From positions 3,906,001 to 3,970,000 of the forward strand of contig CM030333.1 of the NCBI GenBank assembly GCA_017654855.1: 64,000 bases of DNA, in the 5' to 3' direction. Source of the DNA: Podospora anserina (taxonomy: Eukaryota). Both the position numbers and the translations under genes were made by a program. The notes beneath the pieces are model-generated. The model saw nothing but the letters and a program-made list of their open reading frames with translations, was not told the DNA's origin and made no database searches. The first letter of the stretch is position 1. Each line of letters begins with the position of its first letter. Positions 1 to 64,000 of the stretch are shown piece after piece.

Positions 1-35
1 AAGAGGCAAAGAGTGATGAAACCGCTTAGACCAGT

Positions 36-2480
36 TCAGGGCCGACCGAGCATCCCTGCTAGGAAGACAGGGGGCTTCCACCGCAGCCCCACCACCCAGG
101 CATCTCGCCGCAACCCAAGACTGGACGTGCCTGTCCATATCTGGCCGCCGCTATGAACTACTCCTCCACAGATATCTTCCAGCAGACCAATGGGTGACCC
201 ATGGCTAAATGAAGGGACGTTGGTAGAGCTGGGGTGCAGCATCTGAGAGTGCAGCATGTGCGGAATAGCCAGCACGGCATCAATGTCGACGCAAACCTTC
301 CGTGCTCTGAAGAGACGGAATAAAATAAAGAAAGAGAGGGCAGAGCCAGAAGAAAGCAGTGGCCGGAAAATGTCCTGAAAGTTTCATGGATATCTGAGCT
401 TTGCAGTTGACGTTCATGCCGATTACCTGCTGGTTTCAGAAGAGGAGCTCCCGTCTTCAGTGTCCGGCTGTTGCGGATCGATACCGAAAAGGTTGAATCG
501 GCAGTCTTGTTGAAGATGGATGCAGAACCTGGTATCATCCCTTCTCCTCAACGACCCCGCAATCAGAGGCTTGGGAGCTCATCGGAGACGGGAACGCGAT
601 AGAACCCCTCTTCATAACCCAGTGCCTACCCAGTAGTTGGCCTAGCTTGAGAGCGGGAGGCAACATGACATCCAGCCCGTGGATATGTCGGTTCTGAGGG
701 TCCTTGCAACGACGCCGGGTCAGTGGTTGCTCAGGAAGATATCCCGATACCGCTCCTACTTCTGCTCGACACGATTCTTCAGGGCCTCTCTACGAGTGGG
801 CATACATGGTGAGATTATGAAGATTGTAACATCGCGCTGGTCAGGGTGATGGGCTAGGCCGATGCTTGATGGCTCGCACGGACCTCTCAACTTTGCGATG
901 CTGTAACTAAACAGCTGATTGGTGGGCTGGTGCATGAAGGAGTCGTAGGGACTGGAAAGGTGAATGAAGAAGCCTGCTTGAGGCGTCTGAGAGCGGCTGT
1001 ATCCTGTGATCGGTTGCGTAAGAAGAGGAACAAGCGCGAGATTCGCAATCGCTTCGCGGCAATCCCACGTTAACGGTTGTTGCGCCTCAGATCGACGTCC
1101 AGCTCACCAGTGTCATCTAAACTGGCACCTTCCCGGCAGGGCAACGGTAGTTGATGGCGCCGGCGATATGGGGACGGAGCCATCCGCGTGAGCTCAGGCA
1201 TTCTCTTGGTGTGACGGAGTCGAGGATGGACGTTGGCAGTGGGGTCCTGTTCGAACCATGATCCATCTCGAGGACAAACAACTGCCCCACTATGCGGTCC
1301 GATAATTGCTTCACGTTGGGCGGGAGGGCATGAAGCCGGTGGCAAGATCGAAGACATCACTGAATGAATCACTGTAGTGTATCATGGAACTTGTTTCTGC
1401 TCGAACCTGGCAGAAATTGGCCACTGTCATGCGTCCAAAAATGGAAGATCTTGAAGTTGAATGACACTCCATGGCAGGCAGCATGGAAGTGAGGGGTAAG
1501 GTGAATTGCGGGACGTTACTAGCGGCGTTCGTAAAAGGAACTCAACTCAACACCACCACCAGCAAAATAACCTACTTCGTGAGCTCTGGCCGCCGCCGCT
1601 AATCATAGAAATCAGTTCTCTTGCTCGTTATTTCCACGTGGCGGGTTCGATCTTCGTTTGCGGCATGTTCTAGTCATGATCCAGGCCTTCTTCCTGCTTG
1701 GCTTTTAACGGCCGTCAGAGAAGCAGAGAACCTCATCTTCGAATCCGCCCTGCCCAGAGACGCCGCCTTTGCAACAGCAGGACAAGCCGCTAACTTGTCA
1801 ATGCGCTTCATGACTCCAGCCTAATTCAGGATGGTCGAGAACAGACCTTGGAAGGCCATGTGCCTCAAGACAGACACAGCTAAACCTTGTGGACCACACA
1901 TTCTTGACCATATTGACAAAGGGGACTGACACATGTGCGTTGCATGCAGATACCTATCTACATACACATCAACAACCCATCTCTTCCCTCGTTGGCAACG
2001 CGTAGACATCACGAGTACTCATCTTCGACATACAAGCGAGCTGTCCACAAAACACCTTCAGTAGGATATATTCTCTCGACACTTTCTCTAGCTTAATGAT
2101 CAATTCCTCCTCTCAGCCTCGACATCACGCAGCATGGTAGCTGGGCTTGGCGGTTCATCTGATCTTTAGAGTCGCAATACTCCGACTGCAATGCGAGATG
2201 TCTGTACAGACTGGTTTCTCGCGTCACGCAAGACGATCACAGCGCTAATGGATACATCTACCAGATTTTTGATGAAGCTGGATCTCTTGGTAGTGGTTCT
2301 GCAGAGTGATGGTATTTCCAACTTTGCCGGGCATCGCAGCGTGGGGGACGGCACTGTTAGTGAGAGGCAGATGAAGAAAGTGAGCGTTCCCCCTGTCATT
2401 TCATTTGGATGCTGCAATGCTGCAGGTTGATCGACGTTGGTCACCCGGTTTCTGCTATCACTTTTTTTGGGTCTCAAGTC
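36..2480 (-). pseudogene. Possible decayed gene relic(s), family unidentified
   Basis: Minus-strand translation gives protein-like runs broken by stops and frameshifts, e.g. ...PTRREALKNRVEQK*ERYRDIFLSNH*, DTRFCIHLQQDCRFNLFGIDPQQPDTEDG, LIIKLEKVSREYILLKVFCGQLACMSK. No intact ORF and no recognised domain. Confidence 0.25.
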
Positions 2481-4879
2481 GTTTTTCTTGCATGCTTATG
2501 TTGCATTCACCACCATCACCCTGCATTAAATGTTGCTTTCGAGCTCTCTTTACTACAGCAACAACCCTGACCCTTCTGGCGGTGAGCATTTGAAGTCACA
2601 ATCACTCAAATTACCCTGCGGGTTGCAGAGCCACGAGAGAGCACCAAGAGCTTGCAGAAGCGCTGTTTCTTGCCATATTCACGACTTTATACAGCTTATA
2701 CGAGCCATGTAGCGTTGACAAACGGACGGTACTCGGAATCAAACAAACCAACATCATTCAGTTTCCACCAGTACCTACTGGCAAGGGCAAAGGGTATAAG
2801 TGGAGCGATCAGGTATGGCCCATGGCGCACTGGAACCCATCAGCATCTGATATTTGAACTGGCAAGGTGCTGTCCAATCCTTTGTATTAGCATGCTACAT
2901 TTACCTTACTCACCGGCCACACCTTAGACCTTTTCTACAGACAATTGTGGAATACATGAGAGCTATCGACAGGGCATTATTTTGCTGTGGTGTTTTCGTA
3001 CACTGATACCTACCTACACAAGTGAGTACATCTAACGGTCAGCAAATCCTTTCCTCATCGGGACAGCTGGGCTAACCGACCGCGGCAAAGTCTTGCCTAA
3101 CTCGGGGGGTTACTCAACCCCTGAAAAGATTTTGGCTGTGGATCTTCTGAAGCCGCGATCTCTCCGAGATCCTCAGGGATCATGTTCTTATGTCACATAC
3201 TTAAGGACAGGGGGCCGCGCTCGGTCTCGACAATCCACAGAATGTTGCTCCGATGCTCGCGGGGCTGGATGCTGTTGCTCCAAAGCAAGCCACCGAGTCT
3301 ACGCGCGATGAAGCGCACGCCAGACCAACAGTAAGTAAACACATTCAGAAGCTTGAGCTATCGTATAACAACTCCAAGACATTTACCCCGAAAAATATCA
3401 GAAACAAAGCATGCAGGTCAAACTCGGCAGAAACGAAACAAGGACCCAAGCTTTTCGGAAGCGGGGCAACGAGGTTGAGAAACACTGTTTCATCCAGGAT
3501 GTGCTAGAGACTGGGGCTATCATTGGTCAAGTGGCCAGAGTAGCTCAACTACCACCACCCCTTCTCTCGTCCTGATATCCTATTCATGAATAGCCTCATA
3601 GGCTTGAACGGCGCCATTGACGAGGCAAAGCAAAATCCAGGTAGCTTTGCACGGGATCAACGCGGTTTGATATCATCCCCTTGGTCTAGTCCGAGCCTTC
3701 GTCTCAATCAAGGACGGGAAGGGAGCACTTTGCGGGAAATGGATGCCCTCTTCAGTCGGTCTTCGGGCTGGGAAAAGAGCAAGAGGTGCAATCTTTGAAG
3801 CAACGCACAGGTCAAGCGATGCAAGCACTCAAAGTCCGCAATTTCTCTGCCGTCCATGGCTATAGAGATCGCAAGGCCGTGCGCACTCGTCGACTTCACA
3901 AAGCAGCGCACAATATCAGGGTGAGGGAGCAAAGTGAGGAGGATGTCTCGGTAGCATTGTGACGCCCATCACTTTCCCACAATGTGTATCTGCTTGATCA
4001 TGCTGTAGGGCAGGCGTTATCTCCCTTTTCTGCCCAAACTCCGTGGGCTTTTCGTTACCCCTGTTTCCAATCGTACGATTTTGACGAAGCTTGTTGCAGT
4101 GACAGTGGACCTTTAGTTTTTTCCCCCCTCATTTTGAGATCACAGATTTTCGATTACTGTTACAAAGGAAAGAAAAAAGAAACTGCTATTAATAACAAGC
4201 AGCATTATAGCGCACCTCCCATGCAATCGAGACCCCATGAGGGGCCTGGTCCATTCTAACGCGAGTCACGCACAAGGGCACGATATATCCTGTGATCACC
4301 AAGGCATGCGATGGTTGGGCATTGGTATCGTTGTATCGCGGCATCACATTCGAGCATCACCACTTTTGACAGCTTGACACCATCACTATCACACGGATGC
4401 AGGCTGATAGCACCGTGTCTGTTATAGCAGTCTGCTAAATCTTGGGTGAACACATGGACTGGTTGAGAGCAACAATTGATAACAATGATCGAGACTCGAT
4501 GTGATGACGAACAGCAACCTGCAGAAAGGCCTTTAATATGATCAGATAAATGGCTCAAGATCGTCTGGATCTGTTGCTGTTCAACATCTTGACCCTCGAT
4601 GGGATGGCCAAAGGATCCGAGGGAGTCCTGGACTGTGTCAGTCTGGCACAGCCATCATGTGCAGACATCACATACCCCAATCACTTGCATCAGCACACAA
4701 TACATCTATCCATGAGGCCCATGCATCGTTCTTGGTGCAGGTGAGCAACCACTGTCCGCAGCTTTGCGGTTCAGTGGAAAGCAATGCTCGCTTTCTGTAC
4801 TGCAAGAAAACCCCAGCCCAAGATAATGTTTGTTTCTTTTGTGGTCAAGTTTGAGGTGATGATCGCTGACAGATACCGG

Positions 4880-6034
4880 TCACTAGCTTGCTAACGTCAT
4901 GGATCGTCTCCAACGGGCCGGGAGAGGCGCAGTTTACGTTTCACCTGCTGGGCGGTCTTCCAGTTTGTTTCTCGGTTCTTGAAGCTTCGTGGTTGGCGTT
5001 CACCTTCTTCACACCACCACCATTGGCGATCCGGACCGGCCCTTTTCTGTTTGACGTTCGCCGGAGGTTAAGTCTGGGGAATAACGACCAGAACCATACG
5101 AGGAGCCCATCCACCCTCTCGGGTCGAGTCTCGCTGTCTCAGGACGGGGATCGACACGATAAAAGCTCGTCTTAAGACGCCCATCGCGGCACTTTTGGGA
5201 CCTTTGGCAATCATTTGATGGCCCAGCTGTGCTTTGTCACGGAATATTCCATACACCACCTTCCCCATGCGTCGCTTGCGATGGTGGTGGTCGTTGCTCT
5301 GGTCTTGAATACTTGACAGCCCCCCATTGGTCGCTTATCGCCGCGGGGAAAGGGGTGACAGGGACCGGGCCTGCGGCACAACCACGCCTCCCAGAACCCA
5401 AAACACTGGCTTGGGAACCCTCACCAAGATCTTATTCAGCAGATCGTTTGGAATTTGGGGGGAGCGCTGGTGATAGGACAACCGATACGAACATATTGTT
5501 TTCTTTTGCAGACGGGGTTGAAGCCCTCGGATCGTAAGCGATGCTGCTGCTGGTAAGAGGCATCGCCGACATGGTTGACGCTGATGGTCCAAACAAACTC
5601 AACAGGGGGACCACGTTTCCTCTCCAAACTCCATCTGATCTATGTACGAGCAGTGCGACGATGAGGGTGGTCAACGTGCGCGCTTCAAAGGGAAAGGTAT
5701 GTTACACCTTGAGAAGATGACGAGCGGCCCGTCATTCCCTTCAAAAGCAGTGAACAGATACATCCCAATCTGCAGAAAAGCAAGACATAAATAGCTTCAT
5801 CGTCCGAGCGGGCATACCATTTTCTGCAAGCACTTGAACCAGCTTTTTCGCTGTGATGTTGACCTTTCTTTCATCAACACACCGGCCGTGCTCTCGGGCG
5901 TGCTCCGACTGCATGTTCCTTCGTCTGCGCCGCACAGAATATCGCTGCACGAGACTAGCTTCGCTTCGATGCGTGTTGCAAGGTTCCTGAGACAACAGCG
6001 GGGGAGAAAGCTGCCTGCCAAGCATCACCTCCAA
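4880..6034 (-). pseudogene. Possible decayed gene relic with in-frame stops
   Basis: ORFs 5741..6034 and 5432..5674 lie in the same minus-strand frame (starts 360 nt apart), joined by RE*RAARHLLKV*HTFPFEART. The frame continues past further stops toward ~4900. No family recognised. Confidence 0.25.
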
Positions 6035-9000
6035 GGTCCTTCAAGATCGGACGAAATGCCTCCACCCTCACCACGTTTTTCTTTAGTCTCGAAACAAACG
6101 CTAGTGAAAGAGAGAGAAAAAAAAGGTTTAAGCGCGAGGGGGGCCTGATCGGAATGCTCGGGGAAAAGAAGAAGAAGAAGTTTAGTTTAAAGCGAGCAGA
6201 AACCGGGAGGATGATTCCCGATATTTCGGCTTTCGGCCGACAAGCACTCAATCGGCGGTTGTCTCCGTTTGGCAAGACCCGGCCACCGCGGCGCTGGGAC
6301 GGTGGGGCCCCGGGAGCTCTTCCGCGCTCCATCCAGCAACGGCGGGGTCAAGCAACTCTGTTTCCAAGGCTTTTCCCCCTGCTTTTTCCTTGCCCGGAAC
6401 CACCAATGTTCAACAGGAGGACAACGGCAGCCAAACGCACGAAATCTTGTTCCCACGTCGCAACGATTCGAAGTGCCCAAGAGAACCACTGCCGGCATTC
6501 GCTGCTACATACAGCAGGCAGATATGTGAATCCCCAAGGATCATGTTGCACCATTTGCTATCCAGACATCTCGATGTACGGTACGGTACCTACTGTCTGC
6601 CTGCGATAACAACTCACTCCACACGATCTATCATTGATGTTTCGAACTGTCAAGTTTGCGGTGTTTCAAAACTCCAAACTTTTTATCACCTGACCTTGGA
6701 AGAAGCATTAATGATATTTCTTGATACACAATCTCCCTGCTCCGAAATTGCCCGTATGCTAGTGTGGGTTTTACTAGGTTGTATCCAAATGTATGTTGGG
6801 TGCTTTTGCATTATAGCCCACGAGATGATCATATCATATCACCAGGTGGCATATAGCATTGACACAGGGTCTCTGCAAAGAAGATTTAAACATTGAAACC
6901 TCACAATTTACTTGCAACATGACGCGGGGAATGCTGCATTGTTTGAACATACTGCTACGGAACAATGATTAAGAGGCGAGTGCCGTCAGACAACCCCCTA
7001 TTAGACCCTTATCCAGAACGATGGGAGATGATGTCTTGGTAAAAAGCTTCTATTTCTTATCAATGGTTGCGATAGGTGTTGATGAGGGAACCACCAAGAC
7101 TTCTTAGAGTAGGGAGCAGAGGGTATACGGGAGGTGTTATACGTATGCAGGAGGGCACCATTGGAATAGCCTCAAATGGGGAAAAATAAGCACGTTCCCG
7201 TCGATAGAATATCACCTGCTCGGAACGACATAGGAAAAGCTTCCAAACATACTCTGTCAAATATCTTGAGTGGTATTTTTGGCCTAAGAATGAAGAGACA
7301 TTTACTACCCGTGACAGCCTCGTTTTCCCTCGATGCTGCGAAAAGCTCGTTGTCATGCAAAGTGGACAGAAAGAGAACTTAGAAATGCTTATATTTGAAA
7401 CAAGCCTGAACCTCTACATCCATGGGCTACCATGGGATATTACCTTCAGTTATGAACTATACTCATCAAGGGAGATAGTAAGCATCTGAAGCATCAGCCT
7501 TGAGCATATGGCGCATATGTCTCGACCCCGGATTATTTTACACTGTGACATCGCCTAACGTCTTGAGCGGAATTCCAAGACCAAAGTCAACGTAGACATG
7601 CTCGCAAATCTTGCTTCAATCTCAATACTAGACCAAGACTCGCATCTTGGTGTCACAGAGCAGTTCCCAGCCAAGCCGAAGAGAGGCCACCTTTCAACTC
7701 CTAAAGTAGCAAGAGTAGCGGACCCAAATATGAGGTATCGTGACATCGCCCTTTACGAAGTGTGGTCTCTATCCCCCGTCTTGCATATTGTGGGAGGTGT
7801 TTGAGGTCTTCAAACGCTGGTTGCATACTTGTACATGTTGCTGAGCCCTTTTGGACATCATCAGATTGGATTTCCTGTTGTTACACGGTGAATCAAAACC
7901 ATGAAGCTTCAGACACTGTTGAATGACGAGCATGTGAAGGTCATGGTAGCTCTACCATCCAGCAGACATCACCACATGTGCCTGGCCATACCAACACAGG
8001 TAGGTACGAGACTCTTGAGCTTAGTCCCTATTACCCATATCACCATACACTTCACCAATCCCATCCAGGTAGGGTATACATGCCCACAGGTAAAGCAATT
8101 CCAAGGAATGGAATCATGTCATGAACAGGCTGTTACTCTACCACAATACAGATCAACATGAGCACATGGCTCTCCGCATTCTACGACTTGTCACTGCAGC
8201 ATATCCCCGACTTACGAGGTAAGCCGTCTTGGTTGCGGTCGCTCCACGCTGTGTCGGCACTTGGGATCGTAACCTCGGAGCTCAGTTGGGCAGTGGAGAG
8301 AAGATAGCAGTGATGTCCAAGGCAGGTGGTTGTACAGTCATGAAGTTGGGGCACAATTAAGACACGGAGGCTGATACTTGTCTTACACAGATTATAACTC
8401 GTTTATTGGGTATGAAATAGGATGAGAACTTCGGCTCGGCTGGGTGAATACCATACATTATCCTTCTCGAACCTTTGAACAGGAGGGTAACCACCCGCCT
8501 GTGCCTTGTTTCAGCTTTTCAGGTCAAAACTTAGGGACTGAGGGTCGAAGTTCAAATGGTTTAGAAGTCTGGGATGAGATCTTTGCTAGCCGAATGGTGC
8601 TCAGTGTTTAAGTTGAGGATTGTAAGAATTGGCGAATCAGATAGCGCTCCTGACCCAAGAAGCGGGAGAGATAATGGGTGCTTGGGACTGAAACATGTTT
8701 CGTGTGGAAGTTCGGATGAGTGAGTGCGGCTCGGAGGTAAGCTTCCAGAGCTTCAAAGCTCTCATCTGGTCTCCGTGGAGGTAAGTGCATAGTTATCATT
8801 CCGAAGGAGCTTATTAAATCAAGAAGGTGCTGAAAATAAAACATGTCTCTTGGCGGTTAAGTGATCTTATTTAGAGAGTTTGTGTAAGATCTTGACTTTG
8901 AATTGAGGTCAATAACTGAGAGGATGAAAAGCGAGGTGATCGTGATCCAGTGACAAATCACGTGCTCCACTTTTCGACGTCACACCGGTTGTAGCCTATC

Positions 9001-9117
9001 AGCTTGTCGCAATTGTGCCCCTCCATTCCTCAAGGTGACGAACTAGGAAGGCGTGAGGTAAAAGGGTAGCTCAGGTCAGGCATCAAATCAACCATTGACT
9101 TTGGACGGAAGCTCCTC

Positions 9118-11302
9118 ATGTGGAGTTCGCTCTTCCGACGACAGGCGGGGAAAACAGCCATCACCACCACCACCATCACCAGAATCACAGCTCACCAACA
9201 ACAACGATTCGTAAGCCGCCTCACCTACACAAACGGCACCATGAGAGATCCGAACACCCTCTCTAATTATGATGCCTGGCGCACCCGGCACACCACTACC
9301 AACCTCAAGGTGGATTTCACTTCCAAATCCCTTCGCGGCAAGGTCATACTCGAGCTTGAGTCTCAGACGGACGAGAGCAGCAAGGAGATCATCCTTGACT
9401 CTAGCTACCTAGATGTTTCAGCCATTAAGCTGTCTGGGGAGTCCACCAAATGGGAGATCAAAGACCGCCAAGGAGCCAACGGATCCCCGGTTCACATTGC
9501 CGTCCCTAACGGTGCCCCCAAGGGAGATGTCGTCAAGGTCGAAATCGATGTTGCTACCACGGACAAGTGCACAGCTCTGCAGTGGTTGACTCCCGCCCAG
9601 ACGAGCAATAAGAAAGCTCCGTTCATGTTCAGTCAATGCCAGGCCATTCATGCCAGGAGTTTGTTCCCTTGCCAGGATACTCCTGACGTAAAGAGCACCT
9701 ATACCTTCAACATCACCAGTCCACATGTCGTTGTTGCGAGCGGTGTCCCGGTGAAGGGCGGTGAGACTGAGGGAGAGGGCGACGAGAAGGTTTACAAGTT
9801 TGAGCAAAAGGTTCCTATTCCATCGTATCTCTATGCGTTGGCCTCAGGAGATATCGAGAGCGCGCCGATTGGAAGGATATCCTCTGTTGCTACTGGGCCT
9901 AATGAGCTGAAGGCTTCGCAGTGGGAGTTGGAGGGTGATATGGACAAGTTCCTGGATGCTGCAGAGAAGATTGTCTTCCCGTATAAGTGGGGAGAGTATA
10001 ATGTTTTGGTGTTGCCGCCAAGCTTCCCTTACGGAGGTGAGTGATGGTTGAACTGTTGGTAGCATGACATGCAAGGACTGACATATGGTAGGCATGGAGA
10101 ACCCTATCTTTACTTTTGCTACACCGACGATTATCAGCGGCGACAAGCAGAATATCGATGTCATTGCTCATGAGCTGGCTCACTCATGGAGCGGAAATCT
10201 GGTGACGAGCTGCAGTTGGGAGCACTTGTAAGTCACTGCGAGCACATTGGGAACTATTCTAGGCCTGCTTCTAACTCTAGCGTTTTAGCTGGCTGAATGA
10301 GGGCTGGACCATGTATCTTGAGCGTCGTATTCAGGCTTCGATTCACGGTAGTGAGGCTCACATCGATTTCTCCGCCATTCGCGGATGGAAAGCCCTTGGT
10401 AAGTCTCGAGGCCATATACTGCCCGGTACCTTGCTAATATCGTCTAGAGGAGTCCATCGAAGAGTTTGGCAAGGATCACGAGTTCACCAAGCTCTGCATC
10501 AGCCATAAGGGTATTGATCCAGATGATGCTTTCAGCACGGTGCCTTATGAGAAGGGCTTCCACTTCATCTACTACCTCGACAAACTTGTCGGGCGTGAGA
10601 ACTTTGACAAGTTCATCCCTCACTACTTTAGCAAGTGGGCGAACAAGTCTCTTGACTCGTTCGAGTTCAAAGATACCTTCCTCGGGTTCTTCAGCGCCCC
10701 GGAATACGCCAGCCTGAAAAACAAGATCGCGGAGATTGACTGGGAGGGCCGCTTTTACAACACTGGCCTTCCACCAAAGCCCGAGTTTGACACATCGCTT
10801 GTTGATGAGTGCTACAAGCTGGCAGAAAAGTGGAAGCAGAAGGATTTCCAGCCCAGCCCGTCGGACATCGAGGGATGGACTGGTAACCAAATTCTCGTTC
10901 TGTTGAACGAGGTTCAAGACTTTGAAGAGCCTTTGTCTGTCGAGCAGTCGGTATGTTCTGAACAGAGTACTCTCATTTCCTGGTCCCTATTTTCGCAAGC
11001 TGACACAGGAATAGCAATCCCTCGGCGAGACTTATGGCCTGACAGACTCCAAGAATGCTGAGCTGAAGTCGGCCTATTACCACATCGCCATGAAGGCCCA
11101 GGATACCAGCTCTTATCAGGGTGTGGCTGACCTTCTTGGGGAGGTAGGGCGCATGAAGTTTGTTCGCCCTCTGTACCGGAGCTTGAACAAGGTGGCTCGC
11201 GACCTTGCGCTGGAGACGTTTGAGAAGCACAAGGACTTTTATCATCCCATTTGCCGGCAGCTGGTTGAGAAGGACCTTGGAGTGGCTAGTAACAGTGCTT
11301 AA
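9118..11302 (+). CDS. LAP2: Leukotriene A4 hydrolase / M1 family zinc aminopeptidase (Lap2-like), 5 exons
   Basis: Exons 9118-10036, 10092-10227, 10289-10398, 10448-10950, 11015-11302 with GT..AG introns and CTAAC/CTGAC-type branch sites. Spliced protein has [27 protein letters not shown] (GxMEN), HELAH...WLNEGW zinc motif, PYEKG and [10 protein letters not shown]. The conserved start may be the second ATG at 9241. Confidence 0.95.
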
Positions 11303-12352
11303 GCCATTCTATATCAGGCTCGAATTACCAATCAATGAACCCAACTTCACGGCGTAGCCAACGAAACAGACATTTTTGCCCGAAAGGCCAAAAACACTCC
11401 AACATTTTGTTTGTAGCACAATATCATGTTTTGGGTGTGGTATTCCCCGAAAAAATATCAGCCGCTACCTAAAAGCCCGTGGAGCCTTGTAAGAGACAGG
11501 GAAGAGGGTGCTAAATGAAAGACATGCAGGTACACAGAAGCTATGATGGTATGTTTTGAGATGAATAACCAAAGATCTCGTACACATGAACTGCTCATTT
11601 GATGTACAAAACATGATCACCGGTTACTTACATGCGAAGAAAACTTAATTTCCAGCCATGACGAAGCTTTCTGCTGTCCAATAAGCTTCGGCCCCACCCT
11701 CCAGACCAGTTTGTCAACCCTGGTTCAGCGTCGAGTTCCAGCGAGCGCATGCCGCTGGCAGCGTTCGCGCTGTCGCGTTCTGTCCCCGAGTTTTGTTGAC
11801 ACGGAACAGCACTTCTAGAAATCCCAGATCCTCCAGAGATCGCCAACCACCCCGACAGACATAGACGAGGCGCACAGTTCCCAACAGCCATCTCCTCAGT
11901 AGCTTCTGACCTGTCGCGCGCACAACACAGGCGAAGCTTCCAAACATCCCTTCGCGCACCGCTTTGACTCTTAACCACGATACCTAGCCCAATAACTTTG
12001 ACAACTCCATTTTCCTCTAGGCCCCCGCGCACCTCCCCCGCAGACACGATCTCGATAAAGAGGTCCACCGTCCAGCCATTCCGCCCAGCATTCCCACCAC
12101 CATACCTGCACCGCAGTAGGAAACACGACGATAAACCCCTCCTTGTTTTTGGCGTGGTGGAGGATGCGCGCGAATGTTGTTTTACAGACTGGGAACTACA
12201 TGCTGGGAAATACCACGAGGGACTAGATTGCTCGATTAGCGAAACCCATCCGACGAGCTGTTTGTCCCTCCACCTCAGGGCCACAAAACAAACACGCACG
12301 AAGAAATTGGAGGTCTACTTTGTAAAGAGGAGATACACCACAAGTTCTAACC

Positions 12353-15300
12353 ATGGCACCGGGCGCGGGCCCCGCGGGGGGAGGGGGAGGAAATATCAAG
12401 GTGGTGGTCCGATGTCGTCCCTTCAATTCAAGAGGTAAGCGACCGCCTCCTAGGCTACAAGAGTGCATATGGAGATGGTGAACTGACCTCTCACCTCAAG
12501 AACATGACCGAAACGCAAAATGCATCATCGAAATGAAAGGAAACCAAACCATCCTCACCCCTCCAGATGCCAGCGCGGGTGGAGGGAAATTAAGTGGGAA
12601 AGACTCGGCTCCCAAAGCGTTCGCGTTCGACAAGTCATACTGGTCATTCGATAAAAGCGCTCCAAACTATGCCGGTCAGAACCACCTCTTCGATGACCTG
12701 GGCCGACCGCTGCTCGACAATGCCTTTCAGGGGTATAACAACTGCATCTTTGCCTACGGCCAGACCGGTTCGGGAAAGTCATACTCGATGATGGGATATG
12801 GGAAGGATGCGGGTATTATTCCCATGATTTGCCAGGACATGTTCGAACGGATCAAAGTGATGCAGCAGGACAAGAATTTGAAGTGTACGGTGGAAGTCTC
12901 GTATCTCGAAATTTACAACGAAAGAGTACGCGACTTGCTGAACCCAGCGAACAAGGGAAATCTCAAAGTCAGAGAACACCCTTCAACGGGTCCGTATGTG
13001 GAAGATTTGGCCAAGCTGGTGGTAGGAAGCTTCCAGGAGATTGAGAACCTGATGGACGAGGGTAACAAAGCCAGAACTGTGGCGGCTACCAACATGAACG
13101 AAACTTCGAGTAGATCCCACGCCGTATTCACTCTCATGCTCACCCAAAAGAGATTCGATCCTGAGACAAAGATGGAGATGGAAAAGGCTGCCAAAATCTC
13201 TTTGGTTGATTTGGCTGGTTCGGAAAGAGCCACCTCCACGGGAGCGACAGGCGCGAGATTAAAAGAAGGCGCTGAAATCAACCGATCGTTGTCAACACTT
13301 GGTCGAGTTATCGCAGCCTTGGCCGATTTATCAACGGGCAAGAAAAAGAAGGGCGGTACTGGCCAGGTACCATATCGCGACAGTGTTCTTACTTGGTTAC
13401 TCAAAGACTCGCTGGGTGGCAACAGCATGACGGCCATGATAGCAGCCGTGAGTCCAGCAGATATCAACTACGACGAAACCCTGAGTACGCTACGTTATGC
13501 CGACTCTGCCAAGCGCATCAAGAACCACGCAGTTGTCAACGAAGACGCCAACGCCAGAATGATTCGCGAGCTCAAGGAAGAGCTGGCACTGCTTCGGAAC
13601 AAACTGGGTGGTGGTGGAGGAGCTCCAGGGATGCCGGTAGAATCATATCCAGAAGGTACGCCTCTCGAGCAGCAAATCGTCAGTATCACAGCACCGGATG
13701 GTACGGTCAAGAAGGTCTCCAAGGCAGAAATTGCGGAGCAGCTCAACCAGAGCGAGAAGCTTCTGCAGGATCTTAACCAGACCTGGGAGCAAAAGCTGGC
13801 CAAAACAGAAGAAATCCACAAGGAGCGCGAGTCTGCACTCGAAGAGCTTGGTATCAGCATCGAGAAGGGCTTCATTGGCATGTCGACGCCCAAAAAGATG
13901 CCTCATTTGGTCAACTTATCAGACGACCCGCTTTTGGCCGAGTGCCTCGTTTACAATCTCAAACCTGGAATCACAACGGTTGGCAACGTCGAGTCTAACG
14001 CGGACCACCAAGCAAATATCCGTCTGAACGGCTCCAAAATTCTCCACGAGCATTGCACCTTTGAAAACGCGCCTGATGGGACCGTGACAGTCATTCCGAA
14101 GGAAGGAGCGGCCGTCATGGTCAACGGCAAACGGGTTACAGAACCTTATCAGCTGCACTCTGGATATCGGATTATTCTAGGCGATTTCCACATCTTCAGA
14201 TTCAACCACCCGCTCGAAGCTCGTGCGGAGAGGCAGGAGCGAGCGGACAAGAGTCTGTTGCGCCAGTCCGTTACCGCAAGCCAACTGCAAGCACTTGAGA
14301 GAACGTCACCCACACCCAGCCCCAGACCTGGCCATGACAGGAACCTTAGTACAGCCATCTCAGACTTTGGTGGGAGCCGCCCGGACTCTCCCTCTCCATT
14401 TATGCGAAACCCCAGGGAGGCAGATTGGTCTTTCGCGCGCAGAGAGGCGGCTGGCGCCATTCTGGGGACAGATCAAAATTTCGCCAGTCTTTCAGACGAG
14501 GAGCTCAACGCTCTCTTTGAAGAAGTGCAACGAGTCCGGGCCGAACGTGTCAATGGCCGCGATGACAACGAGGACATGGAGTCGATGGCATCCTTTCCTG
14601 TCAGGGAGAAATACATGTCAACGGGCACCCTGGACAACTTTTCGCTCGATACAGCACTAACGATGCCATCTACCCCTAAGCAGGGCGAGGCCGAGGACAG
14701 GCTGCGTGAGATTCGCGAAGAGATGCAGACACAACTTGAGAAGCAAAAGGAAGAGTTTCACGATCAGATCAAGAGTGCCGAAGCGGCAAATGTGGAGGTT
14801 GCCGAGATCAAGAAGGAGAAGGCCAAGATGGAGGAGACTCTGGTCAAGATCAAGGCCGAGATGCAAAAGCAGCTTGAGGTGCAAAGGCAGGAGTTTGAGA
14901 AGAAGATTGAGAAGTTAGATCCCCTCAAGAGACCGAAGCCCAAGCCGAGACTCTCGGAAGAGGAGATTGAAAGAGCCAAGGTCGCGGTCAAACATTGGAG
15001 GGGGAGGCACTATGTGCAAATGGCCGAGGCGGTCCTTCAGCATGCTGCTACACTGAAAGAGGCACAGATCATGAGTCACGAGCTGGATGAGCATGTCGTT
15101 TTCCAGTTTACAGTGGTGGATGTGGGCCACATGATGTGTTCGTCCTACGACATGGTCCTTAACGGGCTGACCGGCGAAGGGGAAGATCCCGCACTCGAAG
15201 ATGCACCCAAGCCGTGCATTGGGATCCGGGTTATTGACTACAAGCAGAGTGTGGTACATCTATGGAGCATCGAGAAGCTCTACGATCGAGTGAGACGCAT

Positions 15301-17677
15301 GCGGCAGATGTATCAGTACCTGGACCAGCCTGAATATGCCCAGCATCTCAGTTTGGACAACCCATTCATTGAGGACTGCATGCCGCAGTATACCCTCGTT
15401 GGAGAGGTTGACGTCCCGCTCAAGGCTGTCTTTGAAAGCCGAGTTCAAGACTTTACGCTTGACGTATTCTCCCCATACACATCGCACACGATCGGGATTA
15501 TCAAGTTGGCGCTGGAGCCGTCTAGCGCGCGAGCGCCCACCAACACTCTCAAGTTTAACATCGTTATGCACGAGATGCTTGGGTTCCCCGAACGTGAGGG
15601 CACCGAGGTGCATGCCCAGCTATTCATTCCTGGCATCTCCGAGGATGGCATCACTACTACGCAGATGATCAAGGATTTCGACGAGGGCCCCATCCGGTTC
15701 GAGAGCGTTCATAGTATGAGCGTTCCGCTGTTCGCGCCACCCCAGACTACTCTTCGCGTGGCTATCTTCGCCAAAGTGTCTGCCATGCACCTCGACAAAC
15801 TTCTCAGCTGGGACGACATGCGAGACGCTGTGCCTGCCAACCAAAAGCCCAAGACTCCTAGGATCAGCGAGACTCAGTTCTATACCGAAGAGAAGCATGA
15901 TCTGCTCACCCGAGCGCAGATATTGGAGCTGAACGAAGAGGGCGAGTACAAGCCAGTCGAGGTCACGCAAACAAGCGAGATGGACAATGGAACTTTCCAG
16001 TTGCATCAAGGTCTGCAACGACGCATTTCTCTCAATCTCACTCACAGCTCTGGTGATGCCCTGCCGTGGGAAGAGGTGGCCAACATGCGAGTGGGTAAGA
16101 TCCAGCTGCTGGATAGCGCTGGAAAGTCACCTGACATGGGATCTTCTGGCCCCGACCTCCATCTCAAGTTGGCCTCCAAACCAGTTTTCCGGACGAATGC
16201 CAATGGTACCAGAGGCTTGACGATCATCGGTCAGTGGGACTCTAGCTTACACAATTCGCTGCTACTGGACAGGATGACTTCGGAGAAGTACCGAGTTCAA
16301 ATGACGGTGTCCTGGGAGATTTTGTCAGAGAAGCTAGCAGAGCCGATGAAGTTTTCAATGAATCTCTGCGTACAAATTGTCTCGCGGTCGTTCATACGAC
16401 AAACATCAATGTTTTCGTCGCTCTGGCAAAACGTTCGGTTTGTGCACTCTTGCACAGGGATCTTCACTCTTCAAATGCGACCTGCGCCTATTAAGAGGGC
16501 GGGCGACTTGTGGAGGATGAATAGTCAGCATGACTACGTCAAGGGAGAGGAGCTTCTTACGGCTTGGACACCGAGGGGTGTATCTCTTGTGGCGGACTTT
16601 ATTGGTTCAAGGAGGAAAAAGCAGATGATGAGTGAGATGGCAGTTATCCAGTCGCTGATGAAAAAATATGGCTATAGGGAGAATGGGCACCTCAACGGGA
16701 ATGGAATAGACGGTGGAACCGACGATGACCTTTTGCCACCACCGAAAATCAACAGCGATGCTGATTCTATCGCCGAGTTGCTCAAGGATGACACACCTGA
16801 GGTATCGCCGACTACATCACCTGTTATCTCTCACTCCGAGCTCGCCAAGGATGGGGAAGAAAGCCCTGAATCAAGAACGACCGAGGAGCCCACACCACCA
16901 CTGGAGGAAGAGAAACCAGCATCAGAGTATGACGACAGGCAAACTGCCCTGTTAAACAAATGTCTCAAGCTCTGGCAGCGCTACCCAGACTCTACGCTCA
17001 AACTCATTTCACCGGAAAACACCGATCCTCCAGAGGATGGTGTTGCAACTGAAAACAACCCCAACGGCAATGGGAATGAACACCATTACAGCGCCCCCAC
17101 CTTTGTCGCTACTGTCATCCGGGTCCCTAAGAACCCTTCCGTCCTCAAAGGCGGTTATCTCTTGGTCCCCAACGCCGACTCAACTCGCTGGGTGAAGCGC
17201 TTCGTTGAGCTCCGTCGTCCATACCTTCACATACACTCCGTCGCCGACGGAGAAGAAATCGGCATTGTCAGCCTTCGAAATGCCCGGGTTGACTCGCAAC
17301 CTGGTATTCTTGGCCTCCTACACTCCCATCAAGACTATGACCACAACAACTTTGACCCTGACAACGTGGCTCAACAACAAAGCGGCGGTATCGTAGGCGG
17401 CGTCGCGTCCACGGCTACAGGTTTGATCTCGTCTTTGACAGGCACACCCGGACAAGGGCAAGGGATTAGCAGGCTCAGCGAACGGCTGCAAGCAGGCGTG
17501 TTTGCCATTTACGGGACGGATAACACGTGGCTCTTTGCAGCGAGGAGCGAGAGGGATAAGCTGGAGTGGATTTTTAGAATTGATCAGAGTTTTGCGCAGA
17601 CGGGGAGCACACCGGCCGGGAGTGTGATGGGTGCCGGGAGCAACAGTGGGACTGCTAGTCCCATGCCGAGGTGGTGA
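12353..17677 (+). CDS. unc-104: Kinesin-3 (UNC-104/KIF1A family; UncA/Nkin2-like) motor
   Basis: Exon 1 12353-12434 (MAPGAGPAGGGGGNIKVVVRCRPFNSR), intron 12435-12500, then a long exon. Motifs: P-loop GQTGSGKS, NETSSRSH, LVDLAGSE, K-loop (KKKKG), FHA region (PHLVNLSDDPLLAECLVY...HSGYRIILGDFHIFRFNHP) and a C-terminal PH domain. Confidence 0.96.
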
Positions 17678-18286
17678 AGAAGAAGCGCGCAGAGGAAAGA
17701 GCACAATCGGATAGGGGTGGATGGGATGGTAAAAAGGGAGATACCCAGGACTTTTTATTTCTTTCCTTTATTTTGTTGACTTTTCGTTTATGAAGAACCT
17801 GGATTTTCATGAGCTGCTTTCATCCTGGCAGGAGATGACACACTGGAGGGGAGAAGATTTTGCTATAGATGGTTTCGTAAAGACGGTGGCATAGAAAGAG
17901 CTCCCTTTTTGTTTGTTGCCAGACTCATGATTTGTTTTTTTCCCTGTTGGTACATGAGATAAATGTATATAGCTAGGTGAGGTAGTTAGAAGCATGCTTT
18001 TGCAACACGCGATACGCGAACAAGGAAACATGTGACAGAGGGACGGTTGATTGTTAAAGCAGGATAAGGTAGTTAGGAAGGGGGCAGCCAGGGAAATGAA
18101 TTGGGATGTAAATGAGGTTATGGAATTGAGCGAGATACCTATCATGCTTTGAAAAGTTGTCCCTTGGGTGTCAGTGATGTCTCGTTGTTTGCTAGCAGCG
18201 GCCCATCATCCCGGTCTTCAGCGTGTACATATGGAAGCTGGAGAGAGAATCCAACTTGATCAACTTAGTTTCTGCCCTCAACCAGC

Positions 18287-18406
18287 ACATACGACCATAC
18301 GCAGGTGAAAATACGGGATCCCGTCCGCTCTCCCCTGATCAAAACAGCTTACGGCCAGACCAGTACTCAGGTGGGTGACCACTGGGGAATTCCTGGTGTT
18401 GTATGT
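18287..18406 (+). rRNA. Dispersed 5S rRNA gene (divergent copy, possibly pseudogene)
   Basis: 120 nt ACATACGACCATAC...GGATCCCGTCCGCTCTCCC...AGTACTCAGGTGGGTGACCACTGGGGAA...GTGTTGTATGT with complementary ends (helix I), followed by a T-run Pol III terminator. Matches the ascomycete 5S pattern. Confidence 0.9.
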
Positions 18407-18775
18407 TTTTGGACCCTTTTTGGGTCCACTTAAAGGTCATCGCGAGGTCCTGGCAGCAGCACATTCGAGAGTTTTGAATGGGTGTTAAAAAGATGATGGT
18501 TGACTCGAGAATGTGCATTATATAATATTCATTTTGACCGATCTGATGGAATGGTTCCACGAGACCAGATGTCTAAATCTCGAGCTTCAGAAAAAGTCTG
18601 GGTTACGTTTGTCTGATGACGCTTACCGGAGCTTGGTTTTCGGTTTTCAAATCCCTCAAGAAATTGGCCGCTTGTTGTCGATAGATCTTGCTTGCCAGTA
18701 ATCCTCGCACATCATTTAGGACACTGTCAGTATTATGAGCAATCAGCGTACATGCAAATGCATGGACACCCTCAC

Positions 18776-18967
18776 TACAAAATAGTTGATACACACAAGT
18801 AGGTTAACCCATATCTATTGTGAATTATGCGTTAAAAGATGGCCATTACGCTTTTACAGATAGTAATAGGTCTTTAAAGATAGTTAAAGTACCTTTTAAT
18901 TTACCTTCAAGGTATAGTTTACAATATCCTATAGGTTAACCTACTTGTGTGTATCAACTATTTTGTA
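18776..18967. mobile_element. MITE / internally deleted Tc1-mariner-type DNA transposon with TA target-site duplication
   Basis: Perfect 34-bp inverted repeat TACAAAATAGTTGATACACACAAGTAGGTTAACC (18776-18809) and its reverse complement (18934-18967), i.e. 32-bp TIRs plus flanking TA. Non-coding AT/TpA-rich interior. Confidence 0.85.
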
Positions 18968-19163
18968 TTGAACAGAGATGTGGGTTACAGTATTGTATTC
19001 TACACGCTCCGGTCTTTTTCCATTTTTTTTCGCTAGCTAGCCATACTCAATCAACATCACCACTACGCCCGCTCCCACCCACTACACTCCTCATTGCTTT
19101 CATATAGACGACTATGCCGAGCCCCTGGATGGACGCTTGAGAGCTCTGCCAAGAAAAAGCATC

Positions 19164-21651
19164 CTAAGCCCGCGCCTCCAAGTATTTTGCTGCCTTTTCC
19201 CAAACAGCCTGGTCATTGGCCGAGAGCTCGCTCTGAGGCAACGCCTTGATACCCGCATAAATAGCCTTGAAGAACTCGCAGGCAATCTCGAGGTCTTCCG
19301 GAAAGGCAGTGGCGTAGGGGATATAACTGGAGGGAAAGTTCTTCTTCTTCTTGGCCATCTCGGGGTCGTTGGGATTGATCTCGTCAAAAAACGTCTTGAC
19401 GGCAATGCCGAGGGATACGTCGGGATCGAAATGGAACGGGAGGCTACAACGTCAAAGTCAGTACATTTGGGTGTAGAAATGAGGAGAGATACCCATCCCA
19501 TACCTGTTGCCCAACTCCCAGTTGGCGTCTTTCCGCCGGTCAGCCTGAGCAGCCATGAATGTCGAAGCCAAGATCGCCTCCACCAAGTCACGGTCTGCCG
19601 CCCGCACCTCGGATGCCAACGAACGGAAAGCCAGCAGACTCTTGCTGAGGGGCCCCGTATACCCATAGGATTCATGCCGAAGTTTCAGCAGGCACGCACA
19701 CCTGCTGATCAACAGCAAGCTCAATTGGTCGTCCTCGCTGCCGTGCATGGGTAAGCCGCGCAACTCTTCATGCTTGTTCTTGGCATTTAACAAGTCGAAA
19801 CGAACGAGCTCAAGAGCGACAATGATGGACTCATAAAGGTGTGGTACCTTCCAGTACCTCTTGGCTGTTGGCTGAAGTGCAGTGAGAGCTTGTGATAAGG
19901 CCTTGCCCCAGCTGGTGAGTTCGTGTTTATTGTCAACGTAGCCCCGAATGTGAAGAAACCGCCAGATGGAGAAAGATTTGATGAGGTCAGGGCTCAGATT
20001 CTTCACCTTTTTGTCCTTCTGAGAAAAGGTGGTGGCAACGAACTCTGGCTTCTCAAGCGCCAGAACTTCAGAAAAGATGGATCCGTGGACAAAATCCGGG
20101 AACAACTTCTCGACTACCTCGGCGGACACTCTCCAGCTTTTCCACTGCTCCAGGTAAGGGCCCTGGTTCTTGAAGTCCCACAACTTCCGCTTAAAATCCC
20201 GATCAAACCATACGCCCATGGTGACGGTGCTGTGTAAGAAGGCACGGTGAAGGCGAGCTACCACCAAGCTCAAGGCGGCTTCTTTGATCTGGGGAGTTTG
20301 TTGAGTAACCAGCTTCCTGTACTCAGGCGAGACCGTCCCATCCAGGGTGGGCAAAACCTCCATCGAGGCCGACGTCTGCTTCTTAGAGGCTTCAGCCTGA
20401 GTAAAAGCATGCGTGATGGGGTTCAGAATCCGTGGCCCAATTAGACCTGTGTTCAGGTAATGGAACATCTCGGGCGGAAGAGAGAGGCCCAAATACTCAT
20501 AGTTGTCTTGGGTAAGAGTGTCATAGTTGTGAACGGTTATTTCTCCGTTTTCCTTGATGTAGGTGAAGTGGTCAACAAGCATTCGGGCCTTGCGGTACTT
20601 GTCCAACCAGTTGGGATCCTGTGCTTTGAGGGTATCGGCAAAGGTGATGCAGACCTGCGTCACATCCTTACGAGCGACTCGCAGGATGTTCAAAGCATCA
20701 TTGATGTTGGACGGTTGGTTCTTGATGATGTTGCCGTCTGTAAGGGCAGGAAAGGCCGGTAGAAACGACGTGCCCGCCATGAGCATCAGGTCGACAAAAG
20801 TATGGTGAGTGACGTTGAGGACACTCAACAGATGAGTCTTGGAAACTGCGCGGACGGTTCTAGTTTCCCAGTCGATGCTTCTGATCACGCAGTCATTGAT
20901 GGGGTACATCAGGAGCTCGACAGACCCCATGACACCACCGGCTTGGTCCGAGTCAGTCATATCAAACGAAGCAATCTTTTCACACGACGTGTTAGCAAGA
21001 ACCTTCGGTAGGCATCAGGCAATCCTTAAACTGCTCACCTGAGCTGCAGCGTTGAAGGGCGCCACAAGAAAGTGAAGCTTTCTCTCCTTCAGTATCCCTT
21101 GAAGAAGGCGATAGAAGTTGTGAGGATGAAAGGCATCTAATTCAATTAGCTCTGAGCGAGACATGTCGCCTTCCCTGCGACCCTTGGGTTCAGGTCGATT
21201 TACATACTCGTGTTCTCGCCGAATGACTGAACGGCAGCATCAGCCTGGCCATTGAAGTACTGCTCCCAGGCCCTGTCGGTTTGGGCAATGCCTTCCCGAG
21301 CACGTCTGATGTTGACCTCATCTTGACCCTTGAGATTTTGGCCATCAAAGATAAAGAAAGGGATAACATTGTTGGCCTGCCATTGGTTAAGATCGTTCTC
21401 AATGCGCGACTGGATACCGGTTACGCCCCCGAGGGCCGAGAGGAGGGGTTCGCTGGGCTGTGAATCGAGCTGGAGGTGGAGATAGTAGGTCGCGTCAACT
21501 GCGATGGCGTGGTCCTCGAGCATCGATACAGGATAGCTCCTGAATGAAAGCAGGCAAGCGGTTAGCAAAGGTGCTCGGAGAAGGCGGACGAAATGGAATT
21601 GACCTACGCCACCTGGGAGTTGATGTACGCATCCTCAAGAAGAGCTTCCAT
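19164..21651 (-). CDS. MKT1: Mkt1 homolog (XPG/PIN-like N-terminus, MKT1_N and MKT1_C domains), multi-exon
   Basis: ATG at 21651 (MEALLEDAYINSQ), then HAIAVDATYYL...EPLLSALGG...PFFIFDG, APFNAAAQ, LMAGTSFLP, YLGLSLPPEMFHYLNTGLIGPR, LHIRGYV...LTSWGKAL, GYTGPLSKSLLAF. Segments are joined by GT..AG introns; stop at 19164. Confidence 0.88.
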
Positions 21652-23029
21652 GGCTGATTAGTGAACGGTGCTTTCAAAGTAGAATATATAAGAAAAGAGA
21701 GGTGAAGAGACGGGGATCCGTCGTTGGGTTTGTTGCCGTAGGCGCCGAACACAAAGATACGAGACAGCGAATGGCTGGGGGGGTATTGTCTTGTGTTGCG
21801 TACGGTATGCGATGTGTGCGTGGAACAGCGGTGGTGTCACAGTGGTGGGAGAGCTTGTGATGCGTCACTCCCCGAGCTCGAGGATGCGTAAAGGTAGGGC
21901 AGGTTGTTGTTTCGCAACGATAAGGAAGGTACGGCGTGCGTGGAGAGGTAGGCGCAGAGCTTGGTGGCAGATGGCGGCGGGGTAGGTGTTCGTTTCGTCG
22001 TCGAGAGTAGAGCGCAGAGGGCAGAAAGAGGGCAAGAGCAGTCGAGAGAAAGAAGTCAGATCGTGGACTTACTCGGCATCGTGACGGTGCGGCGATCACA
22101 GCAGCGATCAACAACGAGTCTTGGGGGCAGTATTCGGCGCGGCAACAATGACAGAGGGGGGGGGGGCGTCTATGAGAGGGTCCCACAACTGGCGGCCAAA
22201 TAACCTTTCCCCAAAAGAACCCAAGAGTCGCAAAGCTGGGGTCCCTTTCCTTCGGTTGGGCTGGAGCAACTTCGTAAGAGGCTCTCAACGACAAGATGCC
22301 AGGAACAGACTTAATGGTGGAGCTTCAACCCAAAGCAGAGTCTGGCTGGGCTGACCAGTTAGGTAGATTATGGCTGTGGAATTCGGGTATGATCAAAAAA
22401 TCGTAAAGTGAAGAAGAAGATTAAGGAACGACTCGAGAGTTTGTCAACCACAACCGCAGACCATCATCTGGCCGGAAATCACAAGGAGGGGTCGTTGTTT
22501 TTTCCTTTTCTCGAAAGAGGCGTGAGGCTCAGGAACCAGAAGACGCTTTGAAACCTTGCTCCCTTTTCCGTGTGGCTGATTGCTGCAGATTGACAGGGGC
22601 CCGAGCTCCCTTCAATCAATGGGTGCGCACTGTGTAGACACACTGTGACCCCTGAGATGCCCCCTTTCCATCTAGCTCTCATGGATTCCAACATTGAGGA
22701 TCTGTACTCAGGCATGATTCAAAAATGTATGAACGCAAAATAATAGAAGATACCTTGCCTACTCAGTCAAGGACTGCGCCTCAGCATCAGACTAGGTGTT
22801 GAGACCCAATCCCATTTGCTTACTCACACCCAGCCAACATTTCAAAATATTTTCCAGAAGCCTCGAAGCCTGCAATGGAAGCCTTCTACTTCCAATTTCT
22901 CAGCCTGATAAATCAGTCCAATTGGTTTTGATTTCAACACCCACCATCAAGTTACCTAACCACTCCGGAACGTAACCGTTAGGCGACTCCTCAGTGACTA
23001 AGCCCGACTACCTACTGCTGCAACCTAGG

Positions 23030-24200
23030 AGGCCATATTATTCAACCCCCAAGTTCATGTAATACCAGCCCTTTTTTAATCGCCTACCGTCTTTGTGGCA
23101 AATGTCCCCCGGATTCTCACCGCTTCATTGGCCTTGTCCGCAGCCGGTACTATCTCAGTCAAGACTCACACCCACACACTCAGCCCTACCCGCACACCAG
23201 CCGTCTTCCGCCCTTAAGGCTGACCAACTGCCATATTAGTGCCCTCATATCTTGAGCCCCTAAAAGGCCACCATATACCAACAAGAGTAGAGCTCCACCA
23301 TACCAACCCTCAAAGAAACACATTTGCCTATGACCATCTAGAACCATCTAGACCTCATCAACCCCCAAAGCAGCAAAGTTGCCCAAAAATAACAACCTGC
23401 CGGCCTAGATCTAGACCCGGCCAGCCCGACCCCAACGTCGATCAAGCGACAAGAAAAGAAAAGATTCCCGCGCGGCCAGGACCAGGTCATGAGTATAGGT
23501 GTGTGTGGGGATATATGCGTGGTCGACCGGCCTAGCCGCTGAATCAAGGTCATCAAATGTACGGTTCTTCATTCGACCCACTCGCACAACAAGAATGGAG
23601 TGAGAGCCGTTATTCAGCATCCAGCATGATATCGCCGGATGCCTGATCGAAACCCGCCAAATGGAGATAAGCCCAATGGTGGATGGACCTAGACTTCCAC
23701 GACTTCGTAGATTCAAGACCATTAACGTTGGCTGTGTAGAAGTACTCGCAAGTTGACCACCCAAGCCCTGGAAGCCATGGTATAGGACACTGGTAGCTAC
23801 CCACACACCTACCGGTGACGAGATCCATTATCCGGCATCTATACTAGACAGTCCAGCCTGATATCACAAGGCCCGATGCCTAATGAGCGTCCATCTCATC
23901 TTCCCTAGAGTCGTAACAATGTCGGTGAGTCTAGACTTCTGCAAGTCATTAGTTTCAACATCACAAATGTTGATAGGCATATATTCAGCATAGCAAAGAC
24001 GATCTCTTACTCAGCAACCTCCTTGATATTGCCACATGCTGACCTCAAGTCCCAGTTTACCTCACGAAATCCACCGAACCGACAATGTCGATGACAACGA
24101 CGACGACGACGACGACAGTAGAACGAGCCCAGAGTTCCGCAGCTCGGTTACCACAAAGCCAGTAGAATGAGTCCAGACTCCTGCAACTCCGTGACTCAGG
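23030..24200 (+). pseudogene. Possible decayed gene relic
   Basis: One + frame reads ...SNVRFFIRPTRTTRME*EPLFSIQHDIAGCLIETRQMEISPMVDGPRLPRLRRFKTINVGCVEVLAS*PPKPWKPWYRTL..., protein-like with scattered stops and ending in a (GAC)n acidic run. No family recognised. Confidence 0.2.
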
Positions 24201-27200
24201 GCAACGCTAGACCCTCAACACTTTCGAGACCCTTCAAATCTATGAAACTATTGTTGACTTCGTGATAGGTCGACACATAAGTGAAAAAAAAAGGGGGCAA
24301 TGAAACAGCCTGGCTGCCTAACCCGCGCTCGGCGAGCCGGAATAGGAAGGCAACATAACACAACACAAGATAAACCAAACAAACATACATCTCAACCAAG
24401 AAAGCCTAGCCCACCTCGCCTCTCCTGTCTTCCCCAGACCTCCCACACCCATCTCCACACCCCAAGAAATGTACATACCATAGCCCAGCAAAACGGGAAA
24501 ACAAGGCGTAGGTATCCGCCCTCACCAGCAACATCGCCAGCCTCGGCAGAAGTAGCTAGCAAGCTGAACTCCCCCCGTGAGCCATCCAACCTCGTAGTCA
24601 GCACCCGGTTATGTCATCATCAACTCAGGCAGAAACTCGAACACCCAAGCATCACATCCAATACATCCCATCCCAACCTGCCGGCATCAATACCGCCACA
24701 ACAATCAGTCAGTCACTCCTGATCGACCGGTCCTCCCCAAAAGCCACGAAACCATCCCCTCCGTGTGCTCCATCCGATGACGAAAAAAAACGTGGCAGTG
24801 AAACCATCACTTTTCGGGCCCGTCAAGACACCCGGGCGAATAAGCCTCTGTCAACAGGAAAGCAAATACCGGGCCCGTAAAGGTGCGGTGTGGTGAGTGA
24901 TACAAACTGTAACAACAGCCACGCCAGAGAGTGCAACTCTGGGCTGTCCCGCACCGTAATATCTAGAATGAAAGGACCGATAGACATTACAGTGCAATAT
25001 CCCCAAGGCCAACCAGCTGATCAAGTGTGCAGCTCCCCAGCCTTCCTGGGGAAAAAGCCCTCTTGTTCATCTGTGCTGTTCTCACCGCGCCTTGCACCAA
25101 TACTAGTAAACTGCGCCCTTGATGAATAGGTAAAATGATAGTTGAAAATGTGAAATTTGGATGCTGCACCCTTACGCCAAGAAACTTGTCTCTTCGATTG
25201 ACAGGTACACTTGCGAGATTGATCCCGCCATAACAGCCTCCGATATACACCGCTACGTCCCCTCTCGCAGCGTCGAAAAGGCGGAGAGCCGAGAACACGG
25301 GACGTTGGGGTCCGCGGGGCTCGGCGAGGAGGCCGCATCCTCTTGCATGCTCTCCGGCTTCTACAGCCTTGGCTTTCAGGCCTCCCTTTTCGCATCTCAT
25401 CCTCTCGCAAAGGAAAAACAGATGACTCTTCTTTCGGGAACATGTTCAGCTCAACATGGGTAGAAACAACAACGCTCCTGCGTTACGATGGCTGGTAGGT
25501 AGTGTCATTCCTACCCAAGCACGTGGATGGCAAGTGGAAATACTAGGGAAGCAGCTTTCTGTGTAGTTGTTGGTTGCTCTGTACCACACAGCCTGCCGCT
25601 CCCGAAAAGAACATGAGATGGCATGTCGTCCAACCGTCCAATTGTGTGCCCTTGTTCGCTTGTAAAGAGCCGTCAGAGCACCAGTCTTGGCCCCCACAAC
25701 TCACTTGATCGTAGGGCTGCAGTTGGATGTCGACTCGTTTCAGAACCACCGGACACCGCAGCCGCAAAAGGGAATTTATTCGCAACCTAGAACAAGCTGC
25801 ACTGCAGGTTCGGTCCGAGATGGGAGATGAGTAACACGGTGATATTTTGGTTCGATGCCCGAATCGCCGTCTTGATATCAAGGTAAGCAAGATAGATTTG
25901 GAAGAAGTGCTGATGGTCAATGTTATTCTGAGGCATCTTTATGTGGAAGCCTGGAAAGGCCTAACGCAATGAGGGTATTTGACTTCCGGAGCTCAATGCC
26001 GGTGACCAATCTCCGCGCCAAGCTTCAAACGTTCCCGGGATGACGGGCGGGTAGCCGGGCATTTGGTTCTCTGGGACCGTGCCTCAAGAGAGCCGAGACA
26101 AAATGTCCCGGTAACCAGGGGGGAGGGGGCCATCCATGATCATGGTGCGGGACGAGGGGGGGGCCCGGCCCTCTGCTTGGGGTCCCTCTCGTCTGGATCG
26201 CACGTGGCACCAGGTACCACCATACCGTACCGACCACCACCATCAGTGAAGCAAACCCGCAATAGGCAAACTTATTCACTGTCGCTTAACCCAGGCGGCA
26301 AGGTCACAGAAGAGCCGCGGTCTGTACGACCCGACGAATATGGTGTGGTGTCAACATCAGTACTCCCCCCTAAGTCTGCAGATGGAAATAGTCTGAAACA
26401 GATATGCATCTCGGACATGATCGCAAAAGTCGCAGCCGTGATCAATATTCCCAGAGCGATACCGAGACACCGGAGTAGGTTGAAAAGTGACAGGTTGAGC
26501 AGTGAGATGTCCTCAACAATCATGACCAAAGATTCTTGGCTATTCGGCAATGTATTCCCCGGAAACCCTCCCTGATTGTGCCACTCGGTTGTGGTAGCGG
26601 GGCCTCCACGTGCTGACAGTCAGCAGCTTGGTAACCGCTCGTATAATTCAGCATCTTGATTGCTTCATGACATGAAGTTGTCGCGGTCTGGCGGACTTTG
26701 CTGTTTCCGATCAGGAAACTGACGGCCCGAAAATCTCACCGGAACCAATAGGTCTGGCTGCGGCTGGTATGGTCATTATTCCGTCCGATGGAGTCTCTCT
26801 GCACATTGCGTGGCTGCTAGGTCGGTGTGACTGGCATGCCACACTCGTCTATCCACAGACGAGCTCTAAACACCATTCTTGAGGTTGAACGATGACATGC
26901 TGAGTAACTCGCGTGTCGTCTGTACATACGTTCGCGGGGCAGATGCGGGACCTTACGTAGACGTTCGGTTGCTTGGCGGAGCGTATGGCGGATAACAGAC
27001 GGAAATAAGATATCGGACGACATAGCCCCTTCATGACCCGCCATCATCAGTTCCAATTCAAGAACCATGACTTGGGAATAGCCGTCGCACCACGTAAGTC
27101 TGACGTGCGGCTCGCGACGATGTGGGATATCTGATGGAAGAGCCATGTGCATTCCAAATTCTGTGTAGGTGTAGCCAGGTGCGGTTGTGGCAGATGCGTC

Positions 27201-28267
27201 TCTTGTGACATGTGGTTGGAAGCCCAACACGTGCTGTTGGTACAGCTGCAGATGCTCTGCCGAAAGCTTGCGGATCGTCCGGCACTGGCGATGCGTTCCA
27301 CTGGGTCGGAGACAGACGACAGACGACCGGTACCACCAGAGCACAAGTCCACCACACTTCGCGTACCACTGAGCCGCATCTGCAGGATTCTAGAGCACAC
27401 CAGATATCGGCACGCTGGCTTAAACCGGCAACGACATGCTGGTATTACTCGCGAGGAAGTCGCCGTGTATCGCCGTATGTCGCCGTATAAACCAGTTTGA
27501 AGACGAGCGGGGCATAGAGAATCCGGCGTGCCTGGCAATGTCTCTGTCTGCGTAGTCAGCATGCGACCGAACGACGTCAATGTAAACGGAAAAAGATTGT
27601 GAAGCCTCAGGCAAGGTACCTTTTTTGTCGCAGAGGGCTGCATGCAAGTGGCTCGCGCCAGGTGTAACCCCAGCAAAGCCCACTGGTGCTTACACAGGCC
27701 ACCAAGGCATCCATCCAATTCCATCTTTGGATGCCACTCAGCCCTATGCAAGTGTAGGAAAGTGGCCCAGTGTGCGTATTGACAGGTTTCGAAAAATCCC
27801 ATTCGCCCCCAAAAACGGTTTCGATGTTCGTTCTAATTCCCTGTTTGGTACTTGACTCTCGGCCCTATGCAAAGAGTAGCATCACCAGATGTCCGGATCT
27901 CACGGCTTGGAGGCGCAGATGCATCTCATCGTTGGGCCCAGTCCCGAAACCTGTCGTAACTGCCATGCATTTCGTCCAGCTTGCCTTGGTGCCGTCCAGT
28001 ACCTTTGGCCCATGCCGTGCGAGTCACATCCCCAGGGGGCGTGATATGTACCTTGACAAGGCGTTCCACCAATATCACCCAGTCGTATCACGATGCCTAA
28101 GGCGTGTGGGGAACGTAAGGAAAGTAAGGTCTCTTTTCGCCTTATGTCATCTCGCGGATTTGGGGCCCCCGCGGGGCACTGTCGCCTGCAACTACATGGC
28201 AGTTCAGGAAAGAGGGCGAGATGAAGTTGCATATCTATTCAAGTGGCATTGACATGTCGTTCAAAGT

Positions 28268-28278
28268 TATATATTTAA
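28268..28278 (+). promoter_or_regulatory. TATA-like box of the repeat-peptide gene
   Basis: TATATATTTAA about 200 nt upstream of ATG 28476, followed by a C/A-rich leader typical of fungal 5' UTRs. Confidence 0.5.
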
Positions 28279-28475
28279 GGAACTTCGTGTTCCCAGGTTC
28301 CGGTCCTGTTTTTATCATCAGCATCAGCAACACATCCCATCAACCGCGTCAGCCAGCTCAACTTTTTACTCACAGCATCACCACCAGCAAGCTCTTCCAA
28401 CACAACCTATCAACACCCAAACCATCATCCCTAGCCTCAGCTTTTAAACTTCAACCCATAACCCAAACCTTCGCA

Positions 28476-28815
28476 ATGGCTGCCTTCGCTTCTTTCACCA
28501 CTGAGCCTTGTGTCAACTATGGCCGCTCCGGCTACAACAAGTAAGTCGCCCTCTCGTCTCAACATCTTGGGGTCCCCATAGACTGACACCATGCTTCAGG
28601 GGCAACTCCGAGGATGATGAGGAGAACAAGTTTAGCAACTTTGGCCGCTCGGGATACAACAAGGGGAATGGCGAAGACGAGGAGGAGAAGTTCCGCAACC
28701 ATGGCCGCTCCGGCTACAACAAGTAAGCCTTCCGGCCATCGAGATCAACTTGAAGTCTTCCAACCAGAACTAACCGTTTCACAGGGAGAACGACAAGGAA
28801 GAGGATGACAAATAA
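28476..28815 (+). CDS. 72-aa tandem-repeat peptide (3x N[YFH]GRSGYNK with acidic spacers); candidate peptide/RiPP precursor
   Basis: Exons 28476-28540, 28600-28722, 28785-28815. Intron 28541-28599 is GTAAGT..CTGAC..CAG; intron 28723-28784 is GTAAGC..CTAAC..CAG. Spliced: MAAFASFTTEPCVNYGRSGYNKGNSEDDEENKFSNFGRSGYNKGNGEDEEEKFRNHGRSGYNKENDKEEDDK*. Synonymous codon differences between repeats (TCC/TCG, GGC/GGA) indicate protein-level constraint. Confidence 0.85.
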
Positions 28816-29218
28816 GTGCCTCCGGAAAATTCACAACACCAGACCGGCATTCTCTCCCCTCTTAATAACCAGCTCAACTCTGAAGCCATCGCCAGCTCAC
28901 CGGGGCAAGACTCGCCGACTGTCTTCTGTTTCCTCCTTTGTTTTTCCATTTGTTTTAGAAGATTTCATCCGTCATCACTGACGATACTCCTCATGTACCA
29001 TCAATGCATATAGACGGGCGGCATAAATATCCGGGGTGGCGACCTGATCGCATCCCAAAACCTCAAGAGATGGACCTCACGGTCAATGGCGACAGGCGGT
29101 GGATTTCCTTTGTCGTACACGAAATGGCCGGGACGAATCATGAGCTTCTGGCCCCTCGATGGGGACCTTGTACAACACGGATATTATTATTAGTTAGACT
29201 AGAATTGCATTTGCATAT

Positions 29219-31058
29219 TCATTTTCCAACACAGAATCTGTACCACATTGTCAGTCAATAGTCTCTTCATCACATTGCACAAAAAGGAGCATTACTTTTC
29301 GAAGATCACTCCTAACACTTCTTCGACGTCCCCGGAGTCGCCGCGTCCCGTGATACAGGCAAGCCGGTTGGCGGCAAGTCGCAAGTGCTCCGCCGCGAGT
29401 ACAACGTCGGGTTCTCTTCCGGCCCCGCACGCTTGTGCCTCCGTCATGAAGCCTTCTAGATGCATCTGGCATTCAAAGAGAAGTTGATTTTGTCGTTCAG
29501 TGACACCAAGCAAATGATGCACATCGCCAGGCAATGAGGTGAGCTCTGAGAATGATTGGACCAGTCTCTCAGTGAGGGTATGAACACCACCTGGATCCGT
29601 TAGCCCTGCAGCCGCCGTCGCCGCAGCCTTGCAGGAAATGGTGAGCGGCTCGGCACCTTGGAGACCCTGAACGCTCCCAAGAGCCGAACTTTTAAAACCT
29701 TGGATCAGCGGTTCCAGTGTTTCTCGTTCCACAACATCACTCTTGTTCACCGCAACCAAGCACTGCTGAGCTGCAGCTGCTAATTTCAGCGTCTCCACGT
29801 CATAGCTTATCTGGTGACCGCCTCCTTTTACTGCTTCCACGGAGGCCAAGACGATGACAATGTCCGAATCCATTGCCTTCTGACGTGCTCTGCGGATGCC
29901 CTCCTGCTCGATAGCGCCGATGACTGGGCTCGAGTCCCCGTCAAGATTAGCAATCGACCTGGTCGACTCGGTTCGTATGCCAGCTGTGTCAGCAAACGAA
30001 CAGAGATATCCCCGAATATCAAGATTCGCCTCGATAACGTCGCGGGTAGTTCCCGCTTCCGAGGAAACAATGGAAGCTTCCCGTCCAACAATCTGGTTCA
30101 TCAAAGAGCTCTTCCCGGCATTGGGCGGTCCCAACAGAGCTATCCGGATACCGTTCCGTAGAAGCTCACTCTTTTGGCTGCCAAGCTTGTGCATGTTGAT
30201 TGAATGCAAGATGCCCTCCACTAGCCGTCTGACATTGGTAAGCAGCTCGGTCGGGGATTCGTCAAAGTGCTGATCTTCTGAGAAGTCAATGAGTGCCTCG
30301 ATCTCACCCCGAGCCAGCAAAAGTTCCTCTCGCCAGCGTTCGTATGTTTTGCCCAAAACACCCGAGTTGCCCTGCACGGCCACGCGTCGTTGCTGTTCTG
30401 TCACGGCGTCAAGAGTGTCGCCCAGTGACTCCACCTGTGCAAGATCGAGCCTCCCATTCAGGAATGCACGTCTCGTGAATTCGCCTGGTTCAGCATATCG
30501 AACTTTGCCCGTGGTCGAGCACTTTGGAATCGCCGCAAGCACAGCCTTGATCGTAGCAGAGCCTCCATGGACGTGCAATTCAAGCACATCTTCGCCAGTC
30601 ACGGTCTTGGGCCCAGGGAAGTAGAGAATGAGGGAATCCGAGTCCAGGATATTGCCATTGGGCAGATTGGCAGAAGCTGGGTCAAGCAACGTCCTCACAC
30701 CAGCATATCTGGGTTTCGGTGGAGGTTTCGTTGGGCATAGTGCTTTGTAAACCTAATCACATGTTAATGGAGAACTTATCACTATACTCCACGATGGATA
30801 ATGTGTTACGCTTAAAGAACCTGGGCCAGAAATGCGGATAACGGCTATGCCCGCCTTTCCCGCACCCGATGACAAGGCATATATGGTGTCGTCGTTCTCA
30901 TTGAAGAGCATGTCGTCAGTTCTTGGCGTAGCATAACCAAACTGCCGCATGCTGGGTTTATGACATGACAGCCATGGTTGAGGTTGTTGTTGAGCGGGCG
31001 CAACAGGCAATGCCCACGGCCGTGCTGTGAGTGCTCTCTTCAACACATAGCGAAACAT
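29219..31058 (-). CDS. MSS1: Mitochondrial tRNA modification GTPase Mss1/MnmE (TrmE)
   Basis: Arg-rich presequence MFRYVLKRALTAR, DTIYALSSGAGKAGIAVIRISGP, FPGPKTVTGEDVLELHVHG, AEPGEFTRRAFLNGRLDL, GPPNAGKSS, GTTRD, DTAG, NKSD. The C-terminal FCVGK* is on a short last exon after an intron. Confidence 0.95.
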
Positions 31059-31431
31059 TGACAAAAATCAAAAGGGAGAAAAGCGGGAATACAGCAGGGA
31101 AAAAACAGGTCTGGCGTTGTTTGTCATTGCTTCTTTCCTTCATATTCAATTGAAGTTTCATGTTGGAGCTTCCAATGCTTGATCTCTGATTGGCTGGTAC
31201 GGGGGTAGCTCCGATAAGATAATCGGTGGCACGGACCCGTTCGCTATCAACCAAAACTTCTGTCTCCAAAAAATTTATCAGCAGCGCATCTGGACGAGCC
31301 CCTCCAGAATCAACGATTTGCCTACGAATTCTCGACCTTTGCCTCCCTCCCACACCCGCAACAAAACTGCGCGTAGTTTTTCACCACCACCATAACGCAG
31401 ACAAGACAGGCCGAACTCGAGAACCGCGATC

Positions 31432-32592
31432 ATGTCTGACGAAATCGTCTGGCAGATTATAAATCGTAAGCATTGGTTTTCATGGAGGCGAATTGGTTGC
31501 ATGGTCTCAGTCGCTAACTATCCGAGTAGAACAGTTTTGCGCCTTCAAGCTCAAGTACGCATTAGATTATTTGCCATTTTGAGCTACACAAACTGACTTT
31601 ACTTAGGACGACAAAGGGCCAGAACTTTTGCAGAAATGAACACTCGGTCAGCGGTCTTTGCAACAGGCAAAGTTGCCCTCTCGCCAACAGCAGATATGCA
31701 ACCATCAGATCATCGCCCAAGGGCACGATATATCTGTACATAAAGACAGTACGTGGCCATCGCTGTGACGAAAGATGACAGTGGCAATGGGCGAATGGCT
31801 AACTGTGTATGCTCTCAACAGATCGAGAGAGCGCATATGCCAGCGAAATGGTGGGAGAAGATCAAGCTTTCCCAGAACTACGCGACGGCCCTCCAGCAGA
31901 TCGAAGACAAGCTCCAATACTTTCCCAAGTTTCTTCAGCACAAGTGCAAGCAACGTCTTACGAGACTCGTACAAGTAGCGACCCGCATGCGCAAGCTCGC
32001 CGCCGAGGAAGCCAGACTTGGCGAACAGCTCGTACCAAAGATGGCGCCAAAGATCAAGGCACGTGAAGCCGCCAGAGAACGCAAGGCCCTTGCGGCGGCC
32101 AAGCTGGAGAGGACGATCGAGAGAGAGCTTCTTGAAAGACTGCGACAAGGCGCGTACGGAGACCAGCCCCTCAACTGCAATGCGACTATCTGGAAGAAGG
32201 TGCTCAATGCTCTTGAGAACGAGGGCGAGGGCACCCGCGATAAGGACATGGACAAGGGTATTGAGGATGATGATGAGTCCGAGAAGGAGATGGAGGAGGA
32301 GCTGGAAGAGGAGGACGAGGAAGAGGACGGAAACGTCGAGTATGTTTCTGACTTTGATGAAAGCGACGAAGAACTCGCGGATATCGAGGACTGGTTGGGC
32401 AGCGAGGAAGAGGATGATGCCGAAGACGATGACGATGATGAGGATGACAGTGAGGAGGACGACGACGAGGAGATCAAGAAGAAGGCCGGTGATAAGCGGA
32501 AGAGAGGTCGGGCCGTCAAGCCATCGGCACGCAAGAGGAAGGAGATCGAGGTGGAGAGAGAGACAGAGCGGTCCAAGCTCCTTGCTTTCTAG
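31432..32592 (+). CDS. MAK16: Mak16 60S ribosome biogenesis protein, 4 exons
   Basis: Spliced [21 protein letters not shown]...[27 protein letters not shown]...[21 protein letters not shown]...[10 protein letters not shown]...[15 protein letters not shown] plus an acidic tail; three short GT..AG introns. Confidence 0.95.
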
Positions 32593-33280
32593 ATATGGGA
32601 ATGGACGGCAGGATGGAAAAGAGCTTTACTCGGCGTTTATGGGTTGTTCATCATGGCTGGCAAGATGGGTTGCCAGGTGTCTTTATGTAATACCGACTTG
32701 GACTGGGTATATAGAGCCCGTGCATTATCAGCAAGCGATTCACCATGTGGTGTTGATTGTATATCTACAGTACTGTATTGTTCATTGTGAGCTTCCCAGT
32801 CGCAGCCTTGTAAGTGCATTGACACGTCAAGCCAGCTGTTCGGCTATAAGTGGGGCAGACGAGGCTTGTTGGAATGCCCCGTGAGTGGTATGAAACACTG
32901 CGACACTGCACAAGCGCTGAAACCAAGTCGGTCGTGGGATTGCCACTCACTCTCCCAGCTTTCTTCCTACAACTCTTCCAACTTTGAACAACCTGACAAC
33001 CGGCCCACGACCGCAGAATTCCGCCATCTGAGTAGCACAGCAGGTTGAATGTCAACTACCCCACGGTATTCTAGACAGCTTAATTCAGTGACCTTTTTCT
33101 CTTCTCGGCTGGCAACCAAGCAATAATTCGCGACCGCTCATTCGCTCGCGCAACGATTCACACGACAACAACTCGTTTTCCGACCGACCACCAAGAAAGC
33201 TTAATTCAGTGATCGAAAATCGTCCAACATTCCCCCAGGGCCACAGTGTAGCAAACAGCGAAAGAAGGAATAGAGCCACC

Positions 33281-34099
33281 ATGGCCTCATGGTACAGCTC
33301 CCTCCTGACCAACGCGTCCACAAACATCACCAAGCTCCAGCGAACCTACTTCGCGGGCGAATCCGACGGCGACACCGAAGACGACACGCATGTCTGCCGC
33401 GTCTTGAGAAACTACTACACCGAAAAAGGCAGCCCCTTCCCCGGCTGGCTGCCCCCCGACCCGAAGGCTCCTCCACCGCAACAACCTGTTTTGGCGCAGC
33501 AGCAACAGGGCAGATATGGCGGGTTTAACAACCAGGCTGGACCGGGAGGGTCGCAGACGAGATTGAATAGTCTGTGGGATAATAACAAGGGCGGTCAGCA
33601 GCAGGGACAGGTTGCGAGCAGTAGGAACCCATTTGCTGCTGGGGGACAGGCGGTGCAGCAGGATAATAGGCCGCAGGTGCAGAGTTTGAGGACAGGGGGG
33701 AGTTATCAGGGGGGTGGGAGGCCGGATGGTATGTCACCCACAGGAAGCGCGGCGAGTGGGACGAGCGCGCAAGAAAAGTTGAAGCAGAGGCTTTGGGGGG
33801 GAGGTGCAAGGACTACGAGCCCGAATGCGGCGGGGCCTTTCCAACCGCCGGCTCCTCAGCAGCAACAGCAGGCGCCGCCTCCACAGCAAGGTAGACGGGG
33901 GTGGGGAGGGGCTGCTGCTCCGGAGGGGGGGTATTCTAGTAGGCGGGACGAGAGGCCGGTTATGAGTGCGAATGCGCCGTGGGCGGATGGGGGTTTTGAT
34001 TCTCCTTCTGGCGGCGGCGGTGGTGGTGGTGGAGGGAGGAGTTATGGTTTGCCGAGCGGACCAAGGGGAGGGTTGCCAAGTGGTCCTCGACCGAGATGA
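33281..34099 (+). CDS. MSO1: Mso1-like Sec1-binding exocytosis protein
   Basis: Start in good context (ACCATGG). N-terminal ESDGDTEDDTHVCRVLRNYYTEKGSPFPGWL matches the Mso1 Sec1-binding motif; low-complexity G/Q/P tail. Confidence 0.8.
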   Translation: MASWYSSLLTNASTNITKLQRTYFAGESDGDTEDDTHVCRVLRNYYTEKGSPFPGWLPPDPKAPPPQQPVLAQQQQGRYGGFNNQAGPGGSQTRLNSLWDNNKGGQQQGQVASSRNPFAAGGQAVQQDNRPQVQSLRTGGSYQGGGRPDGMSPTGSAASGTSAQEKLKQRLWGGGARTTSPNAAGPFQPPAPQQQQQAPPPQQGRRGWGGAAAPEGGYSSRRDERPVMSANAPWADGGFDSPSGGGGGGGGGRSYGLPSGPRGGLPSGPRPR

Positions 34100-34997
34100 T
34101 GGGTTGGTGCTAGGGAAAGGCCGAAAGCATTGGGATGAATGAATCTTGTAATTGGATCTATGGGTCAAGAGTGACAGAGGGGATGCTGGTGTGACGACTC
34201 GGATTCCGTGTACAGAGTCGGCCGCGTCCAGTTACGCGGACTACAGTGAAATGCGAACCAAGCCGTTCTCCACCAGTGAAAGCCGAGCCATGACTTCAGG
34301 GGCTTCGATGGGTTGGAAGACAGCTACAGGGACAGTCGAACATATTACGGGAAAACTTTACTCTCAACAACCGTGTGAACAACGGAGATGATCATTTCAG
34401 CAACAAATAGTACAGAAAGCGTTGTCAAGCAGGCGTGTGTTTGATGTATCAGTATGTCCATAGCCGTAAGTCGTGCCTTGATGGCAGCAAATCATCTATT
34501 TTACAAAGGCACCGCGAGAATATTCTCTTCTTGGAATTTCTCGGCAAGACTATCACCATGGTCTGTTTGTTGGCATCAGATGACGACGACATGCCCCGAG
34601 TGGTACGTGTTGAAGGCGAGGGCTGGTTTTGCCTCGGTGATAGCAAGTACCGGTACCTTTTCTTAGCTATTATTAGGTAAGGACCAGCGGCCTATCAAAG
34701 TACCGGTACCTTGATCAGGGAGCAACCCCTCCAACTGCGCGGGGTTGCCTGCCCATCTGGGCGTTCCTTCAACCTTGACAAGCCCCCCAAAGCTTATAAA
34801 ACACCTCGTGGTCACAGTCCACTACCTACCAGTCCGTCTCCTGCTGACCCCGGGCAAACCATTGCGCATGTGAATCTGTTTTTCGTTCAAAAGATCTAGT
34901 ACCTATCTGTTGCGAAATAATTAACCAACCTAGCACACAGCCTCAGCGAGCTAGCTAAGGGAGGGATCCAAGCGGTTGCTGTTGCTGCTTTGCGACA

Positions 34998-37640
34998 ATG
35001 ACCAGGGTTACAAAGATGACGTCGCCGTCATTCCCAAACTCTCAACCGCAAACACCATCAGCAGACTCCCACTCCACCATTTCCATTTCCACCTCCACCT
35101 CCACCTCCAACATTTCCCGCTCAGAAATCCCTCCGCGTCCGTCTTCTCCCTCAGGAAGCCTCTACGCAATGTCCGACGACGAAGAATCCGACTACAACAC
35201 CATCACCCACACCGAAACCGGCCGCGGCGTGAAGCTCCTCTTTTCAAAGTCCAAAGTCTACGTTCACCCTACACCTTCGGCCAAGGACAATATCCCGGGG
35301 TATATTGCCCTCTTGCAGCAAAAAGCCTCCTCCGGCCTTACCCGCCCGACGAGTTCCTCCTCAAAAGCCTCGATTCGCTCCTCGGATTTGCTGCTCGCAT
35401 GGGTGCCTGAATCTCAACTGGGGGACTCGGCCTCGATTTATGTCAAGGTTGACCTCTGCGATGGGGGCTCCCCCCCAAAACAATCATACCTGGTGCCGCC
35501 TCCCCCGACGGTGACTACCCACCGGGGTTCGGTAGGGAGCTATGCGTTTGCTATTCCCGTGTCGGCAGTGTACTCGCTGCTCGTCCGTCCGCCAAGCTTG
35601 GGGTGGTGGTATGGGAGCGTGATTATCAACTCGAGGGCCGGTGATTCTTTTCCGGCCTTGTTTTTTCACGACAATGAATGCCAGAGCACGTTGCTGAAGA
35701 GGAAACAGCGGGCTAGGGAGACATTTGATCCTTTTGGCGAAGGGGGGGAAATGTTTTGGGGTGGGGATGAGGTGCTGAGGTGGTTGAGGAGGTATGTTGA
35801 GATTGAGAGGAGTGTGGCGGAGCCGAATGTGTACTTGGTCGAGCCGAGCCAGGAGGATCTGGAGGGGTTTGGGGGGAAGGTTACTGCCGGTGGGAGGGCA
35901 GGGCTGGCGGTAGGGGGTGGGGTGCCTGGACCGTCGAGTTCGAGGGATACAAGCAAGGATGGGGGGATGGATCCCTTTACGAAGTTTATCAAAGAGACGG
36001 GGTGGAATATTATGGAAAAGTTCAGCAAAGTGACGACTTTTACGAGGCAAGCAGCGCAGGATGTGCTTGATAACCCGAGGATTCCGCCACAGATGAGGAG
36101 GTTGATGAAGAACCCCGAGGTTCAGACGCTGCAGGAGGAGTTTGATAGTGCGAGGATATACCTGGCGAGGTGGGCGATGGGAATTGCGGAACAGAGCGAG
36201 AGGGATAGAAACCAGAGGATATGGACTGCGAGGGAGGTGATGGAGTTGGAGGATACAGATGTCGGAGAGTTTGAGCTGCTGGATAGCACGAATAGTCTCA
36301 CGCTGGAGCAGATGAGGAAGCCAGTTACGCTGAGCGAGTGGAGGAAGTTTTTTGATCCACGAACTGGACGGTTATCGGTGACGGTGGATGAAGTGAAGGA
36401 GAGGGTGTTCCATGGTGGATTGGACCCCGATGATGGCGTGCGCAAGGAGGCTTGGTTGTTCTTGCTTGGTGTGTACGATTGGTATAGTACAGCCGATGAG
36501 CGTAAGGCTCAGGCTGCCTCGCTTAGAGATGCGTATATCAAGCTGAAGGGCAGCTGGTGGGAGCGCCAGATCGACCAGGGCGGTGAGGGTGAAGATGGAG
36601 AGTGGTGGAGGGAGCAGCGGGCCAGGATAGAAAAGGATGTCCACCGCACCGACCGCAATGTCCCGATCTTTGCTGGCGAAGACATCCCCCATCCCGATCC
36701 AGAGTCTCCCTTCGCCGAAGTCGGCACCAATGTTCACATGGAGCAACTCAAGGACATGCTCCTCACCTACAACGAATACAACAAAGACCTCGGCTACGTG
36801 CAAGGCATGTCGGATCTTCTTGCCCCCATTTACGCCATTCTTCAAGACGACGCCATGGCCTTTTGGGGATTTAAGTGCTTCATGGACAGGATGGAGCGCA
36901 ACTTTTTGCGTGATCAGTCTGGCATGCGGGCTCAGTTGTTGGCTCTTGACCACCTGGTTCAGTTCATGGACCCCAAGCTGTATGAACACCTCCGTTCGGC
37001 GGACAGCACCAACTTTTTCTTCTTCTTCCGGATGCTGCTCGTGTGGTACAAGCGCGAGTTTGACTGGCCGGATGTGCTGCGGTTGTGGGAGGGGTTGTGG
37101 ACAGATTATTTGAGCAGTAGCTTTCATCTGTTTGTGGCGCTTGCGATTCTGGAGAAGCACAGGGATGTGATCATGACGCATTTGAAGCATTTTGATGAGG
37201 TGTTGAAGTATAGTGAGTATTTTATGCCATTCCCCATTTATCCGGAAGATGAACAGCTAACTGTTGTGCTAGTTAATGAACTCTCTGGTACAATGGACCT
37301 TGAGTCAACTCTGATCCGCGCAGAAGCTCTGTTCAAGCGGTTCCAGAGGCTAGTGGAGGCGGTGGACAGGAAGGGTCACTTTCCTGCGCCCAAGAGGGTG
37401 CCCACACAGCCAGCAGGAGACGGTACTGCTTCTGGTTCAAATACTGCTGCGACGCCTGCTTCGCCGCAGAGCAACACGAGCGCGAATGAACAAAATAGTA
37501 ACAGCCTGAATAACAATGGAAAGGGCAGGGAACAAGTGGAGAAGGTTATCTCGCCGGAGCTGAGGAAGTTGTTGAAGAGAGAGGTGGAAGTGCTGCCTAG
37601 ACGGGACGTGGCTACGAGTAGTAAGAACGGGGGGAAGTGA
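34998..37640 (+). CDS. GYP7: Rab GTPase-activating protein Gyp7 (TBC1D15/17 family)
   Basis: LLFSKSKVYVHPTPSAKDNIPG N-terminal domain; TBC motifs IEKDVHRTDR and GYVQGMSDL, FFFFRMLLVWYKREF. One 60-nt intron 37213-37272 lies in frame within the ORF. Exact start codon uncertain. Confidence 0.93.
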   Translation: MTRVTKMTSPSFPNSQPQTPSADSHSTISISTSTSTSNISRSEIPPRPSSPSGSLYAMSDDEESDYNTITHTETGRGVKLLFSKSKVYVHPTPSAKDNIPGYIALLQQKASSGLTRPTSSSSKASIRSSDLLLAWVPESQLGDSASIYVKVDLCDGGSPPKQSYLVPPPPTVTTHRGSVGSYAFAIPVSAVYSLLVRPPSLGWWYGSVIINSRAGDSFPALFFHDNECQSTLLKRKQRARETFDPFGEGGEMFWGGDEVLRWLRRYVEIERSVAEPNVYLVEPSQEDLEGFGGKVTAGGRAGLAVGGGVPGPSSSRDTSKDGGMDPFTKFIKETGWNIMEKFSKVTTFTRQAAQDVLDNPRIPPQMRRLMKNPEVQTLQEEFDSARIYLARWAMGIAEQSERDRNQRIWTAREVMELEDTDVGEFELLDSTNSLTLEQMRKPVTLSEWRKFFDPRTGRLSVTVDEVKERVFHGGLDPDDGVRKEAWLFLLGVYDWYSTADERKAQAASLRDAYIKLKGSWWERQIDQGGEGEDGEWWREQRARIEKDVHRTDRNVPIFAGEDIPHPDPESPFAEVGTNVHMEQLKDMLLTYNEYNKDLGYVQGMSDLLAPIYAILQDDAMAFWGFKCFMDRMERNFLRDQSGMRAQLLALDHLVQFMDPKLYEHLRSADSTNFFFFFRMLLVWYKREFDWPDVLRLWEGLWTDYLSSSFHLFVALAILEKHRDVIMTHLKHFDEVLKYSEYFMPFPIYPEDEQLTVVLVNELSGTMDLESTLIRAEALFKRFQRLVEAVDRKGHFPAPKRVPTQPAGDGTASGSNTAATPASPQSNTSANEQNSNSLNNNGKGREQVEKVISPELRKLLKREVEVLPRRDVATSSKNGGK

Positions 37641-38140
37641 TGAGTTTTTGTTTTTTTGGTGCTCTGATTGTGGCTTTTGTTTGGAGTTCTGGGACTCGGG
37701 AGACGGCAGGTGGGCAATAGGGATACCATTCTGGCGAATTAGGGGGCAAAACTGGAAGTATGGGGGTTTGGGGAGGGAACATACCTGGGACCTTGGACGA
37801 GGGATTGCATGTTGTTGTGCGAGTTTCGAATTGGTTGTTTAGTATCCTTTGGTGGTATAGTTTATTGCTAGTGAATAACAAGCCAACAGAAAGTACAGCA
37901 TGTCATACCATCGAGTTCGAATGTCGTTTACACTCTAAACACATTTCAAGAGGAAAGACGCAAAAAAGTCAATTGCTAACCCTGTCTTTCGTGATGAAAG
38001 TTATATTCCAGCTAGGTACCGAAAACCTCAAGATTGACAAACGCCCCTGTGGTCCCCAGGGTCCCAAAAGCAAACCACATCATTAACCATTTCTTTATCC
38101 CTTATCCCAATTCATATATGTATAACCCAACCCCAAGAAA

Positions 38141-41100
38141 CTACCAAATAGCAGCCTGATCAAAATCAAACCTCGCCAACTCCCCATTCGCATCCTCCAG
38201 ATCCTTCTTCGCCTTCATCCGCATATAAAAAATCGGACAGTCCTTCGAGCTGCAAATCACCTCACAGTGCATGCTCCCCTGACACCTCTGGCACTGTGTC
38301 CACAACCGCCCAAATCTCACCTCCAAATCACTGACCTTGTCCAGCGTCTTCTTGTACAACTCACCCACCCTCGGCGCGTCATCGGCACACACCGCGCCCC
38401 GACTCTCTTCTTTCCCTGTCAAGGGTTTCTTGCAACCCATACACGTTTGGGTTTTCTTGGCAAATTTCATGAGACCGCCTACTTTGGGTGCCGCGACGGA
38501 GATGGCGCGGGTGTGATCACCTGTCAGCAAGGACTTGGCTTTTGTCTCGCCGAGGATGGGCTCGAAGATGCGGCCGAGGGGTTTGGCGAGCTGATTGTCG
38601 AGGTAGTATTTTGTGTCGATGGGTACGTTGTGCTCGAGGACGTAGATGGGGTCTTCGGAGCGTTCGAAATTCTTGGAGCCAGTCGCGCCTTTGACCATGA
38701 CATAGGCTACACGGTCGCCGAGGGCGGGGGCGGAACCGGCGTCGCGCTTCTTCATGCGGTGGGCGAGCTCGACGTGAGCTTGCTTGGCGGCGTAGTCGTC
38801 TTTGGTGAGGGCTTTCGTGATGACGAGCTTAGACATGTCGACGCGGTTTTGAAGGAGGTCGGCGATGGTGTCTTTGACGTATCTAGGGGAAATTAGTATT
38901 CCGCAGGGTAAGTGATGAGAGGAGGGGGGCTTACTCTTGAGCTCCAGGGACGTCACGATCGATGAGAATCATGCGGAGGACCTTCTCGATGACGGTTTGC
39001 ACCAAAAGACAGTTGTCACGACGGACAGTCTCAATACCCTTGGTGTCCATCTTGTCATACTTCTCCGGCTTTGTCCAGTACAGCCCAGCATAACGCTTCT
39101 TGTTAATCAGAAGATAGGGAAAGTACACCTTTTCGAACTCGAGCTTGATGGGCTTGATGAACTTGCTAGACACATAATTCGCCGCATCCTCTCCGAGCTT
39201 CATGGCTTCGGCCAACTCCTTGGTGCCAAACTTGACCATGACGGAATCAGTATCACCGTAGATGACCTGAGCGTCATGACTGTAGCCATTCTTGATGCAA
39301 TATCTCTCCTCAACTTCGTGCTTCGTCCTCTCAATCATTTGACGACCGAAAGCGGTGGTACTACTAGCAATCTCCAAGCAGGGGAGTTTGCCGTTGGTGG
39401 CACCAGTCAAACCGTAGACGGAGTTTGCACTGATCTTCAAGGCTAGTTGACGACCGTTGAGCACAGCCTTTTTGAATGGATCTGTCTCAGCGGCAAGTTC
39501 TCTCTTGGCCTCCTTTCTAGCCGAGAGCAATTCCTCCAGAATTTGGGCCAACAGCCCCTTTCTCTTTTTGGTGGTAACGAACATGTCGCCATTGGGGGTA
39601 ACGATGTAGTCCTCATCCTTGACTAAGCTCCACCTCTCAATATCCTTCTTCTTGATGAGAGTGGTGTAACACAAATTGTGGGCTTGAATGATGCTGGGGT
39701 ACAGCGAAGCGAAATCCAGAGTGGCGATGGGGACATCGTAGTATCCTCTTGTAGGCTCAATGACAGTGGCACCCTCATACTGCTCTTCTGATGACTCCGA
39801 TCTCATGTTGGGAATGACAAGCTTTTGCTCCAGGGCCTTGCGGAAGAGCTGACTCAAGAATTTGACTTGCTGACCTCTGGCGAGGAGAAAGTTGAATGGT
39901 ACCCCCGTAACTCTTGCCATTTCGGTGTAGTTTTCAAGGCAAGACAGCTTGTCCATGAGTCTTTGTGGCAGGTAGGCATCCTTGAGACAGTAGAGTGCCA
40001 GTCTGCGTCTCGACTCTGGGGTACCCTCGAAAAGCTCCGTGATCATGGAGTGATGGACATCTTCTTTTTGTTCACCAAGAAAATGGGCGCACACAGAGTT
40101 CAGGGTATAACTGCGAAGTTGGTGGTCACGTTGAACCAGTTGAAGCAAGTCGAGCTGGAGACGACCGTTGGTGTTGGTGGCCTTCGTGTCGCGGTTGCCC
40201 ATCTGCTTGCTGGAGAAGTTGGTTTCCTTCGCTACCGACTTGACGTGCGTGCGAGACCAGTATTCGAAGTTATGCACCTTGAGATGTTTCGCCCTGTCAA
40301 GGAGATAGGGGAAATCGAAGTTGGCAATATTGTACCCGATGATGATATCTGGATCAACCTTCTCTAGGAAGTCCCGCCATGCAGCCAACATTTTCCCTTC
40401 GTCCTTAAACTCCAGGATCTGAGTGGCCACAATGGGACTTGTGGTATCGAGACAGAACACGTTTCGTACAAACGGCTTCTTGTCTCCGTATTTGGTGACG
40501 ATATTGGCGATTTGAATGACGGAATCGTGTTGGGCCTCGGGGAAAATACCTTTGCGACCAGCGCACTCGATATCGAACGAGAGAATCCGGAGAGGGGCCA
40601 TCTTAGACCACTCTCCAGAGGGCTTATGCGAAATCAGCTCTCGGTAGCTGATGACAGCTTCGAACTGGCAGTTGGACTGCTTGTTCATGTGGATAAGGTC
40701 ATATGCGCCGGCGGGTGCTTCAACCCAAGACATGCCAGCAATCGAACAGTCTACCATGAACCGAAGCAAGTACTGGATACTGTCGTAGGTCATGATGCCG
40801 CCATCATGCTTCCACATCCCCTTCCAGTTGGCCTCGCCTCTCTCGATCATGGTGCGTACCTTGTTGATGTGTTTTGGATCGGTAACCGTAACCTTGATAT
40901 AAGGATTTTGGACGTTCCCTTGGAAGCCATAGATGTTCTCGCGCATGGTCAGCGATACATTATGAATGACCTGTTGATATTGGTGATTTTGCGACATCTG
41001 CGATTCGAGATATGCTTTGAACGCAAGGCAGTCCTCAACGACGAACGAGACTGGCGCCGCGACATAGAGGTAGTGCTTGAAGTCTTTGACATGCAAAAGA

Positions 41101-41519
41101 ACGGAGTTGCCGTTCTCGGTCACGCCAAATAGCTTCACAGCAGGTTGACCACCACCGATCGTGCCCTCCTCTGCCTCGATGGCTTGGAAGCAGAGACTTT
41201 GCTTGGAGGGATCGAAGTCGTTCGGAATGGGTGGCCGCTCCCATGCTTGGTCCTTTTCTGAGTTGTTTTGCTTGAGGTCTGAGATGTCCTGATTCAGTCT
41301 TTCGAGCACTTCGCTCTCGAAAACACTCTTCTGTTGGCTCGAGGCCATTCTGCCTTTGCTGTCATTTTGAGAGCTCTTGAAGCGTTGTGCTGGAGACGAT
41401 GTGGGCTCATCGATGCGGCGCTTCTTGGTGGTGGCGGTAGAGGGAGTTGCGGCGATGTTCCGCCGGGTGCTTGAAGCCTCGCCAAAGGCCCTTTTCTGCG
41501 GTAATGTCGCGGAAGGCAT
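38141..41519 (-). CDS. POL3: DNA polymerase delta catalytic subunit
   Basis: Exo motifs SFDIEC and GYNIANFD; Pol B motifs [24 protein letters not shown]-terminal CysA/CysB region. Intron 38883-38934. Confidence 0.97.
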
Positions 41520-41736
41520 TTTGGATTGCTTTGATGAAGGAGTGGCTTGCGGAAGAGCAAGTCTAGATTCCAGCTGTATGTCGAGGCATGGGATGGTGGG
41601 ATATGGCAGCTGGGTCGTCTCTGGTTTGACGGGGATAGAAAGACGGTTGGAATAAGGACGTGGGATCTGGCTGGACTGTTGTTGGAGGTGTTGATGGCAC
41701 GAACTCGAAATTCATTGAGCCAAAGAAACTGGGTGG

Positions 41737-42018
41737 ACGCGCTCCATTCCCTTGTTACGTGACTGCCCCACTTTCCCGACGCGAGAGTTTAATTGACCAG
41801 TGAGGTATGTACCCTGCGTTAGACTTTAAGTGGTTCCTCAATACGGTCGCGACGCCACGCTCTTGCCCTACCTTAGAGCAAAACATATCGGGTTCAAGCA
41901 AAAGCCTCTCTTGCTCGTCATTTATCCATTGGTCATTTCTAACAAAAGTGGATGACAGCTTACAGGAAGAGTTGGAGCAAAAGCGCAGCCTGTTAACTAG
42001 CACTACGTGAATTCGCGT
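41737..42018. promoter_or_regulatory. MCB-like (ACGCG) elements in the POL3 divergent promoter
   Basis: ACGCG at 41737, ACGCGA at 41779 and TCGCGT at 42013. MBF/MCB control of replication genes is established in yeasts; function here is inferred. Confidence 0.4.
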
Positions 42019-42226
42019 TACCTAACCCTGACCCTGGACCCTCGCATCCATCTCAAACCATTTACCCCGCCAACCTTCATCGGATCTTATTGATTGTTTA
42101 CTTTCACCAACATTCTCATTCAACTTACAACATCGACATCCAGAAACACCCCAAACTAAAAACCACTAGTCCAGTCTCACGAGTTATCCATAAAATATCT
42201 CAATCAACAGCAGACTGACCTCCAAA

Positions 42227-43300
42227 ATGGCCGATCGCCACCTCCCTCCCTCCTCCCGACTTATAACCACAACCACTGGCCACATCCCTTCCAAACCCTC
42301 GTCTCGTCTCATCCAGCAGCCCCCCGGCCCCTCAACCACTCCAACAACAAATCCACCGCCCCCAACTGCCAGCTCTGTCCGAAGAAACCTCTTCCAAAGC
42401 CAACTAACCCGCCGCGCACCTCACCAAGCCTCGTCCTCAACCTCCTCCGACACCATCCGTCTCCACCACCACCACCACTCCAACTCCTACGACTCCTCCG
42501 ACCCCTACCAAGACTCCCCACCTTTACCACCCCCCTCACCCTCCTCAGAGTCAATAGTTCCCCGCAACTCCCACGGTGAAATCGAACTCCTAGGCGACCC
42601 CCCAACCCCTCCCCTCTACGACTCAGACGATTCAGCCGACCACAACAACAACTCTCCATCCCACCACCACCACCACCACCACCACCCGGGGAACCAAAAC
42701 GACTCCCAAAGGGCCGAACAAGCCGCCGCCCGCAACCGCCTCTCCGAAGCAGTCCGACAACACCAGCTCCACCAAAACAAACTCCTTATGTCCATCCCGG
42801 GTAGCAACATGGTGGGATCCGGGTACGGAATGCACCAACAACTAAACAACACCCAACCAGAAGGTCAGCAACACCACCCCCATTTCGATACCTCCCCCTT
42901 TCTCTTCAGTCCCACCACCGCACCTCACTGTTCTGATCCTTTTTGTTCTGGTCACCACTACCCTTCTTCTTCTACTGCCCCCGCTCAGAAATTAATCTAC
43001 TATCCTACTTCTTCTCCTTCCTCCTCCTCCTCCTCCTCCTCCTCCTCCTCCTCCTCTTCTTCTTCTTCTTTGCCTCCCATTCCTCCCAGGCTTAATAAAA
43101 AGCGAAAGGGAAAAATGAAACCCATCGTCTTTGATGAGACTGTAGACGAGAATGACAAGGAAGACTCATTTGCTAAAACCAAAAAAATCACCGAAACAGA
43201 GCTCATCGAGGAGGTCAAAGCCAGTCTGCGAGCCAAAGTGGCTGCCCTGGCCCAAGATAACTGGATGTTTGAGCCAGAGGAGCTTCCGAGACCTCATTGA
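42227..43300 (+). CDS. Low-complexity protein with conserved-looking C-terminal helix; possible Apc16/Apc9-like APC/C subunit
   Basis: ORF with VRRNLFQSQLTRR and C-terminal ELIEEVKASLRAKVAALAQDNWMFEPEE. Probable 336-nt intron 42864-43199 (GTCAGC..GCTAAA..CAG). The function assignment is inference only. Confidence 0.6.
   Translation: MADRHLPPSSRLITTTTGHIPSKPSSRLIQQPPGPSTTPTTNPPPPTASSVRRNLFQSQLTRRAPHQASSSTSSDTIRLHHHHHSNSYDSSDPYQDSPPLPPPSPSSESIVPRNSHGEIELLGDPPTPPLYDSDDSADHNNNSPSHHHHHHHHPGNQNDSQRAEQAAARNRLSEAVRQHQLHQNKLLMSIPGSNMVGSGYGMHQQLNNTQPEGQQHHPHFDTSPFLFSPTTAPHCSDPFCSGHHYPSSSTAPAQKLIYYPTSSPSSSSSSSSSSSSSSSSSLPPIPPRLNKKRKGKMKPIVFDETVDENDKEDSFAKTKKITETELIEEVKASLRAKVAALAQDNWMFEPEELPRPH
43013..43070 (+). 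repeat. (CTC)n/(CTT)n trinucleotide microsatellite
   Basis: Run of CTC then CTT units inside the probable intron; reads as poly-Ser if retained. Confidence 0.85.
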
Positions 43301-43485
43301 TCACCACAACTCAGATAATCATGTCAAAAGAAAATAAAAATGTAACGATACCCCAAGGCGTTATGTATGCTCTTAATTATCGAATTATCGGGCTCTGATC
43401 CCTTAACTCCAAGAATCGTGTGTATCGTGTACATACAACACCAACGTATGCTCCCCTCCCCCGCGTGTCTTGCTTTCCTCCCTCA

Positions 43486-44602
43486 TTAATCCAGCCCCTC
43501 CGCAGCCGGCGCAGCCTCCACCCTCCTCGCCATCGGTCTCCCACCACTCCCACCACCACCACCCGGCATCCCCAAGAAGCTCCCCATCATGTCAAACAGC
43601 GGGTTGCTCTGCCTCGGTCTCTGAATCCCAAAGTACATCTCCCCAATCAGCTCCAGCGCCGTGTCCCACACCCCGTCCGTGGCCTCCTTGATCGTGGGCA
43701 TGTACTTCCCCTTCAACTGCCTAAACACCTCTGGGTTGTTCCCCTTCTGCACCGCCACAATCAACAGCCCCAAAAAGTTCATGAGCGGCAGGCTAGGGAA
43801 GATCTTGGTCTCGCCAACATCTTGCACAGCCAAAGACGGGTTCTCGGTGGCGAGCTGTGAAGTAAACACCTTGTAGCACGTGGTCGCCGCCTTGAGGTTG
43901 GCCATCAACAGGTACGGAAGGACTGCCCTGGCGCAGTAAAGGGGCGCGGTGTGGGTTTCATCCTGCTTGTACCATTCATACTCCAACTGCGCAAGGACAG
44001 GAGGGGAGTCTTTCGTGGTGCCGAGGATCAAATGGCGCTCCGCCTCGTCGAGGCTCTCTTTTTCCTCTGCCAACATGGAGCCGATGACGTGGTGAAGTTC
44101 TGGGTCGCCGGCGGGGTAGTCCGAGTACTTCTTTGACCACCTATTTGTTATCCTGTCAGTCTATCACTTGTCATAACGTTGGAGATGATGATGGGGTGGG
44201 AACGTACTCGACCACATCCTTCACAAACTTCTTCCTGTTCGGCTCGGCGGGGTCAAACAGCCTCAAACAGGTCAACACCCTCCCCTTGCTTGTAGCGTCC
44301 ACCTTCAGCCCAGCCTGCTTGTAAACATCCACCAGCAAGATAGCGAGATCGCCCCCACTGCCGCCGCCTGTTGGACCTGTCTTGAGGAGGGACTGGGAGA
44401 CAGAGGACAGAATGTCGATGGCGGCGGTATAGTTTTGCGATTTGGTGTACCGGGCCGCGACGAGTCGGGTCTCTTGGGCGGCTTCGTATTGGGCCTCGAA
44501 GGGCATGCCGGGGGTGATTTTGGATTGGAGGCGGGTGATGATTTTGGCTATTTTGGGGTTTGTGGGAGCCGCCGCCGGGGCGGGGGATGGGGAGGAGGCC
44601 AT
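43486..44602 (-). CDS. GET4: Get4 (Golgi-to-ER traffic protein 4, DUF410)
   Basis: QYEAAQETRLVAARY, GGSGGDLAILL, WSKKYSDYPAGDPELHHVIG, AERHLILGT, RAVLPYLL, IGEMYFGIQRPRQSNPLFDMMG. Intron 44141-44207. Confidence 0.92.
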
Positions 44603-45350
44603 CGTGAGAGGTTGATTGGGGAGGTTGATATGGGAGGCTGTCGAGTGGTTACAGGAGAGGTGAGGTGAGGTGAGGTGAAGCTTAGGTCGGGATCGGTTCG
44701 GCTCGAAGTCTGTGTTGCACTGTTCAGCTTGTGGGGAGCTCTGCGCGCGTGAAAGTAAATACGCAGGTAGTTGACGCAGAGAGTCAAAGGTTCAGCAACG
44801 CAAGGTAAGGTACAGTTAGGTTTAGGAGAGTGTAGCTAAATCCACTGCATCGGGACAGTTCAAGCTCAAGGTCAGGTCCACGTCCAACGTCCCCTCGTCT
44901 CCACTCTTGCGCAACTGCCTGCCGCTTCGTGTGCTTTGCCCCGCAATGACGGATGATTCTTCGATCTTCTGCGGGGCACAAGTGACATGGGACGGCTTAA
45001 GCCCCGCCCATTCTATCCTATATCAGGGTTAGGGTATGTTGGCACAACCTGAAGCCCCTGAACCCCTTTTCGCTGAGTGCGCGTACTCTGTACCGATATC
45101 AGGTTCATCTTCACATGCATGCTAATCACTCAAAACAACAAGGTATAGTCGTATGTATACACTCGACATTATCCCCAACTTCCACACCACCAAGTCTATT
45201 AACTCGAACCGCTCCGTGTATTCTGATCCCCTGCCTTCTGTCTGCAATGATTTTCGCTAAACTTCTCAAATGGTATCATCTGTCCACGCTGCTACAGAAA
45301 CATCACAACAGTGGCCTCTCAAACAAGGATCCTCTATTATCCCATTCAAT

Positions 45351-48300
45351 TCAATCCGTAACCATCCTATCCCCATCTCCATTGTTCGTAATAGGATCAG
45401 CTAAACTCCCGCCACCTCCATTCCCACCCACCTCGTTCGCACTCGTTTTCGTAGCAGCGTCGCCCTGAGCAATCTCATAAGCGTCAGCACTCGCAATTAT
45501 TGGGAAAAAGGCAGAAGTGCGGCGTTCCACCATCTCCTGAACCGCCACACTTACCCCTTTCCCACCCACCGGTTCACCACCATCCGTCCCATCCCCAACA
45601 ACATCCAGCATCACTTCATCATCCTTGTCCCCTCCAGACCCAGCCGAAGCCCTGTTGGAAGACAAGGTATCAAGACTAGCCGACCTCTGCAGCTTTCCAG
45701 GTCCAGCAATGCCAGCCCACTGATCGTCGGCCCCTCGCTTCTTGGATGCTTCCGCCTCTGGTGGACGCTGGGACTGATCCGTCTGCAGCTCCTTCTTGAA
45801 AAAGTGATTATCGTCCTTGACAAACTTCTGGAGCTTGTCCGGAAGAGGGTCGTACTTCTCATTCATGGCCGAATCAGTCGCATACACCAACATGCGGTTC
45901 TCCTTTGATTTGTTCCACATGTCGAGCACGGACTTGAGCTTCAAAAACTGTACACAAAAACCGTGGTTAGAATCCTCAACCATGAGTAACCCACGAAAGC
46001 CGCTGCCACACATACCTCATACTCAACCCTGTTGCGATAAGACATCTTAAGCCACCAGCCACCGGTATCCTCCACTCCTGGAGACGAGCCCTCCTGGATG
46101 ATATCATCCAATGGCTCCCCCGTCCATCGCAACAGAACTTGAGAATCCCCTATCACCGCGCCAACAAGCGTATACTTGTATGTGGGATTCCAGGCTGGGT
46201 CGTCAGACGGCGTGGTGAACTTTGCAGAATTCGCCTCAGACTTCGCTGCTATCGGGTGGAAAATCTGCTCATTGAGCTCTAGAATACAGTCAGTATATGT
46301 CAATCCATGTTCGCCTTGATTCAGAAAGAATGGTTCCACATACTCTCTGTCACGCTCTCGGTCCTAGCGATGACCTGTTCAAGCTGCTTGATTCTCGTCT
46401 GGTAATGAGCAAGAATTTCCCTCTCCTCGTCCGACCACGATGGCTCATCCTGTGAAGAAGGCAGATACATGACATCTTCAGCATTGCTGAAAGCATCGTT
46501 ATAGTTCCTCCAAAGAGCTCCTTTTCTCATGCTTTCGATTTTGTCCTTCAGCGACTTTATAGTCGCGAGAGCCAACTCCTTGCGTGTCGCCTCGCCCTCT
46601 GCCGTTTTCAACCCATTCGTCTTTCTGCGGTACAGATCAATCTGCTCCCTTGCGATTTCCGCAAGCTTCTCCTGATTACATGCCATGTATCGGTCAAGGT
46701 AAAAGATTTCTGGAATTTCGATGTCGTTTATACGGCTGTCTCTGGTCCGCAGAGTCAACACTGAAGATGGATGTCGAATCATAGCTAGCATGCCTTGATC
46801 CAGATCCTCAGCCGCCACGGGAACGTCCGGGTAAAACAGGAGGTCCAAATAATCGTACAAGGTCTTTGGTGACTTTGCTTCAAACTTGGCATCGATGTGG
46901 TGGAGGGGAGCGGGTATGAATAAATCTAAAAGACCAAACTGGTCCTCCGACTGGTGCACTGTAATGTCCTGGATCGGAACGACCTCAACTTCCGACATCA
47001 GAACCGAGTAGCCCACTGTCGATGAAGAACCTTCGACGTCCCGCAGAGCATTGTTGTATGCAAATCTGTGAAGGAACTCCTTTTCTTCATCGTCGTCGAA
47101 GTACCTTTCAGGTTCTGGGAACTGCGCCAAAATATCAGCTGTCGCATATGAGCGCGTTGTCCCCTCCAGAAAAGCCATTAGACGGTGAACTTCAAATTCC
47201 CATCGCGGTCCGTTAACCGTGATCGGCTCGCCCTTCCACCAATCCTGTGAACAACGGTATCCCCATGCTGGCTCATCACCGATCCTGAGCAAAGTATTCC
47301 GCGCCGCAGGAATTCGTTGTAAGATCATCAGTAGACCGCCCAGCAGATGACTATTGTGGTTCGGCCGGCGCCTGAGAAACACGGGCAGGCCTGGTTTTCT
47401 TTGTCGGCAAGTCGGTACCTCATCTTCGAGTGGCGGCGGATAATGACTGGTCACCGCCCATTCTTCCTCCGAGTAGTGCTCTCTGGTGGCCGGCCCAAAT
47501 TGACCCTTAGCTGAGGACGAGGGCCTAGGAGGTAGTGTTGGTTTCTGCGCTGCGAGCGATGCCGCTACGGCCTTTTGAATATCCTCGTCTTCCTGCTCTT
47601 TGGATGTTGGGGCCCTGTTGTCCGCTCTGGATGGGACACGTGTGGGAGGCGCGCCCGTGGTTCCAGGAGTCTGACCGTACAGAACCTCATCCTCGCCTTG
47701 TATCCTGAAAGCTAAAACCTGTCAGCAATTTGCTCATTTTTGGCTTCCAGAAAACAACGCCCTTGTGTGGCTGTGATAAGGAGTACCCGCAGGTCAAGAT
47801 AGCCCCATGCAGAAAGCAACCAAGACTACCTGAAAATCAGACAGCCCTAAAGCTTACTCCGGATGCAATTCTGAAATCGAGTGGACCTGTCCGCATCCCC
47901 AGAAGACCTCACAATGACCTCCACACACATGGCCCCGCTCAACGTAACCCATCCAACGGTAAAGCCACCACGCCCACTTCCTTCGCTGGTTCAAGGGTAA
48001 AAGGGGTCTACTCACAAGGTGATGACTCCGCCCCCAGCAACGGCGTGATATTCGACGTTTCTGTCGCCTCCAACCCAGGCATTTCCTCCCAGCTATCCCA
48101 GCCAGTAGTAGCGGATTTATCAGTAGAAGGTTTATCCTTATATCTCGACACCCATTCCTATTTCCACAATCATGTCAATCCCCTACCCTACACCCCAAGA
48201 ACAAGCCAAACTTACATCGGTACCACAAAGTGTAAACCACTCTTCAACAACGGCATTGACATTGTTGTTGTGCTTTCTCAGGGCCCTGATCAGCATCAAA

Positions 48301-48383
48301 TTGTCCGGAAAGACAATCCCAGTTTCTGTCGCCATCTTATGAGCCTCCTGCTCCTTATTCGTGAGCACGGATTCGTCCGCCAT
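45351..48383 (-). CDS. Ubiquitin-interacting-motif protein with N-terminal UBA/CUE-like helix bundle and degenerate USP-like fold (possibly Rup1-related), multi-exon
   Basis: Start MADESVLT...LIRALRKHNNNVNAVVEEWF (UBA/CUE-like); UIM EQEDEDIQKAVAASLAAQ at ~47548-47600. Long exons 46321-47454+, 45941-46339 and 45351-46013 are separated by GT..AG introns. Confidence 0.75.
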
Positions 48384-49465
48384 GGTGTCCCCGGCTTCCA
48401 GTTATCGTTGTGTAGTGTTGCCGCAATCACGCCCCCCGTCAGGTGGTATGTTCGAGAGAGCCAAAGTTGATCCGTTCAAGCTTCCATCGAAAGCGGGCGG
48501 TGGATACTCCTAGAGGACAAGCTGAAGGGCCCAGGGGTGAGAGCCACTGCAGAAAGCGGTGCGTTCGTAGTCCGGTGGCCGAAAGTCTTTTGAGGTAAGC
48601 AATAATCCTGTAAAAGCTTCTGTCGTTTGTCAAAGTAGATGTTATGAGCAAGCCCGTGGCCCATCGAATATTAGCAAGTGTTATGACAGAACCGATATTG
48701 AGTGTTGTTGGAAGCGAATGATTTCCGTGGCGGGGGGTGACGCGGGTGGAGGGGTTAACTCGGAAGTTGCTGGGAGGCAAGACGGATGATCGCTTTCGGT
48801 CGTTTGTTGGCTGGAGAAAGTCGTCGGGCTTCTCTCAACTTTTCAAAGCAGTTGTAATCTGGTCAGGAGGTACAGAAGGTGGGATAGTCGCTGGAACCAC
48901 ACGACCCAATTTACAAGGAAGCTGCAGCGCATCTTTGGTTTTGGGGGTGGGCAGCTGCTTGTCTCATGGTCTTGGCAGCCCATCTCAACGCACGGGCCAT
49001 GACAATTCACCCCGCCATGGTGGTTTGGAGAATCAGTACGTTGACACAGAATATGTTTGCAACTGACAGGAGCTCGCGGTGTAATGTACAGTTTGCTCGT
49101 TATCTAGAGTTAATAAAACGATTAATATCTCCCGTATACCAGCTTTAGCATCACTCCTCGCTGCATTTCACACCAGACAAACAAAAGCTCTTCGCAATCC
49201 TGAACGCAGCCCATCTATTCTGCTTTCGCTCCCTGGCCTCCCATAAATAAATACGCCGTGCTTCCAACAAACATAAAACAACCAGCCAAGCATTGTGAAG
49301 GAACCCTCACCCAGTATTTCCTCCTTCCCCAGCCCATAAACGCCCATTCTCGATGTTCGAGGTGTTCCCCATGCAATGCACGCTAGACGGATGGGAGACC
49401 GAACCGATAGACAGAAGGAAAAGTGTAAAATGACCGTAAAGAACTCTCCCGCGATAAACTGTTGA

Positions 49466-50303
49466 TCACCGCTTCTTGGTCCCCGCGCCAGAAGCAACCT
49501 CATCCTCACTACCATCATCATCACTGCCCTCCTCTTCCCCATCCCCCTCTTCATCATCCTCATCACCCTCAAAATCTTCCATCTCCTCGTCGCCGGTATC
49601 ACTCCCTCCAAAGTCAAAATCCTCATCGCTTTCTTGCCAAAAACCGTCATCATTCTCCATCTTCGGCGGCGGCGCACTCTCAAAGCTCCTCGGCATCTCA
49701 AACCCCTCGGGCACCTTTGTCTTGGAGTACTCCACCGTCTCCTTCGCCTTCCTGTTATACTCCTCCCTCCGATCCCGATACATGACTCCCGCGTCGACAT
49801 TAGCGGGGGAGCCAATCTCGGGATCGTCCAGCAGCAGCAACACCGATCTCAACACACTCTCCACACCATGTAACGGTGTCCACCGCTCCGACGCCGACTC
49901 GCCAGACATGACATCCTCCCCGGGCGTGTGCAAGATCGAGATGCAGAGCTGGCCGTCGGGGTACACGTTGGGGTGGGTGATCGGGTTCAGGAAACGGAAC
50001 TTGGGCGGGGAGTAAGGGTAATCTTCGCTAAACGACATCTCGGCCTGGAGGTAGGCGCCGTTGAAAACCGAGTCGGAGTTGATCACCATGAGGGCGAACC
50101 TCCATTTCATGATGTTAATGTCTTCGTTCTATAGTTTGAGAGAAAAACGCAAACAGGTTAGCTTCGAGTCGAGCTTTGTAGGGAGCAAGCATGGCAACAG
50201 GGAGACCTACATCGTCAAAATGAATCCACTTCTCCTGTCGCAAGGTCTTCATCTCCCCCAGGAGCCGCGTCTTCGCGGCCGTGGCCTTGCTCACTTTGGA
50301 CAT
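49466..50303 (-). CDS. CDC34: Ubiquitin-conjugating enzyme E2, Cdc34/Ubc3 family
   Basis: YPYSPPKFRF, HPNVYPDGQLCISILH (catalytic Cys), acidic loop GEDVMSGESASERW, SPANVDA and a long acidic C-tail. Intron 50129-50210. Confidence 0.88.
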
Positions 50304-51605
50304 GGTAGGCGGGTTGGTTGGGGTGGGGTGTGTGTGACTCGTAGAGGTAGGAAAACTATGACCGAAAGTTGCAAAAACTCCAGTGACAGCGTCGGGAAAT
50401 CCAGACCAAAGTTAACAAAAACAAAGGCTGCTTTGCCGCAAGAAAGAGCGTGGGCGGAGAGATACGGGTGGTGGAAGTTGACAGTAGGGAGAATGCAGGT
50501 CAAAGATCAAGGCAGCTGATGGACAGGTTGTTTCAGGCTTTATTTAAGAAAGGCCTAAAGCCTGGCCCTGCTAGGATGGCTGGCGGGGGTGTATCAACCA
50601 CACTGCGGCAGTGTGGGGAAGAGGGGCGTGCGAGGAAGGTTTTACTTGGGTCAGGGTGAACAGAAATACTCAAAAAACACTTGTAAAGGGATGGGAAATT
50701 AAGCTCTAATATAATCTAATACTGAGATCCAGTGGCAGATGCCTTCTTCATCTGAAGATCTGTCCGAGAAGAAAAATGCTGAGTTCAACAAGTCGTTCCG
50801 GCTTCCTGCCGCTCGCCGCATGTTGGCAGCCGACCACCACGAACACCCAGGGCAGGCCTGGACACAGCCCACGCACCCAAGTGCCGCCTCCATGGGTGCA
50901 ATACCGCCCCGCCACACGCTGAGTTAAGCAACAGGGGGCTTCCGCCGGGGCTTGGGATTGGTCCCAGCGATCCCGAGCCGACTGCGAGCCCAGCCGTCAA
51001 GGTGTCACCGACGCCTTGACACCCCGTGACAGTGTTCCATTGAGTGGTCAATGGAACTTCCATTCGCATGCTTTGATCAGCTTCTGAAGGTTCTGAAAAT
51101 TCAATGTAAGCCACATCATGCAGACAAGACGCGGAGAACTCTCACAGTACGCAGCCGGGCATGCCGGACGGAGTTCAGGTGGGAGCCAGTGGCTAAAGCC
51201 ACTAAACCACCACCACTTTTTAGCTCCAGACCGTAAACACACTTCGGAATTGCTTCTTTGTGCGCAAATTTCATGTGAAACTTTCAGAGAACATATGTGG
51301 TATTACACTAAACCTTCATAACATCAACGCTGGGTATCAAACTCGATCTGCCTAAAACCCTAAAACCTGACCACCTATGAGCCAACCCAAACAAACAACC
51401 AAACCCTGCTCAAAGATATGCCGCCGACCTAGTATAGTATCGAAAGAAAGACTAAAAGCCTTCCTTGGTGAGTTTATATACGTCGATGATCCCGGGAGAA
51501 TCTCCGCCCTCGATGACGAGAAAGAAAAGAGCTTAGCAACAACAGCTGGACCGATATATATCATAAGATAGAATGTGAAAACCGCCTTGGCCGCGGGGGA
51601 GCAAC

Positions 51606-54600
51606 CTAGGCCCCCAGGTCGTAGTAGATGCACTTCCCAGTCCTAAAGTTGTAAACAAACGCATGCCCCGGCCCCTTCTTCGTCTCCCACTCCCACCGCC
51701 ACCCCTTCAGCATCTCGTGGATCTCTCGCACATACTTCTTCTCTGCCGTGCCGACATTCTGCTCCACCTTCCGCCAGCTTTCGGCGTCGGCAATGTTGGT
51801 TGATTTAATCATGTCCATGACCGTGTCTGACGTCTCAATGGCCGCTATTGGGCCCTCCAGGAAACCCTTGACTAGTCTAGAGGCACTGGTCTGCGCCTGT
51901 TCAACGACGGCGTGACGGTTGAACTTTTTGCTCTTGGTCTGCGCGACTAGAATGTGAACTTCCTGTTCGCGATCACCCTCGATAGCATTGGCCGAATCTA
52001 CATGCGCGGCGGTTGGCATGCTCCGGGTTTTGGCAAGGACGCGAGAATCTCTCTCGCGAATCTCTGACTTGAGCCAGTTGAGGAGATCCGTGGCTGAGAT
52101 ATCGGCATCTGAAGCGTCCTTTCGGCCCATAGACTTGACCTTGACCATGTTATCCTGCTTGATAATAACGATCCAGCTATAAGATTCCTCTCGGTAGCTA
52201 GAAAGGAGGTCTTCTGGTGAGCGTGTGTCGCGGGCCAACTCGGCACTGATGTTGTGAGCCCAAAGCATCTGCAAAAGCTCAATCCCAGAAGATCGAAGAA
52301 CAGAGGGATCGAAACTGGCAATCAAAACGTCACACTACTCAAAATCAGCACCAAAGTATCTGTTTGGAAGAAAATGACAACATACCCGTTTCATGCTGAA
52401 GATACCCTGTGATTCCTCTTCAGCAGCCTTCTTGAGGAAAGCCTTACCCGTAGCTTTGGGCACCTGTTTAGCCAACTGCTTCTCCCAGTTGAGGCTGAAG
52501 CCCACAGCGTGTCGCTCCTCAAACCTGCCGGCTATCTTTGGGCGATGTTCTTTGATCAGGTTGTCATAACGACCTCCTGCTGCAAAAACATCTTTGACTT
52601 TCTTATCATAGAGACATGAAAAGAGGATGCCTCCTCGAAAGAAGACTTCGTTGATGCTGCTCAGGGGCGCAATGTAGACCTTGTTGGACACACCGAACTT
52701 CTTGGTATATTCATAAACATCCTTCAAGTGAGCCAAAATTGGCGACACCTTTTGCGAAAATTCGGAACCCTCAAACAGACCTCGTATCTTGGATATGGCC
52801 TTGCTTGGTGTGTCTCGAAAATCGAATCGCTGAAGCTCGTCCACACTGGTCGCCGAGATCCCAATCTCTGGCGATCTTAGCTCACTCCTGACCTTGAGCC
52901 AGGTGAAATTCCTAATATTGAGCTTGCTAAGAACGTCAGCAGCCGCCGGTCTGGCATTGATATCCACACCGCAGAACTCAAAGATCAGGTGTAGAAGGTC
53001 CGAGTGGCCAAGCTGGAAACATATCGGCGTGGAAGAGGTTGTGGGGAAGGCCGAGACAATTTCGTCCAAGACCTTGATCGCTTCGGCCTCTTTAAGAGCG
53101 AGATCTAGTGCGTCTGTGGTGACAATGTCAAAGTCTACTTCTCCATAGACATCCGGTTGTCCACCATCGCGGCGATCTCGAAAGATATTCCCAAAGGCGT
53201 ACGACCGCTGAATCACAGGCCCCTGGGTCACTCGGGCAAGAGAGCGAGCATTTCCCATGACCAAATCGAATGGCATTTGTAGAACCGTACCATTTTGATC
53301 CAGAAGACGAACAATATTTTGGTCGTAGTAGTTCGACCGGGGATACAGACACGCTGTAGGAGTTTCAACAGCGCCGTGCCGCCGGAAGATCGAGACCAGT
53401 GTATCCTTCACAATATAACGGCGCATCAAGTCTGCTCCGCTCGGCGCGGTTGATCCCATATCCCAAGCATAATCCTTTGCCGGCTCAACCTGTCGACTGA
53501 ACAACTCTTTGAGAACTTTCCCGTAATAAGGAGAGCTTGGATCAGCTATCCCTGCGAGAGCACGCCGTACGGCCTCGCTCTCCATCTGAACAGGCATCCT
53601 CCCACTCTTCAACAGTTCTGAGCTGGACGGACGATCTTTGGGATTGTGTGTGAGCAACGAAAGCAAGATGTCGGTATGATTCTTATCAGCCGCCTTAAAG
53701 TCTGACGGAAGAACTGGCGGGTTATGTCGCACTTGCTCAAGCGTCATCGCACGTTGCATCCCAAGCATGGGAGGGTATGACATCTCGAAGAATATGACGC
53801 CCAGGGAGTACATCTGGGACGGTTAGCTGGTCTGTTGTGTAGTTTTGAGGAAATGAAGCTTACATCAACCTTGGCAGTGTATGAGCCACTGCCTCCTGTT
53901 CTGACCTCCGGGGCAACATAAACAGCCGTGCCGATACTTCTTGTAAGATCGCCGGCATCGATGTTGGCCATGTTCTTATCGACCGCTAACTGTCCACTTG
54001 TCGCCAACCCAAAGTCTCCAATCTTCACATTCTCAACCCCGTCTGGGCCAGCACTGATGAAGACATTCTCGGGTTTGAGGTCACGATGAACAATTGTTAG
54101 GCTGTGTATGTGAGCCAGCCCTTCCAGGATTTGGCGGAACAGACGCCAAACTTCTTGATTTGAACTATACAAATTTCGAGTGATCAAATCCCGCAAGGTC
54201 TGAGCACATTAGTTAGAAACTTAATCATGAACGAGATGAGGTAGAGGAAATTGAAGAGAAATGAGGACCTACCCGCTTTTCACAATATTCCATGGAAATA
54301 TACATGACTGTACGAAAGGGGCGGCCACTTCCCCTTCTATCTCCTCGAGCCGGAACAGGGAGATGCCTCGGTGCCCGTTCGCCTATGGTGGATGTATCCT
54401 CACCTGACTCCGATTCATCATCCTCATCGCTGTCTTCTTCATCATCTTCTTCATCATCGTCGTCGTCGGAATCCTCCTCGCCAGAGTCATCCTCGAAAAC
54501 CATGTCCGGGTGTCCGCTTGAAGACATGAAATCGAGACCTCTGCTCTTGCTTTCAGCGAACTCGATATTGATGCTTCTGGAGATTGGGGTATTGTTGGAA

Positions 54601-56692
54601 CTGTCTTCACTGGAGACATCGTCGCTTTCAGATTGTCCAGAGCCATCAGAGTAGTCCATGGTTTCCTCGAGCCAAGTGTTGTAATATCGAACCACTGCAG
54701 GATGGTTCATCTGTGAGAGGAGCCTCACTTCCTTCAGCATCTCAGACAAGGTCTCGTGCGACCTCTGCGTAATCTTCTTGATGGCATACAATCGCCCATC
54801 AATCATCTTGCGAGCGCGAACAACCTCGCCAAAACCGCCCTTTCCAAGGCGAGCCTCTTCGATATAGTCTTCTTGATATCGGGAGGTGACAGCAGTCCGA
54901 TTCATCGAGTCATGCCGGAGTCTCCGTGGCAGCGATTTGGGTGCTGATAAGAGTGAACCGGAAACGACCGCAGAGTCGTTTTCCACCAGGATGGGGGCAT
55001 TTGTGGCGAGAAACTCGCTAGAGCAAAGCTCAAAAGCACGAGGCCGCTTCTTAGGGTCTGCTTTAAAGAACCTGGATACCAGCTCTTCTAAAGGGCTCGA
55101 AAGCGACAGGGAATCCATCAGAGCCGACGGGGAGTGGTATTTTTCAGGAACGTTGAGGCCAAATACCATCTGCAAGAAGACTATTCCAAAATCCCAAATG
55201 TCTGTTTTCTGCGTGTACTGGGGTTTGGAGATTCCAGCAATCTCTGCGGGATACCAGTAGACAGACTTTGCTGCTCTGCTAGTGACTACTTTGACCATGC
55301 TCGTGGATATGCTGTGGAGTTCTTTCTGGAAGCCGCCGTCGGAGAGCTTGGGAACGATATCACCCGCCGGCGTTCTGCAAAGCAGAATATTGCCAGGGTG
55401 TATGTCCTGGTGAACAATCCCATTGCTGTGGAGATATGCCAGTGCATCGAGAAGATCCGTGGTCCAGATTCTGGCTTTGCTGATCTCGATCTGCCCCGCC
55501 AAGCTGAGGAGTTCATCGAGAGGTCCCTTGTCCGAGAAGGGCGTGAGTATACTGATGGTCCAGACCGTGGGACCGGACGAGTCAATGTCACTGACTGTGC
55601 GGTCGATCTTGAAGTTGATAAGCTCCAAAAGATTCTGGTGGTTTAGCTTCTTCAGTGACTCCAGCAGAGATTCCAAGGCTTGAAGTTGCTTCTTGAACTG
55701 AGTCGAGTCTTTGCCGTGCGACTTGATATCGACTTGCTTCAATGCAAGACTTGGACGAACATGTTTCGCGGCTAGTACCGGCTTGACTTTGTGCACTGTG
55801 GTCACCGGTCCCTCGCGCCAAACTGTTTTGCCAATGACGGTCTGGAAATAGTGGGTATCGCCAGTGTGGTCCATCAAACTGCAAGCCTGATCAAACACAA
55901 GGGCGACGTTGGTCTCGGAGGGGTCCGCTTGAGCTCGATTGGGCGACATGTTGTGACTTCGGTTTTTCTTTCTCGACTCCTTCAACTTGTTGCGTTGGCG
56001 TTTGAGCTCCTCTTGGACCATGTCACCGAGGACTCGCTCTTCTTCCATGGTTTCCTCGAGTTTCTTTTGCTCCTGTTGCTCCTTGTGGTCCTGTGCCTGT
56101 TTTGCCAATTCCGCTTCATGGGCCGCCCTTTCCTCTTCCAGAGAAGGCAGCTCCAGACCTTGGGCCTTCTTCAAGGCGGCCTCGTCCAGTATATCGCGGA
56201 TACCTTCCACAAGACGGTCGACCATGACCTCGTCATCCTTGGCCCATATTTTTGGCTGCGTCTCCACAAACTTTTGGATTTTGAACCTTGTTGATTCACG
56301 GAGATGACCATCATTTTTGAGGGTCAAGAGCGGTGGGGATTTGGGATATGTGGCGACAAGAACCACAGAGAGCAGTACTGAAAAGTTGTCATCCGATACT
56401 GCTTTGATTCTAATATCAAATGCAGGTTCGGTTTTCTACAAGATGTTAGTAACATGGCATCCAACCACATGCAAAGCTTTCGTACCTTCCACGCACCGTG
56501 AGGTGCCGAGTGTCGAATAAAATCCTCGCCGTAAATAGCTGCCAGGGCGATCACCTCATCGGCTTGTTTCTCTTGATACTGTGTCTTAACCGCTGGCCGA
56601 GCTGGGCCAGGGCCTTTAAGCCCAGGGAAACTCTCAGTTCCATTCTTCTTGGTTTGAGGAGGGGCCTTCTTTTGACCGCCTTTTCCCGCCAT
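51606..56692 (-). CDS. GCN2: eIF2-alpha kinase Gcn2 / CPC-3, multi-exon
   Basis: RWD domain (QADEVIALAAIYGEDF, YPKSPP), pseudokinase, kinase (LGKGGFGEV, YAIKKI, HRDLKPEN, KIGDFGLA, IGTAVYVAPE), HisRS-like domain (AAGGRYDNL) and C-terminal domain. Confidence 0.96.
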
Positions 56693-57363
56693 AGCGGAAT
56701 GCTAAATGTGGTGGTGACGAGTTGGTGTGAGATGAGGATGAGAGCGTGACTAATATCAACCAGTGGGGGAGGGTTGGGCGCTGGGAGATGTTGGATATGA
56801 AACTGGATTCTCGGTAAAGGTCCGAGAATATAAGACTGCACAGCCAGGTACGGCTGTGAAGACTTTAATGAGTTGCGTCCATCCTCGGAGCAATTCAGAC
56901 GAAGCAGTAATGTGAAATAGGTAGAGATGAGGGCTGAGATGTGACTGTGTGTAGTGCCTGGCGGGGTATTTGCACTGTCCAGATGCCCCAAGGGTCACTG
57001 AAGCTGGGATGGCATTGGAGACAATCATAGTGACCCACCATTCAGCTTCACAGTGGAGCTGAAGCCTTGGCACGAAGCTTCGAGCAGCCCCGCCAACCCC
57101 ACTTCCAACGCCCTGGACGCGCTGCGGGACGCGGTAGGACCCTTGCTAGTGCTGCGACTGGCCGGCCGCTGGCAACCACGATTCTCTTCTGGTTCCGGCA
57201 GTCAAGTAAACACAACAGTTTGACTGCCGACAGCACACTTTGGGTGGCAGCCCACCACGACCTCGAGAGACGACTGATCGGTTGATTGACTGACTTGGAA
57301 AACGCCAACTGTGGAACTGACCACAGATTCAGTTAGTTGCGCGATCACAGCGCCCGAGTCACC

Positions 57364-59733
57364 ATGATCAGCTGGGCGCTCAAGCGCAACAACAATAAAG
57401 ACGCTGACACCGCGCGCGACGCGACCGGCGGGGGTACGAGATCCCATTCCCGCAGAACCTCAAGAAAGTTTTTAGGACACCGAACTCAGACAAATGCAGA
57501 TGATACAATCCAGCTGGACATGCCCGACACGCCAGCGCCGGTATTTGCTGTGCGCGCGTTGAAGACAGCCATCTTCGGGACCCCCGCAGCCCGCGCCGAC
57601 CGCCGAGCCTCGAGACTGACGGCAGCAAACAACAAGTCCGCACCCGTAAAACCCGATGTCGTTTCTGTCCCCGAAAAGTCGCCTGCGAAACCACCCGGCA
57701 TTCTTCTAACCCCAGGCACTGGCGCCGCCCGTCGAAAACGAGTGTCTTTTGGCCATGACGTCAAGCAAGGCTCAGGAGGACCGGCGAGATCGAGCAACGG
57801 CGAACTTGACGATCCGAGTTCATGGGCTGGCAGGCCTGCGGATACCCCAATTCCGAAAGCGAAGACGAAACTGCAGCAGACTTTGGAAAACGCACGGCGT
57901 AACAAGGCCGAGGAGACCACCACCGAGGTCAGGGACTTTGCCTCCCACGACAACGAACAGGAGGGGGCTTGGGAAGAGGTGGACGATGATTATGATGAGT
58001 CGGACTACGAGGCCGACATTACGACCGATCTGAACGAGCCTCACTCCAGGTCTGGTCAGTACTGGAAGTCCTACTTTGAAACCTACCACGCCGATGCAAA
58101 GGCCGAGATGGAGAAATTGGTTAAGTACAAGCAGCTCGCAAAGTCTTATGCGAAGATGAAGGACACGGAGGCCGACGAGCTGAAGCAAAACCTGAGGGAG
58201 GAACAGGAGAAGGTCCAGCAAATGGAGGAGAAGCTGGCTGAGATGGGTAGGCAGGTGGCTGCCAAGACTCAACGGAACGGAGGGCAAGCCGATATGCAGT
58301 TGGTAGATGAGCTGAACAAGCAGACGGCACTCGCACGGGAGTACAAGCTTCAGGTTGAAGAGCTGGAAGATTTGCTTCATGATGAGATGAGCGAGGACGA
58401 GCCAAAGGGAGCACGACAACGCCGCGTTGCCTCTCCACGGACCCACCGGACCCTTATGGAAGCCCAGCGGGAACTGAGAAAAGCGAGGTCACAGCTAAGG
58501 GAGATGGATAGTCTGCGGGAAGAGCGGGATAAACTGCGTTCCGACTTGAAGTTCGCCGAGCAAAGGTCCACCAAGCTTGCTGATGAGAACAAGAAGCTGT
58601 CTGGGGAGTTGTCTAAGAGCAGCACCAAGATTCAGGACCTGGAGAAGAACCTTAGCGAATCAAAGGCCTCGTTCGATAAGTTGAAGGAGGACGCCAAGAA
58701 CCGGTTCAGGGAGGCCCGGGAGGTGTTGGAGACCAAGAACAAGAAGATTTCCGAACTCCAAGACCAGATCGCCTCCCTCAAGAAGGACCCCACCGAGAGC
58801 AAACGAACCACCTGCGCAACTCGAGGTCTGAGTCTAGACGAAAGGTCAAAACCCACCGCTGACCGCCCAGCAACATCATTACAATCCCTCGAAACAGCAG
58901 AAGAAGACCACACTCGTCTTTTGCGAGAGCTTAAAGAACTGAAAAGAACCAGCCTCCAAACAGCCACCACCACAACTACCACGCGAGATAAGAACCGCCC
59001 CAGTGTAGACGGGTATAAATACACCTCGACAACCGACGACCTCCAAACCCTCGCCACCTCCCGCGCCCTCCGCGATAGAATCGAGAGCGAATTCGGCGTC
59101 GGGAAAAAGTCTCAACTCTCCTTCCCAACTCCCGCGGGTAACATCCTCATCGACCGCGCCAACCTCCCCGACAGCCCCTCCCCCAATCCGAGGTCTGTCC
59201 CCTCCTCAAAGGAAGATGTCATCTCCCGATCACCAAGCAGAGGCTCATCCCGCCCACGAACATCACGGATATCCATCTCGAGAGAAAACCTCAGATCGAA
59301 AAGCAGCACCGACACCAACGAGTCCGAAAAGCGCCTCACCAACGGCAGCCGCACCTCCCTCGTGCAGCCCCGGAAGAAATTCCCTCCTCCTACCCCCGCT
59401 GCTGCGGTGCGGTCGCTCCCTACGTTGGATGTCACCGAGGACTTGACGCAAGACCCAGAAGCAGCAGGGGGGATCGACCTCGTGACGGGGAAATTTGCCC
59501 GGCTGGGTGGTGGTGGTGGTGGCGGTGGGGGTGTTGACAAGCGGCAGGATCCAAACAGTAGCGCTGTCTGGAGCACCATGAACGCGTCACAGCTTGCAAT
59601 GCCGGCGGATCGAAAGGCGGCGGCTATTGCGCGGTTGCAGAGGAAGAAGGCGGCGAGGTTGCAGATGGAGAGGATCAATGGCGGGGATGGGAGGACAGGG
59701 ACGAGGAATAAGGAGAATTTGAGGCCTTATTAA
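57364..59733 (+). CDS. Spindle pole body-associated Cut12-domain coiled-coil protein
   Basis: PDTPAPVFAVRALKTAIFGTP, PGILLTPGT..RKRVSF, TTDLNEPHSRSGQYWK...EMEKLVKYKQLAKSYAKMKD followed by a coiled coil. Probable in-frame intron 57434-57499. Confidence 0.78.
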   Translation: MISWALKRNNNKDADTARDATGGGTRSHSRRTSRKFLGHRTQTNADDTIQLDMPDTPAPVFAVRALKTAIFGTPAARADRRASRLTAANNKSAPVKPDVVSVPEKSPAKPPGILLTPGTGAARRKRVSFGHDVKQGSGGPARSSNGELDDPSSWAGRPADTPIPKAKTKLQQTLENARRNKAEETTTEVRDFASHDNEQEGAWEEVDDDYDESDYEADITTDLNEPHSRSGQYWKSYFETYHADAKAEMEKLVKYKQLAKSYAKMKDTEADELKQNLREEQEKVQQMEEKLAEMGRQVAAKTQRNGGQADMQLVDELNKQTALAREYKLQVEELEDLLHDEMSEDEPKGARQRRVASPRTHRTLMEAQRELRKARSQLREMDSLREERDKLRSDLKFAEQRSTKLADENKKLSGELSKSSTKIQDLEKNLSESKASFDKLKEDAKNRFREAREVLETKNKKISELQDQIASLKKDPTESKRTTCATRGLSLDERSKPTADRPATSLQSLETAEEDHTRLLRELKELKRTSLQTATTTTTTRDKNRPSVDGYKYTSTTDDLQTLATSRALRDRIESEFGVGKKSQLSFPTPAGNILIDRANLPDSPSPNPRSVPSSKEDVISRSPSRGSSRPRTSRISISRENLRSKSSTDTNESEKRLTNGSRTSLVQPRKKFPPPTPAAAVRSLPTLDVTEDLTQDPEAAGGIDLVTGKFARLGGGGGGGGGVDKRQDPNSSAVWSTMNASQLAMPADRKAAAIARLQRKKAARLQMERINGGDGRTGTRNKENLRPY

Positions 59734-60459
59734 GGGTGTCGTTGAGGGTAATGGATATATGATGGATGGGGAGGGTGGTAGACATTGTTTATTCTTTATG
59801 AGCATGGCAACAACATAAAGGGGTGGGAGCAGGCATCATGGGGACATAATTCGGGACTCTGGATGGGATTGATTGATTTGATATATCATGGCGGCGGTGT
59901 TTTGTTTGTAAAGGCTGTTGGTATATTTATTTGTATAAAGGCATGTCAGGTTTGGAGGAGAGAGCAACTGCTGGTTACGTTGTTTTACCATTCTTGATAG
60001 GGATTTCTCTGCTATACTCAATACCTGCAAACATTATCATTTACACTCATCTCCGTGATTGCCTTATCAAAATATACCATTGATTACAGTGACAATAATT
60101 ATATGTATATCTCTTCTCAAATATGACCCCTCTTCTCCCTGTCTGCCCTCTCTGGCTGGCCATACACAAGAGCCACAAGCTGCTCCGGTCCTTCTCCGCA
60201 AACCCTATGGTATACAATCCCCCTCTCTTCATCCCATCATGTTGCCAAGTTCCCCCAAATACCCTACATCTTTTGGTATCACGTTAACACAAAATGCAAT
60301 GCTTTGTAACCCCCCGACCATGTAAGGACCAAGCAACCCAAAAACGAGATCACTTGACCCTCCCTTTTCGGCTTTCCCCCAGTCCGCTCGGAGCGCACAA
60401 AACAATCCCATACCAATACCCAAATCCCAGAACCGATCGTAAAATCCAGTATCAACGCC

Positions 60460-63266
60460 TCACATAATGCTGCACTCCCGTTCAGGTAATCCATCCTTCG
60501 AGTCTTTCCCCTTCCCCTTCTCCTTTTTCTCTTTCTTCTCCCCATCCCCATCCTTATCCTTCTTTTTTCCCTTATCCTTCTTGTTCCCTCCGTGATGCCC
60601 CAAGTGATGATGATGGTGCTCCTTCTCCTTATCCTTTCTGCTCTCCGTGGCGGTTTCAGACCCCGAGCCTTCCTCCTCTGTCACCACAGCCTGCTCATCC
60701 ACCGTGGCAACCCCATCAACAGATGGGACTACCACCACAGTAGTACTCCCGTTGCTAGACGTCGACCCATCCTTGTTCGGCCGAATAAATCCAAGTCTCG
60801 AGATGGTGGAGCTAAGCCTTCCCTCGCCTATCTGACTAGTAGGGCGAGATTTACTTCCCGTCTTTGTGAACTTGGCTGCCGCACGGGATAGTCTAGCAGC
60901 TGTGGATTCTTCCTTGCCTTCTTCCTGAGTGGCGGTAGGTGTCGTGACCGCAGGTGAGGTTGCCTCTGGTGTAACTGGGGCCGCGGCGGCTGCATCAGAA
61001 ACAGACAAGCTACCACGTCTGGAGTGCTCAGCCTTGGAGTTGATTGAATACGGGTCGTCGTCGAAGCTGAGGCGCTGGTCCATGTTCATTTCCGAGCTCA
61101 GCCGGATCGAGGGCTTCTCGCTGTTTTGGGTGAGGGTGGTGGCAGAGTCAAAGAAGCCACTAGTCGCCCTCGAAATCGTGCCATTCACGGATTCCTTGGG
61201 TGTTTCAACAATCAGAGTAGCCGGGACCTTTCCGTTCAAGTCCTTGTAAGCCGGAGGTTCGGTAACAGAACCATCTGTAGAAGCCGTCGTGACGTCAACC
61301 ATGGGAACGACCTGGTAGAAGAGAAGATATGGCATTTCTTCTCGTAGCGACTGCTTGATATCATCGACGTACGTCACTCGATTCTCCACCGCGAGGTCGT
61401 CAAACTTTGCCCACTGCTGCTCTTCGTAGTCGGGAGGCGGGTCGTCCTCGTATCTTCGGTTCTCGGTCAGCAGCTTCGGAGCCACCCGAGCAAACGAGAT
61501 ATAGTGACCACTATGCAGGGAATCTCCGCGGTGACAGACCACTGATTGCAGTACCAGCTTGAATTCTTCCCGAAGCCCACTGGAATCCTTGTCCTTGGTG
61601 TTGATGTCCTCCGCCATGAACTGAGGCAATCGCAAACTGTCCGGGATATCGATCAGAGTATTTTGTCGCTTAGGAACACCCTGTTCTGTCATTGTGTATC
61701 TCTTCAAGCAGATCCCTACCACCGGTCGTTGGGTAAAATGGCGAGCTACTTCAGCGTCATTACTAGGTTCGCTGTTTGTTGTGGCATGCCATGCTACAGA
61801 ATGTTAGCCATGAATTTCCGCTGACATGTATGCATGTGGGACACCCACGGATTAGCCGGAAAAACTGCCACGCTGGTATCGTGACAGCCTTTACAATTGT
61901 TGAAATCTTTCGCTTGTGCTTCGGGGAGGTGCTCTCTGCTTCACCGTTGGATGCCGGGTCCTCCTCGTTCTTGACCACAATTCGCTGTATGATGCTCGTA
62001 GATCTATTACGCGACACAGCCGGCGACTCGGCGGCAGCCTCCAGGGTGGGGTTCGTCATGGATACCGGGGAATGTGTGATGGTCTCTTGTAACGTCCATC
62101 TGCGCTGGAGTTTCGAGCTCTCGCCATTGTCGGTCGGCGTTGCCGCGTCCTCATCTGTGGTGCCCAATAATGTGTTTTTGGGTGTCGAGAATCCGCCCTT
62201 CTTCTCCTCGAGGCTGTCTCGAAGCACATCGACCTTGTTGTTGAAGTACTCCTCCAGGCAGTCCTCGAGTTTGATGCCCTTGCCCGACGGATCGGGAGGG
62301 ACGGCAAGGTTGAGTAACCGCTCGTGTACCACTTTGTGATCATCCACATCGCCCTTTCCTTGGTGAAACAAATCGACCTGCAGCGTAAGTAGAGGTAGCT
62401 GTAGTGTCTCTGTAATAAACGCAAAAGCCTCTGAGGTGTCTTGCTGTTCCAACAACTGGGCTTCCTTCCACCCACATGCAGCAAGCGATTCCTGGATGTG
62501 TTGTGTCTGGACATCAAGTCAGTTTAACCCCGTCAATAAGACTGCTAGGCTCCTACCATATCCGTAGGAATCAACTTTCCGCTTCTCAACATGTTGACCC
62601 ATAACCGTAACAAGGCAGCCAGTTTCCTTTGAGCCTCGTCCGTAGAGTCATTCTTGAGCATGCACTCGAAGGCCTGGAGCTTGGCGAACATGGCAAATAG
62701 CAGGGCGTCGAGATAACAAGTAACATTTCCCCGGTTCACGGCGCCCAGCATTTGGACATTGGCGTTGTATGGCTGTATTATCCCAGCGAACGCCTGCTGT
62801 TGTAGCTGTAACAGCTCCAGAGCCTTGTCGACGTCGCCGTCGGCGAACTTGGAGTCGAGGGCATAACGGATAATGTCGGTTGTGATCTCGTGGTAGTTGA
62901 GCTCTTCGAGTTTCTTTTTGATCTCCTCGACCTGTAATATGACTGTCAGCACCTATTCAACTTCACAAGCTATAGAGGCTAGACGACTCCAACAAACGCA
63001 CCTTTCCAGCTTCTTTTTCCTCTACCTCCTTTTCCTTTTGGGCTTGTTTTGCGGACTCTGGCCTAAAGATAGACAGCCAGGAATCAATCCCCAATGGGCG
63101 AGCCTAGACAAATCGTCAGCAATTGAACAAGCTTTCTCGGAGCCGAGACAGCTTCTCCCACACAGACCTTTGCGCCGGGTTCAGACGACTTGTTTCGTCG
63201 GTGGCTCCCACTCTTGTCTCGCACGCTCCTGAATTTTTTAGGCATGATCATCTGTGCTGCCTTCAT
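60460..63266 (-). CDS. Ubiquitin C-terminal hydrolase (USP, CYLD-like), multi-exon
   Basis: Cys box GAVNRGNVTCYLDALLFAMF, QQDTSEAF, ICLKRY, His box SVVCHRGDSLHSGHYISF, WAKFDD. Start at 63266 or 63245. Ends in a CaaX-like CSIM*. Confidence 0.85.
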
Positions 63267-64000
63267 CTTGGTGCTTTTGCGCAGCGCATCGATATATGCG
63301 GCTGTTGGGAGAGCGAGGTGACTGTGTGTTGTATCCGCCACAGAGGTTGTACCATGTACGGGGCAGGTACCGGGACGTGGGGGACCGCACAGCAAGGCAA
63401 CCTATGCGAAAATGGGCATCGAAGGCGCAGTGCGACGGGGAGCAGTCAAAGAAAGGAAAAACAAGGCAAGATTAGTCAAGAATGAAGGTATCCGCCTCGA
63501 AGAAGTGTTGACCGTCGACCGGAAGATCCCAAGGTTCGTGTTTGGATATCGTTAAGGTAGTTGGGATGAGGGGTTAGGTTTCAGGCGCACTGAGCAAGTA
63601 TCAAGTTGGGGCTTTGCGATGAACCCTCGAGCGCTCAACAAGCGAAGGGGCGCCCGCCGGGCTGATGACGATGGGTGCCTGCCACCGGTGCTCCGAACCG
63701 AATTGCCTAAAATGACGAGGCCAACCGCTGGAGGCAACGTTGATATCAAGAGCGCTGGAGATAGAAAGGCTGAGCGCCAAAATACGGGGGACGGGAAGTT
63801 GAGAAGGCGGTAGCTTGTTCGCCAACGGACAAGGCCAACAAATTGAAGGGCCAAAGAGGGGCCCAAAGACGTGGGCAGCGCAACGCGTGGCGGATGGGGA
63901 TGTGGACAAGGATGATAAGACCTGTGGACCACAGGGGAAGTGGATGCCCAAATTGCTCCCTTTAGCTTTTGCTTATCATGGAGCAACAAGTTGCCAGAGC

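What the first reader, a model, noticed from the sequence alone, without database searches (positions are those of the whole stretch)
28476..28815. Hidden 3-exon micro-gene encoding a signal-less tandem-core peptide (N[YFH]GRSGYNK x3): candidate new fungal peptide/RiPP system
Seen: the ORF track splits this gene into fragments, but canonical splicing gives a 72-aa product. It has a 13-aa leader (MAAFASFTTEPCV), three cores NYGRSGYNK / NFGRSGYNK / NHGRSGYNK with invariant GRSGYN and one variable aromatic position, and acidic spacers (GNSEDDEENKFS, GNGEDEEEKFR, ENDKEEDDK). It has a TATA box, and the repeats differ at synonymous sites. Established: repeated cores with acidic spacers are the architecture of fungal dikaritin/KEP precursors (e.g. 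UstA), but those carry a signal peptide and KR Kex2 sites and usually cluster with DUF3328 oxidases. None of these is present here; there are only single Lys residues around the cores. Inference: a cytosolic multi-core precursor processed by unlinked enzymes (Lys-directed cleavage, possible aromatic-Tyr crosslink or cyclisation), i.e. a possibly undescribed peptide class. I do not recognise the family.
Basis: partly seen in the sequence, partly recalled or inferred. Interest (0 to 1): 0.88.

Follow-up and report, generated by a model that had tools for sequence, protein, structure and literature searches.

The report
Conserved fungal micro-protein with GRSGYN repeats
This is a real, spliced 72-residue gene from a widespread but unstudied family of tiny acidic fungal proteins that repeat one unchanging six-residue motif, and nothing yet shows that it is cut up into natural-product peptides.

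Summary
Exons 28476-28540, 28600-22722 read as 28600-28722, and 28785-28815 join through two canonical introns into a 72-aa protein with three GRSGYN cores. Both junctions occur in contigs of RNA-like public runs and not in a DNA run.

The gene is not an orphan. A profile search found 281 protein clusters, all named 'hypothetical' and none with a Pfam domain. They include Neurospora crassa NCU04148 and members in Sordaria, Colletotrichum, Fusarium, Verticillium, Xylariales and Diaporthales.

Among 138 distinct relatives, 429 of 442 cores are exactly GRSGYN. The codons vary freely at synonymous sites. The stretch from the start to the first core Gly is 15 aa in 96 of 138.

No signal-peptide-like hydrophobic run was found, and no conserved Kex2 site. 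No tailoring enzyme appeared among 30 window ORFs. Gene order with MnmE/MSS1 and Mak16 is kept in 3 of 3 long loci.

My best reading (0.45) is an intact, disordered cytosolic protein that acts through a multivalent short motif. A processed multi-core peptide precursor remains possible (0.25). I found no publication on the family.

The parts
28268..28278 (+). TATA-like element about 200 nt upstream of the start codon
   Evidence: Read directly. TATA-like elements lie at a similar distance (about 170-185 nt) upstream of the homologues in L001 and L012. Not tested functionally.
28300..28475 (+). C/A-rich, G-poor 5' leader; start context has A at -3 and G at +4
   Evidence: Composition A53 C69 G15 T39; context. 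L001 and L012 have similar CA-rich leaders. The true transcription start is not mapped.
28476..28540 (+). Exon 1: Met, leader and first core (15 residues before the core's Gly)
   Evidence: The joint 28540->28600 is seen in an RNA-like contig of run X5.
28541..28599 (+). Intron 1, 59 nt, GTAAGT..CTGAC..CAG, phase 2 in the Lys codon after GYN
   Evidence: The same intron position occurs in L005 and L010-L012. If retained, TAA follows GYNK at once.
28600..28722 (+). Exon 2: spacer 1, core 2, spacer 2, core 3
   Evidence: This exon alone retrieves the family: 28 hits, best E 9.9e-15. Two natural variants, G46D and E51D, both lie in spacer 2.
28723..28784 (+). Intron 2, 62 nt, GTAAGC..CTAAC..CAG, same phase as intron 1
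   Evidence: The joint 28722->28785 is in 2 of 3 RNA-like runs, and a retained form is also in 2 of 3.
28785..28815 (+). Exon 3: acidic C-terminal tail and TAA stop
28521..28538 (+). Core 1 (GRSGYN codons)
   Evidence: pattern match 28521-28541 includes the Lys codon
28643..28660 (+). Core 2 (GRSGYN codons, two synonymous differences from cores 1 and 3)
28703..28720 (+). Core 3 (GRSGYN codons)
28306..28373 (-). Intron of a minus-strand (antisense) transcript that overlaps the micro-gene's 5' leader
   Evidence: Joint 28304->28373 with CT..AC ends in run X7, plus an 8-letter loose end in X4. On the minus strand it reads GTGAGT..CTGAC..ACAG.

Best explanation
SHOWN. The locus is a real protein-coding micro-gene of 72 aa (8.2 kDa, pI 4.7, net charge -6). 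It belongs to a conserved, uncharacterised family of Sordariomycete proteins, the family of Neurospora crassa NCU04148. Family members have a leader of about 15 aa beginning M-A-[A/G]-F. They carry 2-4 copies of the almost invariant hexapeptide G-R-S-G-Y-N. Each core is usually followed by Lys and an acidic cluster. Selection acts on the amino-acid sequence of the core. The spacers keep their composition but not their sequence.

INFERRED. The protein works intact in the cytosol or nucleus as an intrinsically disordered chain. The repeated hexapeptides act as short linear motifs that dock several times over into one conserved cellular partner. That partner could be a binding domain or an enzyme that modifies the Arg, Ser or Tyr. 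The polyanionic linkers keep the chain extended and soluble. On this reading the protein is a stoichiometric regulator, such as a sponge, inhibitor or scaffold, and not a source of excised peptides. The partner is unknown.
For: 1. Reality and coding. The splice joints are exactly as predicted in RNA-like contigs. 30 cores in 10 loci use all four Gly codons, five Arg codons and both Ser codon families, while the residues stay fixed.

2. Breadth. 28 representatives were found with exon 2 alone, and 281 clusters with a profile. Named members span Sordariales, Xylariales, Glomerellales, Hypocreales, Diaporthales and one Leotiomycete.

3. Invariance. 429 of 442 cores are GRSGYN and 11 are GRGGYN. 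Flanks vary: position -1 is F, Y, K, Q, S, R or H. One metagenomic member has GRDGYN in 2 of 3 cores. A fixed core with tolerated changes at Ser is what a docking or phospho-regulated motif would show.

4. Housekeeping setting. The order micro-gene / convergent MnmE(MSS1) / Mak16 is kept in the window, L001 and L012. All Pfam-recognisable products among 30 window ORFs are housekeeping.

5. No secretory features. The longest hydrophobic run in the leader is 4 or fewer in 122 of 138. 73 of 138 leaders carry a charged residue.

6. No conserved cleavage site. A dibasic pair lies within 5 aa upstream of only 66 of 304 later cores, and there is none in the window protein.

7. Disorder. AlphaFold2 on a 10-sequence alignment of relatives gave mean pLDDT 53 and no secondary structure. 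GRAVY is -1.83.

8. No fused form. All 28 hits in a length-unrestricted scan of 1.84 billion representatives are 176 aa or shorter.
Against:
- A six-residue block containing two Gly that stays identical across whole orders is stricter than most short linear motifs.
- Several features also fit a peptide precursor: variable core number (2, 3 or 4 cores in 8, 94 and 36 of 138), a leader of fixed length (15 aa in 96 of 138), 28 of 138 proteins ending exactly at ...GYN, and spacers more alike within a protein than between proteins (0.45 against 0.31).
- The absence of a signal peptide rests on a heuristic, not SignalP.
- The AlphaFold alignment was shallow.
- The 138 sequences are phylogenetically related, so the counts are not independent events.
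- Only the best 120 of the 281 hits were seen.
Confidence: 0.45

Rival explanations
1. Multi-core peptide precursor. The protein is cut around each GRSGYN unit. One possibility is cleavage after Asn, giving the same C-terminus that 28 relatives have naturally. The peptides may then be modified by unlinked enzymes. They would act as a conserved signal or cofactor-like molecule, leaving the cell by a non-classical route or staying inside.
For: - The architecture is leader, repeated identical cores and acidic spacers.
- Core number varies between species: 2-4.
- 28 of 138 relatives end exactly at ...GYN, confirmed at DNA level in L001 where TAA follows AAT.
- The leader length is fixed at 15 aa in 96 of 138, with an alternating hydrophobic/polar pattern.
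- Xylariales members often have KR or KK before the core.
- Published surveys for repeat precursors filtered on SignalP first and so would have missed this family (passages of PMC7329392).
Against: - No signal-peptide-like leader.
- Dibasic sites precede only 66 of 304 later cores and are absent in the window protein.
- Residues at -1 and +1 of the core are not fixed, so no conserved cleavage site is evident.
- No tailoring enzyme, protease of a RiPP type or transporter lies next to the gene in the window, L001 or L012.
- The gene sits in a conserved housekeeping block and looks vertically inherited, unlike the patchy distribution usual for secondary-metabolite genes (established knowledge).
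- In known multi-core RiPP precursors the cores usually vary more than the flanking recognition sites (established knowledge). Here it is the reverse.
Confidence: 0.25
2. Hydrophilin-type protectant, analogous to dehydrin or LEA proteins. This would be an abundant disordered protein made in spores or under desiccation, osmotic or cold stress. It would act by bulk physico-chemical effects such as water or ion retention, shielding of proteins and membranes, or weak cation binding by the acidic clusters. It would have no specific partner.
For: - It meets the compositional hydrophilin criteria as I recall them (Gly above 6 %, hydrophilicity index above 1): Gly 12.5 %, GRAVY -1.83.
- It is predicted to be disordered.
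- Short conserved segments repeated in a charged, disordered chain are the pattern of plant dehydrins and LEA proteins (established knowledge).
- The stretch after the core (N-K-D-G-D...) weakly resembles the start of an EF-hand loop in a lanthanum-binding protein, but at E = 6, which is not significant.
Against: - Near-absolute identity of a hexapeptide is more than a bulk effect should require.
- The window protein lacks the D-G-D stretch after its cores, so the cation-loop resemblance is not a family constant.
- I could see no expression data linking the gene to stress or spores. The only paper naming NCU04148 lists it as down-regulated in a mus-52 mutant (passage of PMC5905970).
Confidence: 0.2
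3. Not a functional protein gene. The transcripts belong to a non-coding or antisense unit and the ORF is incidental.
For: A spliced minus-strand transcript overlaps the locus, with its intron at 28306-28373. RNA-like contigs of 4.1-4.6 kb run from the gene far into an upstream region without recognisable ORFs.
Against: - Two plus-strand GT..AG joints match the predicted reading frame exactly.
- The ORF, its start and its motif are kept in hundreds of taxa, with free synonymous change.
- DNA similarity to relatives is confined to the coding part.
Confidence: 0.03

Closest known systems
Kex2-processed repeat proteins (KEPs) and ustiloxin-type (dikaritin) precursors such as UstA
   Same: Small proteins made of a short N-terminal segment followed by several near-identical short cores separated by spacers. 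Core number differs between species.
   Different: KEPs are defined by an ER signal peptide and by Kex2 sites between repeats (passages of PMC7329392). Dikaritin genes lie beside DUF3328 genes. Here there is no signal-peptide-like leader and no dibasic site in this protein, with dibasic pairs before 66 of 304 later cores in the family. No DUF3328 gene was found nearby. The core is fixed across orders rather than differing from species to species.
Alpha-factor-like pheromone precursors of ascomycetes (e.g. Ccg-4 of N. crassa)
   Same: Repeated conserved peptide units in one small precursor. The peptide is conserved over a wide taxonomic range.
   Different: Those are secreted KEPs with a signal peptide and KR sites (passage of PMC7329392). 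This family has neither.
Plant dehydrins and LEA-type hydrophilins
   Same: Highly hydrophilic, Gly-rich, disordered proteins with short, strongly conserved segments repeated a variable number of times between charged stretches (recalled knowledge; composition).
   Different: There is no sequence relation: Pfam gave only noise at E of 3.5 or more. The conserved unit here is only 6 residues and shows no predicted amphipathic helix. Stress regulation is unknown.
Cytosolic fungal RiPP precursors (amatoxin MSDIN family, borosins)
   Same: They show that fungal RiPP precursors can lack a signal peptide and can be processed by enzymes not encoded next to them (recalled knowledge).
   Different: MSDIN precursors have one core flanked by Pro. 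Borosin cores are fused to or paired with a methyltransferase. Here the cores are multiple, no Pro flanks them, and no fused form exists among hits of any length.

Membership tests
NCU04148-type micro-protein family (uncharacterised; defined here) | Two or more GR[SG]GYN cores | tested here: met
   Three cores in the window protein. All 141 fetched relatives have at least 2.
NCU04148-type micro-protein family (uncharacterised; defined here) | Start M-A-[A/G]-F with 15 residues before the first core's Gly | tested here: met
   The window protein has 15 residues beginning M-A-A-F. 96 of 138 relatives have 15.
NCU04148-type micro-protein family (uncharacterised; defined here) | Significant sequence similarity to members | tested here: met
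   Exon 2 alone against 1.84 billion representatives: best E 9.9e-15 to the Neurospora cluster.
NCU04148-type micro-protein family (uncharacterised; defined here) | Position next to a convergent MnmE/MSS1 gene followed by Mak16 | tested here: met
   Window, L001 and L012: 3 of 3 loci long enough to tell.
KEP / ustiloxin-type precursor | ER signal peptide | tested here: not met
   Heuristic only. The window leader has no hydrophobic run longer than 4 and contains Glu. 122 of 138 relatives have runs of 4 or fewer. SignalP was not available.
KEP / ustiloxin-type precursor | Repeats separated by Kex2 (KR-type) sites | tested here: not met
   No dibasic pair in the window protein. 66 of 304 later cores in the family have one within 5 aa upstream.
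Dikaritin RiPP cluster | DUF3328 (UstYa-type) gene beside the precursor gene | tested here: not met
   0 of 30 window ORFs and 0 of 10 ORFs of L001 and L012. Only ORFs of about 145 aa or more were scanned, unspliced.
Borosin | Core fused to, or encoded beside, an alpha-N-methyltransferase | tested here: not met
   All 28 hits in the scan without length limits are 176 aa or shorter. No methyltransferase was found among the scanned neighbours.
Amatoxin/MSDIN | Single core bounded by Pro residues for prolyl oligopeptidase (recalled definition) | tested here: not met
   Cores are multiple. Pro is not among the common residues at -1 or +1.
Any RiPP | Proteolytic release and post-translational modification of the core | not testable with these tools
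   Needs peptidomics or tagged-protein work.
Hydrophilin (compositional class; recalled criteria) | Gly above 6 % and hydrophilicity index above 1 | tested here: met
   Gly 12.5 %, GRAVY -1.83.
Hydrophilin (compositional class; recalled criteria) | Accumulation under water deficit | not tested
   No usable expression data. Run metadata are coded, and supplements of papers were closed.

The most novel reading that the evidence does not exclude
The family is the cytosolic multi-core precursor of one peptide, built on GRSGYN and ending in a free C-terminal Asn, that is shared by essentially all Sordariomycetes. Unlinked enzymes would release it, and it would serve as a conserved signal or cofactor-like molecule. 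That would be a fungal peptide class outside the four recognised RiPP classes. Signal-peptide-based surveys could not have seen it.
Probability: 0.2. Interest if true: 0.9.

Novelty: new variant of a known kind. Interest (0 to 1): 0.6.

Why it matters
This family of proteins of about 70 residues is present in model and pathogenic fungi, including Neurospora, Sordaria, Fusarium, Colletotrichum and Verticillium. It keeps a hexapeptide unchanged across whole orders, yet it has no Pfam model, and I found no paper on it.

Selection this strict on so small a unit implies a specific and probably important partner or product. The question is cheap to settle in Neurospora with a knock-out, a tagged protein, peptidomics and a peptide pull-down.

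If the protein is processed, it opens a class of signal-less multi-core fungal peptides. If it is not, it adds a clean example of a multivalent short-motif micro-protein. It also shows that repeat-precursor surveys filtered on signal peptides have a blind spot.

Tried and rejected
- Pfam on exon 2 gave only noise, E of 3.5 or more.
- Word-indexed homologue search with exon 2 found nothing at near lengths or longer lengths. The exhaustive HMMER scan was needed.
- No whole genome is held for this window, so paralogues and unlinked enzymes could not be sought.
- The look-up of sequencing runs listed no holder on record as RNA. The 'RNA?' label is the tool's guess.
- Parts of the stretch without cover in run X4, and contig depths, were not used as evidence.
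- The protein atlas gave one lead under 0.9: a 76-aa 'hypothetical protein' cluster of 195 members, Ascomycota, scoring 0.86 and 0.87. It adds nothing beyond the HMMER hits.
It worked with the narrower alignment A2.
- The PDB profile search gave one non-significant hit, E = 6.
- Rfam on 21600-29400 found nothing.
- blastn of 21.6-29.3 kb against 11 of the 12 metagenome loci (L003 left out) found similarity only inside the coding part, so no conserved upstream element was found at that distance.
- Paper searches returned nothing for the motif GRSGYN, SMAC_04439 or six other locus tags. NCU04148 appears in 1 paper with one uninformative mention.
- EF-hand or Ca-loop reading of N-K-D-G-D: rejected as a family feature, because the window protein lacks it.
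- N-terminally extended proteins were rejected as artefacts. These are the upstream in-frame ATGs at 28221 and 28254 and the long database models such as P0004-P0011. The extensions are unrelated to each other, and conservation starts at the M-A-[A/G]-F Met.

Full report
1. THE OBSERVATION

The plus strand between 28476 and 28815 holds three open segments. They join through two introns with textbook fungal signals (GTAAGT..CTGAC..CAG, 59 nt; GTAAGC..CTAAC..CAG, 62 nt). The result is a 219-nt reading frame of 72 codons.

Both introns interrupt the Lys codon that follows G-Y-N, in the same phase. If either intron is left in, a TAA follows that Lys at once.

The degenerate DNA pattern for GRSGYNK occurs three times in the window, all here, and never in 100 shuffles. 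Core 2 differs from cores 1 and 3 at two synonymous sites.

A TATA-like element lies about 200 nt upstream. The leader is C/A-rich, and the ATG has A at -3 and G at +4.

2. TRANSCRIPTS

Twenty public runs hold this stretch. Six have about 36-37 million letters of contigs and all sampled words, which is genome-like. Fourteen have 16-29 million letters and 0.67-0.92 of the words. The tool guesses these fourteen are RNA; none is on record as RNA.

I laid three of the fourteen, from three studies, plus one genome-like run on 27900-29400.
- The joint 28540->28600 (GT..AG) is in 1 of the 3.
- The joint 28722->28785 (GT..AG) is in 2 of the 3, on a 59-nt contig with 29 letters on the shorter side.
- Neither joint is in the genome-like run.

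As a control, the joint 29237->29296 (CT..AC) is in 3 of 3 RNA-like runs. It removes an intron of the convergent MnmE/MSS1 gene and is needed to give that protein a C-terminal F-C-V-G-K. I recall the C-x-G-K ending as the conserved end of MnmE proteins. So these runs do hold spliced RNA.

Points against a simple picture:
- An intron-2-retained contig is present in 2 of 3 runs.
- In run X7 the contig over exon 1 to exon 2 keeps intron 1.
- A fourth joint, 28304->28373, has CT..AC ends. On the minus strand it reads as a good intron, GTGAGT..CTGAC..ACAG.

The locus is therefore also crossed by a spliced antisense transcript. Contigs cannot give strand, ends or level, so I cannot say how abundant the sense mRNA is.

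3. RELATIVES

Exon 2, given as an unaltered window reference, found nothing in Pfam or in the word-indexed protein search at near or longer lengths. An exhaustive HMMER scan of 1.84 billion representatives gave 28 hits at E of 0.001 or better, the best at 9.9e-15.

A profile of 18 of these hits then found 281 clusters at E of 0.001 or better, of which the best 120 were shown. All named ones are 'hypothetical' or 'uncharacterized'. One is evidently mislabelled 'Protein MAK16, partial'. None has a precomputed Pfam domain.

Named members include N. crassa NCU04148 and Sordaria macrospora SMAC_04439. Others come from Lasiosphaeria, Colletotrichum, Verticillium, Plectosphaerella, Fusarium, Clonostachys, Stachybotrys, Diaporthe, Cytospora, many Xylariales, Microdochium, Pestalotiopsis and one Leotiomycete.

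4. ANATOMY OF THE FAMILY

All 141 proteins fetched have at least two cores. After trimming unrelated N-terminal extensions and removing duplicates, 138 remain. These sequences are related, so the counts below are not independent events.
- Cores: 442 in total. 429 are GRSGYN, 11 are GRGGYN and 2 are other.
- Core number: 2, 3 or 4 cores in 8, 94 and 36 proteins.
- Before the core: the first core always follows an aromatic or similar residue (Y 70, F 58). Later cores follow F, K, Q, S, Y, H or R.
- After the core: K in 339 of 442, then usually D-G-D-D-[D/E]. Diaporthales have S-K-P-N-G-G-D-D. Fusarium has G-P or E-P followed by acids.
- C-terminus: 28 proteins end exactly at G-Y-N, and 9 end at G-Y-N-K. 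The latter are what an unspliced last intron would give.
- Leader: the distance from Met to the first core Gly is 15 residues in 96 of 138, as in the window protein. The pattern is M-A-[A/G]-F-T-[L/F]-x-F-x-P.
- Spacers are more alike within a protein (0.45) than between proteins (0.31), as expected if repeat units are homogenised.
- Median length is 72 aa and median net charge is -4.

5. DNA OF RELATIVES

Twelve metagenome loci encode relatives.
- L001 is intronless, and TAA directly follows the last A-A-T (Asn) codon, so a C-terminal core is genuine.
- L005 and L010-L012 have an intron at the same place as the window's intron 1.
- L006 has GRDGYN in 2 of 3 cores.

I counted 30 cores from 10 loci, leaving out L003, L010 and L011 as near-duplicates. 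The two Gly positions together use all four Gly codons. Arg uses five codons. Ser uses TCN and AGC. Tyr and Asn each use both of their codons. Selection is therefore on the peptide and not on the DNA or RNA.

DNA similarity between the window and these loci is confined to the coding part.

6. SURROUNDINGS

Within the window the recognisable products are housekeeping (30 ORFs scanned, unspliced, about 145 aa or more):
- M1 aminopeptidase, kinesin-3, MKT1
- the micro-gene
- MnmE/MSS1 (convergent), Mak16, Mso1, a TBC RabGAP
- DNA polymerase delta, GET4, GCN2, Cut12, a ubiquitin hydrolase

No DUF3328, tyrosinase, P450, methyltransferase, prolyl oligopeptidase or transporter was seen.

The order micro-gene, convergent MnmE, Mak16 recurs in L001 and L012, the only two loci long enough to tell. 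MKT1 lies upstream in L012, as in the window.

Between MKT1 and the micro-gene, about 22.4-28.4 kb, there is no ORF with a Pfam match (4 ORFs tested) and no Rfam family. RNA-like contigs of 4.1-4.6 kb nevertheless extend from the gene into this region.

7. WHAT IT IS NOT

KEPs and ustiloxin-type precursors are defined by an ER signal peptide and by repeats separated by Kex2 sites. The published survey selected with SignalP first (passages of PMC7329392). Here:
- The longest run of hydrophobic residues in the leader is 4 or fewer in 122 of 138, and 7 in only 1.
- 73 of 138 leaders contain a charged residue.
- The window protein has no dibasic pair.
- Only 66 of 304 later cores have a dibasic pair within 5 residues upstream.

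This is a heuristic. SignalP and DeepLoc were not available. No fused form exists among hits of any length, which argues against a borosin-like arrangement.

8. HOW IT MOST LIKELY WORKS

Shown: this is a real, spliced, selected coding gene of a broad, vertically inherited family. It is highly hydrophilic (GRAVY -1.83, Gly 12.5 %, pI 4.7). AlphaFold2 on a relative with a 10-sequence alignment gave mean pLDDT 53 and no secondary structure.

Inferred: the protein acts intact, and the hexapeptides are multivalent docking or modification motifs held apart by polyanionic linkers. I prefer this reading (0.45) for three reasons:
- The gene behaves like a core cellular gene, with conserved housekeeping synteny and a class-wide fixed motif.
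- No cleavage site is conserved on either side of the core.
- The one tolerated position, Ser to Gly or Asp, is what a regulated motif would show.

The precursor reading (0.25) keeps real support. That support is the fixed leader length, the variable core number, and above all the 28 proteins that end exactly at the core. Unlinked enzymes are known for other fungal RiPPs (recalled).

A bulk protectant role of hydrophilin type (0.2) fits the composition but not the strictness of the motif.

A non-coding reading (0.03) is contradicted by the codon evidence.

9. LITERATURE

- The motif string appears in 0 papers.
- NCU04148 appears in 1 paper. I read the passage only: it is listed among genes down-regulated in a mus-52 mutant (PMC5905970).
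- SMAC_04439 and six other locus tags appear in 0 papers.
- For KEP and dikaritin definitions I read passages of PMC7329392. For the other papers I saw only search listings and the starts of abstracts.
- Supplementary tables were closed and may hold expression values for orthologues.

10. VERDICT

The gene and its unusual architecture are real and belong to an unstudied, widely conserved family. 'RiPP precursor' is one of several open readings and not the most likely one.

Novelty: a new variant of a known kind, namely a repeat-bearing micro-protein or multi-core precursor without secretory or Kex2 features.

Interest: 0.6.

Noticed in passing
window 22400-28400 (and L001 1-10000, L012 5341-10000): About 6 kb upstream of the micro-gene has no ORF with a Pfam match (4 ORFs tested) and no Rfam family. 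RNA-like contigs of 4.1-4.6 kb nevertheless run through it. L001 has only one ORF of 150 aa or more in the 10 kb upstream, and L012 has none that overlaps no MKT1 part in 5.3-7.5 kb. A long transcribed, ORF-poor upstream region may be a conserved trait of the locus.
   Followed up: partly
window 28306-28373, minus strand: A canonical minus-strand intron (GTGAGT..CTGAC..ACAG) is spliced out in run X7, with a hint in X4. It lies inside the micro-gene's 5' leader, so a spliced antisense transcript crosses the gene. This may be read-through from the convergent MnmE/MSS1 gene.
   Followed up: partly
window 28541-28543 and 28723-28725: Retaining either plus-strand intron places TAA directly after G-Y-N-K. 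That gives a 22-aa one-core form or a 63-aa three-core form without the acidic tail. Databases hold 63-aa forms ending G-Y-N-K from Neurospora relatives and from the nearest relative, P0140. An intron-2-retained contig occurs in 2 of 3 RNA-like runs.
   Followed up: partly
window 28671 and 28687: The strain behind the three RNA-like runs differs from the window at G46D and E51D, both in spacer 2. A third difference, at 28816, is just past the stop. No core is changed.
   Followed up: yes
window 29190-29296, minus strand: The MnmE/MSS1 gene has a last intron at 29238-29295. Its final five codons (F-C-V-G-K, then stop) lie on a tiny terminal coding segment. An unspliced reading ends the protein early at ...F-E-K.
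   Followed up: yes
window 28221 and 28254; proteins P0004-P0011 and others: The CA-rich leader is open in frame, so upstream ATGs give long N-terminal extensions. Many database gene models of relatives carry such extensions. They are mutually unrelated and look like start-site mis-calls.
   Followed up: yes
protein P0028: A Pestalotiopsis member of the family is named 'Protein MAK16, partial' in its source. This is probably a label carried over from the neighbouring gene, and it fits the conserved gene order.
   Followed up: no
L006 682-855: One metagenomic relative has GRDGYN in two of its three cores. This is a Ser-to-Asp change at the only variable core position.
   Followed up: no
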